Shown here: positions 1 through 64,000 of the stretch, in pieces | Position numbering within the stretch: position 1 is the first letter of the stretch | How the letters are laid out: the number at the start of each line of letters is the position of its first letter | NCBI GenBank assembly: GCA_963728405.1 | Contig: CAVSJV010000003.1 | Location: forward strand, 64,001 to 128,000 | DNA from: Methanomassiliicoccaceae archaeon | GTDB taxonomy: Archaea; Thermoplasmatota; Thermoplasmata; Methanomassiliicoccales; Methanomassiliicoccaceae | Length of the DNA stretch: 64,000 nt | Reading direction: 5' to 3' | The notes under the pieces: model-generated | Databases searched by the model: none | What the model was told of the DNA's origin: nothing | The model's input: only the letters and a program-made list of their open reading frames with translations | Position numbers and translations under genes: made by a program

Positions 1-433
1 CAGTATTGATCCCCTGCCCATCACCCACAACGCTGCCGAGCCGAACGCGTTCCATCTCCAATTCGAGGACAAGCAGGTGTTACTGGCCACCGACCTAGGG
101 AGGGTGAACCCCGAGGTATTCTCCGCGCTGAAGGAGGCCGATCTGACCATCATCGAGGCCAACCATGACGTCCAGATGCTGATCAACGGCCCCTATCCTC
201 CGAAGCTCAAGAGCGAGATCAGGTCGGACCGCGGACACCTGTCGAACGTGGACTGCGCCCGGGCGCTGTGGGCCACATTCAGTGAGGAGCGCAAGATCTT
301 CCTGGCCCACATAAGCAAGAACAACAATACCCCCGAACTGGCGAGACGCACGGTCTCCCGCACCCTCGGTTGCGATGAGGAGCGCATCGATTGCCTCCTC
401 GCTCCGGACGATTTCCGATCGATGGAGATCTAG
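1..433 (+). CDS. MBL-fold metallo-hydrolase (YycJ/WalJ-like), 5'-truncated by window edge
   Basis: ATDLG, IEANHD, GHLSN and LAHIS..NN motifs; the frame is open back to the window start. Confidence 0.85.
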   Translation, partial: SIDPLPITHNAAEPNAFHLQFEDKQVLLATDLGRVNPEVFSALKEADLTIIEANHDVQMLINGPYPPKLKSEIRSDRGHLSNVDCARALWATFSEERKIFLAHISKNNNTPELARRTVSRTLGCDEERIDCLLAPDDFRSMEI

Positions 434-1299
434 AGCTTCCCTTCTACGCCTAACTGGATACCGACCGCCTTCTTCCTGGCGATGAGCGCTTTGGCGATCA
501 TCGGCGGCAACGACACCAGGTCCTCCTTCTGCAACTTGTAATTGCGGTCCGGTCCGGCGAACGCGGGAATGTCCTCCAGTATGCGGAGAATGACGAGATC
601 GGACGTTTGCTGCACCTTCTCCGCCGGTGCCGGGGTGGAGACCTTTTGCGTGGGGGGCGATAGTACGGTGGCCGGGGGAACGTCCGGCGTCTTGGCCGCC
701 TCCGCAACCGGCCTGACCGAGATCGGAGCGACCGACGGTGCGGTCGCTTTCATCGGGGGTGAGATAACAGGAGGTGCTGGCATGGATGTGGGCGCCTCTG
801 GCGCTACCGTAGCATCGGGCTCCTCTTCCTCTCGGTTGGCCTCCACGATCATGTCCGGCACCTTGGCGGCGACCAGGGTGGGTTCCTCAGCATCGGCCGG
901 GCGGGGGTTGCCGCTCTCGATCAAGATGGTGCGTCGCTCTTTCAGCAGAGAGAACACGCGATCGTAGATCTCCCGCTCCTCCACCGTCAGCCTGTTGGTC
1001 TCTATCTTGCTGCCCTCCGCCGCCCTCAGCGCCATGTCCAGTATCTTTCCCATGCGGAACTCAAAAACCTGGGCCGATTTCTCCTGGAACTTCATGAGCT
1101 GATTGCTGGCGAGCTTGGCCTTAGTGGAGAACTGGTCGGCGACGAACTCGCGCTCGCTCTCTCGCTTGAGCTTCTCGAGGCACTCCCGCATCGCTGGGTA
1201 GAAGTCCCTACGTATATCGGATATGGCCTTGGAACGTTGCTCCCGGCGATAGACCTCGGTCAGGTCCTCGAAGGTCAGAAGTTCCGTGGGAGGCGACAT
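430..1299 (-). CDS. DNA replication GINS complex subunit (Gins51/Gins15-like) with long Pro/Ala linker
   Basis: Helical N-terminal A domain and C-terminal B domain LRILEDIPAFAGPDRNYKLQKEDLVSLP. Confidence 0.8.
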   Translation of the reverse strand: MSPPTELLTFEDLTEVYRREQRSKAISDIRRDFYPAMRECLEKLKRESEREFVADQFSTKAKLASNQLMKFQEKSAQVFEFRMGKILDMALRAAEGSKIETNRLTVEEREIYDRVFSLLKERRTILIESGNPRPADAEEPTLVAAKVPDMIVEANREEEEPDATVAPEAPTSMPAPPVISPPMKATAPSVAPISVRPVAEAAKTPDVPPATVLSPPTQKVSTPAPAEKVQQTSDLVILRILEDIPAFAGPDRNYKLQKEDLVSLPPMIAKALIARKKAVGIQLGVEGKL

Positions 1300-1477
1300 C
1301 AATAAGGTCCATCCAATCGGCCGTATTTGATTATATCCGGACCGATATGCATTCTAACGTTTCGCAATCATGGCCGACCTCCTCAACCAGGCAATATGAC
1401 GCCGACAGAAGTTGCGTAGTTCGCTCCCTCGCGCTCATTCTTTCCTTCGTCCGATCCGTATCGGCAAGAAAATTGTA

Positions 1478-1838
1478 TCACAGAGGGCACGATCGGGCCT
1501 CCGCCAAGGGCGATGGATCGGGTGGGGGCCCGTTCAGGAGGGGTATAGCGAACAGTATGGCGAAAAACACCTCAGATAGCAGTATGATGATCGCCACTGT
1601 GACGCTCACCTGGCGCAGGCTTCTCCCGGTCGCGCTGATGAGCGCGGCGGTCATCGGTTCCGGCCCATCCATATTGCAAGGACCACGGCCTCGGTGGGGA
1701 CAATGGCCGCTCCAAGGAAGGCCTCTCCGAGGCCATCATCAATATGGGCCCATGGACGTTGTTTCTCCTGGCGGCCATCTGCCCATACCATATCTTTTCG
1801 TCCGACGACGGGGCGGTGGAGTTCGATGGGAGCCTCAT
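1478..1838 (-). pseudogene. Possible degraded membrane-protein gene
   Basis: Hydrophobic segments spread over three overlapping frames (GEAFLGAAIV..., VSVTVAIIILLSEVFFAILFAIPLL). Confidence 0.25.
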
Positions 1839-1941
1839 ATACGAGGTAGATGCAGGGAGTGGACCTCGCTTGTATGGCTGCGCCCATCATCATAGCAACG
1901 TCCTGGAAACCTTTTTGCCACCTTAGCCGCTATCTGAGGCC

Positions 1942-2235
1942 GTGGATGCCTCGGAGATCGTCCGTCCGGTGAATGGTGGTGTGGAGGTCGACATCATGGT
2001 CACCCCTAACGCCAAGAAGGACCAGGTCGGCGAGGTGGATGAGTGGAGGAAGCGACTGGTTATCAAGGTCCAGGCGGTGCCGTCCGAGGGGCGGGCCAAT
2101 CGGGCGGTGGTCGAGCTGCTCTCGGACCTGTTCGGTGCCAAGGCCGAGATCGTCCGGGGGCACACCGACCGGCATAAGACCGTTCTGGTATCCATCGACC
2201 TTGAGAGCGCCAGGACCAGGCTGGAGGGGCATTGA
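1942..2235 (+). CDS. DUF167/UPF0235 (YggU-like) protein
   Basis: VTPNAKK, IKVQAVPSEGRANRAVVELLSDLFG, IVRGHTDRHK. Confidence 0.9.
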   Translation: MDASEIVRPVNGGVEVDIMVTPNAKKDQVGEVDEWRKRLVIKVQAVPSEGRANRAVVELLSDLFGAKAEIVRGHTDRHKTVLVSIDLESARTRLEGH

Positions 2236-2639
2236 GAGAACTCCATGATACCTTGGAGGAGGTCGATCGGCTCCTTAATGAGCTCAGAGAGCGACCGGAC
2301 CATACGGTCATCCTGATCGAGGGGAAGAAGGACCGTCATGCGCTGACCTGCCTGGGAGTGGGCGGGGATATCATCCAGGTCCAGGACGCCGGGGGCATCC
2401 TCGGGGTGGCTGAGGGGCTGGCCAGGGAGGGTAAGGATGCCATCATCCTTACCGATTGGGACCGCAAGGGAGGACAGCTGGCCGAACTGCTGAGGAATGC
2501 CCTGAGGGCAAACGACGTCAGGTTCAACGATCAGATCCGCGCCCGCCTGTCCATGCTCAGCAAGAAGGAGATCAAGGACATCGAGTCCCTTCCCTCGTTC
2601 ATCACCTATCTGGTAGCCCACCAGGGCGACTACAGGTGA
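2232..2639 (+). CDS. Small Toprim-domain protein (RNase M5-like)
   Basis: ILIEGKKD and IILTDWDRKG Toprim motifs. Confidence 0.85.
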   Translation: MRELHDTLEEVDRLLNELRERPDHTVILIEGKKDRHALTCLGVGGDIIQVQDAGGILGVAEGLAREGKDAIILTDWDRKGGQLAELLRNALRANDVRFNDQIRARLSMLSKKEIKDIESLPSFITYLVAHQGDYR

Positions 2640-2678
2640 GCCAGGAGATTAATTATTAGATCCTGTATATTTTTGAGG

Positions 2679-2791
2679 GGGCAGTTGGCCTCAGGTCGTT
2701 GGAGCAGGCTGACCGAGCGCCAGAAGGCTGAATCGACCATTCTGATCCCAGTCCTGGCCATAAGTGCTCACCGGCCTGTGGGCCTCTGCCC
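2679..2791 (+). ncRNA. Candidate structured non-coding RNA (unassigned)
   Basis: Nested complementary segments GGGCAG/CTGCCC, GGCC/GGCC, CAGGTCG/CGGCCTG, GAGCA/TGCTC; AT-rich TATA-like box about 25 nt upstream. Confidence 0.45.
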
Positions 2792-3130
2792 AGACGTGGT
2801 CGAGGGCCGTCCATGTCAATGCGAGGGCGGATACCACCGAAAACTGCTCAATGACCGACGCACCCTTCTAACATGTACAAGTCGGACAACGAGCCTTCGG
2901 GCCCTAATGATGTAAGGCCATACATAAAATATGGGAAAATGGAATGAGCTGGAAGGAGCGGACAGGAGCTATGATCGAGTTCGATCATTACTTTACAATG
3001 TCACAGGCCTCGGTTGGGGTGGGATGTTCCTGCCGGTACCGAATAAGCTCATACCTGCTTGATGGCGTTAATGTCAGGGCTCGTCCAGTTAGAATTAATA
3101 GCCCGGTAACGCTCTAGTGGTCCGAGCACC

Positions 3131-4453
3131 ATGGGCGTCGACGAGCGCATGCTGAAGGAGCTGGGCATCCAGAGCGTGGAGGAGCTGTTTTCGGACATCC
3201 CGCCATCCATACGGACCACCGGTATCGATCTTCCGGACGGCCTGTCGGAAATGGAGGTCATCAATGCTGTCCGCGCGATGCTCTCCAAGAACGTCACTGC
3301 TGCCGACCATCCCTGCTTTTTGGGTGGGGGAGTGTACAACCATTTCGTCCCTTCGGCCGTGAAGAGCATCGTCTCCCGTTCCGAGTTCCTTACTTCCTAT
3401 ACTCCCTATCAGGCGGAGATCAGTCAGGGCATGCTCCAGTCCCTGTTCGAGTACCAGAGCTATATCGCCGAGCTTACGGGCCTGGAGGCGGTGAACTCCT
3501 CGAACTACGACGCGTCCACCGCTCTGGGCGAAGCGGCCACCATGTGCCACCGCATCAACGGGAAGAGGAAGTTTCTCATCCCCGAGGCCATCAGCTGGGA
3601 CAAAAGGAGCGTGCTGAACAATTACGTCAAGGGCGTGGGTATGCAGGTCGTCGATTACGGCTTTGACCCTCTGACCGGCGAGGCGGACCTAGGGGACCTC
3701 CGGGCGAAGATGGACGGGGACGTCTCGGGCGTCTACATCGAGGTTCCCAACTTCCTTGGGGTGATCGATAGACAGGTCACCGAGATCAAAAAGGAGTTCA
3801 TGGACCCGGCGCTGGTGGTGGGCGTGGACCCTATCTCCCTTGGCGTTCTCAAGGCTCCCGCCAATTACGGGGCGGACATCGTCATCGGAGAAGGTCAGTC
3901 GCTTGGATCATCGATGAACTTCGGCGGCCCCCTGCTCGGCCTGTTCGGCTGCCGGCAGGAGCATGTGAGAAAGATGCCTGGGCGGGTCATTGGCATGACC
4001 AGGGACGCCTCGGGAAAGAGAGCATTCTGCATGACCCTACAGACCAGAGAGCAGCACATTCGCAGGGAGAAGGCCACGTCGAACATATGCACCAACGAGG
4101 CACTGATGGCCGTCGCCTCGGCCGTATACCTGGCCGTGGTCGGACGGGATGGCCTGAGGTCCCTGGCCAAGCTGAACATGGAAAGGGCCAAAGCCACCAT
4201 GGATGCGATGTGCTCGCTCAAGGGCTTCGATTGCCCGGCGCTACGCGCCTATCACTTCAACGAGTTCGCGGTGCGGACACCGATGAGACCGGAAAAGCTG
4301 TCGAAGATACTTCTCAGAAAGGGCATCATCGGAGGCCTGCCCCTGGCCAAGCACGTTCCAGAGATGGGCGACTGCATGCTGTTCGCTGCCACCGAACTTA
4401 CCACGGATGAGGACATAGGAAAGCTGGTCGCTGCGCTGGAGGAAGTGGCATGA
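3131..4453 (+). CDS. gcvPA: Glycine dehydrogenase (decarboxylating) subunit 1
   Basis: EFLTSYTPYQAEISQG and LQTREQHIRREKATSNICTNEAL. Confidence 0.97.
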   Translation: MGVDERMLKELGIQSVEELFSDIPPSIRTTGIDLPDGLSEMEVINAVRAMLSKNVTAADHPCFLGGGVYNHFVPSAVKSIVSRSEFLTSYTPYQAEISQGMLQSLFEYQSYIAELTGLEAVNSSNYDASTALGEAATMCHRINGKRKFLIPEAISWDKRSVLNNYVKGVGMQVVDYGFDPLTGEADLGDLRAKMDGDVSGVYIEVPNFLGVIDRQVTEIKKEFMDPALVVGVDPISLGVLKAPANYGADIVIGEGQSLGSSMNFGGPLLGLFGCRQEHVRKMPGRVIGMTRDASGKRAFCMTLQTREQHIRREKATSNICTNEALMAVASAVYLAVVGRDGLRSLAKLNMERAKATMDAMCSLKGFDCPALRAYHFNEFAVRTPMRPEKLSKILLRKGIIGGLPLAKHVPEMGDCMLFAATELTTDEDIGKLVAALEEVA

Positions 4454-5979
4454 GCTATCGACAGGCCAATTACGACATAAGGCTGATCTTCGAGATGAAG
4501 GGCGAGACGGACTTCTCACTGCCTCGTGCAAAAGAAGTGGTCCCCGTGCCAGAGAACCTGCTGAGGACCGAGCTGGCCATCCCGAACCTGTCCGAGCGAG
4601 AAGTGGTGAAGCATTACACGAACCTATCCCAGATGAACTATGGCGTGGACAACGGCTTCTATCCGCTGGGCAGCTGCACCATGAAATACAACCCGAAGTA
4701 CGCCGACCTGCTGGCCGCTCTGCCCACCGTTGCCGACGTCCATCCGCTGGAGGACGAGGAAGGGGTGCAGGGCTCTCTGAGACTGCTGTACGAGATGGAG
4801 CGAGCGCTGTGCGCTATCTCCGGCATGGATGCGGTGAGCTTGCAGCCGGCGGCGGGAGCGCAAGGTGAGTTCACGGGCATGCTGATAACAAAGGCGTTTC
4901 ATGACGCCAACGGCCAGGACCGGAGAGAGGTCATCGTTCCGGACAGTGCTCATGGCACTAACCCCGCCTCGGCGGCCATGGCCGGATATGACATCATCGT
5001 CGTCCCCACCTCATCGGAGGGCGGTCTCGACATTAAGGCTCTGGAGGAGGCGGTGTCCGAACGCACCGCGGCGTTCATGATCACCAACCCCAACACCCTG
5101 GGCATCTTCGAGGAGAATATCGAACGGATCGCCCAGATCATACACGGGGCCGGTGGGTTGCTGTACTATGATGGGGCTAACTTGAACGCGATCATGGGCA
5201 AGACCAGCCCGGGCATCATGGACTTTGACATCGTGCATTTCAATCTGCACAAGACCTTCGCCACCCCTCATGGCGGAGGAGGCCCAGGAGCCGGACCGGT
5301 CGGCGTGAAGAAAGAGCTGGAACGATTCCTCCCGGTGCCCCGGGTAGTCCTCGAGGACGGCTTCTATCACCTCGACCTCGATCGGCCCTATAGCATCGGC
5401 AAGGTCCGCTCGTTCTACGGCAACTTCGCGGTGCTGGTGCGCGCCTATGCTTACATCCTGAGACAGGGGGGCAACGGGCTCAAGGATGCATCGGAGAAGG
5501 CGGTACTGAACGCCAACTATCTCAGAAAGAGGTTGACGACCACATACAATATGCCGTTCAAGGAGCTGAGGAAGCACGAGTTCGTCCTGTCGGCCCGGAA
5601 GCTGAAGGACGAGAAGGGCGTTCGCGCCGTGGACGTGTCCAAACGGCTGTTGGACCATGGGATGATGGCACCGACCATATACTTCCCGGCACTGGTGGAC
5701 GAAGCCCTGATGATCGAGCCCACCGAGACGGAAACGAAGGAGACGCTCGACCGGTTCGTCGAGGTGATGCTCGCCATTGCCAAGGAAGACCCTCAGCTGC
5801 TGAAGGACGCCCCCCATAACACCGCGGTGCGTCGGCTGGACGAGGTCTACGCGGCCAAGGAACTATTGCTGAGCTACTTAGGGATCCGTAAGAAGATGAG
5901 CGGCAACCTGGCCGGACTGAGAGCGAACGCCGAGGGACGGAAATGCGAATCGTGCGCCCTGATCCTCGAAAATAAGTGA
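4450..5979 (+). CDS. gcvPB: Glycine dehydrogenase (decarboxylating) subunit 2
   Basis: YPLGSCTMKYNP, SAHGTNPASA, PLP lysine motif NLHKTFATPHGGGGPG. Confidence 0.97.
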   Translation: MSYRQANYDIRLIFEMKGETDFSLPRAKEVVPVPENLLRTELAIPNLSEREVVKHYTNLSQMNYGVDNGFYPLGSCTMKYNPKYADLLAALPTVADVHPLEDEEGVQGSLRLLYEMERALCAISGMDAVSLQPAAGAQGEFTGMLITKAFHDANGQDRREVIVPDSAHGTNPASAAMAGYDIIVVPTSSEGGLDIKALEEAVSERTAAFMITNPNTLGIFEENIERIAQIIHGAGGLLYYDGANLNAIMGKTSPGIMDFDIVHFNLHKTFATPHGGGGPGAGPVGVKKELERFLPVPRVVLEDGFYHLDLDRPYSIGKVRSFYGNFAVLVRAYAYILRQGGNGLKDASEKAVLNANYLRKRLTTTYNMPFKELRKHEFVLSARKLKDEKGVRAVDVSKRLLDHGMMAPTIYFPALVDEALMIEPTETETKETLDRFVEVMLAIAKEDPQLLKDAPHNTAVRRLDEVYAAKELLLSYLGIRKKMSGNLAGLRANAEGRKCESCALILENK

Positions 5980-5983
5980 GGTC

Positions 5984-6667
5984 ATGAACATGCGAGATGA
6001 GCTGGAGGGAGCGTCCGCGGTCGAGTCTCGGGTACAAAGGATGGCGATAACGCTGGCGGATACGAAGCCAGCCGGGCGGTTCTTCGTCTTCGAGGGCATC
6101 GACGGCTCGGGCAAGAGCACCGTGTCCCGGCTTTTCGCCGAGAGGCTGGCCGCGACCGGACGCCCCGTGGAATGGACAGCCGAGCCAACCTCTGGGTGGA
6201 TCGGCGATCAGGTTAGAAGAGCGAACAAGGAGGCGCATAGCGACTTCGCCGAGACGCTGCTGTACGTCGCCGACCGGGCCGAACATACCGCCCAGATCAT
6301 CGGATGGCTGGGGGACGGCCGTTCCGTGGTCGGTGACCGCTATGTCGGCAGCACCTTGGCCTATCAGAGCGTGACCCTACGCCCGCACCTGGGCTCAAAG
6401 GCGCTGGAATGGCTAAAGATGGTCAATGAACCGTTCGTGGTCCGGCCGGATATGACCTTTCTCCTGCGCATCGATCCGGACCTGGCCCTGGCCCGCCTAT
6501 CGAATAGGAAAGAGAAAGAGAAGTTCGAGAAGGTAGAGTTCCTCCGCAAGGTTGCGGCCATGTATGACCGGCTGGCCGACGCGGACCCCTCTTACATCGT
6601 GGTGGACGCGTCCCTGAGCACGAACGAGGTCCTGGACAAGGTATGGTCCGCAATGGTCGGAAAATAA
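5984..6667 (+). CDS. tmk: Thymidylate kinase (true start may be ATG 6041)
   Basis: FEGIDGSGKST P-loop, LYVADRAEH, DRYVGSTLAYQ. Confidence 0.95.
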   Translation: MNMRDELEGASAVESRVQRMAITLADTKPAGRFFVFEGIDGSGKSTVSRLFAERLAATGRPVEWTAEPTSGWIGDQVRRANKEAHSDFAETLLYVADRAEHTAQIIGWLGDGRSVVGDRYVGSTLAYQSVTLRPHLGSKALEWLKMVNEPFVVRPDMTFLLRIDPDLALARLSNRKEKEKFEKVEFLRKVAAMYDRLADADPSYIVVDASLSTNEVLDKVWSAMVGK

Positions 6668-6740
6668 CGTCCGGGACCCTGGCCTATCGGGGCTAGGCAA
6701 AGGTCCTTTTTTTATGTACGGCATGCATTGCCGCATACCA

Positions 6741-7556
6741 ATGGTCGCGGACAAGAAGAATGAGAGGACCGACCCGTGCATCGAGTGCATCTCCAAGGAA
6801 AGGGGATCCCACGGAGATGCCTGGAGAAATGTTCACGGCTCATATTTCTCTGACCACGACATCGCCGCGCCGTTCCTGGACGATATCGTGGCCGCGCTCA
6901 ACACCGTCCGGCCGGACGTTATTGCCGACATCGGGGGAGGGACCGGATTCATCCTCCGCGAGCTATCGAACAGGGAAGGTGTTCGAGGGACCAGACTGCT
7001 CAATGTCGATGCGTCCCAGGAACAGCTGGAAGTATGCAGGGGGAGTGGGCTGGAACGCCGGTGCAGTTCGGTCATGGAGATCGAGCGGGGGGACCTGGCG
7101 AGCGAGAATGAATCGTTGACCATCATCAGCCGGTCGGTGCTGCACTATTTCGGACGGGAGGGGCAGCCCTCCTTCCTTCAGAAGTTGCGCTCCCTCCTCC
7201 TGCCGGGAGAGATGTTCATCCATCAGCCCGCCTGCTTTGCCACCCCTGAACTGCGGTCCTGTATGAACGAACTCTATCCGCTCATGGGGGTGGACAAATA
7301 CTATTCTACCCCCCAGGACCTGGAAGAGATGCACCATCGGGCCGGTTTCGATGTACTTCGCTCCCTGCCCGGCCCACCGCTGGACCTGAGATCGGAGGAC
7401 CTGGCCGTTCGCTACGGGCTCGATTCGGAGAGAGTGGAGGAGCTGGTCGATGTCATCCGGCGGTATGGTCTGGACCGGGACGGCGTTTTCGATGTCAGGC
7501 CCGGCGGGTTCCGGACCGAGTTCACCTACCGCATCCTGACGCTGAGGGCGGTTTGA
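6741..7556 (+). CDS. Class I SAM-dependent methyltransferase
   Basis: ADIGGGTG motif I, NVDAS, RSVLHY, LLPGEMFI. Confidence 0.85.
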   Translation: MVADKKNERTDPCIECISKERGSHGDAWRNVHGSYFSDHDIAAPFLDDIVAALNTVRPDVIADIGGGTGFILRELSNREGVRGTRLLNVDASQEQLEVCRGSGLERRCSSVMEIERGDLASENESLTIISRSVLHYFGREGQPSFLQKLRSLLLPGEMFIHQPACFATPELRSCMNELYPLMGVDKYYSTPQDLEEMHHRAGFDVLRSLPGPPLDLRSEDLAVRYGLDSERVEELVDVIRRYGLDRDGVFDVRPGGFRTEFTYRILTLRAV

Positions 7557-7596
7557 AGAGGCCTTCATTTTGCTTCGCGTTTTCATCAACGTCAAC

Positions 7597-7603
7597 TATA
7601 AAT
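7597..7603 (+). promoter_or_regulatory. TATA box, probable original coaBC promoter
   Basis: TATAAAT about 30 nt upstream of the reconstructed coaBC ATG (AT at 7631-7632). Confidence 0.5.
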
Positions 7604-7632
7604 CTCCCGCTACGGGTCTTGCTGTCATCCAT

Positions 7633-8931
7633 TCGTGCGTGGGGAAAATTCCTCTCACCAGGGAGGGAGGAAGCAGCGCCCTTTATGATAAGTGTAAAGG
7701 CAATGGTAATATTACCTGACGGAGATACAACAGCGATGCAACGCACCATGCGCCTCTGGCTTGAGACAAGGCACGAAGATGCTTTAGCCCTGCTCAGAAC
7801 CATGGAGGAGTACACACAGGCGTTCGACATCGTGGCCGAGTGGGGATACCGGAATCACTCGAACAATAAGATAGACGCCCACAAGAATACCTATCGGACG
7901 GTCAGGCAACAGATTCCTAACCTCCCCTCATCCCTGGTCCAATGCGCAAGGGATTGCGCCTGCGAGGCGCTGAGAGGAATGAAAATGAATGGCTCTGCGT
8001 ACCAGCCTAGGCGGAATCCCCATGCTGCTCTAAGATACAACAAGTGCGTTGCATCTGTCTATTTGGAGTCAGGATATGTTACTCTTGCCACAGTATCAGG
8101 TCGTGTCAAAGTCACCTTCATTATCCCGGATTACTTTCATAAGTATGATGGCTGGAAAGTAAGATCCTCTAACTTGATCTACGACCGAAGCTCCAAGACC
8201 TTCTACCTCTGCATAAATCTTGAGACTGATAAAATACCCGATACGACAGTAGAGAAAGGCGTTCTTGGTATCGACCGGGGCATCAAAAACGTCGCCGTTA
8301 CCTCGGATAATCGATTCTTCAACTCCAAGGCGATCAACAACGTGCGCGGCAGGTACGCATACTTGCGCGGGCAGCTTCAGTCAAAAGGCACTCCCTCCGC
8401 AAAACGAAAATTAATGAGATTGAGCGGGCGAGAGAGACGGTTCAAGGCTGACGTGAACCACAGGATCGCTAAGGATATTGTTAACACCCCTTACGGGGTG
8501 TTCGTCCTGGAGGACCTGGCCCACATCGTGGAGAATAGGTTATATAGGAATAAAGGAAGCATAACTCGACATAGGAAGAACCAGAAATTAAGTAATTGGT
8601 CTTTCTACCAGTTCGAGGAGTATCTCCATTATAAGGCAGAGGAAAGAGGCAAGACTGTCATCTTGGTGGACCCGTCCTACACCTCGCAAACGTGTCCGAG
8701 GTGCGGCTGCGTTCATCGGGAGAACCGCCACGGCTCTTCCTTCGAGTGCATCGAATGCGGCTACCAGCTGCACTCGGATCTCGTTGCCTCCAGGAACATC
8801 GCTCAGCTTGGTATATCTGAACTGAGCAGGCTTCTTGTCAACAAGCCAATCGTAGCGTGCCATGACATCAAGGTTGGTTACCTTGGGAGAGGACAGTTAC
8901 AAGCCCTATCGCCGGAGGTGGGGTAGTTGAC
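7633..8931 (+). mobile_element. IS200/IS605-family (IS1341-type, tnpB only) insertion sequence
   Basis: tnpB gene with lower GC than its flanks; left-end hairpin TTCCTCTC/GGGAGGAA (7649-7672); right end CAAGCCC...GGGGTAGTTGAC with hairpin 8903-8924; joining the flanks restores CCATGCATCCT. Confidence 0.8.
7736..8926 (+). CDS. tnpB: RNA-guided endonuclease TnpB
   Basis: RuvC triad (GIDRG, VLEDL, HSDLVASRNI) and zinc ribbon CPRCG...CIECG; catalytic residues look intact. Confidence 0.95.
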   Translation: MQRTMRLWLETRHEDALALLRTMEEYTQAFDIVAEWGYRNHSNNKIDAHKNTYRTVRQQIPNLPSSLVQCARDCACEALRGMKMNGSAYQPRRNPHAALRYNKCVASVYLESGYVTLATVSGRVKVTFIIPDYFHKYDGWKVRSSNLIYDRSSKTFYLCINLETDKIPDTTVEKGVLGIDRGIKNVAVTSDNRFFNSKAINNVRGRYAYLRGQLQSKGTPSAKRKLMRLSGRERRFKADVNHRIAKDIVNTPYGVFVLEDLAHIVENRLYRNKGSITRHRKNQKLSNWSFYQFEEYLHYKAEERGKTVILVDPSYTSQTCPRCGCVHRENRHGSSFECIECGYQLHSDLVASRNIAQLGISELSRLLVNKPIVACHDIKVGYLGRGQLQALSPEVG

Positions 8932-10129
8932 GCATCCTTCCGAGAGCATCCGGAGCGCCAAGGGACGGCAGCTTGAGGGTAAGAACATCGTCCTGGGGAT
9001 GACCGGAAGCATCGCCGCGGTGGAGTCCTTCGAGCTGGTGCGGGAGCTCATCCGCCATGGTGCGGACGTCCAGGTGGTGATGACCGCCGAGGCGGCCAAG
9101 CTGATGACCCCCTACACCATGGAGTTCGCCAGCGGCCATCGGGTCATCACCGAGCTGACCGGGGCGACCGAGCACATCAGCCTGCTGGGCGACTATCCCG
9201 GAAGGGCGGACCTGTTGCTGGTATCGCCGTGCACGGCGAACACCATTTCCAAGATGGCCCTGGGCATCGACGATACGCCGGTCACGACCATGGCCACGGT
9301 GGCCATCGGGTCGAGGTTGCCGGTGCTGATCGCCCCCGCCATGCACCTGGCCATGTACGAGCACCCCGCGGTGCAGAGGAACGTCGAGGCGCTGAAGAAG
9401 ATGGGCGCGGCGTTCATCGGTCCGACGGTCCAAGGCAAGAAGGCCCGGGTCGCCACCGTCGATGAGATCGTAGAGCGGGTCATCGTCCAGTTCGCTGATG
9501 CCGACCTCAAGGGAAAGAAGGTGCTGATCATCGGCGGCTCCTCCGAAGAACCGATCGACCAAGTAAGGGTGATCACCAACAACGGTACGGGCGAAACGGC
9601 AGTCCAGATCGCTCAGGCCGCGTCCGAGCGGGGGGCCGACGTGGAGCTTTGGACCGGGCGCATGACGGTACCGGTGCCCTCCGGCCTGAAACGCCGGACC
9701 TTTCGACGGGTGGAGGACCTCTTCCTCATGCTTGAGTCGATCGACCACGACGCGGTAATTGTTCCAGCATCTCTCTCGGACTATGCACCAGTGGAGACCA
9801 AGGGGAAGATCCCTTCCGGACGGAAGGAGCTGGAGATCAAGCTGAAAGGCCTGCCCAAAGTGCTGCCAGCCCTTAGGAGGCGGACCAGGGTGCTGGTAGG
9901 GTTCAAGGCCGAGGTGGGGCTAGCAGAAAAGGAACTGCTCCGCCGGGCCAAGGTTCGCCTGGACGAATATCATCTGGATATCATCGTGGCCAACGACCTG
10001 AACAATGTGATGCCATCGCGCACCAAGGCCGTGCTCATCACATCCAAGGGCGAACAGGTCCCCTTTGAAGGGAGCAAAAGAGAGCTGGCCGACCAGGTCC
10101 TGGACGAAGTGTTGAAGGTCCTGGAATGA
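8927..10129 (+). CDS. coaBC: Bifunctional phosphopantothenoylcysteine decarboxylase/synthetase; TTG start supplied by the IS end
   Basis: LGMTGSIAAV, PCTANTISKMALGIDD, APAMH, EPIDQVRVITN, VGFKAE, IVANDL. Confidence 0.95.
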   Translation: MTHPSESIRSAKGRQLEGKNIVLGMTGSIAAVESFELVRELIRHGADVQVVMTAEAAKLMTPYTMEFASGHRVITELTGATEHISLLGDYPGRADLLLVSPCTANTISKMALGIDDTPVTTMATVAIGSRLPVLIAPAMHLAMYEHPAVQRNVEALKKMGAAFIGPTVQGKKARVATVDEIVERVIVQFADADLKGKKVLIIGGSSEEPIDQVRVITNNGTGETAVQIAQAASERGADVELWTGRMTVPVPSGLKRRTFRRVEDLFLMLESIDHDAVIVPASLSDYAPVETKGKIPSGRKELEIKLKGLPKVLPALRRRTRVLVGFKAEVGLAEKELLRRAKVRLDEYHLDIIVANDLNNVMPSRTKAVLITSKGEQVPFEGSKRELADQVLDEVLKVLE

Positions 10130-10995
10130 GAGCGATCGGGTTCTGTCCTGGCCACCTCACCGGATTCTTCTTTCCCTGCGAGCATGATGACCCCCTTCGC
10201 TCGGGCTCTCGCGGAGCAGGGCTGTGCGTGGACAAGGGCGCCACTAGCACTGTCACCGTTTTCGAAGGGCGGGGCGAGGTCGTCGTCACCATCAACGGCC
10301 GGGAAGCAGCGGCGCCGGTCACCCGTTCCACCGTGGCCTGGCTAATGGAGGGAAGGCCGTTCGACCTGACCATTGACACGGTAATGACCCTGCCGGTCAG
10401 CGCGGGGTTCGGTATGAGCGCCGCCGGTGCGTTGTCGGCCGCCTTCGCCCTGGCCGAGGCCTTGGAGCTGCCGCCGGAGAAGGCTTTCGAGGCGGCCCAC
10501 CGGGCCGAGCTTGGTCACCGGACGGGGCTGGGAGACGTGCCCGCCCTGACGAGAGGGGGCATGACCTTCCGCAAGAAAGAAGGCCTGCCGCCCTACGGGC
10601 AGGTGGACCGAATAACCGATCGGCTGGACATCATTGCCGCTGTAGTGGGTGAGGGCATGCACACCGCCAACGTTCTTGGGAACGAAGAACAGAGGTTCAG
10701 GATCGACCAGGCCGGAAGAGAATGCTACATGTCCTTATGCCGCGAACCGACCGTGGATAACTTCTTCCGACAGAGCCGCCAATTCACCGAAATGATCGGC
10801 ATCGCCACCCCCCGGATCATGAGGGCCCTGAGGGACGTGGACGCCTTCGGCCATGGATCGATGATCATGCTCGGCAACGCGGTCTTCGCCACCGGGGACG
10901 TGGACGCCATCGACCGGGCGTTACAGGCCTACGGCCCGACCTATCGGCTCTCCCTCGATACCAAGGGGCCGCGGGTCCTGGATGTCGAGTTCTGA
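10126..10995 (+). CDS. Pantoate kinase (GHMP family)
   Basis: FCPGHLTGFF, GSRGAG, PVSAGFGMSAAG, AHRAEL..TGLGDV; adjacent to coaBC. Confidence 0.9.
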   Translation: MRAIGFCPGHLTGFFFPCEHDDPLRSGSRGAGLCVDKGATSTVTVFEGRGEVVVTINGREAAAPVTRSTVAWLMEGRPFDLTIDTVMTLPVSAGFGMSAAGALSAAFALAEALELPPEKAFEAAHRAELGHRTGLGDVPALTRGGMTFRKKEGLPPYGQVDRITDRLDIIAAVVGEGMHTANVLGNEEQRFRIDQAGRECYMSLCREPTVDNFFRQSRQFTEMIGIATPRIMRALRDVDAFGHGSMIMLGNAVFATGDVDAIDRALQAYGPTYRLSLDTKGPRVLDVEF

Positions 10996-10998
10996 ACC

Positions 10999-11292
10999 TC
11001 ACTCGTATAAAGTGAAGAGCTTGTCGTCCCCGCCTACATCGAACAGGCCGATGCGGGCCCCACAATCCAGCCAGCCATGGGCATAGTTGACGCTGGCGAA
11101 CGCGTTGACGTAATCTCCTACCGAACGGAAATGAAGGGCGTCATTGTAATAGGAGGTGGCCATGTTGAGGAAGTCCTCGGCCATCCTCCGTCCGAACGAG
11201 CGCTCTGGCGCGGCTATCTTCAGTTTGTCCAGAGCGCGCTTCGTGATGTCGAGGTACTTGGCTAGCTTCTCGTCTGAGATGGTGTCCTTCAT
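10999..11292 (-). CDS. DUF357 family protein
   Basis: MATSYYNDALHF...DYVNAFASVNYAHGWLDCGARIG. Confidence 0.9.
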   Translation of the reverse strand: MKDTISDEKLAKYLDITKRALDKLKIAAPERSFGRRMAEDFLNMATSYYNDALHFRSVGDYVNAFASVNYAHGWLDCGARIGLFDVGGDDKLFTLYE

Positions 11293-11294
11293 CT

Positions 11295-12959
11295 TCAATC
11301 GTCGTCCTTGGTCGGGATGATCTCCACGCTCTCGCCGCCGTGGCGGCTCTCTCGGGGGCGTACTTCGACGAACAGCGGCATTTGGATGCTGCCACCGACC
11401 ACGAGCGCCACACCGATCGGGAGGCGCTGTATCTCGTCAGCCATTCCGGCCGTCAACCCTTCCACTGAGGAAGTGATGGCCTTCAGGTCGTTGGGGTTGG
11501 TGACCTTGAGGATCATCTGAGTATTGCACTGGCTAAGCACGTTCTTGTCGATCTTGGCCGCCCTTTGGCTGATGATGGTGAGGCCAAGCCCGAACTTGCG
11601 GCCCTCCGCGGCGATGGTCCGGAAGATCTTCGACGACGCGGCCAGGCCTTGCTGCGGGCAATAGTTATGCGCTTCCTCCACGATCAGCATCATCGGGGGG
11701 ATCTTGCCAAGCTTGCGCAGCTCGAACAGCGCGGTGCAGATGCGGTTGACGATCAGTGCGGCGATCTCCGGCTCGGTCCCCTTGAGATTGATGATGGTCA
11801 TCTTTCCCTTGATCACGAGATCGTCGATCCGAGTGCCGGCGGGAGCGAATATCTTGCTGTCCTCCAGGAACTGTAGCTCGTTGACCAGGGCGGCGCTGTT
11901 GCCCTCCTCATCGCTCTCCAGCACCCGGATGATATCCTTCAGAGCGTACTCTTTCTTGACGCTCTTGACCGCATCGATCGCCTTCCTCAACGAGGAGAGG
12001 TAGGCCTTGCCGTTCTTGATGCTCGTCAGCGAGAGAAGATCGTGCGCTTCGATGTTCGCTAGGGTGAATCGAAGCGGCTTGGCCTTTGGATTGACCGCGG
12101 TGTCGGTGGCGAACTCGACGATATGGTTCTCATAGCTCCTTGCGGTGACGTTGAAGTTGCGGTGGGAGGTTCCCACGTGACCCAGGTCCCTCATCGCCCC
12201 ATACTCGCCATGGGGGTCTAGGACCATGATGGTGACATCGTGCTTCATCAGCTCTTCGACCAGGTCACCGCACATGAACGACTTGCCGCCCCCGGTCTTG
12301 GCCAGGATGCTGACATGCTTCTGCACCATGGAGTTGATGTCCATCTCCACCCGGATATCGTGGCCGAACAGTAGGCCGAGGTAGGCACCGGTGGGAGTGT
12401 GTTCCTTGAGACCGATGACCTTCTTGATGATCTCGTCCTTGGCCTTGAACGCCGGCAGACCGGCCTTGAACGGGGTGCGGGGCATTTGGAGCAGTCCGCG
12501 CTCGTCGCGGTAGCCGACCACGTTCACGAACGCGGTCACCTTTTCGTGGATAAGGATGTCCTCGCCCTGGGAGATCATCTTGGCCCGGTCCAAGGACAGG
12601 TCGGTCTTGCGCTGCATATCCATGACCTGGCCGAGCACCCAACCGTCCACATCATGCTGGACCTGGATATACTCCATCTTCTCCACGTTGTTGATCACGC
12701 TGAGATTGAAACTGGAGGTGCCCACGTCACCATAGATGATCCCCACCGGGTCCATCTTCTCCGGAGGATGCTCGATCGGAGCGGGGGCGGCCTGGGGCGG
12801 GGCGACCGGTGGCGTCGGAGCGACGGATGGCTCCGGTGGTGGCGCTTGGGCTACGGTCGTGCTCTCAATAGAAGTGGTACTATCGATAATAGATGTAGTA
12901 CTGTCGTTCGGCTGATCTTCGGCCGTGGGCGGAATGGCCGCCTCGGTGTCCATGTGCAT
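11295..12959 (-). CDS. HerA-like ATPase (HAS barrel + DUF87) with Pro/Thr-rich N-terminus
   Basis: HVSILAKTGGGKS Walker A, LDPHGEY, IVEEAHNY, EGRKFGLG, SQRAAK; the longer ORF to 13550 is the antisense of prs. Confidence 0.85.
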   Translation of the reverse strand: MHMDTEAAIPPTAEDQPNDSTTSIIDSTTSIESTTVAQAPPPEPSVAPTPPVAPPQAAPAPIEHPPEKMDPVGIIYGDVGTSSFNLSVINNVEKMEYIQVQHDVDGWVLGQVMDMQRKTDLSLDRAKMISQGEDILIHEKVTAFVNVVGYRDERGLLQMPRTPFKAGLPAFKAKDEIIKKVIGLKEHTPTGAYLGLLFGHDIRVEMDINSMVQKHVSILAKTGGGKSFMCGDLVEELMKHDVTIMVLDPHGEYGAMRDLGHVGTSHRNFNVTARSYENHIVEFATDTAVNPKAKPLRFTLANIEAHDLLSLTSIKNGKAYLSSLRKAIDAVKSVKKEYALKDIIRVLESDEEGNSAALVNELQFLEDSKIFAPAGTRIDDLVIKGKMTIINLKGTEPEIAALIVNRICTALFELRKLGKIPPMMLIVEEAHNYCPQQGLAASSKIFRTIAAEGRKFGLGLTIISQRAAKIDKNVLSQCNTQMILKVTNPNDLKAITSSVEGLTAGMADEIQRLPIGVALVVGGSIQMPLFVEVRPRESRHGGESVEIIPTKDDD

Positions 12960-13082
12960 CCCGGCTAGGGTATCAGGGGGTGCCGATAAATAGATTTTCT
13001 CAATGGAGAGGCGACCCCGTACTGGCCCCAGGGGTGACGCGGGGCAAAGCATCTCCCGATATCCTTTATAACAAAGAGGCCA

Positions 13083-13943
13083 ATGACCCTGGCAATGATA
13101 GTCATCGGCGGCACTTCCTCCAAGATGCTGGCCCAAGACCTGGCCAAGGAGTTGGGATGTAGGTACATGCAACCACATGTCTCGCGCTTCCCCGACGGCG
13201 AATGCTACGTGCGCATCGAGGAGGAGAACATCGATGACGAGGTGATCATCGTCCAGAACTCCCATCCCGATCAAAACTTGACCGAGCTGTTGCTGTTGCA
13301 GGACGCAGCCATCGGGCTGGGGGCGCGGAAGGTCACTAGTGTGGTGCCGTACTTCGGCTACGCCAGGCAGGACGAGAGGTTCAAGAAGGGCGAGGCGCTG
13401 AGCGCCAAGGTCATGGTCCGCTTGATGGAGCTCAGCTCCAAGCGGTTCGTGACCGTTGACGTGCACAAGCCCATCATCCTGGACTGGTTCCGCGGGGACG
13501 CCTACGATGTCCATGCCGCCCCATCCATCGGTGAATTCTTCAAAGGCCACGGTGTGGACCTGGTGCTCGCCCCGGACGAGGGAGCATTACAGCGCGCTAA
13601 CGAGGTTGCCAGAGTCATAGGGGCGGATTGCGACAACCTGGAAAAGACCAGGCTGTCAGGAGAGGTCGTCAGGATGGCCCCCAAGAACGTGGACGCCAAG
13701 GACAGGAACGCCCTGATCGTCGACGACATCATCTCCACCGGCGGCACCATCGAGGCGGCCGCCAATCAGCTCAAGATCCTGGGGGCGAAGAGCGTGACGG
13801 CGGTATGCACTCACGGCCTGTTCGCCAAAGGGGCCCTGGACCGCCTGAGGAAATGCTGCAACGCGGTCTATTCGACCAACACCATCGAGAACGAGGTGTC
13901 GGTCATCTCGGTGGCCCCGCAGATCGCCAAGGCCCTCCGCTGA
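13083..13943 (+). CDS. prs: Ribose-phosphate pyrophosphokinase
   Basis: FPDGECYVRI, PYFGYARQD, APDEGA, IVDDIISTGGT. Confidence 0.97.
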   Translation: MTLAMIVIGGTSSKMLAQDLAKELGCRYMQPHVSRFPDGECYVRIEEENIDDEVIIVQNSHPDQNLTELLLLQDAAIGLGARKVTSVVPYFGYARQDERFKKGEALSAKVMVRLMELSSKRFVTVDVHKPIILDWFRGDAYDVHAAPSIGEFFKGHGVDLVLAPDEGALQRANEVARVIGADCDNLEKTRLSGEVVRMAPKNVDAKDRNALIVDDIISTGGTIEAAANQLKILGAKSVTAVCTHGLFAKGALDRLRKCCNAVYSTNTIENEVSVISVAPQIAKALR

Positions 13944-14008
13944 GCACAAAGTTCATTCGGCGTCGGAACATCTCCGCAGACGTTTACGATCCATGGCAGG
14001 TCATTAAA

Positions 14009-15412
14009 ATGAAGAAGGAAGAGAACTTCAGCGAGTGGTACAACGACCTGGTCGATCAGGCCGGTCTCACCGACAAGCGCTACCCCATCAAGGGAATGAA
14101 CGTCTGGCCTGCGTACGGCTGGAAGGTCATGCAATACATTGACACCTTCATCCGGCAGGAGCTCGACGCCACCAACCACGATGAGGTCTGCTTCCCCCTG
14201 CTCATACCCAAGACGGAGTTCCAGAAGGAGAAGGACCACATCAAGGGGTTCGACGCCGAGGTCTACTGGGTGACGCACGCCGGACTGAACGAGCTGGACA
14301 TCCCGCTCATCCTCCGCCCCACCTCGGAGACGGCCATGTATCCGATGTTCTCCATCTGGGTCCGCTCTCACTCGGACCTGCCACTGAAGGTTTACCAGCT
14401 GGTCAACACCTTCCGGTACGAGACCAAGCAGACCAGGGCGTTCATCCGGGTCAGGGAGATCCACTTCTTCGAATCGCACACCTGCCACGTGGACGAGGCC
14501 GATGCCCAGCGCCAGGTGGAAGAGGATTTCATCATCCTCGAGAACCTCATGCAGAAGCTGTGCCTCCCGTACCAGCTCCTCAAGAGGACGGAGTGGGACA
14601 AGTTCCCGGGGGCCTACTACACGGTTGGCATCGACACCGCCATGATGCGCGGTCGGAGCCTTCAGCTGGGCTCGATCCACCACTACCGGGAGAACTTCTC
14701 CAGGCCGTTCGACATCAAGTACGAGGACATCGACGGCAGCCCCAAGTTCGTGCACCAGACCACCTACGGCATGTCCGAGCGGTTGCTCGGCTCGGTCGTT
14801 GGCGTTCACGGCGATGATAAGGGGCTGGTCCTTCCACCCGCCATCGCCCCCTTCCAGGTGGTGATCGTTCCTATCCTGGCCAAGGGCAATCAGGAGGAAG
14901 TGACCGCTCAAGCAAGAGCACTGCGCGACGATCTCAAGGCTGCCGGGGTCCGGGTCGTCCTGGACGAGAGCGACGAGAGGCCCGGGGCCAAGTTCTTCAA
15001 GTGGGAGCTGAAGGGCGTACCGCTGCGCCTGGAGCTGGGGCCAAAGGACATTGAGAAGAAGGTGGTCGCGTTCGCTCGTCGCGACGACGGCAAGAAGGGC
15101 AGCTTCGAGCGCGTCAACGTCATCGACGGCGTCCGTGCCACCCTGGACCAGATCGCCAAGGACATGCGCCTGAAGGCTACACAGTTCATGGACCAGTCGA
15201 TCATCACCATCGACAGCCTCGAGTTCAAGGAAGTGCCCGAGAAGTGGCTCCGCTTCGGATGGTGCGGCGAGCAGGAGTGCGGTAAGAAGGTCGAGGAGCG
15301 CACCGAACTGAAGATACTCGGCACGCCGTACACCAAGGAAGAGTTCCACGGCAAGTGCATCGGCTGCGGCAAGGACACCGATACCGTGGTCTACGCCGCT
15401 AGGGCGATGTGA
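14009..15412 (+). CDS. proS: Proline--tRNA ligase (archaeal/eukaryotic type)
   Basis: FSEWYN, LRPTSETAMY, FRYETKQTRAFIRVREI, HQTTYGMSER, C-terminal zinc site. Confidence 0.97.
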   Translation: MKKEENFSEWYNDLVDQAGLTDKRYPIKGMNVWPAYGWKVMQYIDTFIRQELDATNHDEVCFPLLIPKTEFQKEKDHIKGFDAEVYWVTHAGLNELDIPLILRPTSETAMYPMFSIWVRSHSDLPLKVYQLVNTFRYETKQTRAFIRVREIHFFESHTCHVDEADAQRQVEEDFIILENLMQKLCLPYQLLKRTEWDKFPGAYYTVGIDTAMMRGRSLQLGSIHHYRENFSRPFDIKYEDIDGSPKFVHQTTYGMSERLLGSVVGVHGDDKGLVLPPAIAPFQVVIVPILAKGNQEEVTAQARALRDDLKAAGVRVVLDESDERPGAKFFKWELKGVPLRLELGPKDIEKKVVAFARRDDGKKGSFERVNVIDGVRATLDQIAKDMRLKATQFMDQSIITIDSLEFKEVPEKWLRFGWCGEQECGKKVEERTELKILGTPYTKEEFHGKCIGCGKDTDTVVYAARAM

Positions 15413-15799
15413 AACCCCTTCCAACTTTGCTTTTCAAAAAGCCGTGGCCTTATCGGCCCCGTGCTGGAAGCCCGACGTTGAGGTGGAGCGGAGCGATCGA
15501 TGCCGACCAGCCTTGTATCGATGGTGCTTCGCTCGATCTCGATACGCTCCCTGCTACCCATCACCACGAACGGGACCACTGACACGGTGAGAACGGTAGG
15601 GTAGACCACTTGACCGTGCTGTACCTCGGCAGGGTGTGACGTCCATCTTCCATCCATTTTCCTTGTTCAGAGGGCTGGAGCAAGGCTCGTAGATGACCAA
15701 GTCAAATAATGGAAAGCTCAAAACCCGATATCCTAATGAGAATTAAGAATAGGGCATAACCAACTGGTAGACAATGAACGAAAAGAAGACGTTTTCCTC

Positions 15800-16006
15800 T
15801 CATTCCTTCTGGCGGGTCAGGAGGATGCCCAGAACGCCGAAGAGAACCATGGGGACGACTAGGGCATAGATGGGGATGAATTTGGCCGAGAAGAAGTTCC
15901 AGCTCCCATAGGTGATGCCCCATCCCACGTAAAGGGCCACGCCTCCGATGATCAGGAGAATGGAAAGCCCCATGATGGCCTTATTAGGGAAGTTGGACTC
16001 TGCCAT
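15800..16006 (-). CDS. Small two-TM membrane protein
   Basis: 68 aa with two clean hydrophobic helices; AT-rich box upstream. Confidence 0.7.
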   Translation of the reverse strand: MAESNFPNKAIMGLSILLIIGGVALYVGWGITYGSWNFFSAKFIPIYALVVPMVLFGVLGILLTRQKE

Positions 16007-16257
16007 AACTGCGGCCAATGGTGTAACTGTATAAAATCCTTTTCTACAGGGGGGTATAGGATGTGGGATTTTGGGCACAATTTAGGATGACTCGAACCGA
16101 CCCTACACAACAGCGCTGGGTGGTCATGATTTTATAAACGATCCAAGTCAATGATCCCGCTCTAATTACCTCATCGATTCCAGAGTGCCTGATGCGATCT
16201 CCTAAGATTTGGGTTGCTCCAGTTCCTCCCAGGCGACCACAGCGGAATGCTGACCCA

Positions 16258-16560
16258 TCAATGCTCAGGCAGTAGATGGCTTGCATTGGCTTCCTGCGCC
16301 TTCAGGCGCTTCCCTTTGTTGTACCAAATGGCCAACAGATTGCTCAAGACGAAGATGCTGAGGACCAGGAGGGGATAGTATGGCAGGTCCAGGTCATGCC
16401 GGCCGATCGCTATGGCGATCCACCCCATCAGCACCCAGTGGACGATGTAGATGTCCGTGACGTTCCTGCTCCAGCGGTTGATCGTCCTTCCGGCGACCTT
16501 AGGAAGCACCTTTGTGGCATAGAACAGGGCGCACATCCAGAATACCGCGAACGAGAGCTC
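16258..16560 (-). pseudogene. C-terminal fragment of a DUF418/DUF1624-like membrane acyltransferase
   Basis: WSRNVTDIYIVHWVLMGW motif with no intact N-terminal part. Confidence 0.5.
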
Positions 16561-16738
16561 CGGTTACAGGAGCTGGGCGGCCACCGCCCCTTGATGGAGC
16601 GCGCCAATAGGATGACCGTCACGACTTCTTTTCTCCAGGATGGTAAACCAGATGAGGACCATTGGGTCCGCCCAGCCATCCAAGCTCGGATGAACGGTAG
16701 ATAGTAAACCTTTTCACCAACTCCCATAATGTAGCGTC

Positions 16739-17500
16739 ATGCTCTCCGAGGGCGACCCCATCTACCTGCTCGACGATAAGGACCGCCGTTTCTGGCTGCA
16801 GCTGCAGAAGGACATGGTCCGGGTGCAGGGCCTGGGGGTCATCGACGGCAACAAGATCGTTGGTCGCGAGGACGGCACGCTCATCAAGCTGGCGGGGAAG
16901 GATTTCTACGTCTTCCGTGCCACCATCATGGAGCTCATGGAATCGCTGGAGCGTGGTCCGCAGATCATCACCCCCAAGGACGCAGCGACCATCGTCTTCC
17001 GCCTCGGGTTGAGGGCCGGGGACACCGTGCTCGAAGCGGGGGTCGGGTCCGGAGCACTGACCATGGCCCTCCTGAACTCGGTCTTGCCATCAGGAAAGGT
17101 CATCTCCGTCGAGGTCCGGGAGGAGTACGCCGCCCGGGCCCGACGGAACATCGACAGGGCCGGCATGGGGGCCTACTGGGACCTCCGTATCGGGGATGTC
17201 AAGACCATCGACGTGGGAACGGCTGTGGACGCGGTATCCCTGGACATGCCGGACCCCTGGCAGGCGCTGGACAACGTTGACCGGTGCCTCCGCCCGGGAG
17301 GCCGCATCTCCATCTACGTGCCCAACATGAACCAGGTCTCCGAGGCCGTCACCGGCCTGAGAGAGCACGGCTACCAGCAGATCGATGCCCTGGAGAACAT
17401 CCAAAGGCGGATCGAGGTGCATCCCGGAGGGGTCCGCCCGTCCTACGATACCCTCGGCCATACCGGCTACATGGTGTTCGGAAGAAGAGCGGCTCCCTAA
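16739..17500 (+). CDS. trmI: tRNA (adenine-N1)-methyltransferase
   Basis: RGPQIITPKD, LEAGVGSGALT, LDMPDPW, HTGY. Confidence 0.92.
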   Translation: MLSEGDPIYLLDDKDRRFWLQLQKDMVRVQGLGVIDGNKIVGREDGTLIKLAGKDFYVFRATIMELMESLERGPQIITPKDAATIVFRLGLRAGDTVLEAGVGSGALTMALLNSVLPSGKVISVEVREEYAARARRNIDRAGMGAYWDLRIGDVKTIDVGTAVDAVSLDMPDPWQALDNVDRCLRPGGRISIYVPNMNQVSEAVTGLREHGYQQIDALENIQRRIEVHPGGVRPSYDTLGHTGYMVFGRRAAP

Positions 17501-17591
17501 TCGAAAGGGGTTGGAGTCCCTGCCGGAGCCCATCGGCCTCCGGCGGGGGAGGGGGTTTTCAACGAGAACGGTCGTGCGGAGATCGCTCCGC

Positions 17592-18470
17592 TCAGAGCTT
17601 TCCGCTCATCAGGTCATTCTTCCGGGCCTGGAACTCGGCCTCGCTGATCTGGCCGCTGTCCTTCATCGATTGCAACTTCTTCATCTCGCTGTCCATGGAT
17701 TTGCTGACGTCCTTTCCTCCCACGCCCGGCATCTTTTCCTTCGCGGCCGCGGCGGTCGCTCCGGCCCCTCCGGCCACGGCGGCGCCCGCGCCAGCCACCT
17801 TCTCCGAGCCGGGGACCTTCTCGGCGGCCTGGGTGGCCGTTTCCTTCATCGTACCGGTCGTTTCCTTCATGGTGCCCATCGGCTCTTTGGCCGCCGCCAC
17901 CGTCTTCTCCTTGGTCGAGGCGGCCGCGGCTCCGACCCCTGCCCCCGCTGCAGCGGTCCCTGCGGCCACCTTGGTGCCAGTGCTCATGCCCGCGCTCGTT
18001 CCGGTCGTCCGCTCCGTCTCCATTTTGGTCGCGGCGGGCTTGGTCGCTTCCATCCCCGGCATCAGCACGGTATCGATGGCATGGATCACCCCATTGCGGA
18101 CCGCGATGTCCGCCTGGACGACCTTGGCCCCGTTGACGGTCATGCCCTCACAGGTGTCAACGTTTAGTTCTCTCCCATCCAGGGCCCGATACGAATGCGT
18201 GCTGATAGCGTCCTTGGCAGTGACCTTTCCAGAGACCACGTGGTGCTGAAGAACTGTCCTGAGCATCGCCCGATCGCTCATCAATTGCTCCACGGTCCCT
18301 TTGGGCAGCTTCCTGAAGGCCTCATCGGTGGGGGCGAACAGGGTCAGAGGTCCGGGGGCGTCCAGTGCATCCACGAGGTCTGCGGTCTTCACCGCCGACA
18401 CCAGGGTGTTGAAGTTACCCGATTCGTTCGCCGCTTCTACCATCTTCCGTTCTCGGTGGAATAGCTTCAT
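17592..18470 (-). CDS. Fasciclin-domain protein with low-complexity linker and C-terminal SHOCT-like domain
   Basis: TLFAPTDEAF and NGVIHAIDTVLMP; tail KKLQSMKDSGQISEAEFQARKNDLM. Confidence 0.88.
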   Translation of the reverse strand: MKLFHRERKMVEAANESGNFNTLVSAVKTADLVDALDAPGPLTLFAPTDEAFRKLPKGTVEQLMSDRAMLRTVLQHHVVSGKVTAKDAISTHSYRALDGRELNVDTCEGMTVNGAKVVQADIAVRNGVIHAIDTVLMPGMEATKPAATKMETERTTGTSAGMSTGTKVAAGTAAAGAGVGAAAASTKEKTVAAAKEPMGTMKETTGTMKETATQAAEKVPGSEKVAGAGAAVAGGAGATAAAAKEKMPGVGGKDVSKSMDSEMKKLQSMKDSGQISEAEFQARKNDLMSGKL

Positions 18471-18672
18471 GGTGCTTCCTCACGTCCAAAGGTCAACGGA
18501 CCAATATTTAAAAATATCCACGAAAATAAAAATACCTAGGAATTGATTTAGGTCCCGGAAAAAATACTACTTGGATGATCGGCTGGTGGTGATTGCCCCA
18601 TGCCGCCAGTCAACACCGTTCGACGACAAAGGTCGCGGTCAAACTAAATAGGCGCGTTCGGTTGACCATACG

Positions 18673-19323
18673 ATGATCGGAGAGTTCGCGATATCGGCGT
18701 TCGCTGCCATATTCGCCATTGTGAACCCACTTGGCAACATCCCGTTCTTCTTCGCCGTGACCGAGGACTATACTCCGGAGCAGAAGCACCGGGTGGCCAT
18801 CATGGTCGCCTTGGTGACCGCGGGAGTGCTGTTCATCTTTGCTCTGTTCGGCCAGTGGATCTTCACCATCTACGGCATCACCATCCCTTCGTTCAAGATC
18901 GCCGGAGGGCTGCTCCTCTTCACCATCGCCTTCTCCATGCTGCAGGGTCAGAGGTCCAAGACCAAGCTGACCGATGAGGAGAAACAGGACGCCCTGCAGA
19001 AGGAATCGGTAGGCATAGTTCCGCTGGGCATCCCCATGTTCGCCGGACCTGGCGCGATCACCACGGTCATGATCCTGGTCTCCGATGCCTCTGCCTCCCC
19101 GAACTCCGGCCTGGAACTGCTGGGCATTTCCGCGGCCATCATACTCACCGTGGTGATCTCCTACCTGACCCTTACCTATTCGGACCGTATCTTCAATCTG
19201 ATGGGCCGCTCCGGCACCATGGCCTTCTCGAGGATCATGGGGTTGTTGCTTGCCGCGGTGGCCGTGAACTTCATGCTTGGGGGTATAGCTCAGGCCATAC
19301 CGATGTACGGTCTGCTGCCGTGA
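18673..19323 (+). CDS. MarC family membrane protein
   Basis: IVNPLGNIP, IVPLGIPMFAGPGAITT, RIMGLLLAA. Confidence 0.93.
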   Translation: MIGEFAISAFAAIFAIVNPLGNIPFFFAVTEDYTPEQKHRVAIMVALVTAGVLFIFALFGQWIFTIYGITIPSFKIAGGLLLFTIAFSMLQGQRSKTKLTDEEKQDALQKESVGIVPLGIPMFAGPGAITTVMILVSDASASPNSGLELLGISAAIILTVVISYLTLTYSDRIFNLMGRSGTMAFSRIMGLLLAAVAVNFMLGGIAQAIPMYGLLP

Positions 19324-19399
19324 GCCTTGGCCGGTCAGAATCAGCCATCGCTAACTGGGTGATAATCTTTATTACAATAATTTTATTTTTTATCTGCCT

Positions 19400-20919
19400 A
19401 TGTCAGGCCTGTCCAAGAGCCAATCCTTCGCCGCTATGGCGGTGGTCGTGCTCATCCTCTCATCGACCACATTCATCCTTTATGATAAGACATCCCACAG
19501 CACTCCGGAAGGTCAGTTCCAGGAAGGCCTGAGGGAGTTCGAGCGCTCCAACTTCGGGACGGCCTCCGGGCTTTTTAACCGCTCGTACCAGGGGTACCAG
19601 GAGGCCGGAGAGCATGATAAGGCCGTCCAGTCGATCGGCTGGAAACTGAAAGCCGATCGGATCCTGTTGGAATACCCCTATGATCGCTCCCAGGCCGAGG
19701 AACTTTTGGCCGAGACGTTCCCGTGGGTCCCGGAGCACGAGCGCACCTCCTGGCTGGACAACTCTTCGATCGAGAAGATCATCACCGATGGCCAGGTGCG
19801 GTTCTACTGCAGCATAACCGACAATATCGCCTACCGCAACCTCACCCTGTATCACCAGTGGAAGGACCACCCCGGCCAGGATCCGCTGAAGACGATGATG
19901 GTGGAGATCATGGACCACGACGCCAACCGCACCGGCACCCTCTTCAACCCGATCAACTACACCGCGAACGGCGTGCTGACCATCGAGCGCAGTTTGCTGC
20001 CGGCCACCGGCACCCTGGAGATATGGATACCGGCTCCCATCGAGACTACCAGCCAGACGGATGTGAGAGTGCTCACCGCGCTGCCGGGGGCGTGGATCAA
20101 GACCATGCCCTCATCCGATAGCGACATGGGGCAGATCTATATGGAGGTCCCCCTGGACGGCCTGACCGATGATGTCGTGGTCAATGTGTCCTACTCCCTG
20201 ACAGTATACCAGAAACATTTCACCGTCGATCCGACCGCCGTGGGCATGTATGATAAGACCTCTGCCGACTACATCACCTTCACCGCGTCGCACGATAATA
20301 TCCTGGTCACCCCAGGGATCATCGCCGAGGCCAAGGCGGTGGTCGGGGAGGAAACGAACCCGTATCTGCAGGCCAAGCTCCTCTACGACTACTGTGGTCG
20401 GCAACATCACCTACAGCTTCATGCCGCACATCTCTCTATCCGCCCGGGGCTTCGCTGAGTCGGAGTATGTCCGCATCAACCGCTTCGGCGACTGCGGCGC
20501 CCAGTCGATGTACTATTGTGCCCTGCTTCGTTCTCTGGGCGTTCCGGCACGGGCCGATGGTGGCTACCAGACCTTCGGAGGCGGCACTGGCTCGCACTTC
20601 TGGGCCGAGTTCTACCTGCCCAACTACGGCTGGGTGCCCGTGGACGTGACCGCTGCCGACGCCATGGACTGGATAGGAATGGGCTCGGCCACCGCAGAGG
20701 AGCGGGCCGCCTACAAGGCCTTCTACTTCGGGAACCTCGACCATCTCAGATACGTCATCGCAGAACGACGTAGACATCGCATTGAGCCCGGGGCCGGCCA
20801 TGCCCACCCCGATATATGCGGCGTTCCAGAACCCCACCGCCTCGTGCGCCACTTCGGACCAGGACGTCCCGCTGATGGCCATGATGTTCTGGCAGTTCAA
20901 GATCACCTCGACGGCGTAG
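19400..20919 (+). CDS. Membrane-anchored transglutaminase-like (papain-fold) protein; two apparent +1 frameshifts (~20393, ~20760)
   Basis: N-terminal TM, GDCGAQS catalytic Cys, HFWAEFYLPNYGWVPVD; frames join after removing one base at each site. Confidence 0.8.
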
Positions 20920-20997
20920 GCGGGGCTCTAACGGCGGGCCCAGGGGCCCGCCATAAACAGTTAAGTATGCGAGGTCATTTCAGAAGCGGTGCTGACC

Positions 20998-21237
20998 ATG
21001 GTCAAGGCCGAGATCAGGATAGAGCTCAAGCATGGGGTCGCCGACCCAGAGGGCGAGAACACCAAGAAGGCCTTGGAGCTACTGGGCTTCAAGGGTATCA
21101 AGAGCGTCAGGACGGTCAAGGTCTTCGAGATGGAGCTGGGCATGGATGCTTCTGAAGCCAAGGCAGCGACCGAAGAGATGTGCCGCAAGCTCCTGGCCAA
21201 CCCGGTCATCCAGTCCTACAAGATCGATCTGAAATGA
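20998..21237 (+). CDS. purS: FGAM synthase subunit PurS
   Basis: GVADPEG, MCRKLLANPVI. Confidence 0.97.
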   Translation: MVKAEIRIELKHGVADPEGENTKKALELLGFKGIKSVRTVKVFEMELGMDASEAKAATEEMCRKLLANPVIQSYKIDLK

Positions 21238-23573
21238 GGGATGTCATGCCTGGAAAGGAATTGACCAGGAAGAGGCCGGTGCCCTTCCCCCTGTTCGAGA
21301 TCGACATATTCTCCGCCACGCCCGAGGATCTCAAAGAGCTGTCCAAGACCATGGGCCTGAACCTTAGCCCTGAGGAAATGGATATGGTGAAGGCGTACTT
21401 CAAGAAGGGCAAGCGCCTCCCCACCGACGTCGAGCTGCAGTCGATCGCCCAGGCCTGGAGCGAGCACTGCTGCTACAAGTCTTCCAAGTGCTTCCTGCGG
21501 GAACATATCTTCACCATCAAGCACCCCGACGTCCTATCCAAAGGGGACGCCGGGGTCATGGCGTTCGATGACGAGCACGCCTATGCCCTCCGGATCGAGA
21601 GCCACAACCACCCATCGGCGATCGAGCCGTACGGTGGGGCGGCCACCGGCATCGGCGGCATCGTCAGGGACGTCCTGGCCATGGGCGCCCAGCCCATCGC
21701 CCTGGTCGACCCGCTGTTCTTCGGACCGCTGGAGCTCAGGGAGGTCCCGGCCGGCGTCAAGCTGCCCAAGTACCTGACCGGCGGGGTCGTGGCCGGCATT
21801 CGCGATTACGGTAACAGGATAGGTATCCCCACCATCGCTGGCGGGGTGTTCTTCGATCCCGCGTACACCGGTAATTGCCTTGTGAACGTTGGCTGCATCG
21901 GCTTCCTCAGGAAGGACAAGCTGCTGAACAATGCCGTACAGGGGACCGGGGATGTACTGATCCTGGTAGGCGGCCGCACTGGACGGGATGGCATCCATGG
22001 CGTCACCTTCGCCTCGGCCGAGCTGAGCGCCAGGTCCGAGGATGAGTCCCGCGGAGCGGTCCAGCTGGGCGACCCCATCATGAAGGAACCGACCATCCAC
22101 GCCTGCCTGGAAGTTAACGAGCAGGGGCTGGTCAGCGGCATCAAGGACCTGGGAGGCGGCGGGCTGTCCTGCGTCATCGGCGAGATTGCCCTGGCCGGCG
22201 GTTGTGGGGCGGTAGTTCAACTTGACAAGGTGCCCCTCAAGGAAGAGGGCCTAGCGCCCTGGGAGATCTGGGTATCGGAGTCGCAGGAGCGCATGATGCT
22301 CGCTGCCCCGGAGAAGAACGTCGAGCGGATCCTGGAGATCTTCGGCCTGTGGGACATGCCCGCCACCGTCGTCGCCAAGGTGGTCAAAGAACAACGGGTC
22401 AAACTCATCTACGAGGGCGTGGAGGTCTTCGACCTCGACCTCGAGTTCCTGACCAAGGGGCCGGAATACTGCCGGCCGACGGCGACCTCGAACGGCTTAG
22501 GGAACATCCCCTACAAGGCACCCCAGCTTCCTGACGGCCTGAACTCTGTGGTGCTGTCGACGCTGGCCGATCCCAACATCGCTTCCAAGGAATGGATGAT
22601 CACCCAGTACGACCATGAGGTCCGGGCGTCCACGGTCATCAAGCCCATGCAGGGGAAACCGGGGCTGCGCGGCCCCGCCGACGCCACCGTGCTCAAGCCG
22701 CTCGTGGACTCGTACCGCGGACTGGCCGTCGCCATCGGGGTAAATCCCTGGTTCACCGCTCAAGACCCATACAATGGCGGACGGAGCTCGGTCGACGAGG
22801 CGTGCCGTAACATCGTCGCCGTAGGCGGACGGCCCCATGCCCTGACCGATTGCCTTAACTTCGGCAATCCTGAGAAGCCAGAGCGACTGTTCGAGTTCAA
22901 GGAAGCGGTCCGCGGCATAGGCGAGATGGCCAGGGACCTGAACCTCGCCGTGCCGTCCGGGAACGTGTCGTTCTACAACGAGACGGCCCACGGCGCCGCG
23001 TTGCCGACCCCTACCGTGCTGGGGGTGGGCATCGTTGAGGATATTCGCAAATGCGTCACCACCGATTTCAAGAACGAGGGCAACCCCGTCTACTTGGTCG
23101 GGGAGACCCTGGACGAGATGGGTGCCTCGGCCCTCTTCCGTCGTTATGGCGGGAGCGGAGGGAATGTTCCCGCGGTCGACAGCACCGCACTAGCCTCTCG
23201 GACGGACCTGATCCTGGCCGCCATGTCCAAGGGGCTGGTCAGGAGCTGCCATGACTGCTCCGACGGCGGGCTGGCGATCACCTTGGCGGAGATGTGCCTG
23301 GGCGGAGACCTAGGTTTCTTCGGGGACCTTTCCCCGCTGGGCGACCTGCCCTTCGAGGTTAAGCTGTTCTCCGAGTCCAACTCCCGTTTCGTGGTCGAGG
23401 TCGAGCCATCCAAGGCCGCCGAGTTCGAATCGCTTGCAAAGAAGCAAGCATATCGCATCGGCGAGGTCGGACGCGGCAAGATGGCCATCCGGGACGGCAG
23501 GGCCGGAGTGGACCTCAAGGTCCCGGCCATGAGAAAGGCGTGGTCAGAACCTCTGTGGAGGCTGTTGGGGTGA
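21234..23573 (+). CDS. purL: FGAM synthase subunit PurL
   Basis: WSEHCCYKSS, ESHNHPS, GRDGIHG, SESQERM. Confidence 0.97.
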   Translation: MRDVMPGKELTRKRPVPFPLFEIDIFSATPEDLKELSKTMGLNLSPEEMDMVKAYFKKGKRLPTDVELQSIAQAWSEHCCYKSSKCFLREHIFTIKHPDVLSKGDAGVMAFDDEHAYALRIESHNHPSAIEPYGGAATGIGGIVRDVLAMGAQPIALVDPLFFGPLELREVPAGVKLPKYLTGGVVAGIRDYGNRIGIPTIAGGVFFDPAYTGNCLVNVGCIGFLRKDKLLNNAVQGTGDVLILVGGRTGRDGIHGVTFASAELSARSEDESRGAVQLGDPIMKEPTIHACLEVNEQGLVSGIKDLGGGGLSCVIGEIALAGGCGAVVQLDKVPLKEEGLAPWEIWVSESQERMMLAAPEKNVERILEIFGLWDMPATVVAKVVKEQRVKLIYEGVEVFDLDLEFLTKGPEYCRPTATSNGLGNIPYKAPQLPDGLNSVVLSTLADPNIASKEWMITQYDHEVRASTVIKPMQGKPGLRGPADATVLKPLVDSYRGLAVAIGVNPWFTAQDPYNGGRSSVDEACRNIVAVGGRPHALTDCLNFGNPEKPERLFEFKEAVRGIGEMARDLNLAVPSGNVSFYNETAHGAALPTPTVLGVGIVEDIRKCVTTDFKNEGNPVYLVGETLDEMGASALFRRYGGSGGNVPAVDSTALASRTDLILAAMSKGLVRSCHDCSDGGLAITLAEMCLGGDLGFFGDLSPLGDLPFEVKLFSESNSRFVVEVEPSKAAEFESLAKKQAYRIGEVGRGKMAIRDGRAGVDLKVPAMRKAWSEPLWRLLG

Positions 23574-23577
23574 TGTC

Positions 23578-24414
23578 ATGAAGGTCGACGAGATCAAGGT
23601 CTGCGTCCTCCGCATCGAGGGGACGAACTGCGAGCAGGAGGCCTATGATGCCTTCAGGTCACTGGGAGCACAACCGGAGAAGGTACACCTTAAGCAGCTG
23701 ATCGGCCAATCCCCCGCCGAGCTGAGAAGGGACCTGGACGACTTTCATGTGCTGATGTTTCCAGGCGGCTTCTCCGCCGGAGACTATGTGCGGGCCGGAG
23801 CCATCTTCGCTGCCCGCATCAAGAGCCATCTCGCCTCCGACCTGGAGAACTTCATCGCCTCCGGCCGCCCCGTGCTGGGCGTATGCAACGGATTCCAGAT
23901 TCTAGTGGAACTTGGCGTGCTGCCGTCCTTCGACGAGATCATGACCGAGGAACCTCAGGCCGCCCTGTACAACAACGTATCGGGTAGGTTCGAGTGCCGG
24001 CCTACCTACCTCAAGCATGAGAATCACGGCAAGTGCGTTTTCACTTCCTTGCTGCCCAGAGGAGAAGTGGTCATGTTCCCCTCCGCCCATGCCGAGGGCA
24101 ATCTGAGGTTCCCCACCGAGCAAGAGCAGGAGTTCGTGCAGAGGCTGGAGGACAATGACCAGGTAGTGTTCCGTTACGTCAATCCGTCAGGCGATGAACC
24201 CGGACCATACTGGTGCCCGAACGGGGCAGTGAGCAACATCGCCGGCATCTGCAACCCCGATGGCAACGTCCTGGGCCTGATGCCTCACCCAGAGAGGGTG
24301 ATGTTCCGATACCAGCATCCTGATTGGACCCGGGACAGCAGCAGGTCGGACGGGGCGGGGGACGGCCGTGTCATCTTCCGCTCGGTCCTCGAGCACGTCG
24401 AGAAGAGATTCTGA
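23578..24414 (+). CDS. purQ: FGAM synthase glutaminase subunit PurQ
   Basis: GTNCE, GGFSAGD, GVCNGFQ, GLMPHPER. Confidence 0.97.
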   Translation: MKVDEIKVCVLRIEGTNCEQEAYDAFRSLGAQPEKVHLKQLIGQSPAELRRDLDDFHVLMFPGGFSAGDYVRAGAIFAARIKSHLASDLENFIASGRPVLGVCNGFQILVELGVLPSFDEIMTEEPQAALYNNVSGRFECRPTYLKHENHGKCVFTSLLPRGEVVMFPSAHAEGNLRFPTEQEQEFVQRLEDNDQVVFRYVNPSGDEPGPYWCPNGAVSNIAGICNPDGNVLGLMPHPERVMFRYQHPDWTRDSSRSDGAGDGRVIFRSVLEHVEKRF

Positions 24415-24416
24415 GA

Positions 24417-25076
24417 TCACTCTACGGTGATCCGGAGCTCCACGATATCGCCGTCATTGAGGCCGAGGGTCCTCCGCAGGTTGTACTTGCACAGGACCTC
24501 CATGATGTCAGAGTAGTGCGAGCGGGACGGTAGGATCACGGCGCACTCGATATTCTGGATGTTGGCGGGAAAGCACCGCACTTCGCCGAAGGTGCGGCCA
24601 TTGCGCTGGAAGCCACTGATAATGATCCCCTCGCTCCTCCGCAGTATGTCCAGCTTGCCCACATCGGAGGGGTTCATCTTTAGATTAAGGGTGCCCTCGA
24701 ACGGGATGAAACCCAGCTTGCCCTTGAACTGCTCCAGGTAACCGGGCTGGGTGACGTAGTATTGCCCTTCGCCCATGCCGGTGGCGACCACTCCCCGAAT
24801 GAGCAGATGGTCCCGCAACTCGAAGATCTTCTGGTACTCCGAGTACTCGGTCCTCAGGGCATCCAGGCCCTTCTTGGTGATCTTGATCCGCTGCTTCCTC
24901 GCCCCCAGGTCCCTCTGGATGTAGCCTTCCTCCAGCAGCTCCAGTATCCGCTTGGAGGCGGACTGCTGGCTGATCCTGAGCTTCTCTCCGAGCTCCCGAG
25001 AGGAGATGGCGATATAGTCGTTGATGCCGCCCAGAAGGGCGATCTGTTTCAGAGCAATGGCGAACTTCTCGTTCAT
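24417..25076 (-). CDS. ribK: CTP-dependent riboflavin kinase with N-terminal winged HTH (RbkR-type)
   Basis: HTH SSRELG..ISQQSASKR; TGMGEGQYY; PFEGTLN; LRRTLGLNDGD. Confidence 0.9.
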   Translation of the reverse strand: MNEKFAIALKQIALLGGINDYIAISSRELGEKLRISQQSASKRILELLEEGYIQRDLGARKQRIKITKKGLDALRTEYSEYQKIFELRDHLLIRGVVATGMGEGQYYVTQPGYLEQFKGKLGFIPFEGTLNLKMNPSDVGKLDILRRSEGIIISGFQRNGRTFGEVRCFPANIQNIECAVILPSRSHYSDIMEVLCKYNLRRTLGLNDGDIVELRITVE

Positions 25077-25101
25077 TCCGGATCACACAGAGCAATAGAT
25101 C

Positions 25102-25115
25102 ATGGTAGCTACCAT
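25102..25115. promoter_or_regulatory. Perfect 14-bp palindrome, candidate operator
   Basis: ATGGTAGCTACCAT in the divergent ribK / marker-8 intergenic region. Confidence 0.4.
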
Positions 25116-25211
25116 AATTTAGCGCATTGTTCCATTCCGACCACTCTATTTATAGCTTTCAGGGATTTGTCTTGACCATACTAATTGATATCACGAAAAG
25201 GTCGGTTGATC

Positions 25212-26030
25212 ATGGACAGGCACGTCATAGAAGCATTGGGTAAGGCCAGGATAGTCATCAAGGACGGAAAGGTCGTCGAGATCGGCAGGCCGGAAGTGGA
25301 GTACTGCCCCCTCTTCGCCAAGGTCCGCAACATCCAGGTCATCACCCCAGAAGTGATCAAAGAGAACATCGAGTTCCGCATCAGGGACTTCGGCATGTGC
25401 ACGCCCCATCGCAAGATGCGCATGAAGGACTTCCTTTCCTTCGGAGTATCGGAGCTGATGGGCATGGCCGTATCGAAGGACCTGCTCGACGCCGTGGTCA
25501 TCGTGTGCGAGGGGGCTGGAACGGTCGTCGTATCGGACCCTGAGCTCATCCAAGGTATCGGCGGTCGGATCTCGGGGATCGTGGAGACCTCACCCATCGC
25601 CGAGGTCATCGAGGCCATCGGCAGGGACCGGGTGCTCGATCCCGAGAAAGCCACCATCAATCAGTACGAGGGCACCAGACTAGCATTCATCAAGGGATTC
25701 AAGAGGGTCGGCGTGTCCGTCGCCTCGGCCGCGGACGCCCGCCGCATCCGCGAGGAGTTCGGACAGCGGGTGGCGCTGTTCGCTGTCCACGTGACCGGCC
25801 GGAGCAAGGAGGACGCGGAGACCTTCTTCGACACCTGTGACATCGTGACCTCCTGCGCCTCCAGCGAGGTGAGGGCTAGGGCCAAGGAAAGGGCCCTTCT
25901 GCAGGTCGGGAACAAGGTGCCGGTGTTCGCTGCGTCCCTTTGGGGCGAGATGCTCCTGAGGACCAGACTGGAAATTATAAAGCATCCCAATGTCACCTCC
26001 CCCGAGGACCCGCCCAGACCACTGATCTAA
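25212..26030 (+). CDS. Methanogenesis marker 8 protein (DUF2099)
   Basis: HVIEALGK, YCPLF, NIEFRIRDFGMCT, VCEGAGT, QGIGGRISG, TSCAS. Confidence 0.88.
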   Translation: MDRHVIEALGKARIVIKDGKVVEIGRPEVEYCPLFAKVRNIQVITPEVIKENIEFRIRDFGMCTPHRKMRMKDFLSFGVSELMGMAVSKDLLDAVVIVCEGAGTVVVSDPELIQGIGGRISGIVETSPIAEVIEAIGRDRVLDPEKATINQYEGTRLAFIKGFKRVGVSVASAADARRIREEFGQRVALFAVHVTGRSKEDAETFFDTCDIVTSCASSEVRARAKERALLQVGNKVPVFAASLWGEMLLRTRLEIIKHPNVTSPEDPPRPLI

Positions 26031-26383
26031 CCGTCGTCCAGGCCAAGGTGGCTCCCTCCCCTCAGGAGCACCACCTTTATTCTCTTTTTTCGCAGCTTAC
26101 CAATGAGCACTCTGTCATTGGTGACCACGTACGCATTGAGCTTCTCGGCTAGCTCGATGACCGCCTGGTCACCCGTAGCAATGGTATCCTCGATAGTGTA
26201 CCGGGACAACAGGCGCAAGGCGGCAGGGGCGTTCTTGCTGGTGGACCGTTTCAGCTCGCCCACGATGGGGCCTGGAACGAACATCTGACATTCACCAAGA
26301 AGGGAGCGCAGCTGCGCATCGAGGTTTATGGAGCGTTCAAAAGGAAGAATTAGGGCGTTGGTGTCCAGGACCACCTTGGGCAT
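26027..26383 (-). CDS. PIN-domain protein (Fcf1-like)
   Basis: VVLDTNAL, GDQAV, VVTND; usual position downstream of aIF2-gamma. Confidence 0.9.
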   Translation of the reverse strand: MPKVVLDTNALILPFERSINLDAQLRSLLGECQMFVPGPIVGELKRSTSKNAPAALRLLSRYTIEDTIATGDQAVIELAEKLNAYVVTNDRVLIGKLRKKRIKVVLLRGGSHLGLDDG

Positions 26384-26389
26384 GGACAC

Positions 26390-27613
26390 CTACTGGATGA
26401 TGCCGTATCCTATCAGGCGCCACTTGCCCGAGATGCGCCGCGATATGGCCACCCGCTGGTCCTTGAGCGCGCAAACGGGGATCTTCAAGGCCACTTCGGA
26501 CTCGTTGCCCCGGGCGCTCGTCACCACTCCGACGGTGGTCGCGGTCCCGATGCTCAGCATCAGTGGCTCGTTCGTCTTGATGTTCTCCACGACCATATCC
26601 TCGGCCGCGCCGACCACTCTCTCCAGGAGGTGCGTGGTCATGATGAACTTATGCAGGACCTGGGGCAGCGTTCCGGGCTTACCGACCAGGCGGCCGGTGA
26701 GGCCGTCGGACTTGGTCAACGCCGGGTCAAGCTTGGTCCCGATGGCGATAAGACCGCCGGGATGAGCAATGTCCAGGGTCGTGCTACCGGTATGCAGCGA
26801 CTGCACAAAAGTAGTGATCCGCTCATAGGAGATCTTGCCGCCGATCTCGACCTTGCGGCCAGGAAGGACCTCGATCTCGTCCCCCATCTCCAGGGTTCCC
26901 TGGGTTAGGGATCCGCCGAGCACTCCGCCCTTGAGCGAATCGGGCAATGAGCCGGGGGTGTTGATGTCGAACGACCGGGCTACATACATCATAGGCGGCT
27001 TGTCCCGGTCGGTGGCGGGCGTCGGGATGTACTTCTCGATCGCCTCGATGAGCTTGTCGATGTTAACATCGTGGTGTGCGGAAACAGGTATGATAGGGGC
27101 GTTCTCGGCAATGGTACCCTTCACGAAACGCTTGATCTCGCGGTAGTTCTCCAAAGCCTCTTCCTTGGTCACGATGTCGATCTTGTTCTGCACGATGATG
27201 ATCTTGTCCACACCAATGATGGACAGGGCCATGAGGTGCTCCTTGGTCTGGGGCTGGGGGCAGTGCTCGTTCGCCGCGACCAGCAATAGGGCGCCCTGCA
27301 TCATGGCCGCGCCAGATAGCATGGTGGCCATGAGCGTCTCGTGGCCGGGAGCATCGACGAAGGAGATCACCCTTAGGAGCTCGGTCTCCCCGCCGCATTC
27401 TTGGCAGGCCTCTTGCGCAGTATACTTGTTGCACTTGGGGCAACGGTAAAAAGCGGTATCGGCATAGCCTAGTCGAATGGAGATCCCTCTCTTGATCTCC
27501 TCGGAATGACGGTCGGTCCACTCCCCGCTCAAAGCCTTGGTGAGGGTGGTCTTGCCGTGGTCGACATGACCGATCATCCCGATGTTGATCTCAGGCTGCC
27601 GGGCTACCTTCAT
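26390..27613 (-). CDS. eif2g: Translation initiation factor 2 gamma subunit
   Basis: [17 protein letters not shown], zinc knuckle, DAPGHE, QNKID, WRLIGYG. Confidence 0.98.
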
Positions 27614-28005
27614 TTCTTCTCCTCTTTCTTAGGAAGGAGTTCTTCTACCGTCTTGGAGCCGGCAGTAGTGATGGTCATGTTGATCTGGGTCGTATCCGGA
27701 GAAACGGTGTTGCCCCTGATCAGCTTGCGGCGCCTCATGCCCTCTTCGGGAGCGACGAAGCCAGTGCCATCGGTAAGGAGAATGTTCTTGCGCCTGACGC
27801 CCGGCAGGTCGGACCTCATCGGTACCCCGTCCTTGTCGCTTCCGCCAGCAATGGTCAACTTGTATCCGGGAAGGCTCACAAAGATGCCGTCCACGACGTC
27901 CCCGATCTTCTTGCCGATGAGGGAGTTGGCGTGATGGCCGGCGACCGAAGCCTGGTACGACTTCCCGGTCTTTACATCGTTAATGACAGCTTTGAACTCT
28001 ACCAT
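27610..28005 (-). CDS. rps6e: 30S ribosomal protein S6e
   Basis: [29 protein letters not shown]. Confidence 0.97.
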
Positions 28006-28465
28006 CTAAACACCTTTTTTAGGTAATCGCCTTAATGTAGCTTAGAATAAATAACTATTGCTTGCCGAGAGGGGTTCCTGAATACGTTTTTCTTTCTTCA
28101 AATGAGGGCATCCAGGTAATGCCCGGCCTCCCCTCACGGGAGCTCAGATATCCTAGAACGGGATCGGGCGGTGCGAAGTTTGATCAAAATGATGACCTGA
28201 TCCAAACCCCATAGGACCTGGGCCCTCGATGCCTACGTTTAAACCGCGTCAGGAACATGCAGTTTCGAAACGAGGACAGAGCATGGTTGGCTTTGACACC
28301 CCCATGAAGTCATTCGTGGGATTCTGAGGTCGGCATCGTTCATGCCGGAGCCTCCTGGGGCGTATCAATGCGGCCCTTGCACCAATCCCTGTCTTGGTGC
28401 AATCGACCAGCGTCTTCTTCTAACGAGGGGCGCAACGCGATGTTGAACGACGCGTAGGCGTCGGC

Positions 28466-28594
28466 GTGGTCAGCATCGAGCTCAAAGTGGTCAAAAAATG
28501 CAAGGAGTGCGGGACCTCATCTTCCTCCTGCGGCTGTGAGGAAGAGGCCTGCTCTTTCGAATGCTGTGGAGAACCGATGAAACCGAAAGGATGA
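28466..28594 (+). CDS. Small Cys-rich desulforedoxin-like peptide (42 aa, GTG start; not in the ORF track)
   Basis: VVSIELKVVKKCKECGTSSSSCGCEEEACSFECCGEPMKPKG; T-run about 25 nt downstream. Confidence 0.55.
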   Translation: MVSIELKVVKKCKECGTSSSSCGCEEEACSFECCGEPMKPKG

Positions 28595-28734
28595 GCGTGG
28601 GTGCGCACCAGCCTTTCCATTTTCTTTTTTGTTCCTAGCATCGATAATGTGCGACATCCCTGAATCGGACCTCCACCAAAGTAAGGATTATCTTCACCGG
28701 TCATCAATGATGGATGGGTGTGATAAAAGTGAAG

Positions 28735-28935
28735 ATGAACACTGCAGCAACGGAGGAAGTAGAGATCCCCAACGACGTCCGGTATGCACTGAAACAGAAG
28801 CCTGGAGCATTGGAAGCATTCCAGGCCTTGCCAGCAGACCAGCAACGAGATCTCCTAGAATCCATCAATTCGGCGAACATGTCCGATATCCGGGATGGAC
28901 GGATCGATCGATTGGTAGAGAAGCTTACCAAGTGA
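28735..28935 (+). CDS. YdeI/OmpD-associated (OmdA) domain protein
   Basis: EIPNDVRYAL...AFQALP..QQR..I.SA....RDGRI pattern. Confidence 0.75.
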   Translation: MNTAATEEVEIPNDVRYALKQKPGALEAFQALPADQQRDLLESINSANMSDIRDGRIDRLVEKLTK

Positions 28936-29224
28936 TGAGCGCCCTGTTCAGCAATCATTGGTTCCTTGGTCTCGATTAGAGAATCTTGTTTAGAGCTGGT
29001 CGCCGTCGCGTCCGTTTGAGTCAAGGGCCAATGGCCACACAACGGCGGACTTCATTTAGATGCCCTACCTCAACGAGACCATGATCGTCCCTCCAGAGAG
29101 GTTCGGGCCTAAATCGCCTGGCCTTTGAAGTGAGATGTCACCAATGAGGTGTGTGGCCCCAAAGGGCCCTTTTTCGAATGTCACGGTCTCAGATGAAATA
29201 CGTGTTCTGGACGTAGCAATTAAC

Positions 29225-30085
29225 ATGCAAGGCAGAACTAAACATATCCGGGCGGTGGAGCTGGTGCGCCGGGCCGAGCCCACCCTGGAAGGCGCCGGGG
29301 TCCGGTTGGTGCGGGCCTTCGGTTACGAAGAGGCCTCCAGGCTTGACCCGTTCCTGATGCTCGATGACTTCCATTCCGATAATCCCGCGGACTACTCGGC
29401 CGGGTTCCCTTCCCACCCTCACCGAGGCATGGAAACGGTCACCTACATGATCAGCGGGGCCTCTGAGCACGCCGACAACATGGGCCACCACGGCCGCATC
29501 GGGCCGGGGGAGGTGCAATGGATGACCGCCGGGAGTGGGATAATCCACGAGGAGATGCCCCGGTCAACGGGCGGCCGTCTCCAGGGTTTTCAGTTGTGGG
29601 TCAACCTACCCGCGGCGCACAAGATGATGGCCCCGCGCTATCAGGACATCAGGAAGGAGATGATCCCTTCCCTTAATCCGATCAATGGGGTCGAGATCAG
29701 GGTCATCGCAGGAAGGGTCGGCGAAGCACAGGGACCTGTCCGCGACCTCGTCGTGCCGGTCGAGCTCCTGGACGTCAAGATGGGGCCGAACAGCCTGTTC
29801 GAGCATATCATTCCCCCCGACCGGACCGCTTTCGCTTACAGCTTCGAGGGCGAGGCCTCCTTTGGCGACGAACGCTGGCGGGCCGGGGAGGAGCACCTGG
29901 TCATACTCGGAGAAGGCGATACTGTAGTGGTACGGACCGAGGTTGACGGCGCCAGGTTCCTGCTCGCGTCCGGAAAGCCCCTGCGCGAACCGATCGCCTG
30001 GCGGGGGCCGGTGGTCATGAACTCGGACGAGGAGCTCAAGCAGGCCTTCATCGAGATCAGGGAGGGCACTTTCGTCAAGAAGTGA
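29225..30085 (+). CDS. Pirin family protein
   Basis: DPFLMLD, HPHRGMETVTY, QWMTAGSGIIHEEMP, QLWVNLP. Confidence 0.96.
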   Translation: MQGRTKHIRAVELVRRAEPTLEGAGVRLVRAFGYEEASRLDPFLMLDDFHSDNPADYSAGFPSHPHRGMETVTYMISGASEHADNMGHHGRIGPGEVQWMTAGSGIIHEEMPRSTGGRLQGFQLWVNLPAAHKMMAPRYQDIRKEMIPSLNPINGVEIRVIAGRVGEAQGPVRDLVVPVELLDVKMGPNSLFEHIIPPDRTAFAYSFEGEASFGDERWRAGEEHLVILGEGDTVVVRTEVDGARFLLASGKPLREPIAWRGPVVMNSDEELKQAFIEIREGTFVKK

Positions 30086-30142
30086 GCTTTACATTCCGAC
30101 ATCATCTATTTGACATCGCTGAGAAGATATGAACTAGATAAG

Positions 30143-30604
30143 ATGACCAAGACGCTCAAGGTAGGGACGAAGGCCCCGGTGTTCACATTGCCGGACCAGA
30201 ACGGGAAGCTGGTGGATGCCGGAGCATTGGTGGGGAAGAAGGCCCTGGTCGTTTACTTCTACCCAAAGGATTTCACCTCCGGCTGCACCATGGAGGCCCA
30301 TGAGTTCCGGGAGATGCATGAGGAGTTCCTGAAGAATGGGGCCGAGGTCATTGGGATATCCTCGGACGACGTCGAGACCCACAAGCGGTTTGTCGAGGAG
30401 CACCAGCTCCCGTTCACCTTGCTGAGCGATGGGGACGGGAAGGTCCGGGACATGTACGGCGCCTGGGGGATAGGACATACGCCCGGCCGGGTCACCTTCC
30501 TCATCGACAAACAAGGCATCATCCGCATGGTGTTCTCATCCCAGATCCAGCCGAAGAAGCATATTTCCGAGGCGCTGCGGGTGCTCTCGGAGATCACGGG
30601 TTGA
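30143..30604 (+). CDS. bcp: Peroxiredoxin, BCP type
   Basis: YFYPKDFTSGCTMEA, GRVTFLID. Confidence 0.92.
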   Translation: MTKTLKVGTKAPVFTLPDQNGKLVDAGALVGKKALVVYFYPKDFTSGCTMEAHEFREMHEEFLKNGAEVIGISSDDVETHKRFVEEHQLPFTLLSDGDGKVRDMYGAWGIGHTPGRVTFLIDKQGIIRMVFSSQIQPKKHISEALRVLSEITG

Positions 30605-30714
30605 ACTGCTTCGACTGAGCTCTTGAAGATGAATGAATTCACCACCAAACCCCTTTTCTTTTTTATATGGCGACACACACTGTGCTCTTCCCTTGACCGA
30701 GCCCTCCCCTCAGT

Positions 30715-31453
30715 TCATTTCCCATTGGCCGGAGGAAACTGGATCAAAGATGGCTTCCGGCAATCGTATGGATCGCACTTATCTTTGATCCGGCTGGGGA
30801 AGATGTAGCAGAAGGTCCACGCGCCGGTCACCGCTCCTAGCAGCTCGGCGATGATAAAGAACACCGCGCTGCCAGGAGCGATCCCGCATACAGCGTAGGT
30901 GAACATGCGATAGAATGTGACCATGGGATTGGCGAACATGGTGCTAGAAGTGGTGATGAGCAGACCGCCCACCAGGAACGCCACGCCTAGCGAGGTATTC
31001 TTGGACCCACCTCTCACGCAGCCGATGATGACCCCGACCAGCATGAAGGTGCCAACGAACTCGGCGAAGAACAACCCCGGCCCCTTAACTAGATCGGAGA
31101 CGACGATCACCTTCTGGATAGTATCATAGAACATCATGTGGGCAGTGAGCAGGCCAAGGAAGCCGCCGGCGAACTGCGCCCCCATGTAATATGCTGCCAC
31201 CCGGGGATTGATGTCCCGAGTGGATAATAGGGCCAGGGTAACGGCTGGATTGAAGTGCGCGCCGGATATGGAGGCAAATGTCTCGATGAGCGCAAAGAGG
31301 ACGAACGCGACCGCCAGGGCATTGATCAGGATGGTCAGGGGAAGGCCCCCGTTCAGCACAGTTGTAGGGCAGTATCGTCGAGGCGATGGCCACGACCACT
31401 AGGAACAATGAACCGATGAATTCTGCCAGCAGGTTCTGCTTCAGCGTTGGCAA
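30715..31453 (-). CDS. MIP/aquaporin family channel; apparent +1 frameshift at ~31360
   Basis: AEFIGS, SGAHFNPAVT, second motif FANPMVT. Confidence 0.85.
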
Positions 31454-31539
31454 CGTTCTCCCCTCGTCAGGGAGGCCACTGTATTATGATTATTAATTAT
31501 TGATTCACCACTCAAATATTAGAGTGATGCCAGCAGCCA

Positions 31540-33315
31540 TCAGCGGAGCGACTCCAGTTGGTCAAGGAATTCCTTTACTTGGTCCATCCCTTTCTGCCAG
31601 AACTCATCCTCGGTGATATCGAAACCCATCTCGGAGGCTAGCTGGGCCGCCGAGCGGCTGGAGCCGGCCGCCAGCAGGGCGTCGAACTTCGGACCGAAGG
31701 TCCTGCCCTGTTCCTTGTACAGGCGGTAGAGAGCGTACACGAACAGCTGCGCGAACACGTATGGATACTCGTAGAACCGGATCTCCGAGAAGTAGTGATG
31801 GGGGAACCGGGCCCAGTCCCACCTCGTCTCCGGCAGGAACTCCACCGAATCGCCGTACAACCGCTTCTGCGCGCCCATCCATAACTCGGAGACCGCGTTC
31901 CCGTCCAGATACTTGCCCTCCTCGACCGAACGGGCCACGTCCATCTCAAAGAAATAGCGGAACCCTTCCTGGTAGACGGTCTGGGAAAAGCTGTTAAGGA
32001 TCTTAACGAGGATCGCGCGCTTCTCTCCTAGGGTCGAGGCCTCGTTCAGCAGGCGTTCGGTGAGGAGAAGCTCGCCGAACAAGCTGCCGCACTCCGCCAC
32101 GCACAGGGAGACCTGACAGTTGCTGGGGTTCTGGGCCCGAGTATATAGATAGGCATGCACGGCATGGCCGAGCTCGTGAGCAAGGGTGAACATATCGTTG
32201 AGGCGGCCGTTGTAGGAGGACAGTATGTAGGCTGACCGCCCCTGGACCCAGGTATCGCAGAACGCGCCGGTCCGCTTGCCCTTGCGCAGCTCTCCGTCCA
32301 AGTGACGGCGGTCGAACATATCCCGGACCCACTCTCCATACTGGGGGTCGAAACCAGCGTAGGTGGAGATCAGGACCTCGCAGGCCTGATCCCAGGTCCA
32401 AGTCTCGTCCGGGGCATCGGGAAGCGGCGCCCTAAGGTCCCAGTTGCCGAGGGTCTCCAGACCTAGCAGTCCGGCCTTGAGACGGAAATAGCGCTGGACC
32501 AGGGAGGCATTGCTGTCCACCACCCTCATCAGGGCGGCAATGGCCTCCTCCTCGACATCATTGGCGATGAGGCTAGAGGTGAGAGGGGACGGATACTGGC
32601 GGAGCTTGCACATTTGGATATGGTCGGTCCAGATCGTCCTCAGTGCGTCGGCCCATAATAGTTGGTCCTCGCCCAGAGTTGTCCCCAAGGCGTGGTAGGC
32701 CGCTTTGCGGGTGGCCCGGTCGGGATCATAGATGAGGGGGACCATCTCACCCATGGTCAGGACCTTCTCCTCTCCTCGGACCAGCGGGCGGAACTGCCGG
32801 GTACTGAGCCACTTGCTCTGTAGCTTGGACCAAGCGGTGACCCCGGTCTGGTCCTTGGCCATGATGATCCGCTCCTCCGCCTCCGATAGCAGGTACGGGG
32901 CCACCCGAAGGTTCCGCTCCAGATAGTGGCTATAGTCGGCCAGCGCCGGGTCATCAACCAGTTCGGGCCGGGCGGCGAGCAACTTCCCCAGTTCGATCCC
33001 CAGGAAGGCCATGTGCTGGCCGGCCTCGGTGCTGGCGTTGGAATAGGCATTGTAAAGCGAATTGGCCACCGGGTCGCTCTGATCGGCGGCAAAGGACAGC
33101 GAGCAGTACATCGCCGCCCCCTCGTAGCGCAGGGAAAGGTCGTCCTTGGCCTTGAGCATCTCCATGAGCTGTTGTGAAGGGAGCCCCCCGACCTTGCCGC
33201 GGTAGCGCTGGGCAAACCGGGCGCTGTCCTCGACCATTGAAAAAAGCTGTGCCTTCACCCGCTCCGGGTCGGAGCTCTCAACGATCTGGGAAAGGTCCCA
33301 CTTCATGTCGGCCAT
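31540..33315 (-). CDS. M3 family oligoendopeptidase F
   Basis: WDLS, GKRTGAFC, TLAHELGHAVH, AECGS, FYEYPYVF. Confidence 0.93.
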   Translation of the reverse strand: MADMKWDLSQIVESSDPERVKAQLFSMVEDSARFAQRYRGKVGGLPSQQLMEMLKAKDDLSLRYEGAAMYCSLSFAADQSDPVANSLYNAYSNASTEAGQHMAFLGIELGKLLAARPELVDDPALADYSHYLERNLRVAPYLLSEAEERIIMAKDQTGVTAWSKLQSKWLSTRQFRPLVRGEEKVLTMGEMVPLIYDPDRATRKAAYHALGTTLGEDQLLWADALRTIWTDHIQMCKLRQYPSPLTSSLIANDVEEEAIAALMRVVDSNASLVQRYFRLKAGLLGLETLGNWDLRAPLPDAPDETWTWDQACEVLISTYAGFDPQYGEWVRDMFDRRHLDGELRKGKRTGAFCDTWVQGRSAYILSSYNGRLNDMFTLAHELGHAVHAYLYTRAQNPSNCQVSLCVAECGSLFGELLLTERLLNEASTLGEKRAILVKILNSFSQTVYQEGFRYFFEMDVARSVEEGKYLDGNAVSELWMGAQKRLYGDSVEFLPETRWDWARFPHHYFSEIRFYEYPYVFAQLFVYALYRLYKEQGRTFGPKFDALLAAGSSRSAAQLASEMGFDITEDEFWQKGMDQVKEFLDQLESLR

Positions 33316-33469
33316 ACTTTCTCCCGTCCTTCTGCCAGGATAGCCATGGGACGATATTTGTAGCTAAGGGCCTTGGAAATGGTGAGATAGTACGTGATAA
33401 CCATTGTCAATGGGGGGCACTTTTATGTAGGTTAGGTGCCTGCGCACGTCCCATCCAAGAGGGATAACA

Positions 33470-33880
33470 ATGGACGAAGCGACCGAGAAGGCCGTGGCTG
33501 AGAACATGGAAGCTCTAGCATTTGTGGACCGAGCCATACGCATGGACAAGGACCGGTTCCTGGATATCAGCAGGAAGGTCAACGAGCTCATCGAACTGTT
33601 GCAGGGGTCCGGAACGAACCCAGTGACCATATACTACCTCACCCGCGCTCTCGACCAGTATGCCTCCGACAAACTGTCCGGTTTCGGCCGGACGGTCGAG
33701 GAGAACCGACCGGAGGGCTCGGACCTCGGCCCCGAGAGCCTCAAGAAAGCATGCGACCAGCTGTTCGCCCTGGCCCTGGAGGACGCCGCCAAGATGTCCA
33801 AGGAGGATCAGCAGCGCCTGATGGAGGAGCACGCGGAATCGCAGAAGAAGAGCGCCAATGGCCTGGTCGGCTACGCCTGA
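33470..33880 (+). CDS. Hypothetical protein
   Basis: 136-aa ORF with host-like codon usage, purine-rich sequence before the ATG and a pyrimidine tract after the stop. Confidence 0.7.
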   Translation: MDEATEKAVAENMEALAFVDRAIRMDKDRFLDISRKVNELIELLQGSGTNPVTIYYLTRALDQYASDKLSGFGRTVEENRPEGSDLGPESLKKACDQLFALALEDAAKMSKEDQQRLMEEHAESQKKSANGLVGYA

Positions 33881-34108
33881 GCCGGCCCTCTCCCCTTTTC
33901 TTATCCCAAGAATATCATCCTCTTCACGTCTGGCCCGCTTAGTCAGACCTTCTTATTATCTCTAATGATATCTGGGAACGAGCGGTTATGAACCCCGTTC
34001 CCGGTGGTGCTCGCAGCATGAACTGTCACCATAATGCTCTGGTCAAAGCAGGACCGCTCTGCGCACCTCGAACACTAGGCACCAACCACATAATCCGGAG
34101 GGGATAGG

Positions 34109-34545
34109 ATGGGCATCTTTTCCGGCATCAGTGAGGGGGTGGTCGCCTCCATACTTTGCGGGCACTTCAAGAAGTACGCGGGACCGGATTGCGCCGACCT
34201 CCGTTTGGCCATCGGTCAGAACATCGACCTCTATCAACTATGGGTCGATAATGCCCGCGCCGAGGGCATTCGAGGCCCCCGGGAAGTTAGGTCCTGGGCC
34301 CGCATGTTCCCGAAGGTCCAGAACTTGATGACTCCCAAGAACATGTCAAGCGGTGGCTCCGGGAGCAGGGGCTGGGGAACATCGCCCGCACGGTGGAGGC
34401 CACCGAGGGCGGCGAGCAGTGGCTGGAATGGCAGTTGGGCCGCTTCCGGACCGGGCTGTGGGGTAATGAGGCCCCTGTGAAGCGCTCAAGACCGTCCGAA
34501 GAGCCTATCGATCCACTTCGACCCTCCTCTGGGCGGGCCAATTGA
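34109..34545 (+). CDS. Hypothetical protein; frameshift at ~34343
   Basis: GGAGG SD; the reading continues as VKRWLREQGLGNIARTVEATEGGEQWLEWQ in another frame. Confidence 0.6.
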
Positions 34546-34548
34546 GCC

Positions 34549-35301
34549 CTAAGCTACTTCCTTTTCCCGGAACGCCAACGCGCCCAGCCCCAACATCACG
34601 GCGGTCACCGCCATCAGGACGAGGGCAGCTACCCCGGCGTCCCCGGTGACGGCGGATATGTTCCCGTGATCGATCAGGGACGAGGCGATCACCGCTAGCT
34701 GATGCTTGATCGTATATTCGCCGATCGCTCCGGGAAGCGACCCGACAAAACCCTCCCAGATGAAGACATAGAACAGCCCCAGATAGATGGGTTGCTTGAG
34801 GGCCACACCCATCACCAGGAACAGGGAGGAGTACACTATGCTGCCCAGTACCAGTACCACGGAATAGGAGAGGAGGATGCTCGTCGCGTCCCCGTCCACG
34901 CCGGTCGGCAGGAAAAAGCTGGACCAACCCACCAGGTTGATGATGAGCAGCATCACTGAGAGCACCCCGATCAACGAGAGGTAGTAGCCGATGTAGGCGA
35001 CCCGGCGGTCGATCGGCGAGGTGATCACCTGGGTGATGCTCCGGTCATCGATCTCGTTGCGGATCATGGATGCCCCGTAGATCATGGCCAGGATTGGCAG
35101 GAGGAAGGTGAGGACCAGCAAGTTCAGCAGGTCATAGCCCATCACCAGCCGGTCTCCCGGCTGGGTGGCCGCAAAGCCCATGGCCACTCCCACCAGGGCG
35201 GCCAGCAGGGCCACCACCATCCACCGGCGATGCAACAGGAGCTTTTTGGTGGAGAACCGGACCATCGACCGCAGCTGTATCATGTTCATGGACGCGTCCA
35301 C
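34549..35301 (-). CDS. ABC-2 type exporter permease
   Basis: About six TM segments; EIDDRSITQVITSP. Confidence 0.85.
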   Translation of the reverse strand: MDASMNMIQLRSMVRFSTKKLLLHRRWMVVALLAALVGVAMGFAATQPGDRLVMGYDLLNLLVLTFLLPILAMIYGASMIRNEIDDRSITQVITSPIDRRVAYIGYYLSLIGVLSVMLLIINLVGWSSFFLPTGVDGDATSILLSYSVVLVLGSIVYSSLFLVMGVALKQPIYLGLFYVFIWEGFVGSLPGAIGEYTIKHQLAVIASSLIDHGNISAVTGDAGVAALVLMAVTAVMLGLGALAFREKEVA

Positions 35302-35302
35302 T

Positions 35303-36235
35303 TTACCACCTCACCAGGTATCGAAAGACCGACTCAAGATCGTCATCGGTGGAGTGCATGCTCTCCAGTTCGGCTCCCGACCCGCTCACCAGGTCGGGGA
35401 TCGCATCGAAGAACGCATCCGGTCGGTTCACCTTGACGGTGAGGCCTCGGCGGTCATCCCGCAGCTCCACTGACACGGTGAAGTCGCGGTCGATCAATCG
35501 TTTGGCCAGTTCGTTCATGCCCCGCCCCTCCAGCAAGATGTTGTGAGGGTAGCTACTCATCAGCCCCCGGATCTCCTGGATGTCCCCGGTGGCCACCGCG
35601 CGTCCCTTGTAGATGAGGGCGACGTTGTGGGTCAGCCTCTCCACCTCATGCAGGACATGCGAGGACACTATGATATCGTGGCCGTGCTCACGATGCAGAC
35701 CTTTCACCAGGTCCATTAGCTCCCGCCGTACCGCTGGATCGGTCCCCGTGAACGGCTCATCGAGCAGCAGAAGCGGGGGATCGTGGACGAGCGAACCACC
35801 GATCTTGATGCGCTGCTTCATCCCCTTGCTGTAGCCGCCCATGCGCCGGTCGGCGTTGGTGGTCATCTCAACCAGGCGAAGGATGGTGTCGACCCGCCCG
35901 TCCCGGGCCAGGCCGCTCATCCCGTGGAGTCCAGCGGTGAACCGGAGGTAGTCCCTTCCGGTCAGGTCCAACGGCAGAAAATCATAGTCCGGGCAGAAGC
36001 CGATCTGACGAAGCTGGGCGGAGTTCTTCCAAGGCCTCTCCCCCAGCACGGTAAGTTCGCCCACATTGGCCTTGATCGTCCCGGTGACCAGTTTAAAGAA
36101 GGTGCTCTTGCCGGCGCCATTGGGACCGACGATACCGGTCATGCCCTTGGGTACGTCCATGGTAAAGTTGTTGAGGCCGATGACCCCGCCGTACCACTTG
36201 GACAGGCCCTGGGCGGAGATGATGGGGGCGCTCAC
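35303..36235 (-). CDS. ABC transporter ATP-binding protein
   Basis: GPNGAGKST, YSKGMKQR, LLLDEP, SSH. Confidence 0.95.
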   Translation of the reverse strand: MSAPIISAQGLSKWYGGVIGLNNFTMDVPKGMTGIVGPNGAGKSTFFKLVTGTIKANVGELTVLGERPWKNSAQLRQIGFCPDYDFLPLDLTGRDYLRFTAGLHGMSGLARDGRVDTILRLVEMTTNADRRMGGYSKGMKQRIKIGGSLVHDPPLLLLDEPFTGTDPAVRRELMDLVKGLHREHGHDIIVSSHVLHEVERLTHNVALIYKGRAVATGDIQEIRGLMSSYPHNILLEGRGMNELAKRLIDRDFTVSVELRDDRRGLTVKVNRPDAFFDAIPDLVSGSGAELESMHSTDDDLESVFRYLVRW

Positions 36236-37054
36236 TTGCCCACCCCCTTGCTAAATATCCGCCAGTAGGCGATCAGCAGGGGCGGGACGGTCAACATCAC
36301 GGCCATGAGCAAGAGGAGCACTGGATCGATGGCGGACGACAGCGTTCGCCCGAACATGACATCGTAGGAGGCTACCAGCACGGTACGGGGGGCCAGCACC
36401 TGCCAGCTCGGATCGAACCGGGAGAAGATGCTCCCCAGGATCTCCAAGAGAAAGAATGTCATGAAGGTGCCCACCGCGGCGTAGGTCTTCCGGGCTGGTC
36501 AACGAGGAGAGCATTAGTCCTACCGGAAGTAGGAATAGCATGGTCCAGGCTCCTGCTAGAACGGTCTGCCCGACGACCACGGTGCTGGAAAGATAGTCGT
36601 CCCCGGACTGAGTGACCAGGACCGCCAGCGCCAGTGCCATGGGCATGAACAGAGTGAAGATGGACAGGACCATCAATGCTCCCAGGGCCTTCCCCAGAAG
36701 ATAGTCGTCCGCCCGCAGGGCGCGAGAAAGATAGAGGACCAGGGAGTTGGCTCGGAGGTCCTCTGCTATCAGGTCCGAGCAGACCATGGACACCAGGATC
36801 AAGGCGAAGATGTAGAAGAGCACCCCCCCGAACTGGTCGAGCATCATCCCGGCGGTCAGGGAGAGGTGGGGCATTGTAGACAGGAAGAGCATGGAGAGAC
36901 CATGCACCAAGAACGTCCCTAAGACCAGTATGCCGATGAACCAGGTCGAGCTCAGCTTTTCATGGAACACCTGGTTGGCGATGGTCAGGAACCGTTGCCC
37001 ATGCTCGCTCCTAGAGCCCTTCCAGGACCCATACTGTATAGGGGTAAGGCCCAT
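36232..37054 (-). CDS. ABC-2 type exporter permease; apparent +1 frameshift at ~36493
   Basis: DLIAEDLRANSLVLYLSRAL; continues RKTYAAVGTFMTFF after removing one base. Confidence 0.8.
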
Positions 37055-38001
37055 CAGACCGCCTCCTTCACCGCGCTTATGAAATAGTCCTCCAGGGTCA
37101 TCCGGTCGGGCAGGTAGGAGCGGACCTGGACCCCTTCTTTCTTGGCCAGTTCGAATAGCGGTCCGCTTCCGTGCTTGCTGACCAGGACCACCATCATCTG
37201 GCCGAACTCCTCCGAGACCGAGATGATCTCGTGGTCCTGCCCCAAGTGTTCGATGAAGGCCTTGAGCCGTTCGGCGGCCCCTCGGACCTGCACTTTCTTC
37301 CGGTCCACCTCCTTGGCCAGCAGGTGCTCGATGCTCCCTTGGGCCACTGCCCGCCCGCCGGTCACGATGACCACGTTCCGACACACCTTCTCCACGTCCT
37401 GGAGGATGTGCGAGGATACCAGGATGGTCTTCTCCGAAGCGGCGATGCGGGCGATGAGGTCCAGCATCTCCTCTCGTCCCAGCGGGTCCATGCCGTTGGT
37501 CGGCTCGTCGAGGAACAGTATGTCGGGATCATGGACGATGGCCTGGGCCAGCTTGATCCGCTGCTTCATCCCCGTCGAGTAGGTTCTAATGGGTCGGTAC
37601 CTTTCCTCTCCTATCCCAACAAAGTCCAGCATCTCGTGGCTGCGAGGGATGGCGTCGCTCTTGGACATGCCCGAGAGCCGGCCCATGTACGAGACCAGCT
37701 CGATGCCGGTCGTGGCGTCGATGAGGCAATCGTGCTCGGGCATGTACCCGATGCGATCTCGTATGGCCATCATCGAACCCCGGGAGTCCAGGCCGGAAAC
37801 GGTCATCTGGCCGCTCAATGGCTCTACGAGGCCGAGCACGGCCTTGATGAATGTGCTCTTTCCCGCCCCGTTGGGGCCGAGCAGACCGACGATACCCCGG
37901 GAGATGTCGATGGAGAAATGGTCCAACGCAGTGATCTGGCCATAGCGCACGACCACATCCTGGGCGATGATACGTCCGGTACGATCCGACCCGTTTTCCA
38001 T
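37054..38001 (-). CDS. ABC transporter ATP-binding protein
   Basis: GPNGAGKST, YSTGMKQR, LFLDEPT, SSH. Confidence 0.95.
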   Translation of the reverse strand: MENGSDRTGRIIAQDVVVRYGQITALDHFSIDISRGIVGLLGPNGAGKSTFIKAVLGLVEPLSGQMTVSGLDSRGSMMAIRDRIGYMPEHDCLIDATTGIELVSYMGRLSGMSKSDAIPRSHEMLDFVGIGEERYRPIRTYSTGMKQRIKLAQAIVHDPDILFLDEPTNGMDPLGREEMLDLIARIAASEKTILVSSHILQDVEKVCRNVVIVTGGRAVAQGSIEHLLAKEVDRKKVQVRGAAERLKAFIEHLGQDHEIISVSEEFGQMMVVLVSKHGSGPLFELAKKEGVQVRSYLPDRMTLEDYFISAVKEAV

Positions 38002-38112
38002 CGCTGGATGGGACTTTCCCACTTCCTGGCATTCCCCGGTCATCCATCGGGAATGGCTGTTGGAATACTTATAGCGACAGAAAGAAAGATCTATTACCGA
38101 CCTCGAGGGAGG

Positions 38113-38545
38113 TCAACCGCTCGAGGGTCCGGTGGATTGCGGCATTTCTATCGAAGAGAGTTGATGATCGGGTTCGTCCGGGCCGTAAGAGACATGGGGA
38201 CGTCGTTTGAACCGCTTGAACAGCGTCAGAACTGGTTTCCCCAGCACCGCGGCGAACACCACATTGCCGATGATGTGCAATACGCCAAAGGTATGCCGGC
38301 CACGAAAGAGGGAACGAACGGGTTGGGATCGCTGCGATAGAAAGTGATCCAGCTGCTGAAATCCATCAGGGCGTTGTACGCCTGTCCGAGGACCACGCAA
38401 AGCATGATGATATGCGTCACCGTGATCTCGCCCTTGATCTTCTTCCCACGTGGCCTGCGATTATGTCCACCATGGCCCACGCGACCATGCCCTAGGCCGT
38501 CCATGACCCCCGATCGAAGAACAGGTTGGACACCGCCGCGGTCAT
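38113..38545 (-). pseudogene. Degraded ECF transporter S-component
   Basis: AVSNLFFDRGSWTA*GMVAWAM resembles the VSNFFFGQGPWTPWQM motif; HIIGNVVF...KRFKRR tail; two frameshifts, an internal stop and a missing 5' part. Confidence 0.65.
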
Positions 38546-38604
38546 CGGGCAGATGAGGGCGTTCCACGCCCTCCTACGCCCCATTCGGTCGTCTGCCCGC
38601 CCGT

Positions 38605-39762
38605 TCAACGCTCATCGATGGGGACGTAGACGCAATCGATTTCCCCGACGTAGGTGCTGGAGGGACGATATATCGCCGGCTTGACCGGGGCCTTGGGGAA
38701 CTTCTCCTCGAGTACATGCGCACACCATCCGGCCGAGCGGGACATGGCGAACACTGGTGGAAAGAAGTCGTGGTGGATGCCCATGGCATGGTAGATCGAT
38801 GCGCTATAAAGGTCGACGTTAGGGTAGATATCCTTTCCCTTGTTCTTCCTAAACAGGTCCTGGGTGGTAATGGCCATCCGCTCGGTCATCTCGTACCATC
38901 GATATTCGGGATGGTCCTTCAATATCGTCTGGGCCATTATCTGGAGGATTCTGGCCCGGGGATCCACGGTCTTATAGACTGCATGCCCCATGCCCGAGAC
39001 CCTCTTCCCATGCTTCAGCTGCTCCTCTACCCACGCCTCCACGCTCTCCGGGTCGTTAGTGTCGATGAGGTTTCGCATAACCTGGGCGTTGGCCCCGCCA
39101 TGCAATGGTCCTGATAGAGCGCCGATACCGGCGGACACCGCCGAATACATGTCGGCCCGGGTCGAGGCCACCACCCGGGCAGCGAAGGTCGAGGCGTTGA
39201 AGGTGTGGTCGGCGTGAATGATCATGGCCACGTCCATGAACCGGGCGATCTCCTCGGCCGGCTCCTTTCCCTTGAGCATCCAAAGGAAGTTGGCGGCGTG
39301 GGAGAGATCCATGTTCGGTTCGACCGAACCCTGGTTGTTCTTCAACCGCTTCCAGGCGGCCACGATGGATGGCATGGCGGCGATGATCCGCATGGCTTTG
39401 TTCTCGTTCGCTTCCTTTGATTCTTCCTCTCGCTCCGGATCATAACCGGACAGTAGGGCAACACCAGCCTGCAGGACCGCCATCGGCGGCGTTTCCAAGG
39501 GAAGCATATCCAAGGAGGCGACCAATCCGCTCGGCAGTCCGCGATTGGATGCCAGCTCCTTCGAGAACTCCCTCAGCTGGTTCTGTTTCGGCAATCTCCC
39601 CCTAACGAGCAGATAGGCGACCTCTTCAAAATTCGATTCACGGGCCAGATCCTCGATGCAGTAGCCTCGGTACTGAAGCTTGCCGGCCTCCCCGTCCACC
39701 ATACTAATGCGGGTCGTAGCTGCCTTAATGCCCCTTAACCCGCTGTCCTCACGATTCGCCAT
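38605..39762 (-). CDS. Citrate synthase / 2-methylcitrate synthase family
   Basis: LQYRGY, HADHTFNASTFAAR, GPLHGGAN, GMGHAVYK, PNVDLYS. Confidence 0.93.
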   Translation of the reverse strand: MANREDSGLRGIKAATTRISMVDGEAGKLQYRGYCIEDLARESNFEEVAYLLVRGRLPKQNQLREFSKELASNRGLPSGLVASLDMLPLETPPMAVLQAGVALLSGYDPEREEESKEANENKAMRIIAAMPSIVAAWKRLKNNQGSVEPNMDLSHAANFLWMLKGKEPAEEIARFMDVAMIIHADHTFNASTFAARVVASTRADMYSAVSAGIGALSGPLHGGANAQVMRNLIDTNDPESVEAWVEEQLKHGKRVSGMGHAVYKTVDPRARILQIMAQTILKDHPEYRWYEMTERMAITTQDLFRKNKGKDIYPNVDLYSASIYHAMGIHHDFFPPVFAMSRSAGWCAHVLEEKFPKAPVKPAIYRPSSTYVGEIDCVYVPIDER

Positions 39763-39930
39763 CAAGCAAGGTAAATGGTTTCTATTATTTTTCTTAAACT
39801 GTTAGATTATGGTCGCATCACAGCAAAGGTGTTGGAAAATCAGCGTCCCGTCCGGAGCTATGCTTATTTCTAGATACATCTAAACACCGCTCGCGTCACC
39901 TGCGTGATCGCCGTCGGAACAAAAGGGAGG

Positions 39931-41035
39931 TCAGCGGACCGTCACCTCCTTAACGAGAGGGGGGCTGACCGCCTGCCCGTTCTTGGTCAGGGTGAATATG
40001 AAGAGATAATGGCCGGCCTGATGGAAGGTGATGTATCCACTGCCTTCCGGTTGCCATACGCCCCTGGTCCAAGCGTCCCATGCCCCGCCGCCATAGGTTA
40101 GCTCCTTCCCGGTGGGGGTCATCGCCGCATTACCCGTTAGCCTGGTATTCCCCTCCCCGATCCAGTTGGTATAGAAGACCGAGTTGTACCCGTTCTCCCA
40201 TGCCGACACCACCGAGGTGCGTTCCAGGTCGCCCCTGGTCGACGTTCAAGGCGCCGGTGTTGTACTTCGCAAGGTCACCGCCCACGACCATGCCCTCGGG
40301 GTTGATCACCGAGATCGTCCAATTGTAGAACGAGGTCCAGTTCTCGGTCGCCCGCCACAGGTCCGTGGTAGAGGCCGAGATGGTGAAGTTCATCTCTTCG
40401 CCCACGGCGAGCGAGTCAAGCCATCCGGAGGTGGATCGAACGCCAAGACTAGGCATGTCGAAGAGGCAGGCAGGCTCGACCACGGAGACATCGATAGCAC
40501 TTGACCTGTCCGTCAGGTCCCCGTTCGTTGCATTGTTGGGGATCGCTTCCAGCGAGAAGTCACCTGCTCGGCTGAAGCTTATCATGATCAGAGTACCATT
40601 GGGGCTACACGAGGCCGCCTCGTCGCCTCCCGGCAGTGTCCCATGTACACCCTGGGAGTCCTCCACCATTTCCCAAGGCAGTGATAGCCCATCCGGTCGG
40701 AGAGTCCTTACCTGGACGTCCGAGCGGTTCGCCCCGTCTACGTACAGAGCATTGGAGAAGGTCGTACCGTTCGTTCGATCGTCGTTCAGCTGCAGGAAGA
40801 GCGGCTGACCGACCAGGAACGGCCCGTCGCCCCCGGTGAGATCGTTCCGAATGAACAGCTGTTGCTGCCCTTCAACGCTCTCCGATGCTCCCTTATCTGT
40901 TGTTCGGTCCAATGCGGACGCTGGGCCCTGACCCATTGGTGCTGCTGCCACGATTACGGCGAGCGTGATCATAGCAACCGAGACCAGAAGAATAACGGTG
41001 ATTTTTTTATTCCTCAATCCATCCCCGCAAACCAC
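39931..41035 (-). CDS. Secreted/cell-surface beta-rich protein; extra G at ~40233
   Basis: Signal-like KKITVILLVSVAM; several N-x-S/T sequons; frames join as NVDQGDLERTSVVSAWENG. Confidence 0.65.
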
Positions 41036-41101
41036 GTGGCAGCCTATCCTAGATAAGGGTGCGGATTGGAGCCACCATCCGGTTGGATGAGCCGTTCGCG
41101 C

Positions 41102-42019
41102 TCATTCCCTAAGCCGCAACAACGCAGCCAGGTTCCGGGGGAAGATGGTGAGGTCCAACCCCATCGACTTGAGCTTGCTCCCCATCGAGGCCGCCTCGTC
41201 CCCGCTGAACTTGCCATCCAGGAGATAGGCGGTCTCCTCTTCCGAGAACTCCCCCCTCACCTCGGCCCATCCCTGAACCCCCTTATTGTAAGGGCACACC
41301 CTCTGGCAGCGCATGCATCCGACGATGGCGTTGTGCGTCCCAGGGTCCACCCAGCTCGGGAAGGCCATGCCGGACCCTTTCTCATTAAGGTATGACAAGC
41401 ACTTTTCTGCCCTCAAGAGGAAACGGCCCTCGGAGATCGCGCCGGTCGGGCAGGCCTGCAGGCAAGCTTGGCAGGTCTCGCACCCCTCCATCAGCTTTCT
41501 CTCCTGCCACTGGTCCTCCTTGCAGGGCAGGTCGGTGAAGAACGCGGTCAGGCGGTGAGAGCTGCCGAACTTCGATAGGTAGGTGATGTTGTTGCGGCCG
41601 TAGCTAACTAGGCCGCTATGGGCAGCCAGGGTCTTGAGGGGCAGCCGAGCCTTGACGAAACGGTAGGATTCCGGCAGCAGGACCTTGTTCAAGATGGAGA
41701 TCGCCTGGGCATCGACCTCGGCGGCGTCGGCATAGGTCGGCGGGACGGTCAGCGGTATCTCCCTGCCCTTCCATCGGAAGATCGTGATGATGACCGGCTG
41801 GGGCTTCGCCACCACGATGAGGGACCGAGCGTCCGGAAGCTCCGACGGAAGCTGGTACTCGAAGTTGGCCAGGCCCTCTTGGTAGAACGATGGATCGAAC
41901 AGGCCGTCACGGTGCAATCTCTCGACGTCCTCCCTCAGCGCTTCCAGATGACCGACGGAGATCATCCGGGCAAAGCAACCGCTGCTCAGCATCTGCTCGT
42001 GGAATTTTAGTAGCTCCAT
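41102..42019 (-). CDS. QueG-like 4Fe-4S dicluster protein
   Basis: ARSLIV, LPLKTLA..SGL..YGRN, CETCQACLQACP, GCMRCQRVCP. Confidence 0.85.
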   Translation of the reverse strand: MELLKFHEQMLSSGCFARMISVGHLEALREDVERLHRDGLFDPSFYQEGLANFEYQLPSELPDARSLIVVAKPQPVIITIFRWKGREIPLTVPPTYADAAEVDAQAISILNKVLLPESYRFVKARLPLKTLAAHSGLVSYGRNNITYLSKFGSSHRLTAFFTDLPCKEDQWQERKLMEGCETCQACLQACPTGAISEGRFLLRAEKCLSYLNEKGSGMAFPSWVDPGTHNAIVGCMRCQRVCPYNKGVQGWAEVRGEFSEEETAYLLDGKFSGDEAASMGSKLKSMGLDLTIFPRNLAALLRLRE

Positions 42020-42322
42020 ACTTTCCCCTACCTTTTACCGCAGGCCATTTGGTCATTATCATCGCTGGACATAATCCCTGCGGTCGAATGTACTGCGTGA
42101 GAACATGCCCCCCACCATGAAGGGGGTGCGGATCACTTGGAGAGGTGGACGGCGTAATGAGATTTTGCGGAGACATGCGGCTTGGCCCGTCTCGACCTCG
42201 CTAACCGACATCTGGCCTCGACGCTCGATTCAGCATCGACCTCATTTCTATTCGTATGAGCACGAGATGATACCCAAAGCATCAAGAACGGCCTGCTCAA
42301 TGTAGTAGAACTGGTGATAACA

Positions 42323-42868
42323 ATGGAGAGGTACAACTTGCTGGTGACCTTCCATCCCAACCAAGCAGGGCTCGCGGAGCGGGAGGTCCGGAAACGGGTC
42401 GAGGAAGTCGGAGGTCGGGTAGAGGAGATCGAAAGGTCGAGCGTCGATGGTGTGTTCTGTGTTAAACTAGCGGGAGATGCCAAGGAGGCAGTAAGGTCGA
42501 TCCACTTGGAGTTCCAAGAGACCCCCGAGATGCTCACCCATACCTATCACTGGGTCCCCATCGACACATGGGTGGAGGCCGACGATGAGGTCATGATCGA
42601 TACGGTCAAGGATCTGGCCCAGGGGATCGGCGAGAACGAGAAATGGATGATGCATGTGCATAAACGCCACCATCCAAAACACTCTGAGGAGCTGATGCTG
42701 ACCCTGACCGGTCCGCTAAGGAAAGGGAAGGTGGACCTGAAGCATCCGGAGAAGATCATCGCCGTAGAAGTGCTCGGAGGGCTGGCCGGCATAGCGCTCC
42801 TAGAGAAGGACGAGCTCATCAACGTCAACAAGATGAGACAGGAAATTGGACTGACCCAGATAATCTGA
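42323..42868 (+). CDS. THUMP-domain protein
   Basis: WVPIDTWV, VHKRH, KVDLKHPEKIIAVEVLG. Confidence 0.8.
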   Translation: MERYNLLVTFHPNQAGLAEREVRKRVEEVGGRVEEIERSSVDGVFCVKLAGDAKEAVRSIHLEFQETPEMLTHTYHWVPIDTWVEADDEVMIDTVKDLAQGIGENEKWMMHVHKRHHPKHSEELMLTLTGPLRKGKVDLKHPEKIIAVEVLGGLAGIALLEKDELINVNKMRQEIGLTQII

Positions 42869-42950
42869 TAACATCCGAGCACAAACCTCCAGCATGACCG
42901 AGTTGGCGGAGGTTAGCGTGAGCGTTTGGTCTTTTATTTACCTGGTCGTT

Positions 42951-43193
42951 TCATCCTTCCCTTAGCATCGATTTGATCTCCTCGACACTAGGCACGCCGC
43001 CGGTGGACTTGACCTCGCCATTGATGAACAGTACTGGGACACGCATTATGCCCCGCCGCTTGATCTCCTCGATGTCGGTGATCCTGATGACCTCATTGTC
43101 AAGATCCAGCTCCTGCAAGGCTACCTCCACATTCCTCTCCAGCCGCTTGCATTTGGCGCACCCTATCACTAGGACCTCGATCTTCATGGCCAT
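42951..43193 (-). CDS. Small redox-active disulfide protein (MTH895/thioredoxin_3 family)
   Basis: KIEVL.IGCAKC, GIMRVPVLFINGEVKSTG. Confidence 0.9.
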   Translation of the reverse strand: MAMKIEVLVIGCAKCKRLERNVEVALQELDLDNEVIRITDIEEIKRRGIMRVPVLFINGEVKSTGGVPSVEEIKSMLREG

Positions 43194-43401
43194 CTCCTAC
43201 TTCCTTCGCCGTTGTTATGCCTTTGGGCTGAAATAAAGATTCACGAATCCGACCGTGTTCATCCGCCCATTGGCCATTTTCATACGGCCCCCTGGTGGTG
43301 TGACATGCCAAGGTAGGGGAGTTTTCCTGGGCTTATTCGGACTACCCGGCCCGGTACCGTGATGGGCAAATAGCTCGCCGTGGGTTGTAACATGGATTGC
43401 A

Positions 43402-44566
43402 ATGAACCTCACCGACCTATCCCGGCGGCGGCTCTGTGATCAGGGGGTCTCCTGCCCCCGCTCCAAGACGCCGGGAGAGGCAGTATCCTGGCTAGGAGCG
43501 GTCCAGGCCCAAGACCGGCCTAGCTCATTATGGGCGATCGGCCTGCGGGTTCCGTCCTCGTCGGTAGAGGATGTCGAAAAGGCGGTTGCAGAAAGAGAGA
43601 TCGTCCGTACCTGGCTGATGCGGGGAACGCTCCATTTCGCTGCGGTCGACGACGTCGCGCTGGATGCTCCGCCTCCTAGCCCCTCGCCTGATCGCGGGAA
43701 GCAAACGAAGGGATGAACAGCTCCGGCTGGACGATCGGGTCTACGCTCGCAGCAATGAGCTGTTCACTGATGCGCTTCAGGGCGGAGGGCTGCTCATCCG
43801 CCAGGAGATGATGGACGTTCTGGAGGGAGGCGGCATCTCTCCAGCAGGGCAGCGGGGCTATCACATCCTGTGGCACCTGGCACTGACCGGGCTCATCTGT
43901 TTCGGCCCGATGAGAGGGAAGCAGCCGACCTTTGCTCTTCTCAATGAATGGTTGCCCCCGGGGAAAGAAATGACCCCGGAAGAGGCACTTGAGGAGCTGG
44001 CCAGGAGATACTTCAAGAGCCACGGTCCATCTCAGTTGCGAGATTTCACATGGTGGTCCGGCCTGCCGACCTCGGATGCACGGGCAGGTCTCGATGGGGC
44101 CAAACCCGAGCTCGTCGAGGAGACGCTCGATGGAAAGACATACTGGTCCGGTCCGCCCGGCCCACAGAGCAAAGGAGACAATACGGCCGTCCACATTCTG
44201 CCTGGCTACGATGAGTACATCATCGGTTACCGGGACCGTAGCGCCGTGCTCGATGAACGGCACTCCGGGAAGGTGCTATCGGACAACGGGATTTTCTACC
44301 CTACCATCTTGATCGATGGGCAAGCGCAAGGCACATGGAGGGTCACAAAGAGGAAACACATGCTCACGATCGAAGCGAGACCGTTCACCCCATTAAGCAA
44401 GGCCGAGGTCCGTTCTCTGGAGCGGGCTGCTGCGCGTTACGGCGACTTCATGGGCCTACCTATCGCGATAGATGTCCGGCAGAGATCGGCCAGGGGGCTG
44501 GGCGCTCCAGTTCATCCGCCGTCTCGGTCGAACCTCCCACCATTTAAGTCTTATTGGCTCAGATAG
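43402..44566 (+). CDS. AlkZ/YcaQ-like winged-helix DNA glycosylase (HTH_42); +1 frameshift at ~43657
   Basis: GAVQAQD, RTWLMRGTLH, HGPS..DF.WWSGL, LPGYDEY. Confidence 0.85.
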
Positions 44567-44590
44567 ACGCAGAACGGTGGAAGCTTGGGC

Positions 44591-45493
44591 ATGGTCACCA
44601 GGGTGGAGGACGTCAGGAGGGGATGGGGTAGCAGAAAGGTCCTGGCCATCCTTCGCATGTCCCGTCCCACCATACTGCTAGCCGCAGTAATGGCAAATTT
44701 GGCCGGACTGGCGATGGCCTATAACGCCATAGGTGCGCTGGACCTGGGGGCAGCGGCCTTGAGCATGACGGTCCTACTGCTGGCCACCACGATGGGGCAC
44801 TTCCTCAACGAGTATGCCGACGTGGATACCGACTCGCTCACCAGGCGCACCCCGATCTCGGGAGGCAGCGGGGTCCTGCCCTCCGGGGCCGTCTCTCCCT
44901 ACTGGGCCCTGCTGGGAGCGTACTGTTGCGGCCTCGGATCGCTTTTGATCACGATCTCCGGCCTCCTGGTAGGGATCCTGAGCATTAGTTACCTGACCAT
45001 GGTACTGGTCGCGATCGTCCTAGGCTATTGCTATTCCATGCCTCCGCTGCGCCTGGAGAGAAGGGGCTGGGGAGAGCTGGACAATGCGTTCCTGGGGACG
45101 CTGATGTTCTTCAGTGGCTATCTGCCTCAGACGGGGACCCTATCTCTGACCGCGGCCGTCCGGTCCTTGCCCATTTTTCTTGCGATAATGGTCAATCTGA
45201 TCGGGGTCCACTGGTCCGACCGGGTGGCGGACGAGGCGGTAGGAAAGAGGACCTTGGTCGTACGCTTCGGTGAAAGGTCCTTGTTGCTATTTCCGGCACT
45301 GCTGGTGATCGCCTACGCGGCGGTCCTGGTCTTCCATCGTGCGTTCCCGGTCGAACTGCTCGCCGCTTACGCTCTTACCATCCCCGTGGCGGTCTGGGCC
45401 TATTGGGAGTTCAGGCGCACCAGGAGCCCCTATCCGGGGTCCACATTCATGGTCGTGGTGCTGCTCGCGAACCTGGTCGGTTGGTCGCTATGA
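44591..45493 (+). CDS. UbiA-family prenyltransferase (MenA-like)
   Basis: NEYADVDTD, SGGSGVL, YSMPPLRL, DRVADEAVGKRTL. Confidence 0.88.
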   Translation: MVTRVEDVRRGWGSRKVLAILRMSRPTILLAAVMANLAGLAMAYNAIGALDLGAAALSMTVLLLATTMGHFLNEYADVDTDSLTRRTPISGGSGVLPSGAVSPYWALLGAYCCGLGSLLITISGLLVGILSISYLTMVLVAIVLGYCYSMPPLRLERRGWGELDNAFLGTLMFFSGYLPQTGTLSLTAAVRSLPIFLAIMVNLIGVHWSDRVADEAVGKRTLVVRFGERSLLLFPALLVIAYAAVLVFHRAFPVELLAAYALTIPVAVWAYWEFRRTRSPYPGSTFMVVVLLANLVGWSL

Positions 45494-45551
45494 TGGGGCT
45501 GAGCGCCTCGACGTCGAACTGGCGGATCGACCGCCCGCCGATAATGTCCGG

Positions 45552-46245
45552 TCAGCGGTAATATCGCCCATAGATCCTTTCCGGTTCCCAGCCGATCAGG
45601 TACCAGTAATGGCACTTGACGATCACCCAGAGATGACCGAGGACACCATGGCGACGGAAGGCGTCCCAGCTGGTGACCACCTTCTTCGAGGAGATCTTGA
45701 CCACTCCACTTTTTCTCATTTGCTGGGACAGCCTCACGTCCCTCGAATATGGGAACGTCCATCACATCAAGGCACTCTCGGAGCATCCCGGACCGGACGA
45801 ACATGGCCCGATCGCCCCAGATGTGACCGGTAAGATCTAGCCAGATGTCGGAAAGCAGTGCCATGGCCTTCATGCTCACCTGAAGGGTGTCGAACGAAAG
45901 GGAGAAGGCCCCACCCACGATCCTGCGGTCCCCGAGCATTTCCCGAACCTCCTGTTCCCATCCGTCTGGGAGAGCCGTGTCGGAGTGCAGGAAAAGGACC
46001 GCCTCCCCACGCGCTTCCCTCGCTCCCCGGACCAGGGCGTGCCCCCTTCCGACACGATGAGAGGTGACGACCCGTTCGTTGTAACGAGGAGGTAGGTCTA
46101 GGTCCTCCGCCTCCCCGTTCAGGACAATTATAAGCTCCACCCCCCTGCGATCGGCCATCTCGTCCTGGATCCGCTGGATGGGGAGATCGACACGGTGGAC
46201 CGGGACCACCACCGAGATCGTTCCCTGGAATGGACGATCGCCCAT
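45552..46245 (-). CDS. GT2 glycosyltransferase, TIGR04283-like; extra G at ~45741
   Basis: ISVVVP, LFLHSDT, WGDRAMFV, PIFEDVRLS, VVTS. Confidence 0.8.
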
Positions 46246-46915
46246 CTACCGACCCGCCAGGCCAATGTCATTCAGGAACGCCATGGTCCGTGACTTTCGA
46301 AAGAGCGGGTTCCTCTCGCTCCGCACCAACTCCTGAACATCGCTCACCGTGTCCACATCCCGGCCAGGGGCGGAGACGATGAATGTCGAGATGGCTCATT
46401 CTTGCAATTGTGTCAGCAAACGCCCTTGGAGTGCTCCAGGCGATACCTCGGAACGCATCCCGGCAGAAAGAGCCACGACGAAAACCGATGAGATAGTAGC
46501 CTCCGTCAGGAGACGGTCCGATCACGGCATCGCTGCTGTCCAGGGATCCCATGGCCTCCACGATCACCTCCTTCGTTATGTCCGGCACGTCACTGGCCAG
46601 GACCACCACCTTCTCCTCGCCCCGGGAGAAGGCGTCCACGAAGGTGTTCATTAACCTCTCGGGATGATCCTGCCCCCTCTGGGGAAAGTAGTCCCACGAA
46701 AAACCCAGCCACTCCTGCAGGTGAACCAACGAGCCAGGCGGGAAAAAGGAGACCGACCGCCGGATGTTCACATCATCCAAGGTGGACCAGATATCCATGA
46801 TGAAGTTACGGTATAGTTCCACTGCCACCTCATCGCCGAGCAGGCGGCCCAGGCGCACCTTGACCTCGCCCTTCTGGGGGTACTTGAGCAACAGGATGAT
46901 CTGAGATCGGTCCAT
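46246..46915 (-). CDS. TIGR04282-like (CofC/GT-A fold) transferase; extra G at ~46360
   Basis: KYPQKGEVKVRL, VIGPSPDGGYYLIG, IAWST, DVDT. Confidence 0.85.
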
Positions 46916-46928
46916 TCCTCACCCGTTG

Positions 46929-47996
46929 CTACTCCAGGGCCCCGCCACAGGACGAGCCTTGCCCGGCCGTACAGCCGAAACAATGGTCTCCGGTGACGAT
47001 CCTTCTGCCGACCAGAGCGTCGAGATCGAAGTCCGTGATGTGATGCCTGCCTTCCACTGGCAGGCCAGAGGCCAGATTGAAGTCGCAATCATACAGCATC
47101 CCATCCGGCCCGATGTCGATCTGGGACCGGCACATCAGATGGTCGACGGTCCTTGGATTATAGGACGACCGAAGCAGTTCGTTGTACTTCTCTAGTGCTC
47201 CCTTCTGCTGAAGCCAATCACGGAAACGCCCCACCGGCATGTTGGCGATCGTCAGAAGGTCATTGAAAACGATCCCAAAGTCTGTGCCTAGGATATCGCG
47301 GTATCTGGTCTGCAGGGCCTTCTGCTCCCCGGGAAGGAAATCGGCTTCAGGATTGAAGACCAGGTCCAGGACCAGATCGCGGTCCTTTCCATATCCCAAC
47401 CCATTAAGGCGTTGAAGGACGCGGATGCTCTTGTCGAAGACGCCGTCCCCCCGTACCGAATCCACCTCCGGCCGATAGAAACAGGGAAGGGAGGCCACGA
47501 GCTTGACCCCGGAATCTCGATAGAACGACATCGTCCGTTCCATCTCTTTCTCCTCCAGGACGGTGAGATTGGTCCGGACCTGCACCTGGTGCCCGTCGTC
47601 CTTCAGCGACTGGACCAGCCAGGCCATGTTGGGGTTATACTCCGGCGCACCTCCAGTTATGTCCACCAATCGCGGCCTAATGCCCGCTGCGACGTTCAAT
47701 ATCTCTTCCATCGTCCCCCGGCCCATCATCTCGGCCCTATCTGGGGAAGCTCGGATGTGGCAGTGGGTGCAGGCCTGGTTGCACTTGAACCCTACATTCA
47801 CCTGGACAGTGCTAATTCCGGTCGCTCGTAACGGCTGACCGAGCTGCTCCTCCATCGTTTCATCGAACTTACCTATCCCATGACCCCCTGGAATGTCCGC
47901 TCTTCTTTCGGGCACAGGGCGTTGATAAGGATTTCCATCAGGTCGTGCTGGGATGGTTGACCTTGGCCACAAGTTCCAAGGGAGATCGTTCTTCAA
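46929..47996 (-). CDS. arsS: Arsenosugar-biosynthesis radical SAM protein (TIGR04167-like); true start uncertain, probably near 47855-47880
   Basis: VQVNVGFKCNQACTHCH, DITGGAPE, ASLPC, NMPVGRF, YDCDFN, HCFGCTAGQGSSCGGAL. Confidence 0.88.
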   Translation of the reverse strand: MKNDLPWNLWPRSTIPARPDGNPYQRPVPERRADIPGGHGIGKFDETMEEQLGQPLRATGISTVQVNVGFKCNQACTHCHIRASPDRAEMMGRGTMEEILNVAAGIRPRLVDITGGAPEYNPNMAWLVQSLKDDGHQVQVRTNLTVLEEKEMERTMSFYRDSGVKLVASLPCFYRPEVDSVRGDGVFDKSIRVLQRLNGLGYGKDRDLVLDLVFNPEADFLPGEQKALQTRYRDILGTDFGIVFNDLLTIANMPVGRFRDWLQQKGALEKYNELLRSSYNPRTVDHLMCRSQIDIGPDGMLYDCDFNLASGLPVEGRHHITDFDLDALVGRRIVTGDHCFGCTAGQGSSCGGALE

Positions 47997-48020
47997 GAAA
48001 GTTGAACAATGTCGATAGAC

Positions 48021-48524
48021 CTAGGACGGCTCTGCGATCTGGGCCACGAACGCCTCCACCAGGTCCTGCCAACCCTCTTCCAGTGGTCCCTTCAGGTTCT
48101 CAGGTTGAACGAAGACGTTCATCTCTGCCACCTTTACCATGCCCTTGGCCTTTAATTGTTCATCGATCATTGGAATGGTGTGGCGCAATTTCTCTAACTC
48201 TTCTTCCGATGGCATCTTTCCGGTCCTCTTATCAGGTCTGGCTGCGCTGCACGTGGCGAAGGCCGCATATCTTGCCCCTGATGGTAAGGTCAGCTTCTTC
48301 AGGAAGCGGACCATGCTCCCCGTCGCCTTCCCGAAATGCGTCGGCGAGCCGAAGATGTACAGGTCGGCCGGCGGCAGGTCCTTCGGGCTCACCTCTCTGA
48401 TGTGGTGAATGTTGACCTCGTTGCCCTTGGCCATCATAAGCCTCTTGAACTCTTCTGCCACCCTCGCCCCGTTCCCGTACTTCGAGGCGTGATAAAGTTC
48501 GACCTTCATTCTGACATCAACCAT
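48021..48524 (-). CDS. Flavodoxin-like protein
   Basis: YHASKYGNG, IFGSPTH. Confidence 0.85.
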   Translation of the reverse strand: MVDVRMKVELYHASKYGNGARVAEEFKRLMMAKGNEVNIHHIREVSPKDLPPADLYIFGSPTHFGKATGSMVRFLKKLTLPSGARYAAFATCSAARPDKRTGKMPSEEELEKLRHTIPMIDEQLKAKGMVKVAEMNVFVQPENLKGPLEEGWQDLVEAFVAQIAEPS

Positions 48525-49343
48525 CGTATGACAATTACGCCGTAAAAATGATTTGTGAACAGATCGGATGACTAAGGAAGCTTGAAAAGAGTGCCCGATC
48601 CAGACGAACTAAAGCCCGTTTTTGAACCAACCGACCAGAATGACTGGGCTCAGGTCCGGACTTGGTAGGATCCCGCCACGGAAACCTTCTGGCCGAGGCC
48701 AAAACCCCTGAATCGAGCGCAACGAACGATGGCCCCCTTACCTTTTCCTGGGAACTCACCAAGATATCCCAAGCACCAAGGGTCTGGCTGAACCGGGCCA
48801 GTTGGGGCACATCCGACGAGTCCTGGCACTAGGTGGTCGGAGTCGAAAAGTAGGTCGGCGAGATCAAAGGTGCTGGACGGGGGTCGTGGGTTCGGTAACG
48901 CCCATTAAGATGGCCGCCTAAGGCAACTACGCCCCCGGTTACTTTTAGAGCGATAACCAGTTTTGGTCCAAAAATGGCATCGAGGTGCTTCTGCCCGATG
49001 CGCCTGATGGTGAATTCTTCGTATTGCGGCCCTAAACCGGCCATTGGGACAAAGGAGTATCATGAATGCCGACCACCCCAACGTCGGCAGAAACCTGACC
49101 TCCCATCGCGACGATTACCAGACCCACCTGGCCGACCCTGTGCCTAGCACCGGTCATGCTCATGGCCAGGCATGCCAGCGACCACAAGAACTAAGGATGA
49201 ACAGAACCAACATTCAGACAAATCACAGGTAGGCAACACTATCTGAGAGAGAACTTAAAAAATGTGACAGACCTTGGTTATGCTGCCATGGAGGCCACGA
49301 GCAGCCTGGCCGCCCTTTGGGGGGGGGGGCGCTCTAAAAAATT

Positions 49344-49926
49344 TTAGGGTTTTGTTCTCATCCCATGGCGTATCCACCAGATGAGTCCTAGAGCCATTGG
49401 TATTCCGATGATGATTAAAACCCAGATCAGAGCGGTGAGCATAGAATACACGAGATAATCAAATGTCCAGGTTGCAAAAGCGACGTTCCAGTTCCCGTCA
49501 AGTAGTATCTTGATGCAGAACGCAATAAAAACTAGTATTGATATTGCATTTCCACCGTTTGTCGTGCGCGAGCGAGGGCCAAAGAAGCGATATCCTTCCT
49601 TTTCCTCATTGGGTAATTTCTTCCACCATTGCTAAACTACTGCGGCTGCTAAAATTACCGGGACTCCGATTAAGAGGACTTCCCAGAAGATCAGATTTAA
49701 TAAGAAAGTCACTAAATTTCCCATTGCCCATAGGCCTAAGGTCGTAGGTACCATACCGGTTGATTGAGCATTACCTATGAACCATAAGAAGACAAGAATT
49801 GCGCCTATCGATGCCAAAACAGCCCCCACTACGAATAAAACAAACACCTTCCGATGTTTTCTCAAGAATTTCTTCCAGCTCTCGGGGCCATTTTCTGAAC
49901 CAACCCCCTTTCTTGTTTTTCTTCAT
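49344..49926 (-). CDS. Low-GC multi-TM membrane protein with an in-frame TAG (49632-49634) and a probable extra base in the G5 run near 49906; pseudogene or readthrough
   Basis: Gene-like frame continues for 95 codons past the TAG (QWWKKLP...GIPMALGLIWWIR) to TAA. Confidence 0.65.
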
Positions 49927-50009
49927 CGCTCAATGGATACAGTGGTGTCGAGGAGATGTCGCACCGGCGGTCGACGCCACCGTGTCTTCGGATTGGGGGA
50001 ACGGTCCGC

Positions 50010-50519
50010 CTAGTACACGAACGGGATCAGCTTCTTGCTGCTCCTTATGTAGTCCTCATACTCGGCCCCGAACCGTCCGATGAGCATCCTCTCCTCCAGC
50101 TTGATCCGGTGCAGGAGGTAGGGCACGATAAGGAGCATGACCAGGAACCCGAGTATGCTGGACAGCATAACCGGAAAGCCCAGGAAGAGCAGGATGGCCC
50201 CGAGGTACGCGGGATGGCGGATCCACCGGTAGATGCCTTTCTTGACCAGGGTGTGGTCGTCCCTGATGCGCAGGCGGCCGGAGAAGTTCTTCTTCAACGT
50301 GGCGATGGCCACGAACCTGATGACCAGGCCCAGCACGATCATTCCCAGGCCTACCGACAAAAGTACCAGGTTGATGCCTGAGAGCGATCCGACCTTAATG
50401 ACCTGGCCGTTACCGGCCGCTATGCCAGTAGGGTCCAATGCGGACACCAATAGGCCAAGCCCAATGATGATGAACAGCCCCACCATGAAGAGGGGGCTCT
50501 CGTAACGCTTTTTCTCCAT
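50010..50519 (-). CDS. Isoprenylcysteine carboxyl methyltransferase / PEMT family membrane protein
   Basis: HTLVKKGIYRWIRHPAYLG, EERML..FG.EY..Y. Confidence 0.9.
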   Translation of the reverse strand: MEKKRYESPLFMVGLFIIIGLGLLVSALDPTGIAAGNGQVIKVGSLSGINLVLLSVGLGMIVLGLVIRFVAIATLKKNFSGRLRIRDDHTLVKKGIYRWIRHPAYLGAILLFLGFPVMLSSILGFLVMLLIVPYLLHRIKLEERMLIGRFGAEYEDYIRSSKKLIPFVY

Positions 50520-50686
50520 CGCCCGGGAATTTCCGAACGGGCTAATAAGGCTATCCTGCGCTCAAAAACCGGGGGGTCTGGGCGGGCGCTCACCTAACCA
50601 TCCTGGATTCCCAAGAAGTAAGTGTTTCTCGAGCTGCTGTTGTCAACCTTGAGTTCGTTAATGGAAGAGTTGAACCGAGGTATTTT

Positions 50687-50775
50687 ACATGCCCCGGATT
50701 GTGCAAGTTCTCGAGCTAGCATCTTTGATTGTCAGCTCAATCAAAGGAAAATTGCACCTAGGCATCAAACCCTTT
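50687..50775 (+). repeat. Diverged direct repeat, copy 1
   Basis: Ungapped 89-nt alignment to 52175-52263, 64/89 identical by manual count. Confidence 0.75.
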
Positions 50776-50949
50776 CATTATCTTTACTAGCTAGTGGGTC
50801 TGACCGGCCCCATCTTTCGACTAATGGCCAATTTTGAAAACCCTCCCCCCAACGAAAGGCTGACTGGACGATGTCCATCGCAGGGTTATTATCGCAGAAA
50901 TTCTAAAAACAGCAAGTTATAATTACTTTTGAACAACCTGCATTCCGAG

Positions 50950-52059
50950 ATGAGCCGTCCAGTCCAGACATCGATCGCCATTCTCTTGGTTGCAAGCCTG
51001 TTGATCACTGGGGGCTTGAGTTGTATTTCTTCCTCTCGGGCAGAGGGATCGAACTCTGAACTGGTTCCCGAACCCTGGGTGCATGAAACCCACGAGTTTA
51101 ACGTGCCCATTGACACCTCCGTTCCTGACAGCGGAGTTTGTAACGAGAAGTGGTCGATCGAAGTACGACATGGGGACGTACTGACCCTCCTGATGGCCAG
51201 GAACATCACTCAGGATGATCAGTCAACGGTCGACTATACTTTCAATATCATGTATACGATCGGGGATACCGAGTACATTGCTCAATTTATGATCATGTAC
51301 GTGACGCTTGTCGTTGACCAGCAGATCATAACCGTGCCATTGACGACCTGTGATGATTTTGCACTGGTTGTTTCTCCGGTGCAATACAACGGCACTGTGC
51401 CTACTTTTGATTGCGCCATCACCTACAAAGATCTTCGATTGTATTCGGATGTATCTAAGAATTCGACCCTCGATCTAACATTGTTCCATCACTTCAGCGC
51501 GGACTGGAACCAAACCGACGTAAAGGTGGAAGCGCTGTTTGATTTCAACAATACAAAACTTTTCGATGAGTCAACTGGTAATGAGCTCGATGCTGGCACA
51601 ACTTTCGCTACCGAGATCCACTACGGAATGATGGTGCATAAAGCCCATGCTTTCGGGACCGAGGGACCAATAATTCCCACAGGGAATACCGATGGGACCT
51701 TGGAGTACAACCTGACGCTTGATAACGGTGCCCCCTTAAGGATGTCGAAATTGAATATGAGCAACGCATTCAACGTGTTCAATGGAACTGGAGCCTACGC
51801 CTCCATGGGTTATTCTTCGATGAATTATGCTGCGCAATCTCATGTCGTACATGGGTTTCCGAATCTGATCTACAAGGACACTCTGTCAATGAAGAGCGAC
51901 CCCGAGATCACCGTGTTCCACGACCGGGTCACCGAGGACCAGATGAACGACAACAACAATCCTAGCGGATTACCCCTGTGGATACCGATAATGGTAATTG
52001 GAGCGATTGCGGCCGTGAGCGTAGCCATCGTAATGGTGAAGAGAAAGAAGAAGGTGTAG
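50950..52059 (+). CDS. Secreted cell-surface protein with C-terminal TM anchor
   Basis: N-terminal signal, beta-rich body with N-x-S/T sequons, TM followed by KRKKKV tail. Confidence 0.8.
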   Translation: MSRPVQTSIAILLVASLLITGGLSCISSSRAEGSNSELVPEPWVHETHEFNVPIDTSVPDSGVCNEKWSIEVRHGDVLTLLMARNITQDDQSTVDYTFNIMYTIGDTEYIAQFMIMYVTLVVDQQIITVPLTTCDDFALVVSPVQYNGTVPTFDCAITYKDLRLYSDVSKNSTLDLTLFHHFSADWNQTDVKVEALFDFNNTKLFDESTGNELDAGTTFATEIHYGMMVHKAHAFGTEGPIIPTGNTDGTLEYNLTLDNGAPLRMSKLNMSNAFNVFNGTGAYASMGYSSMNYAAQSHVVHGFPNLIYKDTLSMKSDPEITVFHDRVTEDQMNDNNNPSGLPLWIPIMVIGAIAAVSVAIVMVKRKKKV

Positions 52060-52174
52060 TAGAAAGGCGGAAAGAGGCGCGAAAAGGCCATTTGATAGGG
52101 GTTTGGCGTGTCCTCCCGCATGTCAATTCCGCCTGACCAACGAGAAAGTCAGAGCGTCTGGCTATGGATCGCTC

Positions 52175-52263
52175 ACATTCCCAGAATGTTGAGAATGTTC
52201 GAGCCAGCATCTCGCCTTTTTTGCTCAATTCGAGGAAATTTGCACCGAAGCACCAAACCCTTT
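52175..52263 (+). repeat. Diverged direct repeat, copy 2
   Basis: Matches 50687-50775 (TCGAGCyAGCATCT, GCTCAAT, TTGCACC, CAAACCCTTT). Confidence 0.75.
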
Positions 52264-52575
52264 GTTTTTTTTATACGATAAGGTGGCCCATTTGGGTTTG
52301 AACCATGGTTGAGCTATAAAGAACACCTTGATGGCCGCGTTCACCACATTTGATATTCAAATCCGGTCGGATTCGGTCGGTTCCAATCCAGATAGTCGCG
52401 TTCGAAGGTCAATAACGGCATTTCGTGCAGTGAGCGATCTGTTGGACAGAAATCCTTCTTTTTTCTTTATCAAGTGGGCTCAGTAGTGATTCAAACAGGA
52501 GAAAGGAGGGGCTGTCCAAGGCGCGGAGGAGGGCCACTTCCCCGGCCGACCCCTGCTGAATTAGATATAACGACC

Positions 52576-52974
52576 TCAGAGTCCCCTAATGATTTCCTTT
52601 AGCGCCGCCACCGCGGTGTCGAACTCCTCGTTGGTCGACGGCTTGACCATCCAAAGATGAGGAATCGTACTGGCAACCTCGACCATGACCGGAGAACCGC
52701 TGAAGACCACAATATTGACGCCATCGAGCAGATCGCCCGCTTGCTCCAGGAACTCCTTGCCACCCACCTTGGGCATGTTCAGGTCGAGGATGATGAGCTG
52801 AGGCTTGGGGGATGAAGCGTACCGGCCTTCTCGTTTCAAGAACGCCAGGGCATCCTCTCCGTTGGTGACCTCATCTACATGAAAAGTGAGCTTGGTCTCG
52901 TTGAGCATCTCCCTGACGACCAGTCTGTCCGCGGCGTTGTCGTCGGCGAGGAGGATTTGAATTGCTTCACCCAT
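52576..52974 (-). CDS. Stand-alone response regulator receiver (Rcp1-like)
   Basis: ILLADDN, ILDLNMPK, KP. Confidence 0.92.
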   Translation of the reverse strand: MGEAIQILLADDNAADRLVVREMLNETKLTFHVDEVTNGEDALAFLKREGRYASSPKPQLIILDLNMPKVGGKEFLEQAGDLLDGVNIVVFSGSPVMVEVASTIPHLWMVKPSTNEEFDTAVAALKEIIRGL

Positions 52975-53082
52975 CAGTTATCGTTACATAATAACGAATT
53001 AGAAGATTGAACCTTTGCTTTTACTCTTACGACCCGAATGCGGCTCATTGGTCGGCCATTCGATTGAACTCCGACCATCGAC

Positions 53083-53678
53083 CTAAATCATGGGTTCCCG
53101 GTGGCATGGGGAGGGCATAACGGGATCATCCCGGTGATCGAACCGTCTGTTCGCGAACGGTTCCCAGGTCGGGGCGAATTTCAAAGCAGCCGTGGGAAGC
53201 ATCTTCGGCCATGAAGCCTGAGTCGTCGGACCGTCCGGGCCGTTCCTATCGTTCCTCTTGCTCTGAGAAACGAGGGCGTGGTTCAGGCATTTGATTGTTG
53301 CTTCATACTCGCCCATGTTGCTCGGCTTCAGGCAGTAGCTCGTGGCACCCAGGGAGCGAGCTTTGGTCTCATCGGATGGGTTGAGGGAGCCGGTCAGGAC
53401 GACGACGGGTATCGACCTCAACGTGTTCGAGGACTTTACGAAAGTGAGCACATCGAAACCGTTCACCATGGGCAAGTTAAGGTCCAGAACAATGATGTCG
53501 GGTTGGACCACGGAAAAGAATCCGTTCTTCTTCTCTAGGTAGTCCAGGGCAATCTGGCCATTCTTCGCCACGAACATCTTGTTAGAGGCAGTCCGATCTC
53601 CTCCAACATCTCCTGGACAATCGAGGCATCGCTCGGATTGTCCTCGATTATCAGTACTTCAATCTGGTTCCAATTCAT
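53083..53678 (-). CDS. Response regulator receiver (Rcp1-like) with C-terminal tail; frameshift at ~53581
   Basis: IEVLIIEDNPSD in one frame; VLDLNLPMVNG, VVLTGS and KP in the next; ATG overlaps the kinase stop. Confidence 0.85.
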
Positions 53679-55150
53679 CGTGCGTCTCCTCCCTTTGGCA
53701 TAGTAAAGTAGAACTTTGCTCCCTTCCCTTCCTCCGACTCGACCCAGATGCGACCACCGTGGTTCTCCACGATTCTCTTGGCGACCGCTAGCCCGATACC
53801 GGTACCCTCGTAATCGTTACGGTTGTGCAGGCGCTGGAACATCTCGAATATCTTTTCGTGGAATTTAGAATCGATTCCTATTCCGTTATCCTGGATGGAG
53901 AATAACCATTCTCGGCCGCGGTCCTGGCATGATACATGCACCTTGGGTGGTTCTTTTCCGTGATACTTGATAGCGTTGCCGATAAGGTTCTGCAGCAACT
54001 GGGCCATCTGTCCTTTGTCCCCAATGATCGTAGGAAGAGAATCTTCCTGAATGGTAGCATTATTGGCAGTGATGGATGTTCTCAGAGAATCGATCGTCTC
54101 GCTCAGGACATGGTTCATATCTACGTTAGTGGAGGCAATGTTCTTCGACTGCAGCCTCGAGTACGCGAGTAGATCGACGATGAGATCCTTCATCCTGCTC
54201 GCGCCTTCTACGGCGTAATCGATGTGTTCCTTTCCCCGGCCATCCAATTTATCGGCGTATCGTCTCTCCAACAAGCTCAGCTGCATGGTGACGGTCCGGA
54301 GCGGCTCCTGCAGGTCGTGGCTGGCCACGTAAGCGAACTGCTGAAGCTCGGCGTTGGAGCGCTTCAGCGCCTCTTCCGCGTTCTTGCGCTCGGTAAGAGC
54401 TCTTTCAAGTTCACTCTTTGAAGCGGTCACCGTTTTCAGATTGGCAGTCATCTGATTGACGGATTGAGAAATTTCGCCGATTTCATCTTTATTTGCTTTC
54501 AAGGAGTAATCAAGGTTACCTGAACCTATTACTCCAATCCCTTTTTGCAACTCAACGATCGATTTATAAGTTTTCCGATATGTTATAATATAAACGGTTA
54601 GAAAGTAAATGCCGAAAAGCCCAAGAAGAGTAATAATGAGAATGATGTTTGTAGAGTTGGCTTGGTCGACTTGGTCACGCAGATTTTGCGAAAGTTGTTG
54701 TGCATCAAATGATAGAGCTTGAACTTGAACCGCAATTCGGCTCCACTGGATCTGAAATTGTGGCAGTACCCCTACGCTAACGTTTCCAGGCTCTTTTTCA
54801 AGAATAGACACCACACTATTGAAAACAGCGTTTAGGTTCTGCAGGTCATTTTTTACGTTGTTAACAAGCGTTTGTCGGTGGAGATCGGTCGAGTTCAGTT
54901 TTGCAAGTTCTTCGGACAATCTTGCAAATTGGGTCTGCCACAAGGAAATGGAGGAATTGTCTTGGTAGAGGAGGTAATTGCTCGAGATATAGTTGAGGTT
55001 GCTAGCTCCTGTCTGAATGTCGTGGGCAGTGGCTTCTTGATTACTCAACTGTGACGTCCGGACTTCAGTTATGACTATGGATGCTATAATGATAGTCAGT
55101 ATTACGATAAAACTTACTATGCCCATTAGGAACTGATGTTTAAGTTTCAT
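53675..55150 (-). CDS. Membrane sensor histidine kinase (2 TM, HAMP, HisKA, HATPase)
   Basis: DEIGEI HAMP, ASHDLQEPL H-box, NLIGNAIKY, DNGIGI, GTGIGL. Confidence 0.95.
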   Translation of the reverse strand: MKLKHQFLMGIVSFIVILTIIIASIVITEVRTSQLSNQEATAHDIQTGASNLNYISSNYLLYQDNSSISLWQTQFARLSEELAKLNSTDLHRQTLVNNVKNDLQNLNAVFNSVVSILEKEPGNVSVGVLPQFQIQWSRIAVQVQALSFDAQQLSQNLRDQVDQANSTNIILIITLLGLFGIYFLTVYIITYRKTYKSIVELQKGIGVIGSGNLDYSLKANKDEIGEISQSVNQMTANLKTVTASKSELERALTERKNAEEALKRSNAELQQFAYVASHDLQEPLRTVTMQLSLLERRYADKLDGRGKEHIDYAVEGASRMKDLIVDLLAYSRLQSKNIASTNVDMNHVLSETIDSLRTSITANNATIQEDSLPTIIGDKGQMAQLLQNLIGNAIKYHGKEPPKVHVSCQDRGREWLFSIQDNGIGIDSKFHEKIFEMFQRLHNRNDYEGTGIGLAVAKRIVENHGGRIWVESEEGKGAKFYFTMPKGGDAR

Positions 55151-55159
55151 TTTTCTTCA

Positions 55160-56203
55160 TCAGCCAATGATGTTTACTGCCTCTGGCTTTACGGCCTCCA
55201 ATCCATCAGTGTAGATGTAGTTTAGGAAGTTGGGAACAGAGGTTGCATTTGTTAAGTGGTTGTTTCTAAGCCATCGAGCTTCATCTTGCATTGCTAATAG
55301 TAGCGATTGGTCGAGCGTTAAAGCGAACGCATTCTGCTTCCAAACGGTTTCCACATACTCGTCAGTAAAGTTTAGTGCTTTCTTGACTATTTCTTTTGCC
55401 TGGGCCGGTTGGTTAATTGTGAATTCTTCAGCCCGCAGGAGTGATTTGAGAAAACTGTTGACCAGTTCAGGATGCGCTGAAATCCAATCATCTTTGGCAA
55501 TCGCCAGTGAATATAGAGGCTGATTACTCTGTATCGACCAAACAACAGCGTTATCACCCAGACCCTGTTTCGCTAAATCGGTATATGGTTGTGCACTTGC
55601 AACCGCATCAACAGAGCCGTTGACAACAGCATTCACCCAATCTGCTGGCGTTTTGAGATCGATAAGATTTACGTCTTGCATTTCAATGCCGTTAAGTTCT
55701 AAAAATCGTCCTAGGTAAAACTGGGCTATAGTTCCAAAGGCTGTTCCAATTGTTTTTCCTTTTATATCTGAAACATTTACAATTCCCCGGTCTGCCCGTC
55801 CGACAAGATTTATATATTCGCCCTTGTCGATACTTCCAATTGTTTGGAGCTTTTCTTGATTAAGTGCGCTTGCAGCGAAAGGGAACTCCGATGTTCCCAC
55901 GACAATATCCGCTTCTCCATTGAGCATACCGCTTAATGCACCTGCTCCACTACCATACATGCGTGTGGTTACTTGAAGACCGTGTTGTGCAAAAAACTGC
56001 TGGTTTTGGGCAATCAAAAAAAGCGAGGTGGCCTCAAACGGTGAATAAGCAACGGTGATTGATTCTATTTTTTTGCCCATATTAGATTTCTGTGTATTGA
56101 GATAAACGAATGAGCTGAGAATAACTACTGTGACTAAGAGCACTGCGGCGAGGATTATGAGTTTCTTTTTCTTTTGCTCGGATATCTGCATGCCAATTTC
56201 CAT
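55160..56203 (-). CDS. NMT1/SsuA-like substrate-binding protein, membrane anchored
   Basis: N-terminal TM, GKTIGT..GT, VDAVASAQPY, DWISAHPE; low GC. Confidence 0.85.
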   Translation of the reverse strand: MEIGMQISEQKKKKLIILAAVLLVTVVILSSFVYLNTQKSNMGKKIESITVAYSPFEATSLFLIAQNQQFFAQHGLQVTTRMYGSGAGALSGMLNGEADIVVGTSEFPFAASALNQEKLQTIGSIDKGEYINLVGRADRGIVNVSDIKGKTIGTAFGTIAQFYLGRFLELNGIEMQDVNLIDLKTPADWVNAVVNGSVDAVASAQPYTDLAKQGLGDNAVVWSIQSNQPLYSLAIAKDDWISAHPELVNSFLKSLLRAEEFTINQPAQAKEIVKKALNFTDEYVETVWKQNAFALTLDQSLLLAMQDEARWLRNNHLTNATSVPNFLNYIYTDGLEAVKPEAVNIIG

Positions 56204-56570
56204 CCTAGGCCCGCAATCGCCCAGTGCTTCGCTGATACTCTTCAGCCATCGCCACCCTTGGACCGCTTATTCCATCATCGAATAATGCTACTTGAACTCT
56301 CCTCCTGAAGGGTACAACATGATAGAAATGCCCGCAGTTATAGCTCACTAATCATTGACTAGGCGTTCATGATCGAGATTAATCTTGAGTCTAGTTCCCA
56401 ATATTAATCAACGTGCATCTTCTATAATTGTAAGGGATTAATGATACTAATTTCGTTCCCAATTTTATCAATTGAAAACAACATATTCTTTGTACACTCC
56501 TCTAAACATGATAATAGGGTTTAGCCAGGCGAATTAGCGGTCACAAATTCTGCTCTGTCCACTTACGCAA

Positions 56571-56576
56571 TTATAT
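56571..56576 (+). promoter_or_regulatory. TATA box of the candidate ncRNA
   Basis: ACGCAA-TTATAT about 20-30 nt upstream of the abrupt start of the GC-rich folded region. Confidence 0.45.
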
Positions 56577-56592
56577 TTCAAAAATTCAAATT

Positions 56593-56883
56593 CCGGTATC
56601 GGTAGGATATCGGACTCGAGGGGGTAGCCAGGAGAGGACAAGCAACCCTCATCGGACATCGAGGCAGGTACCCCACCTAAGGGTGAGTCTGCTGGGGTCA
56701 AACGTGGGGGGTCGAGGCAGGGGTCTCAAGCCTCCCCTTTGACCAGGTAATCGTCTGCAGTCAGGGGGTCAAGGACCCAGGGGGTCGGAGTAAGCCTCTC
56801 CGGACTTCGCAGGGACTAGTTTCACCGTAGCCAAGGAAAGGCGGGTCCATACCCCCCTCATTGAGGCCGTCCAGGTGCCCCGG
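56593..56883 (+). ncRNA. Candidate large structured non-coding RNA (unassigned)
   Basis: No ORF; long terminal helix plus at least four internal stems; G-U pairs favour the + strand. Confidence 0.65.
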
Positions 56884-56935
56884 TGCAAAAAACCGCTGAT
56901 TGACGAAAAAGTTGGGATGACTGGCTAGGGTTTTC

Positions 56936-58684
56936 TTACATCCCCCAGAACTTGTCCACCTTCCGCTTCACTTCGAGCGTTTCGTCCAGGAGCATGCGGT
57001 CGTCGAGGTTGAGGTCCATCTTCTGGATCTCCTTGATCATCAGCTCCCTCAGGTCGACGTACAGAATGTCCTCAACGTTGATCTGGCGACCGACCGTCGG
57101 TCCCTCGATCGCTACAGCGACCTCCTGCCCCTGGATCGCTTCCTTGACCACTTCTTCCCCAGAGCGGATGGACCGGATCTTTCCGACGTCGATGCCTTCG
57201 GTGTTGAGCAGGGTCTGCCCCGGCCGTATGCGGCCTGCCAGGACCCTCACCCCGACGATGGCCGGCTTGGAGGCCCGGAAGACACAGTTGGGAAGCAACT
57301 TCACTTTACCGGGGAAGGCAAACTCCGAGCGCTTCTCCACGTCCAGGCGGCGCTTCTCCTCCTCCACCCACTTCTGATAGTCCTCGATTAGGCGGTAGAC
57401 GACGTCGTTGGTGAAGACCTTCAGCGGATAGTTGGGCAGCGCGTCCTTGGCCTCCGGGAGCAGGGTGACATTGAAGCCGAGGATGACGCGGTGCTGCGGC
57501 TCCCCGTACGCCGCGGTATCGATGAGGTCCTTCCGAGAGATGGCACCGGTATCGTACTTGCGGATGGGGATCTCAGCCGCCTTGCATTCGAAGGCCAGCG
57601 CCTCGAGCGATCCGATGGCGTCCGCCTTGATGTAGACGCCCGCTTCGATGGTCTCGATATTGACCTTGGTCTCGTTGACCACCTCTTCCAATGCCTCATT
57701 GACGTTGCCGGTCGCCGCCCTCAGCGGTCCTCCCGCCACGACGCCATCGATGCTCTGGCACATCACCTTGATGCCGATGGCCGCGGAGACCTCCTTCACC
57801 GATTCGAAGCGGTCCCGAGGGTCGCGGATCTCGTCCAGCGGCTTCGGCTTGAGGATCGCCTTGATCTTGGTGGTGAGCGGCTTGCCCTTCGTTCCGAGGA
57901 TGACGGTGTCCCCACGATGCAATGTGCCGGCATAGATGATCACGTCCAGCGTAGAGCCCAAGCCCTTCTCTTCCTTTACCTCCAGGATGGTGCCCTGGGC
58001 CGGCCCCTCCTCGGTCTTGAGCTGCTGCTCCAGGAACCTCTGGGCCAGGCCGATGAGCATGAGCAGCAGGTCCGGCAGTCCCTCGCCGTTGCGGGCCGAC
58101 ATAGGCACCACGGCAATGGTCTTGGTGAAGTCCTCGATGCGGTCGTAGCGGTCGGCGGAGAAACCTCTTTCATAGAGGTCTCCGATGATCTTGTACATCT
58201 TCTCGTCCAGCTTGGCCCTGCCCTCGTCGGTCTGGCTCTTGTAGCTGAGCACGAAGGGGGCGTTGGGCTTGGTCTGCCAGCCCTCCACCAGGTCGATCTT
58301 GTTCATGGCGATGATGAAGGGGGTCTTGAATCGCTTCAGGATGCCGATGGACTCGATGGTCTGGGGCTTCAGCCCCTCGTTGATGTCGATGACCAGGACG
58401 GCCAGGTCGGCCAAGGAGCCGCCCCTCGCCCGCAGCGAGGTGAACGATTGATGCCCGGGGGTGTCGATGAACAGGAGGCCGGGCATGTTGAACTTCTTCT
58501 CGCCGATGAGCGGCCGGCACACCTTATAGATGTGTTCTATCGGCACCTCGGTCGCGCCGATGTGCTGCGTGATCAGGCCAGCCTCGCGCTGAACGACGGC
58601 GGTGCCCCTGATACGATCGAGCAAAGAGGTCTTGCCGTGGTCCACGTGGCCTAGGACGCTCACAATCGGCTGCCTGGTGGGCAT
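56936..58684 (-). CDS. infB: Translation initiation factor aIF5B/IF-2
   Basis: [34 protein letters not shown]. Confidence 0.98.
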   Translation of the reverse strand: MPTRQPIVSVLGHVDHGKTSLLDRIRGTAVVQREAGLITQHIGATEVPIEHIYKVCRPLIGEKKFNMPGLLFIDTPGHQSFTSLRARGGSLADLAVLVIDINEGLKPQTIESIGILKRFKTPFIIAMNKIDLVEGWQTKPNAPFVLSYKSQTDEGRAKLDEKMYKIIGDLYERGFSADRYDRIEDFTKTIAVVPMSARNGEGLPDLLLMLIGLAQRFLEQQLKTEEGPAQGTILEVKEEKGLGSTLDVIIYAGTLHRGDTVILGTKGKPLTTKIKAILKPKPLDEIRDPRDRFESVKEVSAAIGIKVMCQSIDGVVAGGPLRAATGNVNEALEEVVNETKVNIETIEAGVYIKADAIGSLEALAFECKAAEIPIRKYDTGAISRKDLIDTAAYGEPQHRVILGFNVTLLPEAKDALPNYPLKVFTNDVVYRLIEDYQKWVEEEKRRLDVEKRSEFAFPGKVKLLPNCVFRASKPAIVGVRVLAGRIRPGQTLLNTEGIDVGKIRSIRSGEEVVKEAIQGQEVAVAIEGPTVGRQINVEDILYVDLRELMIKEIQKMDLNLDDRMLLDETLEVKRKVDKFWGM

Positions 58685-58789
58685 AATGTCCTCGATAAAT
58701 GACAGCCTATTAGTAATTAACCGACCCGCGCGGAGCTCTAGCTGGGTGAGAGAAAAATGAAGAACGGCGGGCCGGGGCCCGAAAGAGGT

Positions 58790-59251
58790 TCACTCCAGGA
58801 ACCAGGGGTCCAGGGACCGCTTCCAGTCCTGAAGCTCGTGGCCAGTGAAGAAGAGGTCGATCTCGCGCTTGGCCGACTCAGGACCGTCGGAACCATGTAT
58901 GAGGTTCCGGCCGGTCTGCTGGGCCAGGTCGCCGCGTACCGTGCCTACCGCCGCGTTCTGCGGGTTGGTGGCGCCCATCATCGTCCTCATGGAGGCGATG
59001 ATGTTCTCTCCCTCCCATACCATCACGAGCACCGGACCCGAGGTCATGTACTCGATCAGGCCGGGGAAGAACGGCTTGCCCTTGTGCTCCCCGTAGTGGC
59101 GCTCCGCGAGTTCCTTGGGGATACGCATGAACTTCAAGGCCACCGGCTTGTGGCCCTTGGCCTCTATGCGACCCAGGATCTCGCCCATGAGCCCGCGCTG
59201 GACGGCGTCGGGCTTGAGCATGAGGAAGGTGCGCTCTATCAAACGGCTCAC
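58790..59251 (-). CDS. ndk: Nucleoside-diphosphate kinase
   Basis: ERTFLMLKPDAVQRGL, GTVRGD, NLIHGSD. Confidence 0.98.
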   Translation of the reverse strand: MSRLIERTFLMLKPDAVQRGLMGEILGRIEAKGHKPVALKFMRIPKELAERHYGEHKGKPFFPGLIEYMTSGPVLVMVWEGENIIASMRTMMGATNPQNAAVGTVRGDLAQQTGRNLIHGSDGPESAKREIDLFFTGHELQDWKRSLDPWFLE

Positions 59252-59556
59252 TCCTTCTTCTTAGGAGCGTTTTCCTTCTTCTTCCTGACCGTGCTGGCGG
59301 TGGTCTTCTTGATCTTCTCTTCGACCGGGGCGGCAACCTCTTCCTTGGGCGCAGCGGCGGCCAAGGCGATCTCCTTCTCCCTCTTGGCCGCGCGGGTCCA
59401 GGTGGTCCTCCTAGGGATCCTGCCGAGCTCGATCATGTTCTTGTAGCACTTGTTGTTGTCGAACGACAGTACCGTGCCGTCCCTCTTGACGTGCAGCTTG
59501 CCGGTACCAGGTTCCATCTCCGCTCCGCAAAAGGAGCAGACCCTTCTCTCGACCAT
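59248..59556 (-). CDS. rpl24e: 50S ribosomal protein L24e
   Basis: CSFCG..MEPGTG, KRDG, GRIPR..WT. Confidence 0.96.
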   Translation of the reverse strand: MVERRVCSFCGAEMEPGTGKLHVKRDGTVLSFDNNKCYKNMIELGRIPRRTTWTRAAKREKEIALAAAAPKEEVAAPVEEKIKKTTASTVRKKKENAPKKKE

Positions 59557-59561
59557 TCAGA

Positions 59562-59777
59562 TCACCGTATGGAAAGCTTGCGAGCCTCTCTGGAGGTCTC
59601 TCTAAGCATCAATATGTCTCCCATGCGCACGGGGCCCATGATGTTGCGGGTGATGATGCGACCCTTATCGCGGCCCTCAAGCACACGCACCTTTACCTGG
59701 TTGGCCTCACCGGTCATTCCGGTCCGACCGATGATCTCGACCACTTCCGAAGGTATGCTGCTCTCGTCCTCAGCCAT
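59562..59777 (-). CDS. rps28e: 30S ribosomal protein S28e
   Basis: [30 protein letters not shown]. Confidence 0.97.
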
Positions 59778-59793
59778 GTCATTCCCTCCTAGC

Positions 59794-60165
59794 TCACTGC
59801 TTCAGCTTCTTCACTTGCTCAGCGAACCCATCGAGCAGAGGCTTGGCCTTTCCAGCGTCCAGGACGGCTACCGAGGCGGTCGGCTTTTCCAGTCCAACGG
59901 CGTGTCCCAGTTCGGCCTTTGAAGGCACGTATGCGTAGACGATGTTGCGCTCCTCGCACAGGAGGGGCATGTGAGCCAGTATCTCTGGGGGCTGAACATC
60001 CTCGGCCATGACGACCAGGATAGCATCGCCGCGCTCGACCAGCTTGGTGACCTCGTTGGTCCCCTTCCTCAGCTTTCCAGTGTCGCGGGCGGCCTCTACG
60101 ATCTCGTAGGCTTTGTCCGATAGCTCCTTTGGCATCTCGAAACGAACAAACATTGCTTTTGCCAT
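59794..60165 (-). CDS. rpl7ae: 50S ribosomal protein L7Ae
   Basis: [28 protein letters not shown]. Confidence 0.97.
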
Positions 60166-60305
60166 TTTTTCACCTCATTCGGATGTTGGGACATCCTCAT
60201 CATTCATCGGTTACACGAGAATGTAAAAAGGACCAAAGAGATGGCAATATTTATAGTTAATCGGAACGGAAGATAGGAATGCCAGCAACCCGACCCGATA
60301 GTATT

Positions 60306-61094
60306 TCAGAACATTCGGCGGACGGCCTTGACCGATTCCCTAAGGGATGCGGCGGTCTTCACCTCCACCAGCACGCGGATGTCCCGCTTCCTGGCGAAGT
60401 CCAGCATGCCCCCGATGTCCACCATGCCAGTGCCGGGAACCTGGTGATCGCTCTTGCCGTTGTAGTCATGCAGATGCATGTGCCGCACCCGATCGGCATG
60501 GCGCAGCAGCACCTCCCGCTCCTTGAACCCGCTGCGGGCATCGTGCCCCATATCCCAGGTCAGATAGAAGCCGTCCATGGTGCACAGCTCATCGATGGCC
60601 TGGGCCACGAACGGCAGGTCGAAGTTGTTGACGTTCTCGGTGCAGATCTCCACTCCCGACGCGCAGGCCAGGGAGATCATCTCGTGGTATGCGGTCCACA
60701 GGTTGGAAGTGAAAACATCGACGTACCGATCGTAGATCCAGACCCGGCGGTCCGGGAGCGTGAAGTAGATGCCAGGGCTGAGATGCATATTGATGACCTT
60801 AACCCCGGCCTGATCGGCCCAGCCTAGCGCCTCGCGCATTCGGCCCAGATGGCCTTCCCTCACCGTGGGGTGCAGGGAGCCGAGGTCCAGCTCGTCGGGC
60901 GAATGCAGGGTGAACTCGATGCCGGTGCTCCTGGTGACATCTCTCACTTCCAGGGGGTCCAGGGCCTCGGGGCAGTTCTCGGGCATGTTCATGTTCAGTT
61001 CTATGAAAGATAGCTCGAGCTCCTGGCACAGATCGACCAGACCATGGAGGTCCGGCATCTCGATGAGCGCTGGCATCCCTAGCGAGAAGGGCAT
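60306..61094 (-). CDS. Xylose isomerase-like / AP endonuclease 2 TIM-barrel protein
   Basis: TLHSP, CTENV, WDMGH, HMHLHD, DHQ. Confidence 0.85.
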   Translation of the reverse strand: MPFSLGMPALIEMPDLHGLVDLCQELELSFIELNMNMPENCPEALDPLEVRDVTRSTGIEFTLHSPDELDLGSLHPTVREGHLGRMREALGWADQAGVKVINMHLSPGIYFTLPDRRVWIYDRYVDVFTSNLWTAYHEMISLACASGVEICTENVNNFDLPFVAQAIDELCTMDGFYLTWDMGHDARSGFKEREVLLRHADRVRHMHLHDYNGKSDHQVPGTGMVDIGGMLDFARKRDIRVLVEVKTAASLRESVKAVRRMF

Positions 61095-61145
61095 GGTCAC
61101 CGAAGGCACCGCCGCAGCGGATATTAGAATTTACCCATTATGCTC

Positions 61146-62114
61146 TCAGATGCCGTAGAGCGGATCACCATCATGCGCCAACACCTCCTCGTGGACCGGT
61201 ACCGCGCAGGGGGGGTTGGGGGCCTCCTGGCCGTAATGCGCCTTCCATTTCTCGCACAGCCAGGACTGGAGGGTCCTGATGTCCCCTTCGGTCATATGCT
61301 TGAAGCGGCCCTGCAGCTTGAGGTACTCCGTGACCGGCAGCATCTCCTTCGGTCGGAACGTCACCTTGGGAACACCGTTCTCGACCTCGTACAACGTCCA
61401 CATGCCCGTATCCACCGCCAGCCGGTTTATGCTCACGCCCTTGGACGGTTCGATCCGCCAGCCGGGAACGCAAGGCGTTAGGCAGTGCAGGAACCGGAAG
61501 CCCTTCATGTCCTTGGCCTTCTGGACCTTGCGCACGAAGTCACTGAAATGCGCCACCGACAATGTGGCCACATACGGGACCTCATGATCGGCCACGATGC
61601 GGGCAATATCCTTCTTGAAGCGGCGGTTCCCTTGGACCTCGGTGCCGACCGGCGTGGTCGTCGTCCACGCCCCGAACGGGGTGGCGCTGCTTCTCTGGAT
61701 GCCGGTATTCATGAACGCCTCGTTGTCCAGGCACACATAGATCATGTCCTCGTTGCGCTCCGCCGCGCCGGACAGGGCCTGCAGCCCGATGTCGAAGGTA
61801 CCGCCGTCGCCGGCCATGCCGACCACGGTCGAGTCGATACCCCTCCGCCGCAGCGCCGCCTTGATGCCCGAGGTCACTGCCCCGGTGTTCTCGAAGGCGG
61901 TGTAGAAGTAGGGGATCTTCCACGACGACGTCGGATACAGGGCTCCGAACACCACCAGGCAGGATGCCGGGACGTACACAACGGTGTTCGGTCCGAGCAT
62001 CTTGGCGATGTTCTTTGCCGTAGCGGCGTAACCGCATCCTGGGCAGGCACCATGGCCATGGGTGAGCATGTCCTCGCGCGGAACGTCCCTCATGCTGCTC
62101 ATCTTCCCGATCAT
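61146..62114 (-). CDS. porB: 2-oxoacid (pyruvate):ferredoxin oxidoreductase beta subunit
   Basis: GHGACPGCG, AGDGGTFDIG, DNEAFMNTGIQRS, PCVPGW. Confidence 0.93.
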   Translation of the reverse strand: MIGKMSSMRDVPREDMLTHGHGACPGCGYAATAKNIAKMLGPNTVVYVPASCLVVFGALYPTSSWKIPYFYTAFENTGAVTSGIKAALRRRGIDSTVVGMAGDGGTFDIGLQALSGAAERNEDMIYVCLDNEAFMNTGIQRSSATPFGAWTTTTPVGTEVQGNRRFKKDIARIVADHEVPYVATLSVAHFSDFVRKVQKAKDMKGFRFLHCLTPCVPGWRIEPSKGVSINRLAVDTGMWTLYEVENGVPKVTFRPKEMLPVTEYLKLQGRFKHMTEGDIRTLQSWLCEKWKAHYGQEAPNPPCAVPVHEEVLAHDGDPLYGI

Positions 62115-63286
62115 TTCATTTCCCCCCTTAGGGCGTGCCAGGTGCAGTCCCTGACCTTGTCTCCCCTGGAGCTCTGCTCCACCAGGTCGTACATGTCCCT
62201 CACCATTTCAAGAGTGATGTCTCGGCCTCCGATGCCGGCCACGTGGTCGGTGATCGGCATGCCGCCGCCGTAGAGCGCGTTGCGCGTCTCGGTGAACACC
62301 GGGCCGTAGCCGTTGAACGACGCCGAGCGGTCGAACGTCCCCAGGGCCTTGAGGTGCTTGGTCGCGGCCTTAAGCTCCTCACCGGGGAACGGGCGCATGT
62401 ACCTCAGCTTGATCAGTCCGGCCTTTTTCCCTTCTGATCTCAGCTGGTCGACCGCCTCCCGGGCGATACCGACCCACGTCCCCACACCGATGAGCGCGTA
62501 CTCGGCATCCTCCAGGCGATAGGGGTCCAACAGCCCGCCGTATCTGCGTCCGGTCAGCTCGGCATACTCGTCATCGACCTCCCCGATCACCTGCTTGGAC
62601 GCGTGTACCGCCCGGTCCTGTTGGTAACGCATCTCGGTGGCGTACTCCGGCGGTGTCACCGGGTTGATCATGCTCGGCTCCCTGGGATCGAGCGCATTGA
62701 TCGGAACGAACTTCGGCAGGAAGCGGTCCACCACTGCTTGCTCGGGGATGTCCACTCCCTCCACGGTATGGGAGAGGATGAACCCGTCCAGGCAGACCAT
62801 CATCGGCAGCATGACACGATGGTCCTCGGCGATGCGGAACGCCTGGATGATCATGTCCAGCGCCTCCTGGTTGTCCTCGACGTACACCTGCAGCCAGCCG
62901 CATTCCCGGACCGGCTGCGAATCGTTATGCTCCGTCCATATGCCAGAGGCCGCCCCCAGGCTGCGGTTCGCTATCGCCATCACCACCGGCAGCCGACTTG
63001 GCGCGGCGGCGAAGAGCATCTCGTACATAAGCGCTAACCCCTGCGACGATGTGGCGGTGAACGTACGCACCCCGCCGGCCGAGGCTCCCACCGCGACGGA
63101 CATCACGGAGTGCTCGCTCTCCGCCGGTATGAAGTCAGCGTCCATCAGGCCGTCGTTGATGAACTCGGCGATCTGCTCGATGATGATGGTCTGCGGGGTG
63201 ATCGGAAATCCAGGCACGACCTCGGTGCGGGCGAGCATGGCGCCGTACGCTACCGCCACGTCCCCTGAGATCGTCCTTATTGCCAT
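62111..63286 (-). CDS. porA: 2-oxoacid (pyruvate):ferredoxin oxidoreductase alpha subunit
   Basis: FPITPQT, ESEHS, TATSSQGL, DGFILSH. Confidence 0.93.
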   Translation of the reverse strand: MAIRTISGDVAVAYGAMLARTEVVPGFPITPQTIIIEQIAEFINDGLMDADFIPAESEHSVMSVAVGASAGGVRTFTATSSQGLALMYEMLFAAAPSRLPVVMAIANRSLGAASGIWTEHNDSQPVRECGWLQVYVEDNQEALDMIIQAFRIAEDHRVMLPMMVCLDGFILSHTVEGVDIPEQAVVDRFLPKFVPINALDPREPSMINPVTPPEYATEMRYQQDRAVHASKQVIGEVDDEYAELTGRRYGGLLDPYRLEDAEYALIGVGTWVGIAREAVDQLRSEGKKAGLIKLRYMRPFPGEELKAATKHLKALGTFDRSASFNGYGPVFTETRNALYGGGMPITDHVAGIGGRDITLEMVRDMYDLVEQSSRGDKVRDCTWHALRGEMK

Positions 63287-64000
63287 GTGTGCGCCCCCTG
63301 GACCATATCAATGGCATCCACCGGACATATCTCCGCGCAGATGCCACAGCCCTTGCAATAGTCAAGATCCCATTTCATGAAGTCGTCTTCCAGCCGGATT
63401 ATCGCGGCGTCCGGGCAGGACCACCAGCATCGCAGGCATTGGATGCACCTCTCCTTCTTGTACTTCGGAGTGGACCACTTCCACCGCCCGGTCAGGTTCT
63501 GCCACGACGAGGCGGGACCGACGCCCACGCCATCGTAGTTCATCGCCGTCAGCGAGATGCCGAGGGGGATCTCGTCCCAATCGGGCGTCCATGCCTTCTG
63601 CTCGGCGTACACTCGCTGTCCCTTGCTCCGACCTACCGCAGTGGCCTCATACGCATTTTTAGCAGCGATGCCGTTCAGCAGGCCGGCCCGCGCTCCCAAC
63701 TTCCCGCTGAAACGGTCCTCGATCGCCTCCACGATGCGGTCCAGCGGTACGATGTCCTGGATCTTGGCCACCGCCCCTAGCATGGAGGTGTTGACGATGG
63801 GCAGCTTCAGCACCTCTAGCGAGATCGCCGTAGCGTCCACGGTCCCGCACTCCGCATCCACGCCGGCCCCGAGGTCCACCTCCTCGGGCCGCTGGGTAGT
63901 GTTCATGACGATCCGGCCTCCGGGCTTTAGACCGGCGGCCAGGTCGTAGATCTCGGCGAGCGAGGGGTCCATGATCACCAGTAGATCGGGGCGATAGATC
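63277..64000 (-). CDS. Fused gamma + delta (2x4Fe-4S) subunit of 2-oxoacid:ferredoxin oxidoreductase, 5'-truncated by window edge
   Basis: Gamma motif VDAT.IS...IVNTSMLGA in frame with TGRWK, CIQCLRCWWSCP and CKGCGICAEICP. Confidence 0.9.
   Translation of the reverse strand, partial: IYRPDLLVIMDPSLAEIYDLAAGLKPGGRIVMNTTQRPEEVDLGAGVDAECGTVDATAISLEVLKLPIVNTSMLGAVAKIQDIVPLDRIVEAIEDRFSGKLGARAGLLNGIAAKNAYEATAVGRSKGQRVYAEQKAWTPDWDEIPLGISLTAMNYDGVGVGPASSWQNLTGRWKWSTPKYKKERCIQCLRCWWSCPDAAIIRLEDDFMKWDLDYCKGCGICAEICPVDAIDMVQGAHTWQ

Follow-up and report, generated by a model that had tools for sequence, protein, structure and literature searches.

A TnpB element in the start codon of coaBC in a Methanomassiliicoccaceae archaeon, and a predicted replacement start supplied by its right end

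The interrupted coaBC locus

The window analysed here, a 64,000-nucleotide stretch from the genome of a methanogenic Methanomassiliicoccaceae archaeon (G000; assembly GCA_963728405.1, contig CAVSJV010000003.1, positions 64,001 to 128,000), carries a gene of coenzyme A biosynthesis whose ancestral start codon has been split by a transposon; the features given below with window coordinates lie on its forward strand. The gene, coaBC (8927 to 10129), encodes 400 amino acids with the Pfam domains Flavoprotein and DFP, scores 339.8 bits with NCBIfam coaBC_dfp (cut-off 219.7), and is single-copy, with one match in G000. As an enzyme of CoA synthesis, CoaBC is presumed to be essential. Directly behind it lies a pantoate kinase-like GHMP kinase (10126 to 10995; NF040725 at 181.5 bits, below the 380-bit cut-off), which overlaps coaBC by ATGA and so depends on the same transcript.

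Upstream, a block of 1303 bp (7629 to 8931) stands between the gene and its native TATA-like box (TATAAAT, 7597 to 7603), with a GC content of 50.7% against 60-62% in the flanks and with borders drawn from empty sites and from a right end common to related copies. The closest relative (G003, CoaBC 91% identical) reads uninterrupted ...GTC-ATG-CAT-CCT... at this locus, and coaBC begins with ATGCAYCC in 28 of 29 related loci, the 29th being an incomplete sequence. Set against these empty sites, the ancestral ATG is split between AT (A7627 and T7628) and G (8932), the latter now serving as the third base of an added threonine codon, ACG, and the protein begins MTHPSE where its 90%-cluster mates (P0002 and P0003) begin MHPSE. 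No target bases are duplicated at the element's flanks, as judged from the empty coaBC sites of G003 and 27 further relatives and from a related insertion on contig C9 of G000, whose site is empty in 5/5 relatives. The left flank, TCAT (7625 to 7628), is the target motif (TAM); the same four bases precede two related copies (G000:C9 and G011:C20), and a fourth copy of the subfamily follows TCAC.

An earlier note on this DNA had proposed that the ATG was split between AT and G, and had taken it as established that IS200/IS605 elements insert 3' of a short motif without duplication; both statements agree with the empty sites, the second at coaBC and C9 alike. The motifs it quoted are all present (TATAAAT at 7597 to 7603, GTCATCCAT up to 7632, GGAGGTG at 8914 to 8920), as is its right junction, in which TAG (8924 to 8926) and TTG (8927 to 8929) are followed by ACG CAT CCT TCC. 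Its left border needs correction: the note took the block to be 7633 to 8931 and the target to be (T)CCAT, but the empty sites place the border 4 nt further left, which makes TCAT the target and CCAT a part of the element. Comparison with IS-free relatives thus bears out the interrupted start and not the exact left junction that had been predicted.

The ancestral gene appears to have been leaderless, a prediction supported by promoter spacing. Transcription of a leaderless archaeal gene begins at its start codon or beside it, with a TATA box ~25-30 nt ahead and no Shine-Dalgarno. From TATAAAT to the A of the ancestral ATG the distance is 23 nt, as it is in G003; an AT-rich box stands some 22-24 nt (read by eye) before the coaBC ATG in 28/29 relatives; and this spacing agrees with the genome-wide peak of TATA-like hexamers at -30/-29 upstream of genes.

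The TnpB element and its right-end module

The block is a TnpB-only element of the IS200/IS605 family (IS1341 group, a group defined by having no tnpA within the element). Its gene, tnpB (7736 to 8926; 396 codons and a TAG stop), encodes the motifs GIDRG, LEDL and SDLVASRN and a CxxC...CxxC zinc ribbon, and matches PF07282 (6.4e-25), PF01385 (4.7e-09) and NF040570 (182.7 bits, cut-off 100). Aligned to solved TnpB/Cas12f chains, the protein has its GIDRG, CxxC...CxxC and D-x-x-A-x-RNIA motifs in register. The ATG-CAR-MG beginning of the gene recurs in the C9 and G011 copies, and the exact protein from ATG 7736 is absent from the protein collection searched. Y1 (HUH) TnpA (PF01797), the enzyme that mobilises IS200/IS605 elements in cis or in trans, has no match in G000, a genome 93.75% complete, and is found in 2/24 genomes of the family, so that the element is non-autonomous here and probably immobile now.

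Subterminal hairpins have fared differently at the two ends. The left end (7629 to 7735), which begins CCAT-TCGTGCG and was aligned with the copies in G011 and G015, folds strongly in those two copies (-19 and -17.2 kcal/mol; z -3.6 and -4.5) and is degenerate in the window (-5.1 kcal/mol; z +0.9). At the right end, pattern matches, covariation and folding together define a module (8896 to 8931) made of GTTACAAGC, a hairpin and GGTAGTTGAC, which is predicted to form the 3' part of an omega-RNA. The hairpin (8904 to 8923; 8 bp with a tetraloop) covaries across 81 aligned right ends, pairing being kept in 93.5% of cells where shuffles reach 63%, and 6/8 pairs having changes on both sides. A cmscan of 7400-9200 on both strands with 4227 Rfam families gave no match at E up to 1, and the sense strand of the element holds no run of four or more T. 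By the descriptions of TnpB elements, the predicted omega-RNA guide would be the first ~20 nt of the coaBC coding sequence (8932 to 8951), over which G003 is identical to the window; TCAT plus this guide would accordingly match the empty allele of relatives.

The module's last bases are those at which coaBC would now begin. The tnpB stop TAG and the new start TTG abut in one frame (8924 to 8929), and TTG 8927 is the sole ATG, GTG or TTG codon between that stop and the nucleotide-binding motif GMTGSIAA. Ahead of it, GGAGGTG (8914 to 8920) falls in the right-end hairpin, across its loop and 3' arm; the earlier note had likewise placed its proposed Shine-Dalgarno sequence over this hairpin. All 7 nt of the heptamer match the 16S 3' end ...GGATCACCTCCT, and it starts at -13 from the TTG, within the genome-wide peak of Shine-Dalgarno 5-mers at -13 to -9. 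Read from the sequence, then, the right end would supply the only usable in-frame start together with a strong Shine-Dalgarno, in keeping with the donation that had been claimed. A match of this length is found in 1 of the 81 related right ends, that of the window.

Since the tnpB and coaBC frames are shared, a TnpB-CoaBC fusion made by pyrrolysine or amber read-through was considered and rejected: PylS does not score above the cut-off, none of 36 ARAGORN tRNAs is labelled Pyl or has a CTA anticodon, and TAG terminates 440 of 1936 crude ORFs.

Related copies and the wider family

Four copies of the subfamily were sampled, two of which split a start codon: the window copy in coaBC and, independently and likewise in sense orientation, a copy in mtxX of a related genus (G011:C20). 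The C9 copy directly adjoins an ATG on the other strand, and the fourth lies at a stop codon. Two of four at start codons is more than random placement predicts, and the two start-splitting copies have the best Shine-Dalgarno matches, GGAGGTG and GAGGTG. Within G000, the window copy is accompanied only by the C9 copy, a degraded paralogue 69% identical to it, and three short tnpB-like pieces. An in-frame mini-ORF in the G011 derivative was examined as a sign of coupling and set aside, because that frame is open in the G015 derivative as well, although no gene follows it there, and the test therefore does not discriminate.

A left-end pattern gave eight matches in 24 family genomes. Three of them, in the window, G011 and G015, are left ends; five more, a single sequence in five genus genomes that looked by eye like a host gene, were dropped. 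A TnpB protein search of genome contigs returned 21 loci, the best 50% identical and too distant to define ends, and the viral contigs scanned for the subfamily right end had no match.

The right-end hairpin module itself is widespread, occurring in at least 119 metagenome stretches and, at class level, in 8/401 genomes, among which six further right ends were recognised (a count that leaves out L257, L260 and L264, unmatched by the regular expression, and L261). TAG-TTGAC (GGTAGTTGAC) was a fixed part of the pattern used to find the module and is carried by copies with any first flanking base. Its position directly after a covarying hairpin throughout the sampled family means that its presence needs no start-donating function. 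The earlier note had expected insertion at start codons to be frequent and GGAGG to be conserved, and the wider family offers neither: 11/80 metagenome copies have a flank that opens with G, a rebuilt start is found in 0/80 of these and in 0/6 class-level copies, and any Shine-Dalgarno 5-mer at a usable distance is present in just 6/81 right ends. An ORF of at least 100 codons does follow in the TTG frame in 4/80 metagenome copies; judged from translations alone, none is a rebuilt start, these being a nested tnpB (L102), a HAD-like gene with the insertion within its body (L126), an AT-rich ORF of doubtful reality (L113) and an ORF whose start is more likely further in (L155).

How coaBC may have survived the insertion

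The most likely account is one of lucky rescue rather than built-in strategy: a right end that happened to be pre-adapted restored the gene and was then kept by selection, a reading to which we give a probability of about 0.7. A non-autonomous, TnpB-only element would have inserted 3' of TCAT and so cut through the ATG of coaBC, a single-copy gene that had been leaderless. Elements of this family end in a hairpin followed by TAG-TTGAC, with the consequence that every insertion at TCAT|G gives TAG TTG AC|G, that is, a stop, an in-frame TTG and an added threonine codon; the subfamily's hairpin has, moreover, a G-rich 3' arm that reads as a strong Shine-Dalgarno. Transcripts from the old coaBC promoter, from a promoter in the left end or from both presumably read through the element, which lacks T-runs, and CoaBC, with pantoate kinase behind it, would be translated as a downstream cistron from the Shine-Dalgarno and TTG. 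Ribosomes terminating at the abutting TAG probably assist by opening the hairpin; re-initiation by ribosomes that have finished tnpB, as the earlier note suggested, is a plausible part of this model. On this view the right end is conserved because it serves transposition and the guide RNA, and rescue came about as a by-product. The insertion would have been kept by selection because CoaBC synthesis survived, and the element appears since to have become fixed and to be decaying as a transposon. Two points weigh against the expression model: the Shine-Dalgarno and TTG lie partly within a predicted structure of -13.1 kcal/mol, and TnpB bound to the right-end RNA could block ribosomes.

The same junction would arise if the subfamily had evolved to use start codons as safe harbours, targeting TCAT so as to enter TC-ATG starts and carrying in its right end a portable Shine-Dalgarno and TTG. 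The placement of copies invites this reading: two of four split a start codon in sense and a third abuts an ATG, when, of the 29,727 TCAT sites in G000, insertion would break up a predicted start at only 205; the coaBC start offers TCAT|G in 15/28 relatives; and both start-splitting copies have Shine-Dalgarno matches of a kind rare among right ends of the wider family. Four copies are few, however. The coaBC insertion is a single event, to which a chance estimate in the usual sense does not apply, and leaving out this index case reduces the observation to one of three against an expectation of ~2.8% per copy among the non-disruptive TCAT sites of G000 (P ~0.08). Purifying selection alone would gather surviving copies at gene borders, and the copy at a stop codon has found another such border. 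TAG-TTGAC occurs whatever base flanks it, the 80 and 6 other copies hold no rebuilt start, and the Shine-Dalgarno bases make up the 3' arm of a hairpin that covaries. We consider an evolved strategy unlikely, and hold the fuller proposition, that start codons are exploited by an archaeal TnpB lineage with TCAT as its target and its invariant end as an in-frame stop-restart cassette, to be just as doubtful.

Fortuitous rescue need not have proceeded through read-through transcripts. A promoter internal to the 3' part of the element could drive coaBC, leaving its translation independent of that of tnpB, and there are two candidates: the AT-rich GGTATATC at ~8811, where TATAT at 8812 is the sole AT run of at least 5 in the last 130 nt, and a GTTACAAG box, which ends 24 nt before the TTG, against the 23 nt from native TATA box to ATG. 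Neither is close to the TATA-like hexamers at the peak ahead of genes in this genome, and such a promoter seems a minority prospect, if one to be kept in mind. Far less credible is that the locus does not work in this form, coaBC having been inactivated or the insertion being an assembly artefact or minority allele. The genome is incomplete and contigs cannot show rare alleles, but the ORF is unbroken over its 400 codons and overlaps pantoate kinase, and the sole coaBC match in G000 is this one. The insertion recurs in a strain from another metagenome (run X1, contigs ~97% alike, range 95-99%), and contigs assembled independently cross the junctions in two runs, both of them in X1 and the left one in X2. 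Among the differences listed for X1, those in coaBC are mostly synonymous (8 to 4 non-synonymous, as against 7 to 13 in tnpB), counts that are partial because 10 further differences lie outside the list. No contig of the runs searched has a joint that skips the element, a weak argument where runs are kept as contigs, and none carries RNA across the junctions; the sole contig from an RNA library (X9) covers 7749-8018 inside tnpB and may derive from DNA.

Implications

The locus offers a checkable case in which translation of a single-copy gene of CoA biosynthesis is predicted to be initiated from a transposon end, and with it a splicing-free route by which IS200/IS605 insertions into genes can be tolerated. 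A leaderless gene turned downstream cistron would also be a natural experiment in leaderless versus Shine-Dalgarno-led initiation in archaea, and guide-RNA formation, translation of tnpB and translation of a host gene are predicted to compete, three ways, on a single RNA. There is a warning for annotation, in that an ORF opening with TTG right behind the stop of tnpB can be genuine and even essential, and to TnpB biology is added a TCAT-targeting family whose right-end module is sharply defined and very widespread. Were a start-exploiting lineage real after all, the host gene would survive while an essential gene's promoter came to serve the transposon for tnpB and guide RNA, and since the right end could then be lost by exact excision only, a piece of transposon would have become a permanent translation start.

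Comparison with known systems

The literature searched, in the abstracts and passages covered, describes no IS200/IS605 right end that rebuilds a start codon. In most respects the element resembles others of the IS1341 group, with a TnpB bearing RuvC and zinc-ribbon motifs, insertion just 3' of four target bases, none of them duplicated, and hairpins near both ends. Unlike known members, its border bases double as the tnpB stop and as the Shine-Dalgarno and start of the interrupted gene, its predicted guide is the first codons of a host gene, and it resides in a genome without TnpA, its left-end hairpin eroded. Insertion sequences can supply outward promoters to neighbouring genes, and the activation of bgl by IS1 and IS5 is reportedly of this sort. 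Here too a mobile element would give expression signals to a host gene, but the signals are translational (Shine-Dalgarno and start codon) and replace a destroyed start instead of activating a silent gene. Termination-reinitiation coupling is known in prokaryotic operons, with which the locus has in common the abutting TAG-TTG and a Shine-Dalgarno inside the upstream ORF, partly masked by predicted structure; unlike in an operon, the first cistron belongs to a transposon and has newly come to lie ahead of a formerly leaderless gene.

In Halobacterium, sotRNAs are structured RNAs over the 3' end of tnpB with an 'RE-like tetraloop' (PMC4615843), and the module described here similarly is a conserved structured RNA that overlaps the tnpB 3' end and reaches the element border. 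The closest parallel in outcome is with IStrons, which the earlier note had invoked and in which an IS605-type transposon is combined with a group I intron whose ribozyme splices the whole out of the host mRNA. There, too, an IS605-type insertion leaves a gene usable, and guide RNA and host-gene expression may conflict on one transcript (10.1101/2023.11.20.567912, PMC4227781). The likeness of outcome holds and that of mechanism does not, for the window element has neither ribozyme nor splicing (no Rfam match, group I introns included, in 7400-9200) and would work at a start codon only. By adding one threonine codon and exchanging ATG for TTG, it would restore CoaBC nearly but, unlike an IStron, not exactly.

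A transposon end at the start of coaBC

Set against the empty sites of related genomes, the inserted block occupies 7629-8931 (1303 bp), its left flank ending GTCAT and its right flank beginning GCATCC, and because the bases flanking each junction differ, the borders cannot slide. By this sequence comparison the element sits between the AT and the G of the ancestral coaBC start codon; the split itself agrees with the earlier note, which had placed the left border 4 nt too far right, at 7633, and had taken the target for (T)CCAT, where CCAT turns out to be the element's own and the empty sites give TCAT. The closest relative (G003, CoaBC 91% identical) retains an intact ...GTC ATG CAT CCT TCC GAG..., and once all loci are brought into the same orientation ATGCAYCC (M-H-P-S/V/A-E) opens coaBC in 28 of 29 relatives' loci, the 29th being truncated, with an AT-rich box ~22-24 nt upstream of the ATG in the same 28. 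Spacing from TATA to ATG is 23 nt both in G003 and in the genome holding the window (G000).

The insertion removes the ATG and supplies an in-frame TTG, both observed directly. A TATA-like box, TATAAAT (7597-7603), lies upstream of the old ATG, and the element's right end carries a Shine-Dalgarno-like (SD) GGAGGTG (8914-8920), the TAG stop of the upstream tnpB ORF (8924-8926) and, abutting it, the TTG (8927) that opens a 400-codon CoaBC ORF reaching 10129, in agreement with how the earlier note had read the region. The upstream product is TnpB (Pfam PF07282 and PF01385; NF040570 at 182.7 bits vs a cut-off of 100), which aligns to solved TnpB/Cas12f chains with its GIDRG, zinc-ribbon and RNIA motifs in register and starts at ATG 7736, a start common to two related copies. 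The downstream product is CoaBC (Pfam Flavoprotein and DFP; coaBC_dfp at 339.8 bits vs 219.7), a protein present in 41/41 related genomes and once in G000; a pantoate-kinase-like gene overlaps the 3' end of coaBC by ATGA. The host is a methanogenic archaeon, since G000 (93.75% complete) has mcrA; neither PylS above cut-off nor tRNA-Pyl was found in that assembly, in which just 36 tRNAs were detected, and ~23% of its crude ORFs end in TAG.

Further upstream in G000, a 280-aa SAM-methyltransferase-like gene (6714-7556) separates the coaBC promoter from thymidylate kinase. In two relatives (G005, G023) what reads by eye as a thymidylate-kinase-like C-terminus appears to end a short way before the coaBC TATA box, and the corresponding sequence in G003 differs from G000 as well; what lies upstream of coaBC thus varies within the genus.

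Credibility of the rebuilt start

The 16S rRNA 3' end reads ...GGATCACCTCCT, making GGAGGTG a 7-nt complement. Counted over 1934 crude G000 ORFs that start with ATG, SD 5-mers number ~10 per position in the background and climb to 44-99 at -13 to -9, and TATA-like hexamers peak at -30/-29 and then fall. The right-end GGAGG begins at -13 from the TTG, within the SD peak, and TATAAA begins at -30 from the old ATG; both modes of initiation are therefore in use in G000, and the insertion would have moved coaBC from the one to the other. From the TAG to the nucleotide-binding motif GMTGSIAA, TTG 8927 is the sole in-frame ATG, GTG or TTG codon, and the Pfam flavoprotein domain begins at CoaBC residue 19. 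Window CoaBC begins MTHPSE, and two proteins clustering with it at 90% identity begin MHPSE. Methionine aminopeptidase cleaves off Met before Thr and retains Met before His, by which rule mature CoaBC would be as long as in relatives, with Thr replacing Met.

Expression would probably run by read-through transcription into coaBC. Runs of four or more T are absent from the element's sense strand, so that nothing obvious would halt transcription coming from the coaBC promoter or from an AT-rich box that lies 20 nt before the tnpB ATG. Initiation at the TTG would be helped by ribosomes ending at the abutting TAG, which would melt the predicted hairpin containing part of the SD and the TTG, and it would presumably compete with TnpB on the same RNA. 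One study reports that TnpB processes its own mRNA into guide RNA (PMC10278001). Here the guide would be made up of codons from the beginning of coaBC; joined to TCAT, these match the G003 empty allele exactly over the bases compared.

Persistence and decay

Contigs of one sequencing run (X1), 95-99% alike and so from another strain, span both junctions, and a contig of a second run (X2; at least 99% alike) spans the left one. Among the X1 differences listed, which leave ten more outside the tallies, the first 81 codons of coaBC hold 8 synonymous and 4 non-synonymous changes and tnpB 7 and 13; at most one further difference could fall in 8821-8937 (record 4 has 22 differences, 21 listed, none there). 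The left-end hairpin is strong in the copies of two relatives, G011 (-19 kcal/mol, z -3.6) and G015 (-17.2 kcal/mol, z -4.5), and has decayed in the window copy (-5.1 kcal/mol, z +0.9). The element's GC content is 50.7% vs 60-62% in its flanks. Y1 TnpA was not found in G000 (93.75% complete) and occurs in only 2/24 genomes of the family. With no TnpA found in G000 and the element's low GC, this looks like an old, foreign and now immobile insertion in a gene still under purifying selection. A 270-nt RNA-library contig (X9, ~97% alike) covers 7749-8018, the 5' part of tnpB only; it suggests transcription, at some place, of this tnpB or a near relative of it, but may stem from DNA carry-over.

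Related copies and the wider family

The right-end pattern was found at 11 places in 6 of the order's 261 genomes, only four of which places have the window's left-end type or right-end hairpin type; all four copies of this subfamily lie at gene borders. One, in G011 (C20; L085), is a 431-bp deletion derivative with flanks ...GGAGG-N9-AT / G CTG GAT..., where a 255-aa ORF for the methanogenesis marker protein Mmp4/MtxX begins TTG ACG CTG GAT. The start ATG of 13/13 MtxX orthologues aligns with its ACG codon (12 in the tool's register, one after realignment), and on this alignment G011 offers an independent second case, its start codon having been split and restored as in coaBC. At the DNA level the split-and-rebuilt start is real and was seen twice independently. 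G000's own mtxX homologue (C4:191446-192182) appears to be in two pieces with an internal TGA, where relatives have a single open frame; it is possibly a pseudogene, or else the product of a frameshift or assembly error.

The only other copy in G000 is a degraded paralogue (C9, 8203-9210; L049, about 1218-2508), 69% identical, on the opposite strand to its neighbours and with tnpB broken by stops. It lies exactly between a TfrB-like iron-sulfur gene, which ends in TGA, and the ATG of folP, the gene for dihydropteroate synthase, a site that in 5/5 relatives reads stop, 0-1 nt, then ATG. Insertion followed TCAT, which on the other strand is the ATGA where folP starts, and kept both ORFs intact; two once-adjoining genes now stand 1.3 kb apart, and folP has gained an in-frame ATG-AAT ahead of its start. 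The fourth copy, a 399-bp derivative in G015 (C20; L086), lies antisense, after TCAC, within the codon immediately preceding the stop of a leuA-like gene (gene names from translations). Both short derivatives keep both ends and an open in-frame mini-ORF joining N- and C-terminal parts of TnpB, with the usual TAG, and look like miniature non-autonomous elements.

The wider family is defined by a 36-nt right-end module, GTTACAAGC, an 8-bp hairpin with a T-rich tetraloop, then GGTAGTTGAC; searched as GTTACAAGC-N17-GGTAGTTGAC, it proved extremely widespread, with at least 119 metagenome stretches, and 80 loci among the matches listed (L095-L174) were examined. The 17 variable bases with the flanking C and GG form the stem, whose cells are paired in 93.5% of cases vs 63% in shuffles and 35-57% with a slid partner, both sides changing at 6/8 pairs; the alignment's ends are invariant by construction, the same bases being fixed in the pattern. 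The stem covaries strongly, and TAG-TTGAC, directly after it, is therefore part of an old module serving the transposon. The hairpin resembles the 'RE-like tetraloop' of IS1341-type sotRNAs (PMC4615843). The window copy of the module has no match in Rfam; a covariance model built from the module could serve to locate the right ends and guides of TnpB elements.

Chance or strategy

The earlier note had proposed that such elements would often hit start codons and keep the gene working by donating an SD and a TTG, with conservation of GGAGG as a check. In the wider family neither expectation held up. A TTG-frame ORF of at least 100 codons follows only 4/80 listed copies, none with a rebuilt start by eye, making 0/80; six more copies, in other families of the same class, likewise rebuild none (four loci, three unmatched by the pattern, were left out). 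The first flanking base varies (A 28, T 24, C 17, G 11), and in L102, where a copy is nested in another tnpB, the TTG frame stays open into the host TnpB's C-terminal half. An SD 5-mer lies at usable distance in only 6/81 right ends; the 7-nt match is the window's alone, G011 having GAGGTG, and the window's right-end hairpin (-13.1 kcal/mol) is weaker than the usual -15 to -17. So TTG and frame are common to every copy's end, and a good SD is peculiar to the subfamily: start rescue may have been open only to SD-bearing copies, or the SD may have improved after insertion.

The general strategy proposed in the earlier note goes unsupported in the wider family. G000 has 29,727 TCAT sites; at 205 of these an insertion would break a predicted sense ATG start, while 7,173 sites lie in other DNA left non-coding by crude ORF calls, so that ~2.8% of copies would be expected at a start if only non-disruptive sites persist. 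With the window copy set aside, one of the three others lies at a start (P about 0.08), an enrichment that is suggestive, not decisive; we therefore keep an adaptive strategy of the small TCAT subfamily as an unlikely reading. The best explanation is that a transposon end already suited to the task rescued the start, with selection filtering which insertions survived.

Comparison with known systems

The literature searched, which was largely open-access, yielded no account of a start codon being replaced by a right end. The earlier note had offered a counterpart of IStrons, and the likeness holds in outcome only: the window element matches no Rfam family. It belongs to the TnpB-only group of IS200/IS605 elements.

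Follow-up and report, generated by a model that had tools for sequence, protein, structure and literature searches.

The candidate RNA gene at positions 56593-56883 of the window, that is, of the whole 64-kb stretch of DNA analysed here, is a discrete non-coding unit as judged from its reading frames and homology boundaries, and comparison with related genomes marks it as something other than a chromosomal housekeeping RNA. It is a module of ~270-290 nt carried by tyrosine-recombinase integrative elements, and it is tentatively regarded, with a confidence that stops short of calling the reading probable, as a small transcription unit of the element for a moderately structured RNA. The original prediction had been a highly structured RNA gene convergent on infB, belonging either to a new large non-coding RNA class or to a very divergent known one. 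The genome (G000; the window lies on its contig C3) encodes McrA and is that of a methanogenic archaeon. Related genomes are designated G003, G008, G011 and so on.

The insertion beside infB and its relatives

The gene infB (56936-58684, minus strand) encodes an aIF5B-type initiation factor GTPase with the Pfam domains GTP_EFTU, GTP_EFTU_D4 and IF-2. It is the chromosomal neighbour of the candidate and the integration target, and orthologues are found in nine of ten congeners. Because att-like repeats flank the region in G000 and the site is empty in G003, the closest congener, whose infB is 97% identical, the ~4.8 kb at window ~52129-56951 is identified as an insertion, with the candidate at its right end in the place of an integrase gene. 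The empty site consists of a homologue of the surface-protein gene (window 50929-52059), then ~105 nt, then infB, and none of the island genes occurs in the 8 kb infB flank of G003. At the left boundary, a degenerate attL-like stretch (52129-52186, plus strand) resembles in alignment both the att core beside infB and the G003 empty site. It is followed by a conserved element left end (52190-52271, plus strand) that is the same as the sequence just inside attL in G008 (tblastn, C3:116195-116272; blastn), and in blastn the stretch 52140-52270 matches the G008 left junction at 76% over 132 nt. At the right boundary, the attR core (56893-56951, plus strand) is common to attL and the G003 empty site, and comprises the last five infB codons and the T-runs downstream of infB, which are probably the infB terminator on the minus strand.

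The island cargo (52576-56203, minus strand; Pfam and NCBIfam) encodes response-regulator receiver proteins (52576-52974 and 53083-53577), a HAMP histidine kinase (53675-55150) and an NMT1-like substrate-binding protein (55160-56203). The histidine-kinase gene has dozens of paralogous stretches across the genome at 64-91% DNA identity, several of them clustered on contigs C18, C6, C12 and C13. At the right end, translation of 56863-56928 (plus strand) yields the last 21 codons and stop of a tyrosine recombinase (EAVQVPRCKKPLIDEKVGMTG*), an element-derived attR arm that overlaps the module at its 3' end. An integrated element is expected to be flanked by att repeats and to be matched by an empty site in a relative, and both are found; of the integrase gene expected at the island end, G000 holds these 21 codons and the stop only.

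In G008 and G011, the same spot is occupied by a tyrosine-recombinase gene that converges on infB and ends ...QVPRCKKPL.... The G008 gene is a pseudogene, disrupted by one stop and one frameshift, and that of G011 is an open frame of 417 aa. The latter (L020 1389-2642, minus strand) has lost the stop used in G008 and G000 (TAG to TAT) and continues for ~30 codons through the att core and into the infB 3' end in antisense, which gives it its length. An intact homologue of 390 aa on contig C18 of G000 matches Pfam Phage_integrase with 34.2 bits against a cut-off of 27.1. In G008, a stretch of ~95 nt that combines integrase codons, a spacer and the last five infB codons occurs twice, 12 kb apart, and this arrangement identifies the two copies as the att repeats of an integrated element. 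Att sites at the infB 3' end were located in the window (56893-56951), in L047 (4139-4220 and 16197-16290), in L020 (~1440-1560, minus strand) and in L064 (the G001 flank). From these alignments, the infB 3' end with its downstream T-runs is taken to be an integration hot spot that a single tyrosine-recombinase lineage has used in two genera or more (G008, G011). G001 also has a related att-like arm. Additional left-end remnants occur upstream of the surface-protein gene in both G000 and G003 (window ~50711-50775; L063 6516-6632), which suggests tandem or successive integrations; a further copy lies at C4:274476.

How the module came to stand where relatives have an integrase is hinted at by a 12-nt sequence, GAGGCCRTCCAG, that is common to the 3' end of the module in both of its copies and to the 3' end of the G008 integrase gene. 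Since it is shared by both 3' ends, recombination at this microhomology may have replaced the integrase with the module.

In the SSV-type arrangement, the att site lies within an archaeal integrase gene. The elements at infB resemble it in that the att repeat includes integrase codons and one junction keeps part of the integrase frame. They differ in that only the last 21 codons and stop overlap att, so that the gene is not split on integration, and in that the target is the infB 3' end rather than a tRNA gene. In the portions of the literature consulted, neither integration at infB nor an att-adjacent RNA in methanogen elements was found.

The elements also exchange parts. A block of 3.6 kb with three ORFs (about 100, 385 and 364 aa) is found at C18:9221-12824 and at L047 10566-14153 in G008, with 90.8% DNA and 95-96% protein identity between species whose infB proteins are 87% identical. 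This indicates a recent transfer of an element module. Its ORFs matched no named family in Pfam, PHROGs or NCBIfam, and nearly every gene of the C18 and G008 elements likewise stayed without a name in these searches.

Two copies of the module and their structure

A single paralogue of the candidate was found in the genome, at C18:15042-15331, with ~70% identity over 283-298 nt. It sits in another element, the one with the intact 390-aa integrase, which also has genes 95-96% identical to genes of the G008 element. Homology between the two copies starts at the TATA-like motif and palindrome and ends at GAGGCCRTCCAG, and both edges are sharp in the unrelated surroundings of the two copies. The module core (56614-56874, plus strand; ~70% identical to C18:15064-15328) holds several predicted hairpins inside a closing stem, in which CUCGAG-GGGG (56615-56624) would pair with CCCC-CUCAUUGAG (56853-56865).

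Beyond this paralogue, the module was sought widely. In blastn against 60 relatives, its interior had no match and its ends alone were recovered: the last ~38 nt in G008 (twice) and G011, and the first ~23 nt at isolated sites in G008, G021 and G000. The interior occurs in none of the ten congeners and is absent from all 23 family genomes compared. R1, a covariance model made from both copies, found no homologue other than the paralogue in 24 family, 151 order and 151 class genomes; its extra matches were the att arm in G008 (19.9 bits) and a sequence in G217 (14.4 bits, E = 0.09). Applied to the infB flanks of five congeners and of G008 and to L052, R1 returned nothing, and neither did blastn at a distant setting against plasmid and phage collections. 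Motif scans, one pattern of which covered the paralogue's spelling only, gave no match in viral contigs. They gave one in genome contigs, in a bacterial MAG (L052) that R1 did not match, and in metagenome contigs none and then one (L069), which R1 rejected; both matches are apparently due to chance. A search for trans targets complementary to the conserved blocks produced nothing interpretable. The homologue search that the original prediction had called for has therefore yielded one paralogue of 70% identity, and none in family, order or class genomes or in plasmid and phage collections. With the sole homologue in the same genome, and with a locus that is an insertion absent from the closest congener, the proposal of a new large non-coding RNA class is not supported.

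Two near-identical stretches of ~315 nt (C7:32720-33030 and C16:4470-4780) were encountered elsewhere in the genome. The second lies near the end of a 4.8-kb contig, and C16 may be an unresolved repeat copy of the C7 region.

The module is non-coding. No reading frame is conserved between its copies, every frame is interrupted by stops, and the indels do not keep to multiples of three. Its interior has no protein-level match in tblastx. In local alignment against shuffled sequences, similarity of the interior to the integrase genes gave z = 0.8 (G008 gene) and -0.1 (G011 gene), compared with 35.8 for the paralogue, and a decayed integrase or other coding DNA was rejected on these grounds.

The complementary words on which the original prediction was built are all present in 56593-56883, though for several 3' partners the coordinate given is that of the last base or is shifted by a few bases: GGTGCC begins at 56874 rather than 56879, TACCCCCCTC at 56850 and TTTGACC at 56738. 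The description of the region as highly structured did not hold at the level of single-sequence stability. The plus strand of the candidate folds to a minimum free energy of -123.5 kcal/mol, where shuffles average -117.2 (z = -1.17), and 26 of 200 dinucleotide shuffles were equal or better; the minus strand gave z = -0.31, and the paralogue z = -1.29, with 22 of 200 shuffles equal or better. The evidence that the candidate is a folded RNA is weak.

Comparison of the two copies adds some support. The structure that they share has 62 pairs, of which 5 changed on both sides and 15 on one, as counted in two sequences from which the structure itself was derived. Both-side changes include the closing stem and helix 9. 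Five compensatory pairs out of 62 were reached in 13 of 500 shuffles, again for two sequences of one genome. Paired columns differ at 25 of 124 positions and unpaired columns at 69 of 168. When alignment columns were shuffled, alifold gave z = -1.85 on the plus strand (9 of 300 shuffles as good) and -0.67 on the minus strand (73 of 300). These values point to pair conservation that is modest and specific to the plus strand. Support from covariation is thin, since there are two sequences only, both from one genome, and the tested structure was derived from them. Reading the alignment of the candidate with the C18 paralogue for individual helices divides the predicted pairings. At the closing ends, the CTCGA/TTGAG pairing and the GGGG/CCCC stem are kept in the paralogue with one compensatory pair, and GGTATC/GGTGCC is not. 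Among the internal arms, CTGC/GCAG is kept with two compensatory pairs and GGGTC/GACCC is invariant, and neither GCAGG/TCTGC nor GAGGC/GCCTC is kept.

These results bear on the strongest competitor of an RNA unit, which is a real possibility though not a probable one: that the module is functionless, a non-coding leftover of a decayed or recombined integrative element that was pasted over the integrase gene through the 12-nt GAGGCCRTCCAG and shows the structure of any sequence of 62% GC. The insignificant fold scores (z = -1.17 and -1.29) are as expected of such a remnant, and so is the occurrence of two copies only, at 70% identity in one genome. The surroundings fit as well, since the island has lost its integrase, its attL is degenerate, and the region is a patchwork of element remnants in which more left-end copies lie nearby (window 50711-50775). 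The GAGGCCRTCCAG shared by both module copies and the G008 integrase provides a route for the pasting. Decay explains less readily why homology has sharp boundaries on both sides in two unrelated contexts, why paired columns are twice as conserved as unpaired ones, why there are five compensatory pairs and an alifold score that differs between strands, and why a TATA-like motif and a palindrome stand at the 5' edge of both copies.

The palindrome and promoter-like signals at the 5' edge

The module is preceded by an AT-rich spacer (56350-56592, plus strand; 27-37% GC) that contains short direct repeats and whose 3' end is the BRE/TATA-like ACGCAA-TTATATTT (56565-56578). The abrupt switch from AT-rich to GC-rich DNA noticed in the original prediction is borne out: in 100-nt windows, GC rises from 27-37% (56400-56599) to 61-62% (56600-56899). 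The 291 nt of the candidate have 62% GC. Since the window averages 58% and the contigs 51-61%, the composition of the candidate is ordinary and it is the AT-rich spacer that is unusual. BRE and TATA elements form the general archaeal promoter consensus, by which ACGCAA-TTATATTT, with its TATA-like TTATATTT at 56571-56578, may be read as a promoter. A scan for sigma-70 promoters and intrinsic terminators, bacterial-type signals that do not apply to archaea, gave nothing above shuffles. On the plus strand, no oligo-T terminator stands close behind the module, the first T-run being at ~56930-56934.

At 56593-56613, the module begins with the palindrome CCGGTATC-N5-GATAYCGG, which had been taken for a 5' hairpin. 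It recurs in the genome. Allowing one mismatch at most, eight sites were found in G000, and a reversed control pattern found none. The sites are at C3:120593, C5:3534, C17:296908 and C18:9222, 14039, 14094, 15043 and 18743; five of the eight fall within C18:9222-18763, in the element that carries the paralogue and the intact integrase. Its arms stay constant from site to site and its spacers differ (for example GGTAG, GGCAA and GTAGT). This is how a target of a dimeric DNA-binding protein or of a recombinase behaves, not an RNA hairpin, and the palindrome is accordingly read as a DNA site. One site forms the exact left edge of the 3.6-kb block that is 90.8% identical between C18 and G008, and there the spacer has opposite orientations in the two genomes. 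The C5 and C17 copies have a homologous left flank in common, and the G008 site comes after a TrmB-family regulator gene.

From the TATA-like motif to the palindrome, the distance is 15 nt in the candidate and 2 nt in the paralogue; this 13-nt difference means that promoter geometry is not conserved. The usual archaeal spacing between TATA element and start would place transcription initiation inside or at the palindrome in both copies. The palindrome would in that case cover the start point, a placement that is frequent among repressor sites.

A second competitor makes the whole module a cis-acting DNA element, such as an origin of replication with an adjoining AT-rich stretch for unwinding, or a region beside att that binds a recombinase or an accessory protein. 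Its setting suits such a role: it directly adjoins att and a 240-nt AT-rich stretch with short direct repeats, and it starts with a palindrome that recurs between genes of the C18 element and marks a mosaic breakpoint. This reading is nevertheless improbable. Pair conservation that depends on G-U pairs and is specific to the plus strand is not needed by sites in duplex DNA, the module contains no iteron-like array, and no replication gene is recognisable in either the C18 or the G008 element.

The reading of the module as a small transcription unit of the element accommodates these features as follows. The BRE/TATA promoter (56565-56578) would direct initiation near 56600, inside the palindrome, which would itself act as a protein-binding operator or a recombination site of the element family rather than as an RNA hairpin. 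A transcript of ~260-330 nt would close by a 5'/3' terminal stem, CUCGAG-GGGG/CCCC-CUCAUUGAG, around a few hairpins and, convergent with infB, would head for the 3' end of that gene. It would serve the regulation or maintenance of the element itself, not host translation or secretion. Several observations weigh against the transcription unit: single-sequence folds fall inside the shuffle range, several of the helices originally predicted are not kept in the paralogue, the TATA-palindrome distance varies by 13 nt, and no T-run terminator is close on the plus strand. Moreover, no homologue was found in the 24 family, 151 order and 151 class genomes, and a functionless remnant would look alike.

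Comparison with known RNAs and elements

Many integrases use tRNA genes as targets, and the module could likewise be a conserved chromosomal non-coding RNA gene into which elements integrate. Its 3' end does overlap the att arm. This is very unlikely all the same, as the native empty site of G003 lacks the sequence and has the att core between the surface-protein gene and infB, the interior occurs in none of the ten congeners, and the common arm is integrase coding sequence in G008 and G011. A scan of window 50000-58000 detected no tRNA or tmRNA.

Least credible of all is membership, however divergent, in a known family of large RNAs, be it SRP RNA, RNase P RNA or a group I or II intron, which has in its favour a size near 290 nt and a weak Archaea_SRP alignment and has against it every family search and the absence of the locus from the closest congener. 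Across the whole 64 kb, none of the 4227 families of Rfam 15 matched at gathering level. In a permissive scan of 56300-57100, all matches were at chance level, and the best relevant one was Archaea_SRP (RF01857) with 12.1 bits (E = 2.5), against a gathering score of 96.5. Its alignment covers the Alu-like helices on the outside and leaves out 229 of the 317 model positions, including helices 5, 6 and 8; these central positions are replaced by 64 unaligned nt in the candidate, and a genuine copy of the RNA on contig C2 aligns through them. RNaseP_arch (RF00373) and RNaseP-T (RF02357) had no match in 56300-57100 at E <= 10, and the best genome-wide match to RNaseP-T (11.9 bits) lies away from the candidate and below cut-off. 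Group I and group II introns, HEARO and other large RNAs of Rfam were absent from the window at gathering level and from the region at E <= 10.

The canonical ffs and rnpB genes do exist elsewhere, both on contig C2: an archaeal SRP RNA at C2:292161-292471 (155.7 bits) and an RNase P RNA at C2:141633-141923 (217.9 bits). As far as covariance models allow, a divergent SRP or RNase P RNA is ruled out, and the corresponding part of the original prediction is refuted. With archaeal SRP (7S) RNA, the candidate shares a length near 300 nt, a G+C-rich composition, paired 5' and 3' ends and several internal hairpins; it differs from it in its score, in the skipped helices and in being a strain-specific insertion. 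With archaeal RNase P RNA, it shares size alone.

Contig C2 also holds a further RNA match. At C2:34943-35209 (minus strand; locus L002 1503-1765), a full-length match to the bacterial large SRP RNA model (RF01854) scores 168.6 bits against a cut-off of 60, with its helix-8 motif intact, on the contig that holds the archaeal SRP RNA, RNase P RNA and mcrA. None of the ten congeners has an RNA of this type. It could have arrived by horizontal transfer, be a second SRP RNA that lacks helix 6, or stem from a chimeric contig (the contamination estimate is 4.07%). The ORFs beside it, for an ABC ATPase and a CPA2 antiporter, are not diagnostic.

Integrative elements, plasmids and proviruses carry non-coding RNAs and cis elements of their own, among them copy-control or immunity RNAs and the prophage-linked GOLLD and ROOL families of Rfam. 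The candidate resembles these in being borne by a mobile element, in lying close to att at the integrase position, in its promoter-like signal and in its narrow distribution. It differs from them in matching none of the 4227 Rfam families, in its archaeal host and in having no known target or partner gene. MITE- and PATE-like derivatives are likewise small and non-coding, with a palindrome at one end and more than one copy. Membership was rejected, as such families have many copies, terminal inverted repeats and target-site duplications; the module has two copies at 70% identity, no terminal inverted repeats at its extreme ends and, by reading of the flanks, no target-site duplication, and no transposase family was recognised near it.

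A bolder form of the transcription-unit reading, which is conceivable though unlikely, would make the module the first member of a new family of structured RNAs (~260-300 nt) belonging to methanogen tyrosine-recombinase integrative elements. Such an RNA would have its own promoter, controlled by an element-encoded regulator acting on CCGGTATC-N5-GATACCGG, and a role in maintenance, immunity or the control of excision. In the G000 island, the module that replaced the integrase gene may be all that remains of the element's regulatory circuitry.

For the genome, a false lead has been removed: the candidate neither stands in for an absent SRP or RNase P RNA nor offers an alternative to one, and it is no universal new class of RNA. 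For the methanogen family, an integration hot spot at the infB 3' end is documented, with tandem remnants in G000, and the palindrome CCGGTATC-N5-GATACCGG provides a recurrent marker of module boundaries in otherwise unannotated elements. If the module is transcribed, it would be a rare case of a structured RNA encoded by an archaeal mobile element and would offer a handle on the regulation of these elements.
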